A stretch of 64,000 nt of DNA from Octopus vulgaris (taxonomy: Eukaryota): the NCBI GenBank assembly GCA_951406725.2, contig OX597833.1, positions 46,748,001-46,812,000 on the forward strand. Direction: 5' to 3'. A program made the translations under genes and the position numbers. This document shows, in pieces, positions 1 through 64,000 of the stretch (position 1 is the stretch's first letter; every line of letters starts with the position of its first letter). The notes under the pieces are model-generated. The model did not search any database. It had not been told where the DNA came from and was given only the letters and a program-made list of their open reading frames with translations.

Positions 1-342
1 GCTTATATCTTTAAAAATGAATTCAAAATTTAAGTGAAGTGCCTAGTTTAAAATGTTCTATTTTCTAAGAAAAATCATGACCCTCCCTTCTTCCCCCATC
101 CCACCCTGCCAAAATACCCAGAATCTCCTACAGCACTTTCTTTACATTTGCTGCTCCCGCTTGTGCTTCCCCCACCCCCACCCACAGCCAAGGCAACAGC
201 TATTTACCCAGGTTAAGAATGATCTGCACAATCTGTTTCACTCTGCAGGTGTTCAATGCCATGCCAATGGGAACCACAGTTTGGTACGTTAGCACTCGGT
301 CCATAGAATAATTAACTTTTGTGTGTGTGTGTGGGGGGGGGT

Positions 343-1370
343 GCATGACTGTGCATAGGTGTATGTGTGTGTGTGTGTGTGTGCATGACTGTGCATGGGT
401 GTGTGTGTGCATGACTGTGCATGGGTGTATGTGTGTGTGTGTGTGCATGACTGTGCATGGGTGTGTGTGTGTGCATGACTGTGCATGGGTGTATGTGTGT
501 GTGTGTGCATGACTGTGCATGGGTGTGTGTGTGTGCATGACTGTGCATGGGTGTATGTGTGTGTGTATATGTGTGCATGACTGTGCATGGGTGTATGTGT
601 GTGTGCATGACTGTGCATGGGTGTATGTGTGTGTGTATGTGTGTGCATGACTGTGTATGTGTGTGCATGACTGTATGTGTGTGCATGACTGTACATGGGT
701 GTATGTGTGTGCATAACTGTGCATGGGTGTATGTGTGTGTGTGTGTATGTGTGTGTGCATGACTGTGAATGGGTGTATGTGTGTGTGTGTATGTGTGTGT
801 ATGACAGTGCATGTGTGTGACTGCATGAGTATGTGTTAGTGTCCATGTATGTGTGTGTGCATGAGTGCATACATGATTGCATATGTGTGTGTGTGCATAA
901 GTGTATGCATATGAATGTAGTGTGTGCATGCATGAGCAACTGTGTGTATGTGTGCATAAGTGTGTGTTAGTGTCCATGTATGCGTGTGCACGAGTGCGTG
1001 CATGAATGTATGTGTGTGCATAAATTTATGCATATGAACATAGTATGTGCATGAGTATCTGTGTGTACGTGTGTGTGTGCATGAGTGTGTGTGTGTGTGT
1101 TCATAAGTGTGTGTGTGTGTTCATGAGTGTGTGTGTGTGTGTGTGTGTGTGCGTGTATGAGTGTGTGTGTGTGCACGCATGTGCATCAGTGTATGTATGT
1201 ATGTATGTGTGTGTGTGCAAGAGTGCTTATGTGCATGCATGTGTCCATGTATTCATGAGTTTGTAATGCTTGTGCTTGAATGCATGTGTGTTCTTGTGTA
1301 TGTGCATATGCATGTGTATGCGTGTGCATGCAATCATGCATATAAGTGTATGTTCACACACAAACACACA
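343..1370. repeat. Compound minisatellite/microsatellite (catgactgtgcatgggtgtatgtgtg... ~30-bp units decaying into TG-rich repeat)
   Basis: Directly visible tandem units; source of the HT/CV-rich pseudo-ORFs. Confidence 0.9.
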
Positions 1371-1489
1371 CACATATGCGGGTTGGGAGAATTGGTCTTG
1401 TAGTCATAGATAACTTAAAATGAAGTGGTGGTTGTTGTTGTTTCCTGTGGCTAGCTGACATAATCATTAGCACCACAGGCAAAATGCTT

Positions 1490-1925
1490 ATTTTTATTTT
1501 ATCTAGCTTCAGCTCACGAGCTGTGGCCATGCTGGGGCACCACCATTTGGTGTTGCTACATGATTTTACTTCACGAATGCTTTTTAGCAATTGCCATTGG
1601 GTGCATGAGAGAGTTCGATGCAGCTGCCCTCATCTGCACCTCCTGCCGTGAAGTTTGTTCATCTGGGACACCTGACAGGAAGAGATCCAGTTTTATTTTA
1701 AAGACATCTGCATCCACCCCATGCAGGTCTCTCAGGTTCTTCGGGAGGATATTGAAGAGCTGTGGGCCTCTGAAGCCCAGGCTATCACAGTATCTTGTCC
1801 TACATCTTGATGGCAAATTTGGAGTCCTTGGCACTATGCAGTAGCACCCAGTTCTAGTATTTGTGTAACTCTCGATGCCAAAGTTTGGGACAAGACCTTC
1901 TAGGATCTTCCAGATATATATTAGC
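1490..1925 (-). mobile_element. 3' end of a CR1/L2-group LINE (ORF2 C-terminus + 3' UTR)
   Basis: Minus-strand translation YIWKILEGLVPNFG...RGPQLFNILPKNLRDL...FKIKLDLFLSGVPDE is typical of CR1-group ORF2 ends; it ends in a hairpin cagctc-gt-gagctg and an (ATAAA)n-like tail. Confidence 0.75.
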
Positions 1926-2954
1926 AGTATTTCACCCGTCGCTATGTTCTGAGTTCAAATTCCACTGAGGTCAGCTTTGCCTTTCATCCTTTCAGGATCG
2001 ATAAATTAAGTACCAGAGAAATACTGGGGTCCATGTGACCAATTATACCCCTTCCACCGAATTTTGGGCCTTGTACTCTATAGCAGAAAGGATTATAGTT
2101 GTGTCCTGCACCCCACCTTACCAAGTCAGCACTAGTCCTCAAACAGAATTATGATCAAAAGTATTCCAGCTATGACCATCCTGTCATTTTCCCATAAGGA
2201 CCTCATTACACAAAATTCCTTTTAAAATGGTTAGGTAATGGGGCAATTTACAGGAGACTTGGTAGTTATTTTTAGCAGTTAGAGAGACCATGTACATGTT
2301 CCCTCGTTGGTTTGTTTAGAGTCAGGATTTTTCATATTATAATCATACAGTCAACTCATAAGAACATGAAAACAAGAAACGGTTGTTTGGGGGGTTTTTT
2401 TTTGTAAATCTGAGAAATATTTTTGTCATAATTGCTTAGCTCCAGGTAAGCTCTAAGTCAAGTAGAACTGTGATCAAAAGTTTTTCCAGCTGAGAACATC
2501 CCACCTTTCATTTCAGGAATAATATCCTTTCTACTATAAGCACAAGGCCTGAAACTTGGAGGAGGGGACTAGTCTGTTACATCAACCCCAGTGTTTCAGA
2601 GGTACTTAATTTATTGACCCCGAAAGGATGAAAGGCAAAGCTGACCTCGGTGGAATTTGAACCCAGAATGTAGCGTTGAACAAAATACTGCTAAGCATTT
2701 CGTCCAGCGTACAAACAATTCTGCCTGCTCACATGGTATCAAAATATATTTTTCAGATTATACATTAATTGATGTGTACCCTCTTTCTTATTTTTGTCCC
2801 CCCCTTTTTTTTTCAAAGTCAGAAGACGAAGGTTGACGTACTTAGTCTTCTGGGAAATTTGGCTGCTATTTTTAGAAGCTTAAGCAATCATGTAGAGACT
2901 GTTGTTTATGATGATGATGTCAATGGTAATGGCAACAAGAGCATCATGGTGATG

Positions 2955-3165
2955 GTATCAGCAGTGATAGTGGTGGTTGGTGGTGGTGGTTGGTGGTGGT
3001 GGGCTGGTGGTGTGGTGCTGGTGGTTGTTGGTGGTGGTTGGTGGTGGTGGTGGTTGGTGGTGGTGGTGATTGGTGGTGATGCTGGTGGTGGTGGTGGCTG
3101 GTGGTGGTGGTGGTTGGTGGTGGGTGGTTGGTGGTTGGTGGTGGTTGGTGGTGGTTGGTGGTGGT
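2955..3165. repeat. (GGT)n microsatellite
   Basis: Direct. Confidence 0.95.
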
Positions 3166-3354
3166 AAATTTGATGACTAGTGATAATCCCAGATACATTA
3201 TGTATGAATATTAAAATCTATAAAAATTACAAGATTGTCTCCACATATTTAGATTTTTTTAAAAATCTTTTTACTTGTTGCAGTCATTGGATAGCAGCCA
3301 TGCTGGAATACAGTCTTGGAGGATTTAGTGAAACAAATCAACACCAGTATTTAT

Positions 3355-3720
3355 ACAGTTCTATATTTAAGAGATGAGGAATTATGTACATTACTTACAT
3401 TATTTACATTTGACAGATATTTGTCCTCATCTTGTTTGTTGTTAACACGTTTCGGCTGATATACCCTCCAGCCTTTTTCAGGTGTCTTGGAGAAATTTCG
3501 AACCTGGGCTCTCACTCCTAAGGTATTTTTCGATGTTGTTATTATTATGATTATAATTATTATTGTCATTGTTCAGGTTCCTGCTTGGAATCGAACTCAG
3601 AATCTTGGGGTTAGTAGCCCGCACTCTCAACCACTACGCCATATGCCCATGGGCATATGTTAACAATAAACAAGATGAGGACAAATATCCATCGAATGTA
3701 AATAATGTAAATAATGTACA
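3355..3720 (-). mobile_element. tRNA-headed element with a hammerhead-like motif and an inverted 3' tail, inserted in a family-A SINE
   Basis: TSD agtatttat (3346-3354 / 3721-3729); A box TGGCGTAGTGG (3641-3631); B box GAGTTCGATTCC (3598-3587); degenerate HHR core CTGAAAA-A-GGCTG..CAGCC-GAAAC (3486-3444); tail 3384-3447 inverted at 3658-3720. Confidence 0.7.
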
Positions 3721-3952
3721 AGTATTTATTATTTGTTAATGACTGGTACTTATTCCATTGGTCTCTTTTGCCAAACAACTAAGCTGCTGGGATGTAAACA
3801 AACCCACACTGGTTGCCAAGTAGTGGTTGGACAAACATAAACACATACACAACAACAGGGTTCAACATAGTTTCTGTTTACCAAATTTGCTCACAAAGCA
3901 TTTGTCTGTCTGGGGCTATAGTAGAAGTCAACTGCCCAAGGTGCAGCACAGT

Positions 3953-4264
3953 GGAGGCGCCATCCAACCAAAATGCAAAAATATGGGAAACTACCACCTG
4001 TGTCATCTCTTGTGAAAGGTAGAAGAGTCCAGTTTGCTGGACATTGTTGTAGAGCTGAAAAAGAGGTAATTTCTACTCTTCTCCTCTGGAAGCCATCTAC
4101 TCGCAATACCAGAGGGCGCACACTCTCCTACCCTGATGTAATCTCCAGGGATACAGGCATCCAGCAACAGGACCTCCATAATGCTATGATGGACCGTGAA
4201 GTCTGGCGTAGCATGGTAAATTCCATTGTGTCGACCACAGTTGAACAATGATGATGATGATGAT
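3953..4264 (+). mobile_element. 5'-truncated RTE-clade LINE (ORF C-terminus + (TGA)n tail) inserted in a family-A SINE
   Basis: HPTK..YGKLPPVSSLVKGRRVQFAGHCCRAEKEVISTLLLWKP...AMMDREVWRSMV is a typical RTE-type C-terminus; (TGA)n tail; the host SINE resumes at ~4265. Confidence 0.8.
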
Positions 4265-4430
4265 GTGGGTGTGAACCCCAAACTATGTGGTTGCAAAGAG
4301 TGCTTTTTAACCACATAGCCACGTCTCCAAGAAAAAAAAGAGAAAAAGAGAGAGAGAGACAAAGGTACAGGATGGTCAGCACATCTTTAAGTATCGATAG
4401 ATCTGCTAGAACAAAGCTAACTTGGGTTAA

Positions 4431-4738
4431 CCCCTTACCCAACAATTATTTTGAAAATAAATGTATTTTTTCAGACATATTTTTTAATTGTTTTATTTTA
4501 CTATGTTTTGAATGGTGATTTCGAGGTATATTTCAAACCTTATTTATTATGAATTTTAATTCAATAATATTGATTTTAAATTACCGCTTTGGGCAGAAAC
4601 GAGTTAACCCGTTTTTAGACGAAGGAACTTGTTTGCTGTCGATTTTGGCGAGACTATCTTTTGACGAGTTAACTCGCCAGAGATAGAAAAAAACGATTTC
4701 GGTCAAAACGCATATATTCGTTTCTGCCGGGTAAGGGG
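4431..4738. mobile_element. piggyBac-type MITE
   Basis: Perfect TIR CCCCTTACCC / GGGTAAGGGG flanked by TTAA on both sides (4427-4430, 4739-4742). Confidence 0.75.
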
Positions 4739-4851
4739 TTAAGCAACAAAAGCAATGACAACAACATCAACAACAAAACTGTATATTTCAAAAAAAAAAA
4801 AAAAAAAAAAGAGAGAGAATGATTGTCAATGAACAAGAAAAAATCATTTAC

Positions 4852-5122
4852 CTTCATCAACGTCATTACGAGCGGCAGCCTCCAATAATTTAATATTATC
4901 AGCAAAATCCACACCTCTCTTGTTGTAAGTTCTTGTCAATTTCTTAGAACTACTGTAGCTATTTGGTTTCCTTTTCTTGGCAAATTCTTTATCCAGTTTC
5001 TTCTCATATCGTCGATATTGTTTCAATTGGTGAGCACGTCTTTTTCTAGCGTGGACCAGTCTTTCAACAGGAGACATTTTCTCCACAACAGCAATTTCGG
5101 CGACTAAGTCGTAATGCTCCAT
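4852..5122 (-). CDS. PPP1R16A: First coding exon of a protein phosphatase 1 regulatory subunit 16A/B-like protein (MYPT3/TIMAP/MYPT-75D family); the gene continues left of the window
   Basis: Translation MEHYDLVAEIAVVEKMSPVERLVHARKRRAHQLKQY...KRGVDFADNIKLLEAAARNDVDE matches the family N-terminus (ERL..A.KRRA.QLK, an RVxF-type PP1 motif RGVDF, LLEAAARND start of the ankyrin region). ATG at 5122-5120. Phase-1 donor GAAG|GTAAAT (intron starts 4851) is followed by a U-rich intron. The A vs B paralogue cannot be distinguished in an invertebrate. Confidence 0.9.
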
Positions 5123-5711
5123 TTTGAAGGTTTTTTTTTTAATTATCGCACTCAACTTAATATATATATATGTGTGTGTGTGTGTATATTGGCAATATTA
5201 ATAGATATAAATTGTGATAAATAACATTGATAACAATTTCTGTTTATTTCGTTTTTCTTCCTTTCTGTTTCTTAACAGTATCAAATTAGATTTAAATAAC
5301 AAAAAATACGATTTATTTAAATTTTAATAATTTCTCTAAAATCTTTGATAACCAGTTAGTTAGCTGATACATAAGCCATCCATTTCAGTTAACAAAAGGT
5401 TCAAATATAGAATATCAAGAAAATATATATATGTATATTAATATAATATAATATATAATATCTAAATAATATACACAATATATATCAATATATTAATATA
5501 TTAATGTATATACTAATATATTAATATATATATATTTATATATATTAACATATATTTATGTATATATATATATATTAATATATATTATTTTAAAAGTAAG
5601 ATTCATCCAGAGAATATTTAAGGCATTGGTATTCCATGTCTGCAGAAAATAGTATTTTTCTCCAATGTAGAGCCATCTAATTGGTTAAGTTTCATTTCAT
5701 AAGAACAAGAT
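5123..5711 (-). other. Probable 5' UTR part of the same exon
   Basis: TE-free AT-rich stretch upstream of the ATG, bounded by a strong acceptor tctcttttctttctttgcag| (AG at 5713-5712). A weaker alternative acceptor has its AG at 5641-5640. Confidence 0.5.
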
Positions 5712-5888
5712 CTGCAAAGAAAGAAAAGAGACGTAAGTTTATCATCATCATCATAATAATATGCATCATTGTACTCTTCATCAACAATATTATTATCATT
5801 ATTACTTCTACACAAAGGCAGTGAGCTGCCAAAATTGTTACCATGCTGAGCAAAATGCTTGGTGGTATTTTATTTGGTATTTATATAT

Positions 5889-6420
5889 AAGGCGGCGAGC
5901 TGGCAGAAACGTTAGCACACCGGGCGAAATGCTTAGCAGTATTTCGTCTGCCGCTACATTCTGAGTTCAAATTCTGCCAAGGTCAACTTTGCCTTTCATC
6001 CTTTCGGGGTCGATTAAATGAGTACCAGCTACGCACTGGAGTTGATATAATCAACTTAATCCGTTTGTCTGTCCTTGTTTGTCCTCTCTGTGATTAGCCC
6101 CTTGTGGGTAGTAAAGAAATAGGTATTTCGTCTGCTGCTATGTTCTGAGTTCAAATTCCGCCGAGATCGACTTTGCCTTTCATCCTTTCAGGGTCGATTA
6201 AATAAGTACCAGTTATGCACTGGGGTTGATGTAATCGACTTAATCCGTTTGTCTGTCCTTCTTTGTCCCCACTGTGTTTAGCCCCTTGTGGGTAGTAAAA
6301 GAAATAGGTATTTTATCTGTCTGAACATTCAGAGCTTAAATTCCACCAATGTCAACTTTGCCTTTCATCCTTGGGTCAATAAAACAAGTACCAGTTGAGC
6401 ATGGAGGTGGGGTTTGATGC
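5889..6420 (+). mobile_element. Family-B tRNA-derived SINE, one head + ~2.5 tandem bodies
   Basis: Head ggcggcgagctggcagaaacgttag...gagttcaaattc (A/B boxes), central gcctttcatcctttcggggtcgat..aagtaccag, tail aaagaaatag; the body repeats from ggtatttcgtctg. Confidence 0.85.
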
Positions 6421-7274
6421 AGCGCTGATTAAACCATTAAGCAAAATAAGCACATGCTTAGGGTATCAATTTACCAATTTACTGCTTTTCTAATAAAGTG
6501 GTTAACAAGGGAGTGTATGTAACACAGTGTAGGACAAATATTGCGTTGAAGAACACCATTTCTTCAATTTTCTTACTGCTGTATATACACAAACATCAAA
6601 AGTTAATTATTCTATAGATTGAATGCTAAAATACCAAATGGTGGTCCCCATTGGCATGATATTGAACACCTGCAGAGTGAAATAGACTGTGCAGTTCATT
6701 GTTTCTGAACATGGATAGATTGCTGTTGCCTTGACGAAGGGGCCGGGGTGAATACGTGTGAACAGGAATTGTAAAGAAAGTACTACAGAAGCATAAAACA
6801 CACACACACACACACACACACATGTAAGGGTAAGCATGGTTGTGTAGATACAGAGATTGCTTCGTAAACAACCAATTTTTAGATTCTTATCCGTGTGTGT
6901 ATGCGTGTGTGTATGCATGTGTGTACACGCTAACTTGAACAGGTATCTTTTGCTATATCTTTGGGCTAACACTTACAAGTAAAATTGGTAAATGAAAATT
7001 GTATGGAAGCCTGCAGTGTGTGTGTGTGTGTGTGCATGTGAATGTTAGCATTTTATGCCTTCATATGAAACCACCCAAGCCAAAAATGGTGACATAGCGT
7101 TCACGTTTCCTGTAAACACTATGTCCTGTAGCTCAGAGCTTTTGATGATTTATAGAATATCTCACTTGAAAAAAGATAAGGATTAGAAACAAGAGAGGCA
7201 TCCCACCAATACATTACACTACCTCAAATAAATATTCTTTCCAGTATGGAAAAATGGCCATAAAAACAAATGAA

Positions 7275-7318
<44 letters not shown>

Positions 7319-7329
7319 TGGCACATTGA

Positions 7330-7371
<42 letters not shown>

Positions 7372-7375
<4 letters not shown>

Positions 7376-7562
7376 AGAGTTTACGAAAAAAAACAACAAC
7401 AGACGAAGACAGGTAGTGTACAAAACATATAGATGTATTAGTATAACGCTCAGGAACAGAAAAAGTCTTTTACGTTTCGAGCCTATGCTCTTCTACAGAA
7501 AGGGACACAGAAAACAAGGAGAGAAAAAAAATGTGTGTAGTGGCTAACGATCTATCATGGCA
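7372..7562 (-). mobile_element. Penelope-like non-autonomous fragment with variant hammerhead (CTGTAGA core)
   Basis: CTTT-CTGTAGA-A-GAGC-ATAG-GCTC-GAAAC-GTA-AAAG at 7502-7467; sits between TA/TG microsatellites; second copy at 54681-54820. Confidence 0.6.
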
Positions 7563-7567
7563 TCTGA

Positions 7568-7621
<54 letters not shown>

Positions 7622-7623
<2 letters not shown>

Positions 7624-7831
7624 TCTTTTACTTGTTTCAGTCATTTGACTGTGGCCATGCTGGACCACCGCCTTTTGTCAAGCAAATCGACCCCAGGACT
7701 TATTCTTTGTAAGCCTAGTATTTATTCTATCGGTCTCTTTTGCCGAAGCGCTAAGTTACGGGGATGTAAACACACCAGCATCGGTTGTCAAGCGATGTTT
7801 GGGGGGGGGGGACACAAACACAGACACACAA

Positions 7832-7880
<49 letters not shown>

Positions 7881-8052
7881 CACATATATACGAAAGGCTT
7901 CTTTCAGTTTCTGTCTACCAAAGCCACTCAGGCTACTATAGCCTGAGGCTATAGTAGAAGATACTTGCCCAAGGAGCCACGCAATGGGACTGAACCCAGA
8001 ACCATGTGGTTCATAAGCAAGCTACTTACCACACACCCACTCCTACACCTAT
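7622..8052 (-). mobile_element. Family-A tRNA-derived SINE
   Basis: Consensus head ggagtggctgtgtggtaagtagcttgc..ggttcagtcccact (A/B boxes), ccttgggcaagt, internal TA/TG microsatellite, tail ccagcatggcc.cagtcaaatgactgaaacaagtaaaagag. Confidence 0.85.
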
Positions 8053-8363
8053 ATATATATACGATGAAATTAAATACTTAAATGTTAAATGTCTAGGGAT
8101 CAAGAATTATATAATCAACTTCATAAGCTTGAAGCTGTTTCTGCTAGAAGTTGTGCACTCAGAGTTGAGTGCTTGTGCATCACCTAATGCAAGTATATTT
8201 AGGAAGTTCATGCAAGTTTATTTAGGAAAGCATTTACAAAGATGAAAAAGATCAACATCGAAAACATAAAAATACATGAGAAATCAGGTATCAAGTTTCA
8301 AGGGGAGAAGCCACTCTAAGAAATATGTAGCTTCTATAGTGTGTGTGTGTGTGTGTGTGTATT

Positions 8364-8399
<36 letters not shown>

Positions 8400-9000
8400 A
8401 TAGTTAGTAAAAATTATATCTAAAATAACAACAAAAATCACAAAATACATGAAAATGGTATTAGTTTAACATTTTGAAGGTTATACATTTGCAATCCAGG
8501 AGCAGAGGGATGGTAAAATGAGATGGTAAAACCCTACAACCTCAAAGATCTGACTAAAGAAAATCGATTACATCACATTACTGATATTACACATTTTATC
8601 AGTGCTATCCAAAAATGTTATCAAGGTACTCTCTGCCATTGGAGCATATCATTGTAACTAAAACAATACACGGTGTTGTCCATAGAAAAAGCTGTGCCTA
8701 TTATTGAATATTATACCTATCAACACACAACACAAAGAATATTGATAGAACATTCTCAATGCAGTTTCCAGCAAGTGCAAACATAACAGATCTGATATAG
8801 TTGTTTGAGATAGAAAGGAAAAATTATGTACAGTCAAGAAGGTCAGCTGCCCTACACAGTGAGACATAAAATATTTATGGATGTAGGCACCAATGCATGG
8901 TTAAAAAAAACTCAATTTTCATTTTGCGACTAAATTCGAATGGTAATTGTAGTTAAGACACCAGTGCTGGTGACAGGTAAAAGCACCGTTCGAGCGTGGC

Positions 9001-9325
9001 AGTTACTAGCGTTGCCTGACTGGCATCCGTCTTGGTGACACGTAAAAGCACCAACCGATCGTGGCAGTTACTAGCGTTGCCTGACTGGCATCCGTCTTGG
9101 TGACACGTAAAAGCACCAACCGATCGTGGCAGTTACTAGCGTTGCCTGACTGGCATCCGTCTTGGTGACACATAAAAGCACCAACCGATCGTGGCAGTTA
9201 CTAGCGTTGCCTGACTGGCGTCCGTCTTGGTGACACGTAAAAGCACCAACCGATCGTGGCAGTTACTAGCGTCGCTTGACTGGCTTCTGTCTCGGTGACA
9301 CGTAAAAGCACCAACCGATTGTGGC
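9001..9325 (+). repeat. 65-bp minisatellite, 5 near-identical units, at the 5' part of an RTE-tail (family-D) repeat
   Basis: Unit starts at 9001, 9066, 9131, 9196 and 9261; continues into ggcattaggaagggcatccagctgtagaaa...gttaaa(tga)n up to ~9540. Confidence 0.9.
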
Positions 9326-10092
9326 TGTTTGCCAGCCTGCGCTGGCTCCTGTGCCGGTGGCACGTAAAAAACACCCACTACACTCACGGAGTGGTTGGCA
9401 TTAGGAAGGGCATCCAGCTGTAGAAACACTGCCAAATCAGGCTGGAGCCTGGTGCAGCCTCCATGGCTTACCAGACCCCAGTCAAACCATCTAACCCATG
9501 CTAGCATGGAAAACGGACGTTAAATGATGATGATGATGATATAGTTTTGGGTTCAGTCCCACTGAGTGGCACATTGAGCAAGTGTCTTCTACTATAACCT
9601 CAAGTCAGTCAATGCCTTATGATAGAATTTGGTAGATGGAAACTGTGTGAAAGTCTGCCGCGCCCACATGTGTGCATGCATGTGTGGGTTGCCCATGTTC
9701 AGCCCACTGCAGGATGAAGGTTTCAGCATGTTTTCTCCACCAACCAGTTTAATGTACAGGTCATGGATTTGAGCTTGCAATCACACTGGTTTGATGAGCC
9801 TACTACTCTTCCACAGAGACTCCACACGGCTTGGTAGAAGGATGCAGTTTTTATACTCTTGCTAAGAAGTAGCTATGTCAATTACAGCACTCAAAAGATG
9901 GACAAAATACTGCAAAGTGTTTGCCCAATATGCTAATGATTCTGCCAACTCACCTTATATATAAATATATACAAATAAATATATATATAAATATATACAA
10001 ATAAATATATATATATATACATATATATATATAGCGGCGTACGTACACTTTGTTCTCTTATATATATATATAGCGGCGTACGTACACTATGT

Positions 10093-10162
<70 letters not shown>

Positions 10163-10439
10163 GTGTGTGTGTGTTATCAGGTATGTGCATATGATATACA
10201 CTCAGACACAAAATTTAGTCACACACATGGTCAAGTAGCAAAGAGGCAAGTGCACTCATTAGAGGAATGCAAGTATATCCACACTTACACGTTCATAGAT
10301 GTGCATATTAACTAACTCACATATTCACAAATTCCTGGAGGCTGTCTTGACTTAGAACACAGAAGTATTGTCTCTGTATTAATGACCATTATGAAGTTTG
10401 TGAAGAACAACATGTGTAAATCTCAAAGAAAAACCTACC

Positions 10440-11960
10440 TACCTACCTACATACATATATACACATTTATATACATACATATTTATATACATTCATATAT
10501 ACATATACACACACACATATATACATATATAGGCATATACATACATGTACAGATATACACAATACATATATATACATATATATGCATTCAGATACACACA
10601 CACATATATATACATCTATATGCATACAGATACATACACACACATATACATATATATGCATACACATACACACACATATATATGCATACACACACACATA
10701 TGTATATGCATACACATACATACACACACACATATACATATATCTGTATACACATACACACACACATATATATGTATACACATACACATATATATACATA
10801 TATATGCATACACATACATACACACACACACACAAACATATATAGACACATACACACATATATATAAGCATAAACATACATGCCTATATACAAATATGAA
10901 TACAGTCATAAATACACATGCGAACATGTAAGCACACATGCACTTTGCCGAAGCACAGACACACAGACAGATTTATTTGTAGAAAAACACATACCTTTCA
11001 GGAATACAATAAAACACTTTCAGCGCAAGGTTCACAGTAAGAAGTAGAAGAACAAGCAATGATGGAAGAGCTCTCAACACATGATGCTATAATCATAAAA
11101 CACACACACTCATGCATGCACTCGCACACTCACGCACACACCTGCGTATGCACGCACACTCACGTACACACACAACATACACACACGTTACATGAAGAAA
11201 ACTAAATTCTACAGAAATATTTTGCTTGTTTATCTGAAAAGAATCTACTGTACTCAGATCTCTACAAGATAACTACATGTATATATATATGTGCACATAC
11301 ATACATATATACTCACATACATGTGCACATATGCATACTTATATATATACACACACATACACACTTGTACATATATATATATATATACATACACATATAT
11401 TTGTACATATATATATATATGTACACAAATGTATATATATACACATATTTGTACATATATATATATATACACATGTATATATATACATATTTGTGCATAT
11501 ATATATATATACACATGTATATATATACATATTTGTGCATATATATATATACACATATATATACATATATAGACATATATTTACATACACATATTTGTTC
11601 TTACATACATATATATACATATATAAAACATTTGTACATACATACATATATATATATACACACACATATATTTGTACATATATACACACACACACATACA
11701 TATTTATACACACATGTATATATACATATATACATATATTTATACATACATATATTTAAATACATGCATACATATACATAAATATAGATCTAAATTTATA
11801 TACATACATATATTATATATATATGTGTATATACATATATATACACACACATATAGTTATACATACATACACACACACATATAGTTATACATACATACAC
11901 ACATATATACATATAAATACATATATTTACACACATATATCATGTATATTGTATATTCAT
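10440..11960. repeat. Two degenerate (TA/CA)n microsatellite fields (10440-10920, 11275-11960)
   Basis: Direct. Confidence 0.9.
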
Positions 11961-12594
11961 ACGTATGTATTTGGCTACAAATCTAAAGATCTGAAGAAAG
12001 CTCTTAGCAATAATTATGCCGAAACCAATCAAATCTGTATTTCTCCGGACAAAAGAGAAAGAGAGAGCAACCAAAAACTAAATAAAATAAATCAATTATT
12101 TCTTCTTATCTCCATGTATAATAATTCTACAGCAAACAGTTCTCCATTGTTGTAACTTCTGGTGTATTGGTGTCTGATTTTTACAAGCCGACCTTTCTTG
12201 AGTGTTCATCATCTGCCGTTTCTTTTCTCTGTTTTCTTGCTTTTCCTTTCATTATTTTTCTTATATTTTGTCTGAAAAATGAAGATCAGGAGAAGTTGCA
12301 GCCTGACCAAGCTAATCCTAAACTAAATGAGAGGTCAGAAGTTCATATTCTGTCTTTGGTTATAGCAGGCACTTTTATGTTACCATCTTATCATTGTGGA
12401 TGGAAAAATGGAGAAAGACATTGGGATTTTTCAATAAACAAGACAAGCTACATTCCAACTAGTTTGTGGATGGTAGTAACAAAAAAGAAAAACGACTGAA
12501 GAAGAAGAAAAATGATTGAAAAGGAAGGCAAAAAAATGAGAAGAGGAAGAAAACAAAAACCGAGAAGAAGAAGAGGAAAAAGAAGAATTCTTGC

Positions 12595-12960
12595 ATCTTT
12601 TGTTTCAGTCATTAGACTGCGGCCATGCTGGGGCACCACCTTGAAGTATTTTTAGTTCAATGAATCAACCCCAGTGCTAATTTTTTTTTAAAGCCTGGTA
12701 CTTATTCTATTGGTCTCTTTTACCAAACTGCTAAGTTACAGGGACATAAACACACCAGCATTGGTTGTTAAGTGGTTTGGGTGGTGAGGCAAAAACACAC
12801 ACAAACATATATGATGGGATTCTTTCAGTTTCCATCTACCAAAGCCACTCATAGGGTTTTGGTCAGCCCAAGACTATGGTAGAAGACACTTGCCCAATGT
12901 GCCACGCAGTGGGACCGGACCCTCAACCATGTAGTTGGGAAGCAAGCTCCTTACCATACT
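12595..12960 (-). mobile_element. Family-A SINE (older copy)
   Basis: Similarity to the family-A consensus. Confidence 0.8.
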
Positions 12961-12964
12961 GCTG

Positions 12965-13413
12965 AGGAGAAGAAGAAGAAGAGGGAGAAGAAGAAGAAGA
13001 GAGAAGAAGAGGGAGAAGAAGAAGAAGAAGAAGAAGAAGAAGAAGAAAAAGAAGAAGAAGAGAGAGAAGAAGAGGGAGAAGAGGGAGAAGAGGGAGAAGA
13101 AGAAGAAAAAGAAGAAGAGGGAGAAGAAGAAGAAGAAGAGGAAGAAGAAGAAGAAGAGGGAGAAGAAGAAGAAGAAGAAGAAGAAGAAGAGGGAGAAGAA
13201 GAAGAAGAAGAAGAAGAAGAGGAAGAAAAAGAAGAAGAAGAAGAAGAAGAAGAAGAAGAAGAAGAAGAGAGAGAAGAAGAGGGAGAAGAAGAAGAAGAAA
13301 AAGAAGAAGAGGGAGAAGAAGAAGAAGAAGAGAAAAAAAGAAGAAGAAGAAGAAGAAGAAGAAGAAGAAGAAGAAGAAGAAGAAGAAGAAGAAGAAGAAG
13401 AAGAAGAAGAAGA
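12965..13413. repeat. ~450-bp pure polypurine (GAA)n tract
   Basis: Direct. Confidence 0.95.
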
Positions 13414-14303
13414 CAGGAGATCCAACTTAATTCTATAGACAAATAGAATACCTTAAAACTAATGAGCTGTGATTGAGCAGATCAAAATGATTATATCTTG
13501 GACTACATTACCTAGTGTATTCATTTTTAATAAGATCAACCAAGATTTAAAAGAGATTTGGCAGCTATTTCTAGAGCTTCTCTTACTGGGTTGCCTGGTG
13601 GTGGTTGTTGAATAGCAGTAAGTCAGCTCAGATGAAGCAAACCTAAAATCAAAGGCATTCCAACCAAGACCATCCATTCTTTTTCATGCCTCACAATTCC
13701 AAGAGAGCATCATCCAATGTGCTCTTCAGTTTTATTTTTACGGGGGAGGGGATTATGAAATAGAAGATAAAGTATAATTTGAGGTAAATTTTGCGGCTAT
13801 TTCTAGCAGGTTTAGTGACCATATATAGCCTTCTCCATTATTTCTTCAGATTAGGGCACTGAGCTGGCAGAATAGTTAGCACAGCAGACAAAATGCTTAG
13901 CAACATTTTGTCCATATTTACATTCTGCTTTCAAATTCTGCCAAGGTCAAATTTATCTTTCATCTTTTAGGAGTTGCTAAAATAAGTACAACTAGAGCAC
14001 TGCAGCTGATGCAACTGACTGGCCCCTACCAGAAAATTTTGGCCCTTGTGCCACAATAGAAAGAATTATTTCTTCAGATTTTCATGAATTGTTGTTGATT
14101 AGTTCTAATTCAGCACTGGTCAAGTTGACATCTATTTTTTGTTTGAACATTTGACCAGGATCTTATCATCTAATGAGTCCTATTTTTAAGGTAGGTATGA
14201 TTCAAGTAAGATTTGGCTGCTATATCTAGCAGGCCAACCATCCACATAGAAGCTGCCTAACTGGTTCATCAAGTCTTTGTTAGACTAGCTCAGGTGTTTT
14301 TAA

Positions 14304-14525
14304 CTCTCTTGTTGCCATATTTCTGTTGAGATGCTCTGTGTTTCTTTCAATTAATTCTAAATATAACAAAGAATTTAGTAAAATAACTTAGTTATCATTA
14401 AGCTAGTGTTAGGAACATAAATTGTGACTAAGGTTTGGTGGAAGATTTTAATTCAAAACTTTTGAAAACAAGATATTTGTACTACAGAGCCAGAGGCAGT
14501 TTCAGCCGAGTTGGTACTGAAAAGG
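14304..14525. mobile_element. piggyBac-type MITE (~222 bp), copy 1
   Basis: TTAA at both ends with decayed CCCTTT../..AAAGG ends; near-identical copy at 32815-33036. Confidence 0.75.
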
Positions 14526-15437
14526 TTAAACATTGTATTGTGATGATTTTTATTCCATTTTTTGGTTTTATCTGTTTTTAAAAAAAAATATACAACCAAA
14601 TATACATGGCCACAGTCAAATGACTGAAACAAGTAAAAGAGTAAAATGAGTGTGGACGTATAGGAGAATGTTTTCAGTCACAAAGATCATCAGACAAAAT
14701 GAATGGGTGTTACAAGTAGGTGAGAGACGATAACAACTCCTGAACATTGTGTGAAAACACAAGAGCTTGTTTATTATGGCCATATTCGAAGGAAAGGAAG
14801 ACCAGAGGGCAGTAGTAGTTCAAGAGGCAAGTAAAGAATGCAATGAATGGACAATTCCACAAGCTGGTTGGACAAGAGTGGCAAGGCAGCTGGAGAACTT
14901 GTGCTCAATCAAGAAGACGTTTGTTTAAGTATCATCAGTGCACTACAGGCCTATCATACATGACACTGACAATCGCGAGATCTTTCTGTCATGCCAATGT
15001 AAACGTTTATGCATTTCTACTAGTCTGGGTTCTATAGGTGACTTCTATCTCACAAAATTTAGCTGCTATGTTGCAGGATTTGTCATATGGGAAAGTGTTA
15101 AGGATCTTGCATTAAGCATGTACCTTTGGCTCAGTTGGTAACTATGTGTGATATTATGTTTTTAAATGAACATCGGTCTTTGAAGGAGATGACAGAGGAT
15201 TTGAGATATATGGAACATTGCTGTACTCAAGAAGACCCACCCATCACAGCTGAATTGAGATCCTAAAATTATGGTTCCACATAAAAAGCATTGGTGCTGG
15301 TGCCAGTTAAAAATGCACCCAATATACTCTGTAAAGTAGCTGGTGTTAAGGAGGACATCCAGCTGTAGATACCAAGCCAAAACAGACTCTCTCCCAGAAA
15401 ATATTATAAATACAATGTCAGGGTTCTGGCATTGCAA

Positions 15438-15830
15438 TCTATATATATAAAGCTGAAGTCGTCTGTGTGTGGCAGGTTTGGTAGCCTTCAACTAATACTA
15501 TCTCCTCCGAGACCCTGCAGCGCAAGTTGACCAAAATTGAGAGTATGATACAAGAAGGCTTGTTCTTCATTCCATAGAAGATAAAATTCAAATCGGACCA
15601 TGTTAACACCAAAAATTATTTACATCAAAAAGGTGCTTTTTTTTTTCTATGAAAATCCCTATTTTTTACGATATTTTGCCTGCTGTGTCACCATTTTTCG
15701 GTGTATTTCAAGCAGAAAAACGTTCCCTTAAAGAGAATAACAAGCTACATAAAGCAAAAGTTTTACTTTTCAAAAATTCCAATTCTAAAGAGTTGAAATA
15801 AACCTGAGCAATGCCGGGCAATACTGCTAG
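15438..15830 (+). mobile_element. Non-autonomous Helitron
   Basis: A|TCTATATATATAAAG start; subterminal hairpin cctgagcaatgccggg; ends CTAG|T; no TSD. Confidence 0.8.
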
Positions 15831-16332
15831 TACCCTATTAAATGAGCTAATGGATTGCAGTCATCTATCACACAAAATTGCTTCTCAGAGCTATTAGTAT
15901 TTTCTAAGGTAACAATGAATAAGAATAACAGTTACTTCATATGAAATGACATCAATCAGGAGATAGCTAATAAGGGAGAAATTGCCCCTGTGAGCACATT
16001 TTTCAAAATTGGTAACCTTTCGACAATTTATTTTTTTTTAACTCTTTAGTTAACTTGTGCAATAAAAGTCAAATCTATTTTTATTATTATTATTTTTTTT
16101 TTGTTCTGCTAATTGGACGGCATAGGAAGAGCTATCTGGAGTCATTACTTTAGTTGATCAATCTCCTGCATTTTTGAACTGTCAACTCAACCTCCTGTGA
16201 CATGCTGACGGCCACTGACATCTCAAGAACCAAAATAAAACCTGACATCATGAACTTTTGACACTGGACAATCCTGTAGAGTTTCATCTTCGTCACACCT
16301 ACATCAGAAGTTGTAAGTTTCATACATAATGG

Positions 16333-16718
16333 ATGGAAGCACTCCGTCGGTTACGATGACGAGGGTTCCGGTTGATCCGAATCAACGGAACAGCCTGCTC
16401 GTGAAATTAACGTGTAAGTGGCTGAGCACTCCACAGACACGTGTACCCTTAACGTAATTCTCGGGGATATTCAGCGTGACACAGAGAGTGACAAGGCCGG
16501 CCCTTTGAAATACAGGTACAACAGAAACAGGAAGTAAGAGTGAGAGAAAGTTGTGGTGAAAGAGTACAGCAGGGATCACCACCATCTCCTGCCGGAGCCT
16601 CATGGAGCGTTAGGTGTTTTCGCTCAATAAACACTCACAACGCCCGGTCTGGGAATCGAAACCGTGATCCTATGACCGCGAGTCCACTGCCCTAACCACT
16701 GGGCCATTGCGCCTCCAC
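16333..16718 (-). mobile_element. tRNA-derived SINE (head type 2, tail type 1)
   Basis: A box tggcccagtgg, B box ggtttcgattcc; 12-bp TSD catacataatgg (16321-16332 / 16719-16730); tail shared with 28969-29293. Confidence 0.85.
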
Positions 16719-16835
16719 CATACATAATGGCATTGTTACTGAAACAGGAAATTAATGAATGTAGAACACAATAACGTATATTATAACTGATGAAATATAT
16801 CACTTAAGAGAAGTGAGTAAAAAATTGTTTCATAT

Positions 16836-17722
16836 AGGCGTAGGAGTGGCTGTGTGGTAAGTAGCTTGTTTACCAACCACATGGTTCCGGGTTCGGTCCC
16901 ACTGTGTGGCACCTTGGGCAAGTGTCTTCTATAGCCTCGGGCCGACCAGAGTCTTGTGAGTGGATTTGGTAGATGGAAACTGAAAGAAGCCCGTCGTATA
17001 TATGTGTGTGTGTATGTTTGTGTGTCTGTGTTTGTCCCCCTAGCATTGCTTGACAACCGACGGTGGTGTGTTTATGTCCCCGTCACTTAGCGGTTCAGCA
17101 AAAGAGATCGATAGAATAAGTACTGGGCTTACAAAGAATAAGTCCCAGGGTCGAGTTGCTCGACTAAAGGCGGTGCTCCAGCATGGCCGCAGTCAAATGA
17201 CTGAAATAAGTAAAAGGGAGATGTGTGTCACAGCGCCTTTTTGGGGGTTTTTTTGTGCTCACTCCCCTAACTTTAGAACCAGGATACACCTCTGAGTGAC
17301 CATGTTTGACTATAAATGTAAGCAAACTAACAATTGGTGCAGGAGTGGCTGTGTGGTAAGTAGCTTGCTTACCAACCACATGGTTCCGGGTTCAGTCCCA
17401 CTGCATAGCACCTTGGGCAAGTGTCTCCTACTATAGCCTCGGGCCAACCAAAGCCTTGTGAGTGGATTTGGTAGACAGAAACCAAAAGAAGCCCATTGTA
17501 TATATGTATATATATATGCTTATGTGTTTGTCACCCCAACATCGCTTGACAACCGATGCTGGTGTGTTTACATCCCCGTATCTTAGCAGTTTGGCAAAAG
17601 AGACCGATAGAATAAGTACTAGGCTTACAAAGAATAAGTCCTGGGGTCAATTTGCTCGACTAAAGGTGGTGCTCCAGCATGGCCACAGTCAAATGACTGA
17701 AACAAGTAAAAGAGTAAAAGAA
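16836..17722 (+). mobile_element. Two adjacent family-A SINEs (16836-17218, 17335-17722)
   Basis: Full-length matches to the consensus. Confidence 0.9.
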
Positions 17723-17989
17723 TATACCAATCTCACTAAACTTCATTAGCTTAAAGCCAGCAACTGTTGAGGTTAGACACTTTCATAATACTTTAACTTA
17801 CCGTGAAATATTAAATTACTAGAAACAAACAATCTATTTTTGGTTGAATAGAAGTAAAACAGAACTCGTTAATAAAACTGTTTTAACTTACAGTACAATA
17901 TTTGTTTTAATTCATAAGCACATTCTATTGATGGTTTTAGAATTTTTAGATCACCATTACTACAAACACAATGGAGTCACAGAGAAGAC

Positions 17990-18745
17990 ATGCATACGCA
18001 ATTTGCCAAGGAAATGGCAACAGAGCTACTGCAAGGCATTTTGGCCAACATCCAACTGAGAAAACTATTACATGAATGGCAAAGGCAAAAGGTAAAATTT
18101 CAGCAAACAGTGAAAATCAAAGCACATCGTTTGCATATAAAAGAGAGGCTAGATGGGTGGAACTTGGAACTGGCAGAGGATATGATGGCTTGGGAGATTA
18201 TAAATAAGGTTTAATGTTAATATGACAAAACAAATCATTTCTGAAGCTAAAGTAAATACAAGAGGGAGGTGGAGGAGGAGAACAAGGAGGAGGAAGAGGG
18301 GGTAAGGAGAAGGAAGGGGATAAGGAGGAGGAGGAGGGGGCAAGGAGAAGGAAGGGGAGGACGACGAGGAGGAGGGGGGCAGGAGAAGGAAGGGGAAGAG
18401 GACAAGGACGAGGTGGAGGACGAGGAAGAGGAAGAGGAGGAGGAAGTGGAGGAGGATAACGAAGAGGATGGGGAGGAGGAGGAGGAGGAGGAGGGGGCAA
18501 GGAGAAGGAGGACGAAGGACGAGGGGGATGAGGAGAAGGGCGAGGAGGATGAGGAGAAGGGCGAGGAGGATGAGGAGAAGGGCGAGGAGGCGGAGGTGTC
18601 TAACTCAAAGAAACAAAGGCTTAATATTAACATGACCAAACAAATAATTTCTGAAGCTAAAGTAAATACGATGGTGAAAAAGCCTGCTGATTTTTCTGGT
18701 GCCAAGGGCTGGTTTTGCTGATTTATGAAAAGAAATAGAATAGCA
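17990..18745 (+). pseudogene. Degenerate pogo/Tigger-type transposase fragment (CENP-B HTH region) split by a GA-rich expansion
   Basis: ..KQRLNINMTKQIISEAK...ADFSGAKGWFC*FMKRNR resembles the F.AS.GWF..F.KR motif; a 54-bp segment is duplicated at 18206-18259 / 18616-18669 around the (GGA)n tract. Confidence 0.5.
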
Positions 18746-19336
18746 AATAAGTGAAAGAAAAAAAAGAAGAAAATCAGAAAGCTTCAATTTATTGGTCATT
18801 AAGTTATGAGTCCATAAACCAAACCAACACCAGTTGTTAGAGGTAAGGCGGATAAACACAAACATATATACATATATACCATGATTTAATATCTGTTTTC
18901 CATGTTGGCATGAGTTGGATGACTTGACAGGAACTGGCAAAGTCAGGGGAGCACTAGGTTTCATAGTCTGTTTTGGCTTGGTTTCTATAGCTGGATGCCC
19001 TTCCTAATGCCAAGTACTTTATAGTGGGTTTTTTTACATGGCAGCATCACCCATGCCTTTTATGTAGTACCAGCACCGGAAAACAGGCATTAAACGATAA
19101 TGATGATGATGATTATCATCATCATTGCTTAACGTCTGCTTTCCATGCTGGCATGGGTTGGATGGTTTGACCGGGGGCTGGCAAGCCAGAAGGCTGTACC
19201 AGGCTCCAATCCAATCCGGCAAAGTTTCTACAGGTGGATGCCCTTCCAAACGCCAACCACTCCAAGAGTGTAGTGGGTATTTTTTATGTGCCATTGGCAC
19301 AAGGGCCAGTCAGGCGGTACTGGCATCGAAAGCTGT

Positions 19337-19600
19337 ACTGGCATCGGAAGCTGTTTTCTGCACATTTTGAGTGTTTATTGCTCCTGAGCATTTGCCACAC
19401 ACAAAAACAATCTTCACAGTTAGCTTTCCTTTGATATTGCTGCATCTCTTATGCGTCCATAGCTTACACTGGGTACATCTTATGGATTTCTACCTATACC
19501 TTTTCTACAGATCAAGCAGGATCAGCTACCTGAAGGGATTTTTGGTTTTTCGGCCTTCCTACTTATTAAGACTTTGGTTTTTACTAGGTTGATTCTAAGG
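19337..19600 (-). mobile_element. RTE LINE fragment encoding a PHD-like C4HC3 finger
   Basis: C-LI-C..C-TQ-C-KLWT-H-KR-C...FV-C-GK-C (frameshifted); homologous to 31220-31440. Confidence 0.65.
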
Positions 19601-19636
19601 CCCTGTGTGAGATCCTTGGTACAGTTAGGAATATTT

Positions 19637-19875
19637 AAGGCGGCGAGCTGGCAGAAACGTTAGTACACCGGGCGAAATGCTTACCGGTATTTCGTCTGCC
19701 GCTATGTTCTGAGTTCAAATTCCGCCGAGGTCGACTTTGCCTTTCATCCTTTCGGGGTCGATTAAATAAGTACCAGTTATGCACTGGGGTCGATGTAATC
19801 GACTTAATCCGTCTGTCTGTCCTTGTTTGTCCTCTCTGTGTTTAGCCCCTTGTGGGTAGTAAAGAAATAGGTATA
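19637..19875 (+). mobile_element. Family-B SINE, full length
   Basis: Consensus match. Confidence 0.9.
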
Positions 19876-20274
19876 TTAGAAAATAAAAGAAAGAACGATT
19901 TCACTGGTTTGACCAGGGCTGACTTGGGGTTTTAACAACCAACAACTTAAATGTTTCAATTGTGAAACAAAAGAATGGCAGTCCACATCAGACAACTGAA
20001 GCTGGGGATGGTCATAGCTGGAATGCCTTTCATTATAGATTTGTTTAACCAGGGCTGACTTGGGGTTTAACAACCAATAGCTTAAACATTGCAGTTGTGA
20101 AACAATGGCTGTTACAAAATCAGAAACAAATGCATTTGCATTCATGTCTTTCTCTAATCAGTCACAGATTTGTGTCAATTTGACAGATTTCCCATTACCA
20201 AAAGAACTTATCTGATGTAAAACAAAATTAAAAAAAAAATTTTTTTAAAGATAAAGGGAAAGATAGATATATAC

Positions 20275-20575
20275 TGAGAAGGGGGAGGAGGAGGGGGAAG
20301 GGGAGGAGGAGGAGGAAGGGAAGGAGGAGGGGAAGGGGAGGAGGAGGAGGAGGATGGCAAAGAAAGGGAAGGGGAAGGGTTGGAGGATAAGGAGGGAGAG
20401 AGGAGGAAGAGGAAGGAGAGAGGAGGAAGAGGAAGGAGAGAGGAGGAGGAGGAAGGAGAGAGGAGGAGTAGGAGGGGAGAAGGAGGAGTAGGAGGGGAGA
20501 AGGAGGAGGAGTAGGAGGGGAGAAGGAGGAAGGAGAGAGGAGGAGTAGGAGGAAGAAGAGGGGGTGGAGGTGGTA
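20275..20575. repeat. GGA-rich polypurine repeat
   Basis: Direct. Confidence 0.9.
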
Positions 20576-21565
20576 GTGGCGGTGATGTTTCACTTAAAAC
20601 TTGATAGATAGCTATATAGATAGATTAACTCTCCAGGAAGTTTCAGGAGGTGAGTGATAGAAGAGCAAGGTGCCAAGTGACAGCTATCTATTAATAGAGT
20701 AACAGTATCAGATTGAACTCGTGACGTTTGGATTAATATTTTTTTCTTCTTTGTTATCTTTTAAATTTTGTTTATTAATTTGTTTCTGTTTGTTTGTTTG
20801 TTAAAGTTGTTGACACCACATTCCGCAACCCATCTTATTTAAAGCCGGATTGTGGTACTGACATGTAGCTTCACCTGTTGTGAATGTTATATTCTTCTTC
20901 TTTTACTTGTTTCAGTCATTTGACTGTGGCCATACTGGAGCATACTGATGGGTTTCAGTCAAACAAATCAACCCCAGGACTTATTTTGATGTCTAGTACT
21001 TATTCTGTTTCTTTATTACCCACAAGGGGCTAAACACAGAGGGGACAAACAAGGACAGACAAACGGATTAAGTCGATTACAGGTACTTAATTTATCGACC
21101 CCGAAAGGATGAAAGGCAAAGTCGACCTCGGCGGAATTTGAACTCAGAACGTAACAGCAGATGAAATACGGCTACGCATTTCGCCCAGAATGCTAACGGT
21201 TCTGCCAGCTCCAGTCACGTCTGATGAAGTTACAGGGATGTAAACACATCAACACAGGTAGTCAAGTGGTGATAGGGGACAAAGACACACATACACAGAC
21301 ATGGCTGATGCTAGTGTCGCCTGACTGGTTCTTATGCTGGTGGCACGAAATAAGCACCATTCATGCATGGGTCATTGCCAGTTCCGCCTGAGTGACTCCT
21401 CATGCTGGTGGCACATAAAAAGCAACATTTGAATGTGGTCAATGCCAGCCCTGTCTTGCTCCTGTGCCGGTAGCACATAAAAAGCACCATCTGAACATGG
21501 CCAGTGCCGCCTGACTGGCTCCCATGCCAGTGACACGTGAAAAGCACCCACAATATATATATATA

Positions 21566-22123
21566 TATCTGTAAATATAATATGTGACAAGTATTCGGTA
21601 GCCATGATAAAACATCGAGTTTCGGATACTGGGGCGGAAACCCACGCCACCATCTCTTCAGTTATCAGGCCATCGAAAAAATGCTATGAAAATGACCGTT
21701 AAACAAAGGGAAATTACTGTGTGATTGACCGTTATTAAGACAAAAGAGCTATATGAATGACCGCTAAATAATGGGAGAGAATAAAGATAAGGGAGTAAAA
21801 ATGTTCATAGTAATCACATAAGCGTGCATGACCATACATACACATGCGCATCTGCACACCCACGTACATGTGCCTATATGTATATACTCATCCACCCTCG
21901 CTTGAAACACACACATGCTCACCCACACATTCGCCAAAAAATATATATACATACCCGCATGCACGTTTGCACACACACGGCATGGGTTTCCGCCCTGACA
22001 TCTGAAACTCAGAGTTTTATCATGGCTACCGAAAAATTGTCACATATTAAATTTACAGATAAGTTCCTCCATTTACATAATATCGAGGTCTCCTTCATTC
22101 TTTTGTTGTCTTGCCAATTCTAT

Positions 22124-22125
<2 letters not shown>
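21566..22125. mobile_element. Penelope-like non-autonomous element with hammerhead motif and inverted terminal copy
   Basis: HHR-like GATAA-CTGAAGA-..-GAAAC..TTATC on minus at 21666-21606; 21566-21648 is inverted at 21979-22061; TA flanks; homologue at 46425-46622. Confidence 0.65.
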
Positions 22126-22168
<43 letters not shown>

Positions 22169-22173
<5 letters not shown>

Positions 22174-23346
22174 TATTATAAAAGGCAGATTTTATCTGCC
22201 TCCCTTTGGGAGTTATACAAATCTACAATATAGCATTTCTTCAATTACAATTTACCTAGCATTTTTGAGAGTACAATGCATCGCGTCATGCCAGGTCCAG
22301 TTTTTAAAATTTAAACTCCAATTAAGCAAAATTTACAGAAAACTCACATTCTGGTGTGTGTGTCAAATGCTTTTCTTAGTCTGGTTTACACCACACGCAA
22401 ACGCACACACACAGTGTGCGACGAATAAAATTAAAGTAAATGTAATATTTGTTTCTGTCTATCACGCTGATAGATACATGAGTAAAATGTATGGGAAGCT
22501 AACAGATAACAGTGAGTGAAAATGTTCTTGGAAGAGAGTAAATTAGCGACAGAGTGATTTGAGCAAGACTAAACTGAAAGTATGAAACAGTGTTTATGTA
22601 TAAACAGACGACACTTATATAAACCCTTTCGTTACCAAACCGCCCGAATTTACCTATTCATATTTAAATGAGAATATCAGAGTAAATCTCTTTAGTACAT
22701 TCGTGAAAACATGTATTATACTTCGTAAACACTTCAAATACAGTTTTGTACAAAAATCGAAGTGTAATTTTAATTCCGTGAATTATGGGAGATTTTTTTC
22801 CGAAATTTGTTCCTATTGTGTTTTCAAAATTTGTAATTCTGACAAAAAATGGATACGAATTTCATTATATCAAGCAGCGAGTCAGAATTCGAAGGATTTT
22901 CTACTGAAGACCTTCATAAATCTAACTCTATGACTGAAAAAAAATAAGCATCTTTATATAAGAGTGAAGTTGTGTGTCTGTCCCCTTCGATTTAGATTCG
23001 TAACTACTCCCACATTTTGCCGTGCAGTTTAACCAAAAGCGGGTATCTTATAGTCGTGATTCATATCGAGCCCTTCTGGGTATTAGCGTGCGTCTACGAT
23101 GAGTCTACGATTTAAAAAAAATTTACCATCATATTTTTCCATTTGAATGCATTTTTTTCGCTTTTATATAAGGGAAGTAACTCTCTAAAAATATCTACGA
23201 TGTGTCAACGATTTTTTAAAAAAAATTACCTTAATTTGTTTTCAATTTTTAATGCATTTTTTTGCTATTTTTTGGCTATAACTCTCTAAAAATGCTTATA
23301 TAGTTATTTCCCTTACAACCCGAGCAACGCCGGGCGATACTGCTAG
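22169..23346 (+). mobile_element. Compound non-autonomous Helitron (two 5' ends, one 3' end)
   Basis: A|TCTCTTATTATAAAAGG at 22169; internal A|TCTTTATATAAGAGTGAAG at 22951; hairpin cccgagcaacgccggg and CTAG|T at 23343-23346. Confidence 0.7.
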
Positions 23347-23382
23347 TATATATATAAATATATATATACACACATATATATA

Positions 23383-23590
23383 TAGTTAATCCAAACATGA
23401 AAACACAAAGAGAAAACACAACAACGTGAGGATGTGGAACAAGTATAGTGTTATTGGACGCTCATAGAAAGGAAAGAAAGAAAGAGGATTTAACGTTTCG
23501 AGCGAAGCTCTTCGTCAGAAACATAGGGAAAGGAAAGATCCAAGGAAGGGAAGACGGGGGGGAAAAATCGCCAACGATACACATGCGGTC
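23383..23590 (-). mobile_element. Penelope-like fragment with canonical minimal hammerhead
   Basis: TTT-CTGACGA-A-GAGC-TTC-GCTC-GAAAC-GTT-AAA at ~23521-23489. Confidence 0.7.
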
Positions 23591-24319
23591 AGAAGCCCAT
23601 CATGTGTATATATATATATATATACATGATGGGCTTCTTTCAGTTTCTATCTACCAAATCCACTCACAAGACTTTGGTTAGTCCAAGGCCATAGTAGAAG
23701 ACACCTGCCCAAAGTGTTGAAATTTCAAATTATGGACCCACCTCTTGCATGTAAAAACTTTGAGAAACTGGAAAAAAGTAATCTCTTGCAACAGAATCAA
23801 GACATGAACTAAACCGATACTTTACAAAGTGGTTGTTCTCACAATTCTCTTGTATGGATGTGAAATTGAAATACTTAGCAAAATGACATAAAAATGGTTG
23901 GAACACTTCCAACAGACAAAGCTGCAAATATCTTATGTATACAGTATACAGTGGCAACGTGATGTTACGAACAAGGAAATTCTTGATCAGATCAGACACA
24001 ACATCATTGGAACTGAGATGTTAAGATTACGGCCACAATGAGTTGGCCAAGTTCAAAGAATTTCAGTATATCGACTGCCAAAGATGCTTGTGTATAAAGA
24101 ACTGAAAAAAGAAATATGTCCAATAGTAGTTCCAAGACAGCAATACAAAAACCAGCAGAAATAAACATTCAGAACCTTTATTTCTTTCTTGTAAGCTGTT
24201 AATGTATCTGATAACCCACAGTGAAGGAAAAAAAACCGGTACACTGAATGCAACTTCTTGGAAAGTAATTAGAGAGAGAGGAAGATAGACAGAAAGTTCC
24301 AGCATTCTTTTCATCTCTT

Positions 24320-25710
24320 TTATTCTTTCACTTGTTTCAATCATATGTGGACATACTGGAGCACCACATTAAAGGGTTTTAGTTGAAGAAATTGACTCCA
24401 TGATCTATTCTTTGTAAGCGAGCTGGCAGAAACGTTAGAACACCAGGCAAAATGTTTAGCGGCATTCTGAGTTCAAATTCCGCCAAGGTCAACTTTGCCT
24501 TTCATCCTTTCGGGGTCGATGTAATCGACTTAATCCCTTTGTCTGTCCTTGTTTGTCCCCTCTATGTTTAGCCACTTGTGGGCAGTAAAGAAATATATTC
24601 TTTGTAAGCCTAGTACTTATTCTATTGGAGAGATTCTATTGAACTGATGTCACAAGGAGAGAGAGACATACCAGAGAGTTGTCAAGCAATGGTCGTGGGA
24701 CAAATACACACGCACGCACGCACACACACACACACACACATAGTTATACACACACAATGGGTTTCTTTCAGTTTCCATCTACCAAATGCATTCACAAGGC
24801 TTTGATCAGCTCGAGGCTATAGTAGAAGACAAGGTGCCATACAGTGGGACTGAACCCAAAACTATGTGGTTGGGAAGCTGGCTTCTTACCACACAGCCAC
24901 ATGTTTTTTTTTGTAATTAATACCAGCTTATTAACTGTGGGTTTACAAGTAGAATTCATATTTCAAGTGAGGTGTGCTGGAAAAGATCCACATTATATTC
25001 TACTGGTAGAAGATGTGTCACAGTCTGAGCGGTTTGTGTAATTTCAAATGTTGTTTTCTACATTTTTCTATTACAGGTAATGTAATGTTAGATATGGCAC
25101 TAGGTACATGTACGGTTGTGTGGCAAGAAGATAGCTTACCACACAAGGCAGCGAGCTGGCAGAAACGTTAGCACGACAGGCAAAATACTTAGTAGTATTT
25201 CGTCTGCCGCTATGTTCTGAGTTCAAATTCCGCTGAAGTCGACTTTGCCTTTCATCCTTTCAGGGTCGATTAAATAAGTACCAGTTACGCTCTGGGGTTG
25301 ATATAATCGACTTAACCCGTTTGTCTGTCTTTGTTTGTCCCCTCTGTGTATAGCCCCTTGTGGGCAGTAAAGAAGTAAGAAGTTTGCTTCCCAAAAATAT
25401 GGTTCAGGGTTCAGTCCCACTCTGGGGCACCTTGAACAAGTGTTTTCTACTATCACCCCAGGCCAACCAAAGCCTTGCAAGTGGTTTTGGTAGACGGAAA
25501 CAGAAAGAAGCTTATTGAGTGAGTGTGAGTGCCTTTGTGCTTGTCCTCTAGCTTGACAACCCTATAACTTAGCAGTTCAACAAAAAAGAACAATTTAATA
25601 AATACCAGTGTTTAAAACAGTTAGTACTGGGGTTAATTTGTTCGACTAAAGCCCTTCAAAGAAGTGCCCCAGTATGTGCACAGACCACTAGCTGAAACAG
25701 GTAACAGAAA
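24320..25710. mobile_element. Two older family-A SINEs (24320-24900 minus; 25100-25710 plus), each interrupted by a family-B SINE (24418-24596, 25146-25375)
   Basis: Nested structure; a tattctttgtaagc duplication flanks the first insert. Confidence 0.75.
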
Positions 25711-25733
25711 TAAAAGGTAATATAAGTATGTGC

Positions 25734-25770
<37 letters not shown>

Positions 25771-25773
<3 letters not shown>

Positions 25774-25945
25774 GCACAGGAGTGGCTGTGTGGTAAGTAG
25801 CTTGCTTACCAACCACATGGTTCCGGGTTCAGTCCCACTGCGTGGCACCTTGGGCAAGTGTCTTCTACTATAGCCTCAGGCCGACCAAAGCCTTCTGAGT
25901 GGATTTGGTAGACGGAAACTGAAAGAAGCTCGTCGTATATATGTG

Positions 25946-25985
<40 letters not shown>

Positions 25986-26194
25986 TATATGCGTGTGTGC
26001 CTGTGTTTGTCCCCCTAGCATTGCTTGACAACCTATGCTAGTGTGTTTATGTCCCCGTAACTTAACGGTTCAGCAAAAGAGACCGATAGAATAAGTACTG
26101 GGCTTACAAAGAATAAGTCCCGGGTTCGAGTTGCTCGATTAAAGGCGGTGCTCCAGCATGGCCACAGTCAAATGACTGAAACAAGTAAAAGAGA

Positions 26195-26195
<1 letters not shown>
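25771..26195 (+). mobile_element. Family-A SINE
   Basis: Full-length consensus match. Confidence 0.9.
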
Positions 26196-26227
<32 letters not shown>

Positions 26228-26864
26228 CAATAGGGCTACTGAACATGTAATTTTAACTATATAAGTATGTGCATATATGTAAGTGTTTCTGTGAGTACAT
26301 TGAAGTGTAGGAATGTGTGGGTGTCTGTGCATGTCAGCGTATGTGTGTGTACAGATAGAAGTGTAGGCATATGTGTATATTTGTGTGTGCATGTCTGTAT
26401 AGATGAATGTATGTGTATGTTTGCATGTGTATTTCAAGATAAAGCTTATCTATATGACATAGACTGATACAAGATAATGGCAACAGTGACACTAAGTACA
26501 GCTTAGACACACACACACAACACACACACACACATACAACATGCAGGCACTCATACAAACACAACATGCAGACACACTCACACACAAAGCGTCTACATTG
26601 TTCAACATCTACTGGAAATGGCAACTGAATCTCCCTCAAACCATGCTGTACTGCAATGAATAAAGGTACCTTGAAAAATTTAGTCTGAGGTAAACTGGCT
26701 GAGAAAAAGTCAGGATGGTCATGATTGGCTGCACACCTTTGATTATAGGGTTGTCTAATCGGAGTCAACCTGAGGGGCTAAACAACACACATACCACATC
26801 AATAAAGCATACACACATACACACAAGGATCAAGGCATTTAATTCTGATACTCTCTCTTTCTCT

Positions 26865-27247
26865 TTTACTCTCTTTTACTTGCTTCAGTCATTTGACTGT
26901 GACCATGCTGGAGCACCACCTTTAGTCGAGCAAATCGACCCCAGAACTTATTCTTTGTAAGCCTAGTACTTATTCTATCGATCTCTTTTGCCGAACTCCT
27001 AAGTGACAGGGACGTAAACACACCAGCATCGGTTGTCAAGCGATGTTGGGCAGACAAACACAGACACACAAACACACAAACATACATATATACAACGGGC
27101 TTTATTCAGTTTCCGTCTACCAAATCCACTCACAAGGCTTTGGTCAGCCCGAGGCTATAGTAGAAGACACTTGCCCAAGGTGCCACGCAGTGGGACTGAA
27201 CCCGGAACCATGTGGTTGGTAAGCAAGCTACTTACCACATAGCCACT
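26865..27247 (-). mobile_element. Family-A SINE
   Basis: Near full-length consensus match. Confidence 0.9.
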
Positions 27248-27505
27248 TCAATATAAACAAATTGAAATCCTAAAAGCAAGGTGCCACATGAAAAAAATTG
27301 GTGTGGGTGCTGGTGCCATGTAAAAAGCACTGGTGCTGGTGCCACATTAAAAACAATTCTAATAGATATAAATATATTGAAATCCTAAAAGCAAGGTGCC
27401 ACATAAGAAGCATTGTTGTGAGTGCTGGTGTCACATTTAAAGCAATTCTAATACAAATAAGCTTATTGAGTGATTGAGTATGTGTGTGTGTGTGTGTGTG
27501 TTTTG

Positions 27506-27560
<55 letters not shown>

Positions 27561-27867
27561 GGGCACACAGATAGAAATTGAGACAGAAAGATAGAAAGAG
27601 AGATTCTATAACCAATTAGGTTATGGTACCGAGAAGTAAAACATATAAATAAGCACTGATACCTAGGGAGGCTGAGGAAGGAAGCAAAGGCTTAGAGATG
27701 AACAGAAGGACAGACAGACGAACAGACAGCTAGATGAGTATTGGAGGACACAATAGGGAGAGAGAATGAGAGAAGAAATAAGAATGCAACAGAGAGACAG
27801 AGGAAGATTTGTCTATATTGGAATGTAAAAAAAAAGAACTGTAAAATACTGATAAATAAACACAGCA

Positions 27868-27899
<32 letters not shown>

Positions 27900-27969
27900 A
27901 TGCAAAACTGTATAAAAGTACACAACCAACATACAATCAATAGAATTAAGAGATTAACATATATATAGA

Positions 27970-27984
<15 letters not shown>

Positions 27985-28002
<18 letters not shown>

Positions 28003-28067
28003 AGGAAAGAAAGGAAGGAATGAAGGAAGGAAGGAAGGAAAGACGGAAGGAAAGAAAGAAGGAAGGA

Positions 28068-28102
<35 letters not shown>

Positions 28103-28200
28103 GAAGGAAGGAAGGAAAGACGGAAAAAAAGAAAGAAAGAGAGAGAAAAGGAAGGAAGGAAGGAAGGAAGGAAGGAAGGAAGGAAGGAAGGAAAAGAGAA
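27985..28200. repeat. (GGAA/GAAA)n tetranucleotide repeat
   Basis: Direct. Confidence 0.95.
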
Positions 28201-28272
28201 ACTGAATATATTTTCGTCTGATGACTTTATCACAAGACAGAAATAACAGAGCATGATGACGATGTTTTATAC

Positions 28273-28317
<45 letters not shown>

Positions 28318-28817
28318 CATCATCATTTCACATCCACCTAGTAAAGCCACTCATAAAGCTTTGGTCAGTCATCCCGGGGCTAAAGCAGAAGACATTTGCC
28401 TAAACTGACATGCAATAGAACTGAACCTGAAACCATATGAACTGAGAAGATATCTTCTTGAGCACACGGTCACATTTGCACTTGTGATGTCCTGTTTTTG
28501 TTATTATTATTATCATTATTGTTTTTACGTATTATCATTATTGTTTTTATGTATTTTTGTATTCTTATTCACGTAACATCGTCCGTTTTTCCGTCCTTGT
28601 TTTTGTATACATTCGAGGCTTTCTTTCAAGGAATCTAATGCGCTTAGCTTAGGTTTTCCTTGGGGTTGGCCAGATCGGAGCAATCTCAAGATTAATCAGC
28701 CAAAATTGCAAGGATGATCCGGTTCGTGACTGAAGATTGAAGGCTTCGAATGTCCCGTCCGTGTTTTTTGTATCGTCTTCTAAATGTTTTGTGTTCTTGT
28801 CCCAGTTTGTATTTTTT

Positions 28818-28941
<124 letters not shown>

Positions 28942-28968
28942 GACTATATATATATATATAATGACTAT

Positions 28969-29293
28969 GAGGGCATGTGGCTTAGTGGTTAGGGCATTCA
29001 GCTCATGACTGTAAGGTGGTGAGTTCGATTCCCAGCGACACGTTTTGTCCTTGAGCAAGACACTTTATTTCACGTTGCTCCAGTTCAATCAGCTGGCAAA
29101 AATGAGTAGTACCTGTATTTCATAAAAGGGCCAACCTTGTCACACTCTGTGTCACACTGATCTCCTTGCGAACTATGTTAAGAGTACACGTGTCTGTGGA
29201 ATGCTCAGCCACTTGCACCTTAATTTCACAAGGAAGCTGTTCTGTTGATCGTATCAGCTGGGACCCTCGTCGTCGTAACCAACAGAGTGCTCC
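28969..29293 (+). mobile_element. tRNA-derived CORE-like SINE (head type 1, tail type 1)
   Basis: A box tggcttagtgg, B box gagttcgattcc, CORE-like tgtccttgagcaagacactt; tail shared with 16333-16520. Confidence 0.8.
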
Positions 29294-29316
29294 TATATAT
29301 ATGACTATATATATAA

Positions 29317-29682
29317 CTAGCACTATGACCCGGCAACGCCAGAGCATAGTGCTAGTGCATGCATATACAGCTGCGTGCGTGCACACATACACGCGAGTAC
29401 TGTCCAAATCTCCAACCAATCACATAAAGCTAGCTGGCATTCAATTGGCGTATCATGTTTCGGGCATTTTGATTGGGTTTTGGATAGAAAATTCACAAAA
29501 AAGTCACTTCTATTGATTATTTAATGGCTTTGCGGGGTGACTGGGGAAATATAAAGATGTGCACGACCACCCTTGGACGGTTTTGAATGACCATAAAAAG
29601 TGTGGGCCCTCTAACTGAAAAATTGTGGATTTGTATAAAGGACACACACACACAGACATTTTGCAGTTTATATATATAGAGA
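29317..29682 (-). mobile_element. Non-autonomous Helitron
   Basis: Minus strand A|TCTCTATATATATAAACTG ... ggcgttgccgggtcatagtgCTAG|T. Confidence 0.75.
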
Positions 29683-29687
29683 TGACC

Positions 29688-29718
<31 letters not shown>

Positions 29719-29721
29719 TGC

Positions 29722-30182
29722 ATATATGGGTACAGGATGTCACTGACAGTAAACAACATGAAATACGAAAAAAATGAGTTCAATACGCAAACATTGAGAG
29801 AAACAAATGGAAAACAGGACAAGTAACACAAAGAATGACCCCTTCATCAGTTGTTGGCTGTTTATCTACTCCTCATTTCGAGCACTGAACGACAATGTGA
29901 GTCTTCAAAGACAGTTGCTCCCATAAGTACCAAAATAAAATTTGGGATTTATGGAGGGTCAAAGATGGGAACAAAAACAGGACAGTGGAGACATACAAGG
30001 AAACTGAACGAAAGCAAACATGGAGGGTCGTTAGACCAGAACGAGGGTTGACAACTGATGAAGGGTCATTCTTTGTGCTACTTGTCCTGTTTTCCATTTG
30101 TTTCTCTCATTGTTTTCATATTGAACTCATTTATTTTCGTATTTCATGTTGTTTACTGTTCTGTTGGCGATGTCCTGTACGC

Positions 30183-30190
<8 letters not shown>
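29722..30190. repeat. Long inverted repeat (~135-bp arms), Penelope-like inverted-end element
   Basis: 29722-29856 is the reverse complement of ~30050-30190; TA flanks; CTGATGA in both arms. Confidence 0.7.
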
Positions 30191-30232
<42 letters not shown>

Positions 30233-30341
30233 TTATATATATATATATTTATATATATATAATGAGGGTGATAAATTGAATATTAATTTAAGTAACATCA
30301 ATTTAAAACAGTGCCGAGCATCTAGAAAAATACCATTTGTA

Positions 30342-30390
<49 letters not shown>

Positions 30391-30400
30391 GCATATATAT

Positions 30401-30813
30401 ATAATAGAAATATTAAAATTACTAAGTCTCTCTAAAAGAGATTACGGCAGCGTTACTGGAAATTAATTGTTATCGCCATATTAATATGGCAGTCTTATAG
30501 ATATAAGACTAAAAGCTGTCGCTAATTAGCTCCATGAGGCCATTGCCTTAAGATAGCTATTTGACACACAAACTGTGTCCATTATAACCTTCGAACAAGG
30601 GAGGTCAGCCGCTTCACACTGCTAGTCAGACAGCTACAGACGCGTTTCAGGGTATTTGCCCTTTGTCAATGTAGCGTAGTCAACCCAGCAGGTGTCGCCA
30701 CTGATCGTCTTTGTTCGAAGGTTTTATTTACCTAGTTTCAGTGGAATACATCCACTTGTTTTCAATAATAGAAATATTAAAATTACTAAGTCTCTCTAAA
30801 AGAGATTACGGCA
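30401..30813 (-). mobile_element. 364-nt retrozyme/Penelope-like unit with 49-bp terminal redundancy and hammerhead
   Basis: Direct repeat 30401-30449 = 30765-30813; HHR GCTACA-TTGACAA-AGGG..CCCT-GAAAC-GC-GTC-TGTAGC at 30675-30633. Confidence 0.75.
30633..30675 (-). ncRNA. Type-I hammerhead ribozyme motif, C3U/G8A compensatory core
   Basis: 6-bp stem I GCTACA/TGTAGC, 4-bp stem II AGGG/CCCT, palindromic stem III ACGCGT, GUC cleavage triplet. Confidence 0.7.
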
Positions 30814-31670
30814 TAATACATGACCATACCAGCGCAAACGTTTCTCTTGCCTGCCACTTCCAATGCTTCTTATGTCCAGCATTTCTCTCAGGGCGCTTAC
30901 ACTCTGTTGTATGTGCACACTGACATTACACATCCAGCGGATCATGCTAGCTTCATTTCTTTCAAGCCTACGCATATCCTCTGCAGTCACAGCCCACGTT
31001 TCACTGCTGTGAAGCATGGCAGTTCGCACACATGGGTCATACAATCTACCTTTCACTCTGAGCGAGAGACCCTTTGTCGCCAGTAGGGGTAGAAGCTTTC
31101 TAAACTTTGCCCAGGCTATTCTTATTCTAGTGGTGACACTCTCTGAGCATCCACCTCCATTACTAACTTAGTCACCTAGGTAGCGGAAGCTATCAACTAC
31201 TTCTAGTTTCTCCCCCTGGAGAATCTGTTTTCTGAGTATCTATGGTGTCTATTGCCCCTGTGCATCTGCTGCACACGAAAGTTATCTTCTCAGTTAGTTT
31301 TCCTTTGATGTTGCTGCACTTCTTATTTGTCCATAGCTTACACTGGGTACATCTACCTGAGTGGGTGTGTGATGAGTTTGCCTTCCTACTTACTATAACT
31401 TTGGTCTTTGCTACATTGACTCTAAGGCCTTTTGATTCTAAACCTAGCTTCCACACCCGAAATTTTATTTCTAGTTCTGGTAGCATAGAGGAGCTCCCAG
31501 GGCCAACCCATCTTGAATTCCTCTGTTATTGCTTGGAGGACTATGATGAATAAAAGGGGACTGAGAGTTGAACCTTGGTGGACCCCTACTGCTACCCGGA
31601 ATTCTTCACTATACTCGTTGCCAATCCTAACCTTACTAACGGCCTCTCTGTATAGGGCCTGTACAGCCCT
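30814..31670 (-). mobile_element. Degenerate RTE-clade LINE reverse-transcriptase fragment with inserted PHD-like finger
   Basis: VGVHQGSTLSPLLFIIVL..WELLYA(DD deleted), GLESKGLRVNVAKTKV, KGRLYD.CVRTAMLHSSETW..ERNEASMIRWMC; frameshifted. Confidence 0.85.
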
Positions 31671-32304
31671 TATCTTCTGCAAAAATGTGTCTGGCCATGG
31701 AGAAATATTACTTTCTTTGGAAACAAGTAAGGGTTGGAAACAGAAAGGTCATCTGGCCATAGAAAATCTGTAAGCATCAAAAACTGATGATGAAGAATAT
31801 ATATATATATATATATATATTTCAAAAAATATATTCAAGCAACAGATAATTCCAAAGGAAAAAGGCTTAGATTTTGAGCTGAAATAGTGGAAACCTTAAA
31901 CTCACACTGCTGAAAATTAGGACCCTTTACATACTGAGTTCTTTGATTTAGCACTTCTCAGTGAACTGACACAAATCATCACCATCAGCATCATCATCAT
32001 TTAAAGGCTATATTCCATGCTTGCATGAGTTGGATGGTTTAACAAGGATCCAATGATTTGAAGGACTGCACTATGCACCAGGGTCTACTTTGGTTTCGTT
32101 TTTACAACTAGTGCCCTTCCTAATACCAAGCAGTTTACAGTTTGTACTGGGTGTGTTTTTTGTGCCACTGGCACTATTGAGATCATCCCGGAGCTTGTGA
32201 GTCAACAAATCCAAGAAGGGAGGGAGGATGTAGCATCTGATTGTTAGATACTTTCTAGGTGCAGGGTTCTCTATCCTTTAATTAGTCAACACTTTACTCT
32301 AAGG

Positions 32305-32523
32305 CAGTGGTTTTCAACCAGTGTTCCGTGGAACCTTAGAGTTCCACCAGTACAGTCCAGGGGTTCCGCAAGAAGTTACAAAACTGCTAAAATCAGCAGT
32401 AATTTTTAATTCTCCTGTGCAGATATGTGTGCATAAGACTATTAAATTACTGCACAGGGGTTCCTCGAGCCAGTGGAATGTTTCCTTGGGGTTCCGCTCC
32501 AGCAAAAAGTTTGAAAAGCACTG
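32305..32523. mobile_element. hAT (Charlie-like) MITE
   Basis: TIR CAGTGGTTTTCAA / TTGAAAAGCACTG; 8-bp TSD ctctaagg (32297-32304, 32524-32531). Confidence 0.85.
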
Positions 32524-32814
32524 CTCTAAGGCATATGTATACAGAGTTCTAACAACTGGTTATTAGTATTGCTAGTCTTAAGTGAAATCATAAATAACAT
32601 ATACACCTCCCCATACACACACACATACAGGTGTAGGGGTGACTGTGTGGTAATATATTGCTTCTCAACCATATGGTTCTATGTAGATAGATAGAGAGAG
32701 AGAAAGATTTTTCTGTTTCAGTGATGAGGATTCAGTTGCCTGATCACTTCAATTACTTACTCGTGGAATTAGCAAATAAATACCTGAGTATTCCATAGAC
32801 TCATGTATCCTTAA

Positions 32815-33036
32815 CCCTTTTGTTACCATATTTCTGTTGAGATGTTTGGTGTTTCTTTCAATTAATTTTAAATAAAACAAAGAATTTAGTAAAATGACTT
32901 AGTTGTCATTCTGCTAGTGTTAGGAACATAAATTGTGACTAAGGTTTGGTGGAAGATTTTAATTCAGAACATTTGAAAACAAGACATTTGTACTACAGAG
33001 CCAGAGGTGGTTTCAACTGGATTGGTATCAAAAGGG
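32815..33036. mobile_element. piggyBac-type MITE, copy 2
   Basis: ttaa|cccttttgttacca ... tggtatcaaaaggg|ctaa; internal sequence matches 14304-14525. Confidence 0.8.
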
Positions 33037-33122
33037 CTAATGTAATTCTCAGGTACTATTAGCATGATGGTACTGCATGACTAGGTTGCAATTTTGAATT
33101 ACTGGTACAGTTCATCTAACAG

Positions 33123-33352
33123 ATTTCTTATTTCTTTATTGCCCACAAGGGGCTAAACATAGAGGGGACAAACAAGGACAGACAAAGGGATTAAGTCGAT
33201 TATATCGACCCCAGTGCGTAACTGGTACTTAATTTATCGACCCCGAAAGGATGAAAGGCAAAGTCGACCTCGGCAGGATTTGAATTCAGAACGTAGCAGC
33301 AGACGAAATACCGTTAAGCATTTCGCCCGGCATGCTAACATTTCTGCCAGCT
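33123..33352 (-). mobile_element. Family-B SINE
   Basis: Consensus match. Confidence 0.9.
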
Positions 33353-33453
33353 CTAACTGATTTCTACACAGTTTCCACCACCCAATTTTACCCTCAAGAT
33401 ATGTGATAACCCAAAGGTTATTAAAAATACTTTTGCCCAAAATGTCATGCAGT

Positions 33454-33696
33454 CAGGGCCAGTGTTAGGAAGTGTGGGGACCAATAAGAGAACTGTCAGT
33501 GGGGCTCTGTCTTCTACAAAAGCAGAAGATTGATGCTTTATGCTTTGTGTAGTAAGTCATTCCCAGTCAAAAGCGTTGAGGGCATGATGCTCCACCATTA
33601 GCCACAATATTCTAAATATTCATCAGTGTATCTACTGCACAAGCATGTGTATGGGGCACAGTTTGAATAAATCTAATTAGCTTAAAAGTGGCCCTG
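33454..33696. mobile_element. hAT-type MITE inserted in a family-A SINE remnant
   Basis: TIR CAGGGCC / GGCCCTG; 8-bp TSD catgcagt (33446-33453, 33697-33704). Confidence 0.75.
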
Positions 33697-33789
33697 CATG
33701 CAGTGGGATTGAACTCACGATTAGGACCCTTGTAGTTGTGGATTAACCTTCTTAACCATTCAGCCATACTGTGCCTGGCTGTTGATTAC

Positions 33790-34172
33790 AGGTAAGTTCA
33801 CTGCCATCAATTCCCCACAAAAAAAGTTCACCATGAGAAAGATTTACAAAGAAAATAAATCCATAGTATCTCACTAGTAATAGTTAAAAACTATTTTATT
33901 GCAAAAAAAAAGGGGGGGTGATGACAGTGAACTTCCTCTGCAGTGAATTGATGACGGTAAACTTAGCAGACATGTTTAACGATTACAGATATGCTCACCA
34001 CCATCAATTCACTATGGGGAAAGTTCACTGCAAAGGAAATTTTACTGAGGAAGTATATCCATACTATCTCACTATTAATAGTTAAAAACTATTTTATTGA
34101 AAAAAAACATAGGAGTGTTTTAATGATAGTGAACTTTCCTTGAAGGTGAATTGATGGCGGTGAACTTTCCCT
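33790..34172. repeat. Tandem dimer of a foldback/MITE-like unit
   Basis: Each unit is bounded by aagttcactgccatcaatt.. / ..aattgatggcggtgaactt and shares the internal atccatagtatctcacta..tagttaaaaactattttattg. Confidence 0.6.
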
Positions 34173-34289
34173 GATGTGAAAGTCAACTTTAGAGGAATTT
34201 GAAATCAAAATGTAAAGATAAACAGAATACTGCTAAGCATTTCATCCATCATACCAACAATTCTACCAGGTTGCTGCCTTTGTATACAC

Positions 34290-34499
34290 TTTTACTCTTT
34301 TACTCATTTCAGTCATTTGACTGCGGCCATGCTGGAGCACCGTCTTTAGTCAAGCAAATCGACCCCAGGACTTATTCTTTGTAAGACTAGTATTTATTCT
34401 ATCGGTCTCTTTTGCCGAACCGCTAAGTTACGGGAACACACCAGCATCGGTTGTCAAGCGATGTTGTGGGGACAAACACAGATACACAAACACACACAA

Positions 34500-34530
<31 letters not shown>

Positions 34531-34683
34531 TACGACGGGCTTCATTCAGTTTCTGTCTACCCAATCCACTCACAAGGCTTTGGTCGTCCCGAGGCTTTAG
34601 TAGAAGACACTTGCCCAAGGTGCCACGCAGTGGGACTGAACCCGGAACCGTGTGGCTAATTACCACAAAGCCACTCCTGCGCT
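34290..34683 (-). mobile_element. Family-A SINE
   Basis: Consensus match. Confidence 0.9.
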
Positions 34684-35062
34684 AGAACACAATATTTTTT
34701 TCTACTATAGGCATAAAGGAGAAAGAGGTAAGTCAATTACATGGACCCAAGTGCTCGAATGATACTTATTTCATCAACCCCTAAAGGATGAAAAGTAAAG
34801 TCAACATCAGCAGAATTTGAACTCAGAACATAAAGACAGAAAAAACGCCGCTAAGTATTTTGCCCAGCGTGCTAACGATTCTTCCAGCTTACCACCTTAG
34901 TACAGAGCATAATATCAGTTAATGAATGACACAGGAACAGAAGTCACATAGTTTATCTCATTAGCACAAGAATTCAGCTCTGGTGGACTGTGTCTTATAG
35001 CAGAAACACCTGTAAACTAATGAAGTTAATTATGAAACACCTGCTCCTTTGTCATTCATTCA

Positions 35063-35102
<40 letters not shown>

Positions 35103-35120
35103 CACACACAGACACACACA

Positions 35121-35151
<31 letters not shown>

Positions 35152-35449
35152 TACACAAATACAAGTACACCCACACAGGCAAACACCTACACATTTTCCA
35201 AAACGCATATAGATCTTGTCAGTAATCTTAGGTATAAAGATGGCTAGTGTTATATGTGTATGTGTTTTTTTTTTTATATATACTCACACACACACTTGCA
35301 AACATACATACATGCACACACAGATGTACCTGTAAATTTGCAGCTCTAATTTTGTTGAAATATACATTTTTCATTATGTTTGTCTACCCACACACATAAA
35401 CATATATATGTATATATGTGCATATGCTTATAAATATACATATATATAA

Positions 35450-35505
<56 letters not shown>

Positions 35506-35772
35506 TTATACATATATATACACATACACATAAACATATATATGTATACATGTGCGTATGCGTGTATATATATACATATATATAAATATATATATACATA
35601 CACTTATACATATATAAACAGTTAAAATTTTTATAAGTTACATTTTGGTATTATGGCATACATAGGTGTATGTATATGCATCATATGGGCTTGCACATTA
35701 CATATACACATAAATACATACATATATACATGCATACCTACACAATACATACATATACAAATATATATATAC

Positions 35773-35813
<41 letters not shown>

Positions 35814-35976
35814 AGATAGACAGACAGAGAAAGGAAAATGAAAAATTGTACAACTAAAAGCTAACAAGAAACTTAAATCCTTATTTCTTCCAAGTAACAA
35901 GCAGTTGAAAATGAAACAAAATAAAAACAAAATAAAATAATACAAAAGAATAATTAAAAAATAACAACTTACATAC

Positions 35977-36039
35977 CTGAGAAGATGTTAAGGTAGAAGA
36001 GAAGATGCAAAATCTAACAAATTATATATAAGCATATAC

Positions 36040-36075
<36 letters not shown>

Positions 36076-36419
36076 CAGTCGTTCTTTTTCTTAAAAACTT
36101 AAAACCACAAATAATTAGACAGGTACACTACAGAAATCCACAAGCTTAGTTTTGTAGTGGTGGTGGTGATGGTGGTGGTAGTGGTGGTTTTGGTGGCTGT
36201 TACAGAGGAGAGAGAGACTGTGAGGTTGTAAGTATGAACGAGACTGAATGGATGATAGTAAGAGCATGTCTACTGAATGAAAAGCAATTACAGCATTAGA
36301 AAGTGTTGGGCGTTTGTTTTGGTGTATGGATGGATGGATGGGCGGCGGTAGATGATGACTTGCATCGTGATGACACTGATGATGTATGTATGTGTAAGCT
36401 GAAGAGTGAAGAGCTAATT
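35977..36419 (-). other. Candidate upstream non-coding exon
   Basis: Donor CAG|GTATGTAAGT (tandem GT at 35976 and 35972) followed by a very U-rich intron start; unique sequence; weak acceptor cacctgtag| at 36421-36420. Confidence 0.35.
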
Positions 36420-36489
36420 CTACAGGTGACGATATTGTAATTATACAAATTTACAAGTACATGCATATATATATATATATATATATCTT

Positions 36490-36890
36490 TTCTCTCTTTT
36501 ACTTGTTTCAGTCATTTGACTGTGGCCATGCTGGAGCACCACCCTTTTTTCGTTGAGCAAATCGACCCCAGGACTTACTCTTTGTAAGCCTAGTACTTAT
36601 TCTATCGGTTTCTTTTGCCGAACCGCTAAGTTACGGGGATGTAAACACACCACCATCGGTTGTCAAACGATGTTGGGGGGGACAAACACAGACACACAAA
36701 CACACACATATATATATACATATATACGACAGGCTTCTTTCAGTTTCCGTCTACCAAATCCACTCACAAGGCTTTGGTAGGCCCGAGGCTATAGTAGAAG
36801 ACACTTGCCCAAGGTGCCACGCAGTGGGACTGAACCCGGAACCATGTGGTTCGTAAGCAAGCTACTTACCACACAGCCACTCCTACACCT
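36490..36890 (-). mobile_element. Family-A SINE
   Basis: Consensus match. Confidence 0.9.
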
Positions 36891-37539
36891 ATATATATAT
36901 ATATATATATTTATATCAATGGGCAGGTACGTGTGTGTGTGTGCATGTGTGCACACTTGCACATTACATACACAGAGTGACATATGTGAGAATGGGTAGC
37001 TGCATGTGCACTAGATGCATATATGTCTGTGTGAATGAATAGGTATCTGTGTGTGTGTGTGTGTGTGTGTGTGTGGTTTTATATACAGATGTGTGAATGA
37101 ATAATGAATATATTTTTCACTTGTTTCAGTCATTGGACTGTGGCCATGCTGGGGCACCACTTTGAAGAGTTTTAGTAGAATACATCGACCCCAACTAATT
37201 TTTATTTCCCCCCTTTTGAGTCCAGTACTTATTCTAACGGTTTCTTTTGTTGAACCGCTAAATCACAGAAACATAAACAAACCAACACTGGTTGTCAAGC
37301 AGTGCCAGGGACACACACAAAAGATGACAATCCTTTTTCAGTGTGTCAGCTATCAAGTCCACTCACAAGGCTTTGGTTGGCCTAAGTCTATAGCAGAAGA
37401 CGTTTGCCCATGGTACTACGCAGTGGACTGAACGTGGAACCATGTGGTTGAGAAGCTAACTTCTAACCACACAGCCATGTCTGTGCCAGCATGTCATATG
37501 TGTGTGTGTGTGTGAACATGTGAGAATGAATGTGCACAA

Positions 37540-37540
37540 T

Positions 37541-37582
<42 letters not shown>

Positions 37583-37935
37583 TATATATATATATATACA
37601 CACATATATATACATATATATATACACATATATATATACATATATATACACACACATATATACACACATATATACACACATATATATACACATATATATA
37701 TACACATATATACACACATATATATACACATATATACACATATATACACACACATATATACACACACATATATACACACATATATACACATATATATATA
37801 CACATATATATATATACACATATATATACACACACATATATATACACATATATATATACATATATATATATACACAAATATATATACATATATATATACA
37901 TATATATATACACATATATATACATATATATATAT

Positions 37936-37979
<44 letters not shown>

Positions 37980-38088
37980 TATATATACATATATATATAC
38001 ATATATATATATACATATATATATACATATATATATATACAATATATATATATACATATATATATACATATATATATACATATATATA

Positions 38089-38126
<38 letters not shown>

Positions 38127-38258
38127 ATATATATACATATACATACACACACATTTATACACAAAGTATATTTGTATATGTATATATAGAAGTATATATA
38201 TATATATATATATATACAAACACACATATATATGTATGTATATATAGATATAAATATA

Positions 38259-38289
<31 letters not shown>

Positions 38290-38294
38290 GTATG

Positions 38295-38338
<44 letters not shown>

Positions 38339-38340
38339 CA
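37540..38340. repeat. 800-bp (TA/CA)n microsatellite field
   Basis: Direct. Confidence 0.95.
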
Positions 38341-38404
38341 TATGTGTAATCCAGCAGTTAAGGCTGATTACTTTATAATATACCAAAGATACACACACAT
38401 GCAC

Positions 38405-38447
<43 letters not shown>

Positions 38448-38741
38448 TTTGTATAACAAGCCTAATAATACCTCTCCATTTAGAATTGCCAAAATGCATA
38501 AAGAAAAAAAGAAGCACAAGAAAACAGGAAAAAGACGAAGACGGGGATTGATATATCTATTGTGAATATTTTCTATAACAAGTGCAGCAGAATAGATTTT
38601 AACTTACAGGCTTACAGGTGCTTCATCACTTAAAAAATTATATTTACACACATACATACATATATGCACACACATAGACATATATATATATATATACACA
38701 CACACAGACACACATGCATACATGCACACATATACATACAC

Positions 38742-38788
<47 letters not shown>

Positions 38789-38959
38789 AACACACATACA
38801 TACATGCACATATACACACATACATACATGCACACATATACACACACATACATATACACATACATGCACACATATACACAAACACATACATGCACACACA
38901 TACATGCACACATATACACACAAGCACACATACATGCACACACACAAACACACATACAT

Positions 38960-38996
<37 letters not shown>

Positions 38997-39005
38997 AACA
39001 CACAA

Positions 39006-39052
<47 letters not shown>

Positions 39053-39789
39053 CTATACATTTTCACACATGTATTAGATGATGAAGATAGTAATGATAAT
39101 TAAATCTGTGTGCGTGTGTGTGTGTGTGTGTGTCGGTGAATGTGTCAGTCTGCACATGTGTGCATATGTGTAGGAGTGAATTAAGAAGAAATTGGCGGTG
39201 TAGAGAATAGCAAAGAGAGAAATTACATAAAACACAAGAAAGAAAGGGTGATGGTGTCGATGCCATGAACAATGTTGGTGGTGCCAGTGGAGAAAGGGTA
39301 TGCTGTAATTGTTAGCTCTGTCACATTGCCAAATACTGGGTTTTTGGATTCAACATATGCCAATATTCCTGGCACTATCCTTCTCTTCCAATGATCCAAT
39401 TGATTCCCCTTAATTTAAGTGTTACGCCTTATTAACTAAACACTACTCCTTCCCCGCAGCCACCATCAGAATATGAAGTACTTCTGTTAATTCATTTGCT
39501 AGTTTCAGTCATTGGACTATGGCTATGCTGGAGCACTGATGTGACAAGTGTAGCTGAACAAATTGACCTCAGTACTTAATTTTTTAAACTAAAGTTTGGT
39601 GTTTATTCCATCAGCCCCTTTCTTGTTGAATGGCTAAACTGAAAGGATATAAACAAACCAATACCAATTTTCAAGCGGTGTGCTAGGGACAAAGCGGCAG
39701 GCAGACAGACAGGCAGGCAGGCAGAGACACACACACAAACACACACAGTGGATTTTCCTCTCATTCAACAATTGATGGGGTTTTAACAA

Positions 39790-40942
39790 TTTCTTATTTC
39801 TTTATTGCCTACAAGGGGCTAAACATAGAAGGGACAAACAAGGACAGACAAAAGGATTAAGTTGATTACATCAATCCCAGTGCATAACTGGTACTTAATT
39901 TATCGACCTCGAAAGGATGAAAGGCAAAGTCGACCTTGGCAGAATTTGAACTCAGAACGTAATGTCAGACGAAATACCTATTTCTTTACTACCCACAAGG
40001 GGCTAAACACAGATGGGACAAACAAGGACAGACAAAGGGATTAAGTTGATTACATCGACCCCAGTGTGTAACTGGTACTTAATTTATCAACCCTGAAAGG
40101 ATGAAAGGCAAAGTCGACCTCGGCGGAATTTGAACTCAGAACATAGTGACAGACGAAATACCTATTTCTTTACTACCCACAAGGGGCTAAACACAGAAGG
40201 GACAAACAAGGACAGACAAAGCGATAAGTTGATTACATCGACCCCAGTGTGTAACTGGTACTTAATTTATCGACCTCGAAAGGATGAAAGGCAAAGTTGA
40301 CCTTGGCGGAATTTGAACTCAGAACGTAATGTCAGACGAAATACCTATTTCTTTACTACCCACAAGGGGCTAAACACAGAAGGGACAAACAAGGACAGAC
40401 AAAGGGATTAAGTTGATTACATCAACCCCAGTGTGTAACTGGTACTTAATTTATCAACCCTGAAAGGATGAAAGGTAAAGTCGACCTCGGCAGAATTTGA
40501 ACTCAGAACGTAATGTCAGACGAAATACCTATTTCTTTACTACCCACAAGGGGCTAAACACAGAAGGGACAAACAAGGACAGACAAAAGGATTAAGTTGA
40601 TTACATCAATCCCAGTGCATAACTGGTACTTAATTTATCGACCTCGAAAGGATGAAAGGCAAAGTTGACCTTGGCGGAATTTGAACTCAGAACGTAATGT
40701 CAGACGAAATACCTATTTCTTTACTACCCACAAGGGGCTAAACACAGAAGGGACAAACAAGGACAGACAAAGGGATTAAGTTGATTACATCAACCCCAGT
40801 GTGTAACTGGTACTTAATTTATCAACCCTGAAAATATGAAAGGCAAAGTCGACCTCGGCGGAATTTGAACTCAGAACATAGTGACAGACGAAATACCACT
40901 AGGCATTTCACCCGGTGTGCTAACATTTCTGCCAGCTCGCTG
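39790..40942 (-). repeat. Tandem array of 6 x 184-bp family-B SINE bodies behind one head
   Basis: aacaaggacagaca recurs at 39837, 40021, 40205, 40388, 40572 and 40756; single head at ~40900-40942. Confidence 0.95.
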
Positions 40943-41274
40943 TCTTTTAATGTTTTCTGCTGAACAACCACATGGATGATTTGTTTATAGTGATGAGATG
41001 TTAGTGCTGACATATGCTCACTCCTTCCATCAAGTCGACATTTGCCTGTACTGGTGCACAAGTGTGCTGCACATTAAATGTCGAAATGATTGCAAAGCAA
41101 TGTAAAATGAAGTGTTTTGCTCAAGGCCACAATGCACCGCCCAGTCTGGGAATCAGAACTATGAACTTGCAATCATGAGTGCAAAACCTCAACCACTAGG
41201 CCATATGCCTTTACTAAGGTGTAAATGTGCATGTGTGTGTGAGTGTGTGTGCATGTGAGTGCGTGTATTTATAT

Positions 41275-41671
41275 ACTCTTTTACTCTTTTACTTGTTTCA
41301 GTCATTTTGACTGCGGCCATGCTGGAGCACCGCCTTTAGTCGAGCAAATCGACCCCGGGACTTATTCTTTGTAAGCCCAGTACTTATTCTATCGGTCTCT
41401 TTTGCCGAACCGCTAAGTGACGGGGACGTAAACACACCAGCATCGGTTGTCAAGCAATGCTAGGGGGACAAACACACACACACACACACACATACATACA
41501 CATATACATATATACGACAGGCTTCTTTCAGTTTCCGTCTACCAAATCCACTCACAAGGCATTGGTCGGCCCGGGGCTATAGCAGAAGACACTTGCCCAA
41601 GATGCCACGCAGTGGGACTGAACCCGGAACCATGTGGTTGGTTAGCAAGCTAAATACCACACAGCCACTCC
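41275..41671 (-). mobile_element. Family-A SINE
   Basis: Consensus match. Confidence 0.9.
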
Positions 41672-41919
41672 CATCAAACATGTGTAAGCATTCAGTTTTT
41701 ACCTTGAATGACCTGCACTATTGATATGTTTATAATGATCAAATGTCCGTGCCACACGTCAGGTGTCAAAGTGAAACGAAGCGTTTTATTAAAAAATCAC
41801 GACCACTGGATCAGGAGTGCAACACCTAACTACTAGGTCATGCATCCTCACATGTGTGTGTATGTGTGTGTGTGTGTGTGCGTATTAGAAGATTTGAAGG
41901 TTACGTACAGGTATTATAT

Positions 41920-42413
41920 ATTAGAAGAAATCAGGTACTCAGAAATCTGGATGGTTTTACATTTACAGATTTTTATTAATATGTCACATGTTTTTATAAA
42001 TCATATATTAGTGCTTGCATCTACTCTAGTAGAATCTTCAGATCTGGAGATTCTGGAGGTTCTCTAGTAGAAATCTGGAGATTCTACTAGAGTAGATGTA
42101 AGCACTAATATATGATTTATAAAAACATGTGACATAGGCGCAGGAGTGGCTGTGTGATAAGTAGCTTGCTAACCAACCACATGGTTCCGGGTTCAGTCCC
42201 CACTGCGTGGCATCTTGGGCAAATGTCTTCTGCTATAGCCCCGGGCCGACCAATGCCTTGTGAGTGGATTTGGTAGACGGAAACTGAAAGAAGCCTGTCG
42301 TATGTATGTATCTATTTTTATATGTGTGTGTGTTTGTGTGTCTGTGTTTGTCCCCCTAGCATTGCTTGACAACTGATGCTGGTGTAGTTGCTCGATAAAC
42401 TGGCCTTCCCCCA

Positions 42414-42446
<33 letters not shown>

Positions 42447-42710
42447 CATCATCATCATCATCATCGTTTATTGTAAAAACCATCCAGATTTCTGAGTACC
42501 TTATTTCTTCGAGAGAGAGAGAGAGAGAGAGTGTGTGTGTGTGTGTGTTAAAATGGGGGAAGGCCAGTTTATGGGATTACCGTAGGTTTTCCGTCCATAA
42601 AGGGTAATCCCATAAACCAGCCTTCCCCATTTTTAATATATCCTGCTCTATATCTTAGAGTGTGCTGCTTCTTTCGGATTTATGTTTTTTACAGACGATC
42701 CTATATATAA
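41920..42710. repeat. Nested inverted-repeat complex with a partial family-A SINE (42136-42388)
   Basis: 41987-42050 is inverted at 42073-42136; 41922-41960 is inverted at 42472-42510; 42548-42582 is inverted at 42603-42637 and partly at 42396-42420. Confidence 0.65.
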
Positions 42711-42902
42711 GCTTGGTGCACTAACCATTGAGCCATGCATCTTTATTACCCTTTATCCAATGTCTTTTCCTTTATTTAAGACAGTAAATTGTAATCTGAA
42801 GATGGCTTGGCTGCCATTTCTGGCATGTCAAGCGATTATGTAGAGACTTATTTTCATGCGACTAAGAGAGGTGCCTGTTTAACACAGGTATTCATCTCCA
42901 TA

Positions 42903-43135
42903 AAAGGCGGCGAGCTGGCAGAATCGTTAGCACGCCGGGCGAAATGCGTAGCCGTATTTCGTCTGTCGTTACGTTCTCAGTTCAAATTCCGCCGAGGTCG
43001 ACTTTGCCTTTCATCCTTTCGGGGTCGATAAATAAAGTACCAGTTACGCATTGGGGTCGATGTAATCGACTTAATACCTATGTCTGTCCTTGTTTGTCCC
43101 CTCTGTGTTTAGCCCCTTGTGGGTAATAAAGAAAT
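42903..43135 (+). mobile_element. Family-B SINE with TSD
   Basis: 17-bp TSD aggtattcatctccata (42886-42902 / 43136-43152). Confidence 0.92.
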
Positions 43136-43272
43136 AGGTATTCATCTCCATACCTGTTCAGCCCTGATCAAGCAAGGTATATGATCATAAATGTTAAGAT
43201 GTGGAAGAGAGAAGAAAGGTTGCAGCCTAAAGACCTTTGATTAAAGGCATTCCAGGCATGACTATGCCATCT

Positions 43273-43510
43273 TATTTTATTTTTTTTTATTTCATCTAGT
43301 TTCAGCTCACGAACTGTGGCCATGCTGGGGCACCGCCATTTGGTGTTGCTACATAATTTTACTTCACGAATGCTTTTTAGCTATTGACATTTGGTGCATG
43401 AGAGAGTTCGATGCAGCTGCCCTCATCTGCACTTCCTGCCGCGAAGTTGGTTCATCTGGGACACCTGACAGGAAGAGGTTCAGCTTTATTTTGAAGACAC
43501 CTACATCCAT
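43273..43510 (-). mobile_element. Second 5'-truncated copy of the same CR1/L2-group LINE 3' end
   Basis: Near-identical to 1500-1715. Confidence 0.8.
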
Positions 43511-43671
43511 CTATGTATTTTGTTATTTATCTCTAAATTGTCCAATGTATCTTTTCTCTTACTGAAGAAGGTAGGGTGTAAAGATGACCCTTGCAACAAG
43601 TATGGAAAAGAAGACATTGAATGATGATGGTGGTGGTGTTGATGTTTATGATGATGATGTTGGTAAAGTGT

Positions 43672-43880
43672 TACTCTTTACTCATTACTCTTTTACTTGT
43701 TTCAGTCATGTGACTGTGGCCATGCTGGAGCACTGCCTTTAGTCCAGCAAATTAACCCCAGGACTTATTCTTTGTAAGCCTAGTACTTATTCTATCGGTC
43801 TCTTTTTCTGAACTGCTAAGTTATGGGAACGTAAACACACCAGCATCGGTTGTCAAGCAATGTTGGGGGGACAAACACAA

Positions 43881-43926
<46 letters not shown>

Positions 43927-44100
43927 ACATATATACGATGGGCTTCTTTCAGTTTCTGTCTACCAAATCCACTCACAAAGCTTTGGTCGGCCTGAGGCAG
44001 TAGTAGAAGACACTTGCCCAAGGTGCCACGCAGTGGGACTGAACCCGGAACCATGTCGTTGGAAAGCAAGCTACTTACCACACAGCCACTCCTACGCCTA
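43672..44100 (-). mobile_element. Family-A SINE
   Basis: Consensus match. Confidence 0.9.
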
Positions 44101-44119
44101 TTCGTAGATAGGGAAATTA

Positions 44120-45110
44120 TTGTTGTTGTTGTTATAGCTTAGACTCTCAACCATTCCACTCATCAACTCTAGTTGACCCTGACTTAGCAGAGCTATGATC
44201 AAAATATTTTCGAGCCATGGCCAAGCTGACTTTTAGTCAGGCGTAATACATCGTTTAGTATAGCTAAAATTACATTATCTGCTGTATATTGTTGTTGCTG
44301 TTGTTTAGCCACAGGTCAAATCTTGACCAGACGAAGAAGACCTATGATCAAAAGTGTTCTAGCCATGACCATCCTTTCTCATCTAAGATATCATTCACAC
44401 TGTGTAGCTAGAACTACATTATCTAATGTGCTGCTGCTGTTTTTGTTTAACCAGAACCAGCTCTGAGCAAGTAGACCTATGATGAAAGGAGTTCCAGCAA
44501 TGACCATCCAGTCTTTTATTCAGATATTATTCAAACAGTGCAGCTAACATTATTGTTGTTGTTGTTTCTTAGCCATAGGTCATCTCTGTGGAGGTACATG
44601 GCCTAGTGGTTAGAGCAGCGGACTCGCGGTCAAGGGATTGCGGGTTCGAATCTCAGACCAGGCGATGTGTGTGTTTATGAGCGAAACACCAAAGCTCCAC
44701 GCGGCTCTGGCAGAAGATAATGACGAACTTCTGCTGACTCTTTTGCCACAACTTTCTCTCACTCTTTCCTCTTGCATCTTGCAGCTCACCTGCGACAGAC
44801 TGGCGTCCCGTCCAGGTGGGGAACCTATACGCCAAGGAAACCGGGAAACTGGCCCTTATGAGCCAGGCATGGCTCGAGAAGGAACAAACAAAACAAAAAA
44901 CATAGGTCATCTCTGAACAAAGAGAAATATGATCAAAGTTATTCTAACCATGAGCATCTTGTATTATATTCAGACATAGTCTACCTTGGGCTACACTATC
45001 TAGTATGTCCTTCACTTTTCAAAACAGCAGTATGCTATTTGAGAGCATGCTCTGGCTGCTATTTCTTATTGGAGGTCTATCGATCACCATAGCAGTTCAC
45101 TTGTTGACTC
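44120..45110 (+). repeat. Tandem ~120-bp units of dispersed family E (gacctatgatcaaa..ttccagc.atgaccatc), interrupted by a SINE
   Basis: Units near 44180, 44340, 44475 and 44925; dispersed copies at 2125-2310, 13460-13840, 14100-14270, 19895-20090 (-), 49860-49930 (-) and 57415-57850. Confidence 0.6.
44589..44900 (+). mobile_element. tRNA-derived SINE (head type 2, tail type 2 with V-domain-like segment)
   Basis: 15-bp TSD cataggtcatctctg (44574-44588 / 44901-44915); head as in 16333-16718; cctgcgacagactggcgtcccgtccaggtg segment. Confidence 0.85.
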
Positions 45111-46091
45111 ATGAAGTTCATAGTGTGGAGGTAAACACAGGTAAACAATCAAACACTTAAAAGTAACTGGTGTGTTGCACATACATGCACATGCAACTTA
45201 GAAGCACACACTTTAAAATACATACACACACAGACACATACTGTCAAATACACACACACATACATACATTTATTCACTATCACAATGTATGCACTCACTA
45301 TCATACACATGCATACAAATCTCACATACGCACACATTGTACTATGTTATGCATACACTATCACATATGCAAAAATGCATATAAACACTGTAAAACACAC
45401 ACACACACACAGTCAAACATACACACAGTCATTCATTGTCTCACACTCACACAGAGTCAAACACACACACACTCATTCACTGTCTCACACACACACATTC
45501 ATTCACTGTCTCACACATACACACACACTCACAATGCACTATCTTACACAGGCACAATCGTATACACATACATACATATATACATACATACATACATACA
45601 TACATACAACTACATACAAACATGTACACTGACACACACATGCATAGCTCAATAAAGGGGGGGGGGGACAACAAAGCCGAAAGAAAGAGAAAGGAGAAGG
45701 AGGAGGAGAGGCATAGGAGATTAAAGATGGAGGGAGCTGGAGCAGTGGAAATAATGAATGAAATATTGCATGAATGAACAAGTGAAAAGTTAACCAGGTA
45801 GTAACAGGTAGTAAGAGGTGGGGATGCGCAAATGAGACAGCGGATGTGGTAGGAAACTAGACATGAAGCAGCAGCAGTAGTAGTAGTTAGTACTAGTAGT
45901 AGATCAATACCAGTAATTATTGATTTACCAGTGAATGGTAACATGATGAGATATTACAACAGTCTTTACTATTGTTGTGATGGTGGTAGCAGCGGTGGTG
46001 GTTTATTTTTTTACTTTGTAGAGAAAAAGTTCCGAGTTTTGTTTGCTTGCTTGTTTGCCTCCACCATGCAGCATAAAACAAAAACGCACAC

Positions 46092-46132
<41 letters not shown>

Positions 46133-46177
46133 TATACATACATATATACACACACATATACATATATATATATATAT

Positions 46178-46425
46178 ACCGGAGTAAACACATAAATGTG
46201 AAACAAGGGGAAAAAAGAGAACTCAAATGCCAGGGGTAGAGTAATATGCTTTATTTAAAAGCAGCAAAAATTCAACAAAACCTGTTACTCGGAGTTTCAC
46301 GTTCCCGTTCGTCGGACAGTTTTTTTTTAACAAAACTATCCGACAAACTGTCCGACGAACGGGAATGGGAAACTCCGAGTAACAGGTTTTGTTGAATTTC
46401 TGCTGCTTTTAAATAAAGTATATAT
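46178..46425. mobile_element. Penelope-like foldback element with two inverted hammerhead motifs (CCGACGA core)
   Basis: Arms 46246-46324 / 46345-46423; HHR CTGT-CCGACGA-ACG-GGAA-CGT-GAAAC-TCCGA-GTA-ACAG on minus at 46319-46282 and on plus at 46348-46385. Confidence 0.75.
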
Positions 46426-46622
46426 ATTGATAAAAATGGTAAGACAACAAAAGAATGAAAGATATCTCGATATTATGTAAATAGAGGAATTTATCTGTAA
46501 TATGTGACAATTATTCAGTAACCATGATAAAACTCCGAGTTTCGGATGTCAGGGTGGAAATCCACACTGCCATCTCTTCAGTTATCCGACCATCGGAAAA
46601 AATACTATGAAAATGACCGTTT
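46425..46622 (-). mobile_element. Penelope-like fragment with hammerhead motif (same family as 21566-22125)
   Basis: GATAA-CTGAAGA-GATG..CATC-C-GAAAC-TCGGA-GTT-TTATC at 46586-46526. Confidence 0.65.
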
Positions 46623-46907
46623 TATATATATATATATATGCATACATATATGTATGTGTATATATATATATGTACAGACATATACATACATATATGTACA
46701 TATATATACATACATATATTTATACATATATGTACATATATATACATATGTATGTATAGAATTATAGGCAAGTTAACAGAGAAGGTCAATTTGTCATGTT
46801 CAAAGCACAGGAGCAATAAACACTAAGAGAACATAGAAAATAGATTCTATGAGACACCTAGAAGATTCTCCCCAAAATAGTCAATAGCATCGGTTACCTA
46901 GGTGAAT

Positions 46908-47414
46908 TAGCCTTTTAGTATTCAATCTGGCCAAATCTAACCCAGATATTCTACCTGTTTTATGTTCAAACCAGCTAGATCAGGCTTCTCACACCTACTC
47001 TACAATGTCATTCTAAAAGTAAACACTCACATCTTCAAAATCTCAAAGCTATGAGATAATGCACAATTAATTCAAAGCAAGAGGTAGTGAGTTTGAATCC
47101 TAGACTGGGTTGTATATTGTGTTCTTGAGCAAGACACTTTATTTCACATTGTTCCAGTTGTAGAAATCAGTTGCGATGTCACTGGTGCCAAGCTATATCA
47201 GCTTTTGCCTTTTCCTTGGGTAACATTGGTGGTGTGAAGCGGGGAGGTTTTTATGCATGGGTGACTGCTGGACTTCCATAAAAAACCTTACTCAAACTTG
47301 TGCCTTGGAGGGGAAACTTTCTAGGTTCAATCCCATGGTCATTCACGACCGAAGGGGGTCTTAACTCTTTTACCTTTTACATATGACACAACAATGTGAA
47401 CACTAAAGGGTTAA
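46908..47414. mobile_element. Decayed piggyBac-type MITE interrupted by a CORE-like SINE (~47080-47365)
   Basis: ttagccttttagtattc ... cactaaagggttaa ends; the insert matches 49317-49620. Confidence 0.5.
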
Positions 47415-47944
47415 TTATTTGAAGAGTTCATAACTCAGAAAGTATAGCAACCAGAGTAAGAACAGGCTGGAAACCATGGTGCTAATCTTCATACTCCTTT
47501 GTCATATTCATTGAGAGCTGTAACACCTTGAAATCACTCTTCACCATTTCATCTAAAAACCCTTTACTCAGTCCCCCTCTTCCACAGGTTCCATTCACTG
47601 TGAGTGTTTCACACTTCCTTATTCAGCTGTCATCCTTCACGTACATAACACACTCATATCTTCACAATCTTCTCTCTAACACATTACACTTTATTCCCTT
47701 TATACCCATTTTTCTTTTTCTCAGCTCATTTATTATTCTGTTGCTCATACACACTAAATTTACATATCTAGCAGAACATATTTGTTTCTATTTCTGTTTT
47801 GCCTATGCTAAACATTTGCATTCGTGTCTCACTACCATGCAGGATCACAATTCAAGCACAAGCCTCGCACAATCAATCTTAAAGAAATACTTTGTAGCCG
47901 GTAGAATTATTAATCTCTACTGGTCAAAGCCTTGTGAGCATTGT

Positions 47945-48730
47945 TTTACTCTTTTAATTGTTTCAGTCATTTGACTGTGGCCATGCTGGAGCACCACCAT
48001 TAGTCAAACAAATCGACTCCAGGACTTTTTCTTTGTAAGCCTAGCACTTATTCTATCAGTCTGTTTTACCGAACCGCTAAATTACGGGGATGTAAACATA
48101 CCAGTATCGGTTGTCAAGCTATTTGGGGGGGAGGGGACAAACACAGACACAAACATACACACACACATACATATACATATATATACATGTATATACGACG
48201 GGCTTCTTTCAGTTTCCTTCTACCAAATCTACTCACAAGGCTTTGATTGGCCCGAGGCTATAGTAGAAGACACTTGCCGAAGGTGCCACACAGTGGGACC
48301 GAACCTGGAACCATGCAGTTCGTAAGTTTTTATAATTGGTGAGCTTGCATCATATCTTATAGGTGCAAGTGTGGCTGTGTGGTAAGAAGCTGGCTCCGTA
48401 ACCTCATGGTTCCAGGTTCAATCCCACTGCATGGCACATTGGGCAAGTGTCTTCTACTATAGCCTCGAGTTGATCAAATCCTCGTGAGTGGATTTGGTAC
48501 ACAGAAACTGAAAGAAGCTCGTATGTGTGTATGTGTGTGCTTGTCCCCCACCACTGCTTGACAACCAGTGTTGGTGTGTTTACATACCCGTAACTTAGTG
48601 GTTCAGCAAAAGAGACCAATAGAGCAAGTACTGGGGTTGATTCATTTGACTAAAAAAGAAATTCCTCAAGGCGATGCTCCAGCATGGCCGCAGTCTAACG
48701 ACTGAAACGGGTAAGAATATAAGAGAATAA
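47945..48730. mobile_element. Head-to-head family-A SINE pair (47945-48326 minus, 48360-48730 plus)
   Basis: Consensus matches in opposite orientation. Confidence 0.85.
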
Positions 48731-49316
48731 GTGATGTGTCTTGAAAGAAATTCAGTTATAAATAAGAGCTGATAATTCGTTGCATTAGAAACTCCTTGGA
48801 TAGGAAAGAAAAGGCAGAAAGCTGCCAGCCAAATATGTACCATGCATACTCTGTAAACCAGATGTACTAGCAATTACAGCAAAGAAAATCTCATTTGTCT
48901 TCTATTAAATTAAATGGTTTAATCGTATCAGCAAGAAAGATTGGGTAACAGAAGATGCATGGTCCATGTCCTGCAGACAGCTTTTTGCCTTTTTACCATT
49001 CCAAGGGAATTTTAATCCAAAGTATCATAAGCTATACATAGCGGTATTTATTTATTTATAGCTGAATTTGCTTCAAGACACATTATCTTGAATATCCATT
49101 TACGCACACACACTCAAACACATAAGTATAAATGTGTATATACTGAATTTCTATACATATAGGTACAGACATGGATGTGTAATTCAGAAGATTACTTCCC
49201 AACCATGTGGTCTTATGTTCAGTCCTATTGCACAGCATCTTGGGCAAGTGTCTTCTACTATAGCTGAGGCATAATGAATAATATTGCCTTTTACATATAT
49301 ATATATATATATATAT

Positions 49317-49620
49317 GTGAAGGCGCATGGCTAGTGGTTAGAGCATCGAGCTTACAATCGTGAGGTTGTGAGTTCGAATCCCGGACTGGGCTGCGTGCTG
49401 TGTTCTTGAGCAAGACACTTTATTTCACGTTGCTCCAGTTCACTCAGCTGTATCAGCCGTTGCCTTTCCTTTGGATAACACTTGTGGCATGGAGAGGGAA
49501 GACCGGTATGCATGGGTGACTGCTAGTCTTCCAAAAACATCATTGCTTGGACTTGTGCCTGGGAGGGTAACTTTCTAGGTGCAATCCCATGGTCAGTCAT
49601 GACCGAAGGGGGGTTTCGGC
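49317..49620 (+). mobile_element. tRNA-derived CORE-like SINE (head type 1, tail type 3)
   Basis: A box tggctagtgg, B box gagttcgaatcc, tgttcttgagcaagacactt; distinct tail ctttctaggtgcaatcccatggtc. Confidence 0.8.
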
Positions 49621-50516
49621 ATATATATATATATATATATATAAGTGCTGGTGCCATGTAAAAGTGGTCGTGCGGTGCCACTCAACACACTCTATAAAGT
49701 GGTTGGTGTTAGGGAGAACATCCAACTGTAGAAACCATGACCAGTCACACTGGATTCTGGTGCAGCTTACCAGCTCTGGCCAACCATCCGACAGATACGA
49801 ACATGAACAATGGACGTTAAATGATGACGATGATATATACTATGCCTGAAAATACAATATGGGATGGTCACAGCCGGAATGCTTTTGATCAAAGCTCTAC
49901 TGATCAGAGCTGGCCTAGAGTTAAACAACAACTCAACTTGATCCAGATGGGATTTGAAACACAGAAAAAACACAGAACATAAAAGAACATATCTAAATAC
50001 TGCTAAGGTATATATCTGTACACTACTCTACTAGCAGCAGTAGGTTATTAAAACTTATTTTTTGAAGTCAAAAAGGATAAGCTAATCTTGCAAAGGATAA
50101 ATATCAAAGTCATCCTGGGTGGTATTTCTAAAATAGATATCACAAAAATAGATATCAACTGGTAACAAGTCTTTCTCTTATCTTATTGGCCCTCCTGAGA
50201 GATAGACGATAGCTCACAGGAGAATTTGAACTCAGAAAATTTGAGGTACTGAACTTGAACTCGATAGCATAAAGTAACGAACCAGACTTATTTTGTCAAT
50301 CGATTCTCCTGAGGAATGAAAAGACAATATAAGACCTCAATGCAAAACTACTAGAACAGTATGTTAACAGCAACACTACTTATGACTATGGCAGTATGTA
50401 ATGACTACACTACTTCATGTACCCTAGAAACAACACAGCATTAATATTTAACTTGAACTCAGCTTATGTATATGTACATCGTAAGTTCAAATACTATTAG
50501 AGCCACTGTTGTGTCT

Positions 50517-50990
50517 ATCATCATCATCATTGTCGTCATCATCATTTAACATCCGCTTTCCATGCTGGCATCAGCTGGGCAGTTTAACTGAGGGCTGGCA
50601 AGCCAGAAAGCTGTACCAGGCTCCACTCTGATCTGGCAAAGTTTCTACAGCTGGATGCCCTTCCTAACGCCAACCACTCCGAGAGTGTAGTGAGTGCTTT
50701 TTATGTACTACCAGCACGAGGGCCAGTAAGATGGCACTGGCATCGACCACGCTCGAATGATGCTTTTTACATGCAACCAGCACAGGAGCCAGTCAGGTGG
50801 CACTGGCAACGACCATGCTTGAATGGTGCTTTTTACATGTGACCAGCACGGGAGCCAGTCATGCGGCACTAGCATCAACCATGCTTGAATGGTGCTCTTT
50901 ACAACGATGACTTCACTTGACTCAACAGGTCTTTGCAAGCACAGTTTATTGCCCAATGACATAAGGGTACACTTAAAAGGGCTGATTATA
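50517..50990 (-). mobile_element. Family-D RTE-tail repeat with ~63-bp internal tandem units
   Basis: Same body as 9330-9540, 19110-19330 and 60247-60525; (TGA)n tail. Confidence 0.7.
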
Positions 50991-51531
50991 CTGCACTCAC
51001 ATAAAATAGAATTCTAGATGAATTAGGAGAATCATTAATAGTTGAAGGCATGGTTGTGTGGTAAGAAGTGTGCTTTCTAACAAGGTTTTTAGATGTAATC
51101 CCACTGCATGGAGCCTTGTGAGTGAATTTGGTAGATGGAAGCTAAAAGAAGACTGGGGTTAATGTAACTGACTAGCCCCCCCACCTCTCAATTTCAGGCC
51201 TTGTGCCTATAGTAGAAAAAATTATTATTATTATTATAAGCCAGCAAGCTAGCAGAATCATTAGCATGCCAGGCGAAATGCTTAGTGGTAATTCTCCTGT
51301 AGCTACATTCTGAGTTCAAGTTCTGCCAAGGTTGACTTTGCCTTTCATCTTTTCAGGGTCAGTAAATTAAGTACCAGTTGAGTACTGGGGTCGATGTAAT
51401 CAACTTAATCCCTCCCACCAGATTTCAGAATTATTATTATTATTAAATCAACTTACCCCCTCCCCCGAAATTACTGGCCCTGTGCCAAAATTTCAAATTA
51501 TCATCATCATCATCATCATCATTATTATTAC

Positions 51532-51563
<32 letters not shown>

Positions 51564-52671
51564 GAAGTGTGTCACATCATATTAAAACTCCCTCTGCTGA
51601 TTTGTTGTTTTCACTTTCCCCGGCAATAACAGCTGTTAAATCCACCCCAGGCCTTCATTTAACCGAAGGTAAGCTTCATAGGGTAAAACCCCAAATGAGT
51701 TGTTATTTTTACATTTGGATATAGAGCACAGAGAGAGAGATAGTGTGTGTGTGCGTGTGTGTGTAGTTAAGTGTACATGTATCTGTATGTTATGTTTAAT
51801 TGTATGTGTTTGATAGCATATGTGTATTTGTGTATCTCTAAATGTATTTGCATATTCATTTGTTTGTGTGTAAATGTGAGTGAATGTATATCTAAGTGTG
51901 TCTATATGTAGCTCAGCAAGTGTATGTGTGTTTCTGTGTATCTCTAAATATGTCTGTGTCTAAATATGTGCACTGGAGTATATTTAAAAGTGTCTAAGTA
52001 CAGCTAAGTGTATATACATCTATTTGTGTATATATGTGTGCATATGAGAGTGTATCTCATGTCCATGTGTACATCTAAGTGTGAACCACCCTCAACACTC
52101 CAAAGTATTACATTAGCCAAATACAACAGAAAACCTGCTGTCAGATATCCATTCACAAACATGTATAGATGCAGGTATGGCTGTGTGGTTAAGAAGTTTA
52201 CTTGCTAATAACATGGTTTCAAGTTCACTCCCACTGTGTGGTACCTTGGGCAAGTGGCTTCTACTATAGCCCCAGGCCAATGAATGATTTTTGAGTGGAT
52301 TTAGTAGATGGAACCTGAAAGAAATCTATGATATCTACACATCCACCTTTTGCCATTCTTCTATCTTATTGTTTCATATTCTCATACCTGGACTTCACAT
52401 CTCTCTCTCTCTCTCTTTCACTTTCCCCGTGGTCAAGCCATGTATTCACCTCTTCAGCAAGACACCTGCTCGGTTGAAGGATCTTATTTTGCAGGTTCTT
52501 AGTGACCTTACAGGTGCTGGTGCCATATAAAAAGCACCCAGTACACTCTGTGAAATGGTTGGCATCAAGAAGGGCATCCAGTTGTAGAAATCATACCAAA
52601 GGAGACATAGAACCTGGTAGAGCCCCTCCTTCTCATCTGTTCCAGTCAAAAAGGATGTATGATGATGATGT

Positions 52672-52707
<36 letters not shown>

Positions 52708-52832
52708 TTAGAGATAAAACCACTATTAGGCAAATCAAACAGTGAAAAGCATAAACCAAAACATAGAAATAGATTTAATTAATATAATATTAAATCTAAT
52801 TTTTCCCTGTAAGTTTGGATTTACTCCCTAAT

Positions 52833-52941
<109 letters not shown>

Positions 52942-53956
52942 ATATCTTGGAAATAGAATTAGAAATAAAATTGCTAATGTTGAATTTAGAACTTATAGAT
53001 TACCCTTATTTGAACTAATGATATGAACTTGTGTTGAGAGAGAGAAAAGGATAAATTCTGTTGCTTGTTTCAGTCATTGGACTGCAGCCATGGTGAGACA
53101 TTGTCTAAAGAGATTTAAAAAGGATTTAGTCAGTCAAATCAACTGCAGTACTTCTTTTAAGTTTGGTACGTATTCTATCGGGCTCTGTTTGACAAACTGC
53201 TATGCTATGGAGATATAAACAAACCAACACTGGTAGTCAAATTGTGAGAAACAAACACGAACATGCACTCAGATATGTATACACACATATAAATCATCAT
53301 CATTTAACGTCCACTTTACCATGCTTGCATGGGTCAGATGGAACTCATTGAGGCACGTTCTATACGGCTGGATGCCCATCCTGTTACCAACCCTCACCTG
53401 TTTCCAAGTAAGGTAAAATTTCTCCATGGTGAAACCTGGTTATCAGGAAAGACTAAAAATGATCAACACCACTTATATAACAGTGAGATACATTTACAAC
53501 CATCACATGATGTCGAGAGAAGGGTATATACAACTCTCCTCCCATATACATATCCACTTCTAGGGTTTCATTACTCCTGAAGGAGGAACCCCTCTCTGGA
53601 CTCTTTCCCCTGCTGCCTATCTTTGGCCAGTCATGACCATGTAGGCCCCAGAAGGCGGGAAAGATCATCTCACCATCTTGTCTTTGGTCAGCCTCTTGAC
53701 CTTGTCCATTGTCTTGGTATTCTTTCTGTTGACCCAATTGTCCATCTGTTGTCCTTCAGTCACACAATGTGGCAAGCCCATCTCTAAAGTAAGTCGAAAG
53801 GTAAGCTACTATAAATCGGCACAAACTTTCTGGACAACCCAATATATATATATATACACACACATACACAATTAAGGATAAAATCATTATAAAAATAATG
53901 ATCTTATCAGTAGCCAGTATGTAATAAAAACCATATAGGTAAGAATTAATATAGAT

Positions 53957-54215
53957 ATAATTATAATTAAAGGTACTGAGAAACAGAACCTACACACTAG
54001 AAATAGATATCAAATGACTCTAAAACCACATCATTTTTTACACTCCATTAGCACAGGTTGAAAGTGAGGTAAATTTATTATTATTTTTAATTCATTTAAC
54101 TCGCTTTCAACCTCTGCTAAAGAAGTGTAAAAAAATTATGTGGTTTTAAAGTCATTTGACGTCTGACGTCTATTACTAACATGCAGGTACTGTTTCTCAC
54201 CTTTAATTATAATTA
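53957..54215. repeat. Imperfect long hairpin (~120-bp arms)
   Basis: 53957-54077 is the reverse complement of ~54094-54215. Confidence 0.75.
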
Positions 54216-54218
54216 TTA

Positions 54219-54265
<47 letters not shown>

Positions 54266-54268
<3 letters not shown>

Positions 54269-54672
54269 CATAGGAGTGGCTGTGTGGTAAGTAGCTTGCT
54301 TACGAACCACATTGTTCCAGGTTCAGTCCCACTGAGTGGCACCTTGGGCAAGTGTCTTCTAGTATAGCCTCGGGCCGACCAAAGCCTTGTGAGTGGATTT
54401 GGTAGACGGAAACTGAAAGAAGCCTGTCGTATATATGTATATATATATGTATGTGTGTGTGTGTTTGTGTGTCTGTGTTTGTCCCTCTAGCATTGCTTGA
54501 CAACCGATGCTGGTGTGTTTACGTCCCCCTCACTTAGCGGTTCGGCAAAAGAGACCAATAGAATAAGTACTGGGCTTACAAAGAATAAGTCCAGGGGTCG
54601 ATTTGCTCGACTAAAGGCTGTGCTCCAGCATGGCCGCAGTCAAATGACTGAAACAAGTAAAAGAGTAAAGAG
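54266..54672 (+). mobile_element. Family-A SINE
   Basis: Consensus match. Confidence 0.9.
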
Positions 54673-54680
54673 AGATATAT

Positions 54681-54817
54681 AAAGGGAAAGTTTACGAAAA
54701 TAAACAAAAGACGAAGAGAGGTGGTGTACAAATAAACAGATGTATTAGTATAGTGCTCAAGAATAGAAAAAGTCTTTTACGTTTCGAGCCTACGCTCTTC
54801 TACAGAAAGGTACACAG

Positions 54818-54820
<3 letters not shown>
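54681..54820 (-). mobile_element. Second copy of the CTGTAGA-hammerhead element
   Basis: Matches 7372-7512; HHR at 54809-54774. Confidence 0.65.
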
Positions 54821-54859
<39 letters not shown>

Positions 54860-54913
54860 TATTTACAATTAAAGGAAATGAACTGAGAGAAATTATCATG
54901 CTGCAGGACTTAC

Positions 54914-55121
54914 TTATAAGGTGCCAGATAAAATGTTTTTTAACAGTATATAAATTTGAGTTATAATACCAACATGAATATTCTGAGAAAAGTACTCCAT
55001 TAGATATAGAACAGCAGGAATGGGGATAAGGCCAACTAATGTTGGAGTAGCAGAAATGAGAAGTTAGAAATAATTTAGACCTCTGTACATCAAATAAGAA
55101 AGAATGCAAAGAGGTGTGCTG
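54914..55121 (-). other. Candidate upstream (probably non-coding) exon
   Basis: Long poly-T tract then gcacag|cag (NAGNAG acceptor) and a consensus GTAAGT donor at 54913; unique sequence in between. Confidence 0.4.
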
Positions 55122-55914
55122 CTGTGCAAAAAAAAAAAAAAAAAAAAAAAAAAAAGGAAGCAAACAAAATCTATTCAACCCTTATTTGGGAAAGTAAAGT
55201 TTAAAAAAAAAAAAAAAGGACAAAAAAAATACAGGTGAACAACAACATTCTTCACCACTGATGATATTGATTTATTAGTTCTGTTAAACTTAATGGAGAA
55301 CAGATAGAGAGAGAAAACAATGATGATGTTGAAGGTGGTGGTGGTGGTGACGACGATGATGATGAAAATGATGATGATGATGATGATGATGACAATGATG
55401 ATGATGCTGATTGTGATGAGGACTCAAATTTCAACCAGTTGTAAGTGAATGCTACAAGGAAGCTACCTCCTCTGAGAAATAACAGCAGGCAAACATCAAT
55501 ATGTATTGGAAAATGTAACAAATATTGATCTTTTATTTTATTTGCCTGTTTAGAATGTTATTTAATGTTTTATGCTTCAATTTGCGTTGTTTATGAGGTA
55601 GCGGGGAGAGAGAGAAACATCAGACTATAAACCCAGGTGAGAATATTACCGTTCCATCTCTGAAAAAACTTTTCGGGGTGGTTTGACAAGGAAAACCAAA
55701 ATATAGTTCAATAAAGCTCTATTTAGGTTAGGTTTGGTTTAGGCTGCTGTCATTGTTGAGCACCGCATAAACACTAAACTGGTGGTAGACAAAATTACTC
55801 TGCAGCATTTGTCCCACCTCTTTAGGTTTCAAGTTCAAATCCTGCCAAGGTTGATTTTGGTTTTCATCCTTTCTGGAGCCCACAGAAAAATAACAGTGAT
55901 CTTTTATTTACATA

Positions 55915-56318
55915 AGCGCAAGAGTGGCTGTGAGGTAAGTAGCTTGCTTACCAACCATATGGTTCCGGGTTCAGTCACACTGCGTGGCACCTTGGGCAAG
56001 TGTCTTCTACTATAGCCTCGGGCCGACCAAAGCCTTGTGAGTGGATTTGGTAGACGGAAACTGAAAGAAGCCCGTCGTATATATGTATATGTATATATGT
56101 GTGTGTGTTTGTGTGTCTGTGTTTATCCCCCCAACAGCGCTTAACAACCAATGCTGGTGTGTTTACGTCCCCGTAACTTAGTGGTTCGGCAAAAGAGACC
56201 GATAGAATAAGTACTAGGCTTACAAAGAATAAGTCCTGGGGTCGATTTGCTTGACTAAAGGCAGTGCTCCAGCATGGCCGCAGTCAAATGATTGAAACAA
56301 GTAAAAGAGTAAAGAGTA
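55915..56318 (+). mobile_element. Family-A SINE
   Basis: Consensus match. Confidence 0.9.
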
Positions 56319-56651
56319 AATGATTTTGCAAATCATGATCATACAGAGGTAGTTTCTGCCACTAACCATCTTGTCCTTTTGTTTATCAGTGACAACACTC
56401 TCAAATGAGTGGAATTCGGCTTTAAGCAGCCCATATAACCCCCCTCGTATCTTCTTTATTTTTTGGAAAATGATGCTAAATGATGATGATTATATAAGTC
56501 CACTTTGCTGGGAGTACTTTCTGCTAGGGGGTTGGTGTGAAGAAGGGCATCCAGTTGTAAAAACCCTGCCAAAACAGACACAAACAGTCTGAGGCAGGCC
56601 TAGCCAGCTCCTGTCAAACTGTCCAACACATGCCAGCATGGAAGGCAGGCA

Positions 56652-56935
56652 TCTCTCTATATATAAACGGCAGTTTGTCTGTCTGTGTGTCTGTCAGGTT
56701 GTACCCTCACCCTGACCACGGCTTTCAACTGATTCTCATGAAACTTGACACACACAGCCCAATGTCATAATTCAAAACTAACACAGCGAAAATTTTGAAA
56801 AGTTCCCTCAGTTCTAGAAGACATTGCAACCTACACATGCGCCTTCGTTCCCTAGGGGGAAAGAACTAGATTGGGATTAGTCGTTGCCTACTAGGGGCTC
56901 TTACATACCCGAGCAACGCCGGGCTATGCTGCTAG
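56652..56935 (+). mobile_element. Non-autonomous Helitron inserted in a family-D repeat
   Basis: A|TCTCTCTATATATAAACGG ... cccgagcaacgccggg..CTAG|T; removing it restores ggcaggca|ttaaacaataatgatga (cf. 19084-19110) with no TSD. Confidence 0.85.
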
Positions 56936-58023
56936 TTAAACAATAATGATGACATACACACACACACATATATACATACATACACGGGGCTTTCACACAG
57001 TTTCCATCAACCAAATTCACTCACAAGACACAGGTCAGCCTGGGACCATAGCAGAAGATATTGGGACTGAACCTGAAACTTCATGGTTGCAAAGCAAGCT
57101 TCTTGACCACAAAACCATACACGCATCTATGAAAAATAGAGGAGGAAAAAATGTTTTGTTTTTTTTTTTCCACAACTACAACACCTTTTATTGTGGCTCT
57201 GTCAATCAGGATTGGCCTTGGGATGAAGAATAACAAACATTAGGGGAAAAAAATAATAGCTTTAATAATATGATGAAAGAGATAAGTTAGTCATTATTAA
57301 TTAATAACACGCACTGACTAATCAACATAATTATGTCGGCATTTTTCTCAGGTAACACCTGAATGTGTTTTAGTTTGTAAATAACAATTTCCTACATTAG
57401 ACATATTTGCTGCTGCTGTTGTTTAACTCAAGGTCAATGTTGATCAAGCAAACCTTTGATCAAAAGTATTCCAGCCATGACCATCCGTTTGGTTTTGTTT
57501 TTTCTTTTTTTTTTCTTTACAAGTACAGGCTGTCTGGCTATCTAAGACCACACGTGCTTAATCATCATCATCATCAACCAGTATCCACTTTTCCATGCTT
57601 GCATGGTTTAAGCAGAATTTGTTAAGGCAGATTTGTCTATGGCTGGATGCCTTTCCTCTCACTAACCCTTGCCTGTTTTCAAGTAAGGTAATATTTCTCT
57701 GTGGCAAAACATGGTTTTCATGGAAGACTAGAAATGACCAACAATGCATCCTCCTAATTTTTTTTCTTTATTTTACTTTAAAATGATTTGAGTAAAATTT
57801 GGCTGTTATTTCTACCAAATGGAGCAAGCTCTTAAAAGCTCCCTCAAAGACTGATAAAAATCAACTGAAGCATTCTCAGTACATATCTATTATCTTATTG
57901 ATCCCGGAGTGAGAGAAGAAAGTATAGTTGGCCTAGAGAAAGAAAAAAATATAGTTGGCCCTTTATCTAAACATCATGGGCCAACCCTGAATACCATATA
58001 GCATGGCCATTGCTTATCGCAAT

Positions 58024-58403
58024 AGGCGCAGGAGTGGCTGTGTGGCAAGTAGCTTGCTTCCCAACCACATGGTTCCAGGTTCAGTCCCACTGCATGGCAC
58101 CTTGGGCAAGTGTCTTATACTATAGCCTCGGGTTGACCAAAGCCTTGTGAGTGGTCTTGGTAGATGGAAACTGAAAGAAGCCCATCAGATGTGTGTGTGT
58201 GTTTGTGTGTCTGTGTTTGTCCCCCCCAACATCGCTTGACAACCGATGCTAGTGTGTTTGCGTCCTTATAACTTAGTGGTTCGGCAAGAGAGACCGATAG
58301 AATAAGTACTAGGCTTACAAAGAATAAGCCCTGGGGTTGATTTGCCTGACTAAAGGCGGTGATCCAGCATGGCCACAGTCAAATGACTGAAACAAATAAA
58401 AGA
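58024..58403 (+). mobile_element. Family-A SINE
   Basis: Consensus match. Confidence 0.9.
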
Positions 58404-58925
58404 ATGTATTCACATTGTTTCGAGTTAATCATGCATTATCTTGCAGTTTTTGAGATTCTGATGATGTGATTGTTTATTTTTAGGTGTTTTTGCTCAATAA
58501 ACACACACAATACCCGGTGTGGGAATTGAAACCGCGATTTTCCGACCGCAAGTCCGCTGTCCTAACCACTGGGCCATTGCGCCTCCACACCACACATTGA
58601 TACTGAATCCAAAACCATATGATTACAAAGCGAATTTTTAAATCACACAACTATGCTTGTACTTATATATGCTTAAATATGATAAATTTGAAACTTCATG
58701 CTGAAATAAATAGCCTTGATAGACATTTATTAATTTTAATAAGTATCTAGCAATTAATCTTTTAATCTTTTGAATTAGCAGAAACAAACTGATAACTGGC
58801 AAGATATGAAAATGCTTATGAAGGACTAGAAAAAAAGTTTCAACTGCAAGCAAATACAAATTGTATCACTAAATTAATAAGTGATGACAAATCCACCCCT
58901 CCTCCTCCTCATCATCATCATCATC

Positions 58926-59529
58926 TGTTTCTTTATTACCCACAAGAGGGCTAAACACAGAGAGGACAAACAAGGACAGACAAACGGATTAAGTCGATTA
59001 TATCGATCCCAATGCGTAACTGGTACTTAATTTATCGACCCCGAAAGGATGAAAGGCAAAGTGGACCTCGGCGGAATTTGAACTCAGAACATAACGGCAG
59101 GCGAAATACGTATTTCTTTATTACCCACAAGGGGCTAAACACAGAGGGGACAAACAAGGACAGACATATAGGTATTAAGTCGATTACATCGACCCCAGTG
59201 CGTAACTGGTACTTAATTTATCGACCCCGAAAGGATGAAAGGCAAAGTCGACCTCGGCGGAATTTGAACTCAGAACGTAGCGGCAGACGAAATACCTATA
59301 TCTATTTCTTTACTACCCACAAGGGGTTAAACACAGAGGGGACAAACAAGGACAGACAAATGGATTAAGTCGATTATATCGACCCCAATGCGTAACTGGT
59401 ACTTAATTTATTGACCCCGAAAGGATGAAAGGCAAAGTCGACCTCGGCGGAATTTGAACTCAGAACTCAGACGAAATATGGCTACGCATTTCGCCCGGTG
59501 TGCTAACGGTTCTGCCAGCTCACCACCTT
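58926..59529 (-). repeat. Family-B SINE trimer (one head, three bodies)
   Basis: Three ~184-190-bp units. Confidence 0.9.
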
Positions 59530-60165
59530 TCATCATCACCACCACCACCACCAACACCACCATCGTTATCATCATCAATTAACATTCGTTTTCCATGCTG
59601 GCATGGGTTGGATGGCTTGACAGAAACTAGCAGACCAAGGGCCAAACCAGGTTTTACAGTCTGTTTTGGTTTGATTTCTACAGCTGGATGCCCTTCCTAA
59701 AACCAACCACTTTACAGAGTGTACTGGATGCTTTTTACATGGTACCATCACCAGTGCTTTCTACATGGCACCCTAATTTTAGGTCTCAATTCTCATGTGA
59801 TGAATGGGTCTTCTAGAGTACAGCAATGGACCACATCTCTTGGTCCTCTCTCATACAGGACAGACAGAATTCATCGAGGCTGATTTTCTACAGTCAGATG
59901 TCCTTCCTGTGACCAGCCTTCACCTGTTTCCAAGCAAGCTAATATTTCCTCATGACCAGATGACTTGGATGATGGTGATGCTCATAAATAATTATCATAC
60001 AATCTCAAGACAAGTAGGCACACACACACCATTTAATGTCCATGTTCCATGCTAGGATGCGCTGGACAGTTTGATGAGAACTGATGTCCCCAAGGACTGC
60101 ACTGAGCACCAATGTCTGTTTTGGCATGGTTTCTATAGCTGGGTCCTCTTCCAAATGCCTACCAC

Positions 60166-60248
<83 letters not shown>

Positions 60249-61565
60249 CATCATTGTTTAACATCCATTTTCCATGCTAGCATGGGTTGGATGGTTCGAC
60301 CGGGGTCTGGGAAGCCAGGAGGCTGCACCAGGCTCCAGTCTGATCTGGCAATGTTTCTACAGCTGGATGCCCTTTCTAACGCCAAACACTCCATGAGTGT
60401 AGTGGGTGCTTTTTACATGCCACCAGCACAGGGGCCAGAGGGGGGCCACGATCAGTTGGTGCTTTTGACGTGCCACCGGCATGGACGCCAGTCAAGGCAG
60501 CACTGGCATCGGCCACGTTTAGATGGTGTGTATATATATATATATATACACACACACACGCACATATATTTACACACAAACACACATACATACATTCACA
60601 ACAAGCTTCTTTCAGTTTTCATCTACCAAATCCACTCACAAGGCTTTGTTCAACCCAGGGCTATAGTAGAAGACACTTGCCCAAGGTGCCACGCAGAGGC
60701 ACTGAACCCAAAAACCGCTTGGTTTGGGAAGCAAACTTCTCAACCCCACAGCCACTCCTGCAACAGAAACAACAAAATTTACCAACAAAAAATTCCTAAA
60801 AATTTAGTAAACAATTTATTTGAGGTTAACGAATTAAAAGGATAAAATCTTATGCCTTTGCTTTCATAAACATATATGCACACACACATACACACACATA
60901 CATTAATGGGATTGCTAATGGGATTTAGATTGGAATTAAATCAAAAGTCCTGGAAAACTCATTAATTTCTTACAGGACTATAATCATAACCTCAACTTTG
61001 AAGAAATCTTCTTGCAAGAATTCACCTAACAAGTTTGTTATATTTAATCTCTCATCTTCTTATTATCGCCAATATTCCAACAAGACAGCAACCAGATAAA
61101 GAATTTATAAATGAAACATTAAAGACAAGAATATTTATATATTTCTTCAAATGGTTAATACAACAAATAGATGGAACCATTTGCTTGTGATGCAAATTAT
61201 AAGTGATGGATTTCACCTTAGCCTTTGGTGTTAGTACCTGATCTAACGTACTGCCTCAACTCTTTTCTATCATATCATCTTGTAGCCTGTTTCCAAACCA
61301 CCAAGTAACATCCATTCAGGCTATCTGTTCATACAATACAGTCTCTTTTCTTGTGCATAATAAACCTATATATGCCTTTCATACACAGTATGTAACTATG
61401 TAAAAGAGGTCTTCTAGTCTTCGTTAAGACATCTATCCAAAAGAAGGAAATTTCAAAATAACATTAGTCTCATTGCAAAGCTGGAGGTCTTGTTTGTTTC
61501 TGGATTATTTGCCTTTGTAGTTGATAGTCTTAGCAGTTTTGTGCAAGCCATTATTTACTTTAACT

Positions 61566-62020
61566 TTCATATTTCTTTATTGCCCACAAGGGGTTAAACA
61601 TAGAGGGGACAAACAAGGACAGACAAACAGATTAAGTCGATTACATCGACACCCAGTGCATAACTGGTACTGAATTTATCGACCCCAAAAGGATGAAAGG
61701 CAAAGTCAACTTCAGTGGAATTTGAACTCAGAATGTAGCGGCAGATGAAATACCACTAAGCATTTCGTCCGGTGTGCTAACGTTTCTTATTTCTTTATTG
61801 CCCACAAGGGGTTAAACATGGAGGGGACAAACAAGGACAGACAAGCGGATTAAGTCGATTACAATGACCCCAGTGCGTAACTGGTACTTAATTTATTGAC
61901 CTCGAAAGGATGAAAGACAAAGTCAACATCAGCGGAATTTGAACTCACAACGTAACGGCAGGTAAAATACCACTAAGCATTTCGTCCAGCGTGCTCACGT
62001 TTCTGCCAGCTCACCACCTT
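61566..62020 (-). repeat. Family-B SINE dimer with a different junction
   Basis: Junction tail ..aaagaaataag|aaacgttagc at ~61785. Confidence 0.85.
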
Positions 62021-62253
62021 CAAATTTACTTTAACTTTCAGTATAGATATTTATAATAGCCATTGTCTTTAATATCTAGGATAAGAGAATTTTCTAGTGC
62101 TGCTCATATTCATCAACAAGTTGACAGCCATCATGTATGTATGTATGTTTTCTTTGAGATTCATTTAAGTTATCCTTCATGGAGTTCAAGCCAGTGACAA
62201 GGTTCTTTGAGTTAAGACAGTTCCTGGGATTTGTAAATATGTGGTTGAGCTAA

Positions 62254-62673
62254 TCAATATCTATAAAACTGAAACGTGAAAAAGTTGCTTGATTTCTTGG
62301 TTATTTGTCTCATTTTGGAATGGGAACGCTTTAAGGGACGGTAGATGGGGTCAGATTGGCACCCAAATTTACACGGGGGGGGAGGGTTAAAATGGGGTGG
62401 CCAATGGTGTGAGGAGGGTTGCAAGTCACTCGGGGCTACCGTTTGATTGCCATGATGAGGAATATGGGAAAAGGAGAAAAGAAAGAGTGGAAGAAGAGAA
62501 AGAAGAAAAAGAAGATAAAGACGAGGAAAAAATAAGAAAAAGGAAAAGAAGAGGGCAATAAAAAGAACCAGGCAAAGACGACGAACAAAAGAAGAAAAAA
62601 GGGAAAAGGAGACAACACACACAAAACAACACCACCACCAAAACCCGAGCAAGGCACGGGTCAAAATAGCTAG
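62254..62673 (+). mobile_element. Non-autonomous Helitron
   Basis: A|TCAATATCTATAAAACTG start; hairpin cccgagcaaggcacggg; ends CTAG|T at 62670-62673. Confidence 0.7.
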
Positions 62674-62755
62674 TGTGTGCATAAATGTAGATGTATACAC
62701 CTGTACTTATGTCTTCTGTAAACAGGTCTCTTTAGTACTTAGGTGTTTGTGCATA

Positions 62756-63267
62756 CAGTAAATCCTCAAGTATAATCCACATTTTTTCCCCAAAATTTAA
62801 AGGTCAAAATCCCTAGTGCGTACTATATACGAGGTTAAAAATGAAAAATATTTTCTAAGCAATGTCCAAGTCTCTATATGCTGTCTGGCAATGTTTATTC
62901 AGACGCATTTTGTGATGTCGGGCACGAAAATACCTTAAGCTAAGCCTGAAAGCAATGAAGTCATAAAAGAATCATCCATAACTTGCAGTAAGCAACATTT
63001 ATTAAATGTTATTACTGTTATTTCTTTATTTTCTGCAAACAAAATGCACAAAAAAGCTACACGTTTGCATTATATTATATATACAATAATAATAAAGGAC
63101 ATTACCGTATACATTTTTACAAACCAAGGACGTTATATAGACCGCCTTGACTCAAGTTAAAGAAGGGGTGTGTATTATACACAAGGTTTAGGTTTTTCAG
63201 AGGTACAGCCCCCTAAAAATCCCTTGCGTATTATACACAAGGGCAGACTACACTCAAGGATTTATGG
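62756..63267. mobile_element. Tc1/mariner (pogo/Tc2-like) MITE
   Basis: TA|CAGTAAATCCTCAAGTATAATC ... GACTACACTCAAGGATTTATGG|TA imperfect TIRs with TA TSD. Confidence 0.75.
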
Positions 63268-64000
63268 TATGTACATTCTTCATCACTTTTTACATACATG
63301 CCTTTGTAGATGCACACAACAAAGTGTGCACATTTATTCACTTAAAGAATCTCAGATGGAAAATCTTTGGATTGTCTGGCAAATTTTTACTGTTCTGCTA
63401 CTAGAATGGAATTGGAGAATGAGTTATTGGTGTCTTTTGTTCTTAGAAAATCCTAGCATTTCTAGGATTTTGTGCAAATGTGTAGTATGTATGCATGTAT
63501 GTGTGTGTGTTTGTGTACATAAGTATGTGCAGACAAACATATACACTGTAGTTCCTTTATTTAATGTTAGGTTTGTTCGTGCTAATAAGGGCTTGACAGT
63601 GACTTCTGAGGTAGGATTCTACAGTCAGATGCACCTCTTGTCACCATCTTACATTTTGCAAATAAGGAATGTCATATTCTAAAGGTCTTTGAAAGAGCAG
63701 AGTGACCAGTCATAATGTCAACTGAGAATGTAAACACCATATCATTGGCAGTAACAAGAAAAGGAGTGGGATATTAATACACACACACAAAGGCTTGCAT
63801 GGCAGATTCCCACAATTTCCTTTTACCAAATCTACCAACAAGACATGGATCAGCCCAGGTCAATTGTACAAGACACTTATTCAAGGTGCCATGCAGTGGG
63901 ACTGAACCTCAAACCCACATGGTTGCAAAACACATTGCCGTGCTTCTAACTTTAGTTAATTTGTACAGTTGACTAATGGAGTTGGTATGTAGTTAATTAG

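Follow-up and report, generated by a model that had tools for sequence, protein, structure and literature searches.

Our analysis indicates that the insertion at 30401-30813 of the window (the whole 64-kb stretch of Octopus vulgaris DNA under study) is a 5'-truncated, non-autonomous and non-coding retrozyme with a 364-nt unit, which would have been pasted into a (TA)n tract by the reverse transcriptase of a Penelope-like element (PLE) rounding a predicted monomeric RNA circle. We assign this reading a probability of roughly 0.7. The element belongs to a dispersed, young and protein-free family of more than 1000 hammerhead copies. The features that we checked in the sequence (a hammerhead in every unit, a tandem period of 362-364, no coding frame, no tRNA and a retained self-paired fold) would place it among the metazoan non-LTR retrozymes.

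The window copy contains an exact 49-nt direct repeat at a spacing of 364 (Table 1), as the first-pass annotation had described. That annotation took the repeat for a terminal redundancy. Because inner ends vary freely across the family, with site-1 arms of 36 to 2015 nt, we regard the 49 bp instead as marking where this copy stopped. Their variable length, and the fact that the repeated sequence is the unit itself, also exclude an LTR or a target-site duplication. The minus strand would be the RNA sense and the plus strand the first cDNA. The single hammerhead of this copy is the sole descriptor match in the 64-kb window, one short of the two consecutive complete hammerheads that define an 'active' element under the rule of Li et al. 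With one ribozyme, the copy likely cannot release a monomer unaided, and this one-arm insertion is likely an inactive dead end. Outside the element, the arm's inner end cuts into a decayed LINE-type fragment, presumably RTE-like, for which Pfam gave no above-cut-off match. A second element with long inverted arms lies between TA tracts at 29727-30178. Its core arms (29800-29841 and 30063-30104) are 98% complementary, each arm carries CTGATGA, and the descriptor search found no complete hammerhead in it; it may be MITE-like or a two-armed PLE product.

Table 1 Features of the retrozyme insertion and its flanks (window coordinates)
Feature	Position	Strand	Basis
(TA)n target tract directly next to the fixed outer end	30352-30400	.	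Window sequence
Single retrozyme insertion arm, 1.13 units of 364 nt	30401-30813	-	Sequence and genome-wide copies
Fixed start site 1, putative reverse-transcription start, used by the window copy	30401-30404	+	
49-bp direct repeat, first copy	30401-30449	+	
PLE-type tail	30401-30460		Interval between start sites 1 and 2
Fixed start site 2 (unit 60-66), where the opposite arm of other copies starts	30460-30466	+	
Two adjacent hairpins; compensatory G-C to U-A change in the 30491-30510 stem	30475-30510	-	4 of 24 aligned copies
Perfect palindrome, created in this copy by a private mutation at 30524 and not general to the family	30521-30530	.	Subfamily comparison
Hairpin in which other lineages have replaced C-G with U-A (compensatory)	30563-30579	-	8 of 24 aligned copies
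Long hammerhead-presenting rod; its closing helix is the outer stem 30586-30598 / 30711-30723	30586-30723	-	Folding, alignment
Type I hammerhead	30633-30675	-	Descriptor and sequence
Hammerhead stem I, 6 bp	30670-30675 / 30633-30638	-	
Predicted cleavage/ligation junction after GUC	between 30639 and 30638	-	Sequence
Palindromic helix III, ACGCGU	30640-30645	-	
Hammerhead stem II, 4 bp	30659-30662 / 30649-30652	-	
Hammerhead loop 2, CAAAUA	30653-30658	-	
Hammerhead core UUGACAA (U3, A8)	30663-30669	-	
Highly conserved three-way junction across the unit boundary, containing start site 1	30730-30791	-	Alignment columns 39-100, 97-99.5% paired
49-bp direct repeat, second copy; a second round begins and is truncated	30765-30813	+	
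Decayed LINE-type reverse-transcriptase fragment, flank	30814-31300	-	Translation

We recovered the intact hammerhead of the first-pass annotation, with its 6-bp stem I, GUC site and U3-A8 core, on the minus strand from 30675 to 30633, together with the GAAA strand. Helix III, which had gone unmentioned, comprises just 2 bp around the palindrome, as in dimer-type hammerheads, and the closing pair of stem II is A-U (A10.1-U11.1) in the window subfamily. Judging from these two features, self-cleavage of the monomer is probably slow in this subfamily; the core and stems are predicted to be competent. The energy model is unable to form the 2-nt helix III loop, and opening the core while keeping stems I and II costs 1.5 kcal/mol. 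Rfam did not detect the hammerhead here, either at gathering scores or at E values up to 10. Across the aligned hammerheads, U3 occurs in 172 of 174 and A8 in 177 of 178, a conservation that is partly built in, as some loci were chosen by hammerhead motifs. Variation falls at N7, in loop 2 and in the loop of helix III, and the last of these stays palindromic through a switch from GC to AU (133/132 versus 58/61).

The element is strongly structured. The linear 413-mer folds with a z score of -7.7 (100 shuffles), the hammerhead rod with -7.8 and the circle with -8.1 (40 shuffles), while the antisense circle reaches -8.4, so folding energy picks no strand. The outer stem around the hammerhead is exactly complementary, as previously noted; position 30711 within it is private to the window copy, with C in 56 of 57 subfamily loci. 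Three palindromes had also been proposed. The one at 30475-30490 is perfect, and 30491-30510 forms a 9-bp hairpin with a 2-nt spacer. The third (30521-30530) is perfect as well, but it does not extend to the family, since G occupies 30524 in 61 of the 62 other loci of the subfamily. In an alignment of 24 copies, 98.0% of cells were paired, which no shuffle equalled (0/500; significant). Both-side changes affected 5 of 78 pairs, including pairs in stem I and in two hairpins as well as the closing pair of stem II; 50 of 500 shuffles did as well, which is not significant, and the aligned copies are related. We infer that the PLE protein may recognize the three-way junction. On visual inspection, many arms stop or reverse direction just past it, at unit 29-38 (window 30429-30438 and 30793-30802), a possible stall site of the reverse transcriptase.

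Searching the 2.8-Gb assembly, which shows one haplotype, returned 3075 candidate copies, 40 of which were scored; the best copies are 93-98% identical and spread over many contigs. The 43-nt hammerhead has 79 exact copies, a looser core pattern gave 1043 matches versus 13 for the reversed control, and two further motifs gave 1377 and 1376. Clustering 137 loci yielded five groups of five or more loci, that is, at least five subfamilies, with periods of 362-364 and arrays of up to ~7.6 units. Tandem multimers had been predicted by the first-pass annotation, and their presence, together with the type I hammerhead, covariation and the lack of a coding frame, bears out its description of the unit as retrozyme-like. 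The youngest subfamily has a 362-nt period and the longest arrays, up to ~7.6 units, and differs by 0.5% within loci and 2.3% between them; its stem II has G10.1-C11.1 (loci L243, L244 and L213). Other loci do count as active under the two-hammerhead rule, for example C15 and C24, with two exact hammerhead copies 364 apart. We found no coding frame inside the unit or in a 5-unit array, and no tRNA in the unit, which excludes a tRNA-derived SINE. Base counts put the GC content of the unit at ~42%. Family variants occur as contigs in four runs, which are only guessed to be RNA; contigs of this kind do not by themselves establish expression, RNA strand or circularity. Some copies (L054/L055, L217/L218 and L136) sit inside segmental or inverted duplications.

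We then mapped the ends of 134 arms at 89 loci, which were picked by best-match or motif searches, so that the counts are biased. Half of the outer ends (67/134) fall at site 1 (unit 1-14 or 359-364) and 47/134 at site 62 (unit 60-66), leaving 20/134 elsewhere. TA-rich flanks accompany 57 of the 67 site-1 ends and 42 of the 47 site-62 ends. Insertions begin within (TA)n at one or the other of these unit positions, which lie ~60 nt apart, and many consist of back-to-back arms. Where two arms meet, 41 of 63 junctions have one end of each type, one has site 1 twice and one has site 62 twice, and 37 of 63 show an overlap of 1-7 nt. The first-pass annotation expected circularly permuted ends. Instead the outer ends are fixed, and a circularly permuted query returned the same two, which rules out random permutation. 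These fixed ends do not argue against a circle, given that there are multimers and that arms continue across the cut site; internal initiation by a PLE would explain them (PMC11167929).

Two fixed starts, a tail, an inverted arm and a microsatellite target together make up a PLE insertion footprint. In published accounts, PLE copies form partial tandems with an inverted truncated arm and a tail at one end only (PMC8557442). A purified PLE is described as nicking both strands in AT-rich DNA, starting cDNA at two internal RNA sites whose interval becomes the tail, and extending both strands (PMC11167929). As far as these accounts go, the insertion anatomy of the retrozyme family matches the PLE pattern (PMC11167929, PMC8557442).

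The genome also contains a candidate enzyme. Of the 6136 candidates from a GIY-YIG search, 150 were scored, and 16 of these fall within a 781-aa frame; it encodes RT and GIY-YIG domains together with a CX4CXXC linker, and on sequence would fit the Neptune or Nematis type. This PLE is young. Its copies bear pLTRs in direct or inverted orientation and terminate in (TA)n at two sites ~36 nt apart; their minimal hammerhead has the core UUGAUAA (U3-A8) and a palindromic helix III. Two young autonomous copies (L121:430-5672 and L124:244-5460) combine the 781-aa frame with an upstream frame of 250-480 aa, whose family assignment is not clear, tandem repeats rich in CCAAT and TGACGT-like boxes in the 3' region, and a U3-A8 minimal hammerhead. 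Across 30 GIY-YIG loci and 10 longer regions (150 of 6136 candidates scored), homology of the unit to PLE ends or pLTRs was not clearly above shuffles; the matches were weak and AT-rich, and the U3-A8 core was the sole shared feature. Our proposal of a PLE carrier therefore comes from the footprint and not from homology. Two off-family hammerhead-like matches (L195 and L196), with neither a PLE frame nor a convincing stem I, were rejected as partner PLEs, and an apparent PLE chimera (L136) is an inverted duplication of flanking DNA. At L079:1-292, the tails of a retrozyme arm and of an autonomous PLE face each other across one TA-rich stretch. A second PLE family, at L128:1821-4983, has 766-bp perfect inverted arms and no hammerhead by the pattern used.

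What template did the enzyme copy? The predicted cut site is crossed 193 times, with 1 indel within 3 nt. Inner ends fall at unit 236-240 in 1 of 225 cases, versus ~3 expected if uniform; thus ends do not pile up at the cut site, and by eye none of 100 of 265 rows stops there. The clean crossings without a pile-up suggest that the templates were circles or uncleaved multimers. They also speak against a linear self-cleaved monomer on which the reverse transcriptase repeatedly jumped from 5' end to 3' end, since such jumps usually leave scars. This alternative, which we consider improbable, would yield homogeneous units from one molecule, and it could draw on one locus (L057:1501-1977) where the arm passes from one lineage haplotype to another somewhere in unit 223 to 262, an interval containing the cut site. 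That change, which also weighs against a single round template, may reflect a template switch or a mixed dimer circle.

The stronger competitor keeps the same family and the same PLE and replaces the circle with a long, linear, uncleaved multi-unit transcript, the hammerhead being slow or incidental. Such a template accounts for the fixed ends, the clean read-through and the multimers. In vitro, internal initiation is reported to work on linear uncleaved RNA, the main template, and PLE insertion to be unchanged by hammerhead mutants, so that cleavage is dispensable there (PMC11167929). Also in its favor are the weak helix III and the report that 8 of 9 dimers of Xenopus retrozymes stayed uncleaved in vitro (bioRxiv 10.64898/2026.07.22.740005). 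Nevertheless, we consider this reading rather unlikely. Truncating copies of linear arrays cannot regenerate long arrays, and a new mutation in a linear array would reach only some of the daughter units.

The variants show a different distribution. At sites seen at least 3 times per locus (145 loci, groups of at least 5 loci, with four ids of duplicated or rearranged loci dropped), variants occupy one copy in 166 cases, all copies in 76 and some in 19, and most of the 'some' variants listed are duplications, CpG sites or third alleles. Among the non-CpG variants of subfamily A, those present in at least 4 loci fill all tandem units in 45 of 58 cases, versus 5.3 expected if units were independent, and are shared by both arms in 52 of 63; within-locus rates of subfamily B, inflated by gap placement, were not used. 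The two variants that were searched assembly-wide each proved private to one locus, one occupying 4/4 units (L245) and the other 3/3 copies over both arms (L016), as judged with exact patterns, which miss mutated sources, in a one-haplotype assembly, so that a source array may have escaped the search. Private variants in all units point to a template that was a single round molecule, and on this sequence evidence we favor a single circular template. The earlier proposal of a more-than-unit-length cDNA from a circular RNA thus gains genomic support from the read-through and the all-unit variants.

Private variants in all units would also arise if inserted monomers were multiplied and homogenized at the DNA level, like a minisatellite, by slippage, unequal crossover or gene conversion, as proposed for some retrozyme arrays (bioRxiv 10.64898/2026.07.22.740005). 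Yet the arrays start at two fixed sites and end at random points, alleles are common to both orientations (52/63, and at L016), and the longest arrays occur in the youngest subfamily, with its 0.5% difference within and 2.3% between loci. We consider this explanation very improbable, and retain the circular template.

On the RNA strand, all-copy variants comprise 15 A>G and 3 U>C changes (p 0.008, polarity by majority, one of several comparisons), whereas single-copy variants comprise 37 A>G and 54 U>C; for sample-private all-copy variants the counts are 5 and 1 (p 0.22). The A>G excess fits A-to-I editing of the template, and could also reflect G-U wobble selection or wrong polarity. Tentatively, and as a possibility rather than an expectation, the family may be a viroid-like RNA circle whose evolution takes place in RNA. 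Twin-primed, rolling-circle reverse transcription by a PLE would return it to the genome, and a change acquired by one RNA molecule, such as an A-to-I edit, would then be fixed in all units of the resulting insertion.

Our model suggests the following cycle. A multi-unit locus would be transcribed, and neighboring hammerheads would likely pair through the palindromic helix III and excise unit-length RNA, as predicted from the structure and from known metazoan hammerheads. A host ligase would likely close this RNA, by analogy with other animal retrozymes (PMC7229834). The endonuclease of the putative PLE would nick a (TA)n tract on both strands, leaving ends that each prime cDNA at one of the two fixed sites ~60 nt apart, in keeping with the ends and the pairing that we observed. 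The enzyme would pass the ligated cut site and travel a variable distance, up to ~7.6 rounds, as the observed read-through and lengths suggest. Finally, the arms would be joined by short microhomology, or one arm to flanking DNA, as in the observed junctions. The window copy would be a one-arm product that stopped 49 nt into the second round.

Our literature search on cephalopod retrozymes and octopus hammerheads, to which most subscription papers were closed, found no paper on this family. Metazoan non-LTR retrozymes have been described in mussel (350-390 bp) and axolotl (330/350 bp), circles have been demonstrated in coral, mussel and axolotl, and PLEs have been proposed as carriers (Cervera and de la Pena 2020, PMC7229834). 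As reported there, these elements share with the octopus family a short non-coding unit, tandem copies, a GC content <50%, strong self-pairing, a type I hammerhead whose stem I has 6 bp, whose stem II has 4 bp and whose palindromic helix III is weak, and PLEs in the same genome. Unlike them, the octopus family is wholly U3-A8, with A10.1-U11.1 in the window subfamily, and its insertions map to two fixed (TA)n starts with back-to-back arms; whereas their circles were demonstrated, those of the octopus family, and its cleavage, are predictions from genome sequence. Plant LTR retrozymes, with a type III hammerhead, fixed LTRs, PBS and PPT, are excluded by the type I topology and the copy-dependent length of the redundancy.

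A recent preprint treats animal retrozymes as non-autonomous PLE derivatives, an origin supported by homology, since 24 of the 57 families in Xenopus resemble a pLTR in sequence (Li, Clavereau and Pollet 2026, bioRxiv 10.64898/2026.07.22.740005). By that account, the octopus family resembles the Xenopus retrozymes in co-occurring with PLEs and in forming monomers, dimers and multimers, and differs from those 24 families in that its unit has no pLTR homology detected in the sampled PLEs. With C-terminal GIY-YIG PLEs, as described, it shares partial tandems, an inverted truncated arm, a one-end tail, two internal RT starts and AT-rich or (TA)n targets; unlike them, it has no coding frame, a tail of ~60 nt versus 30-40, and many rounds of one short unit (PMC8557442, PMC11167929). 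The U3-A8 core singled out in the first-pass annotation is a known variant of PLE hammerheads: minimal hammerheads of Schistosoma mansoni PLEs carry it, and circles have been proposed there as templates of more-than-unit cDNA (PMC4209133). The octopus hammerhead has the same U3-A8 covariation and palindromic helix III, in contrast placed in a canonical-size hammerhead of a non-autonomous unit. Its CAAAUA loop 2 also occurs in the full-length ribozyme of Schistosoma (PMC2632901).

The element class and the U3-A8 core were already known, and the octopus family adds another metazoan non-LTR retrozyme; its value lies in the insertion footprint. In the literature consulted, circles as templates and PLEs as carriers are hypotheses for the mobility of animal retrozymes. 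Here two start sites have been mapped, the genome also contains a young candidate enzyme, and certain mutations label individual template molecules; together these make the proposed route of a PLE on a circle directly testable in vitro. A reverse transcriptase that nicks DNA and rounds a small circle from a defined internal site would be useful as a tool.
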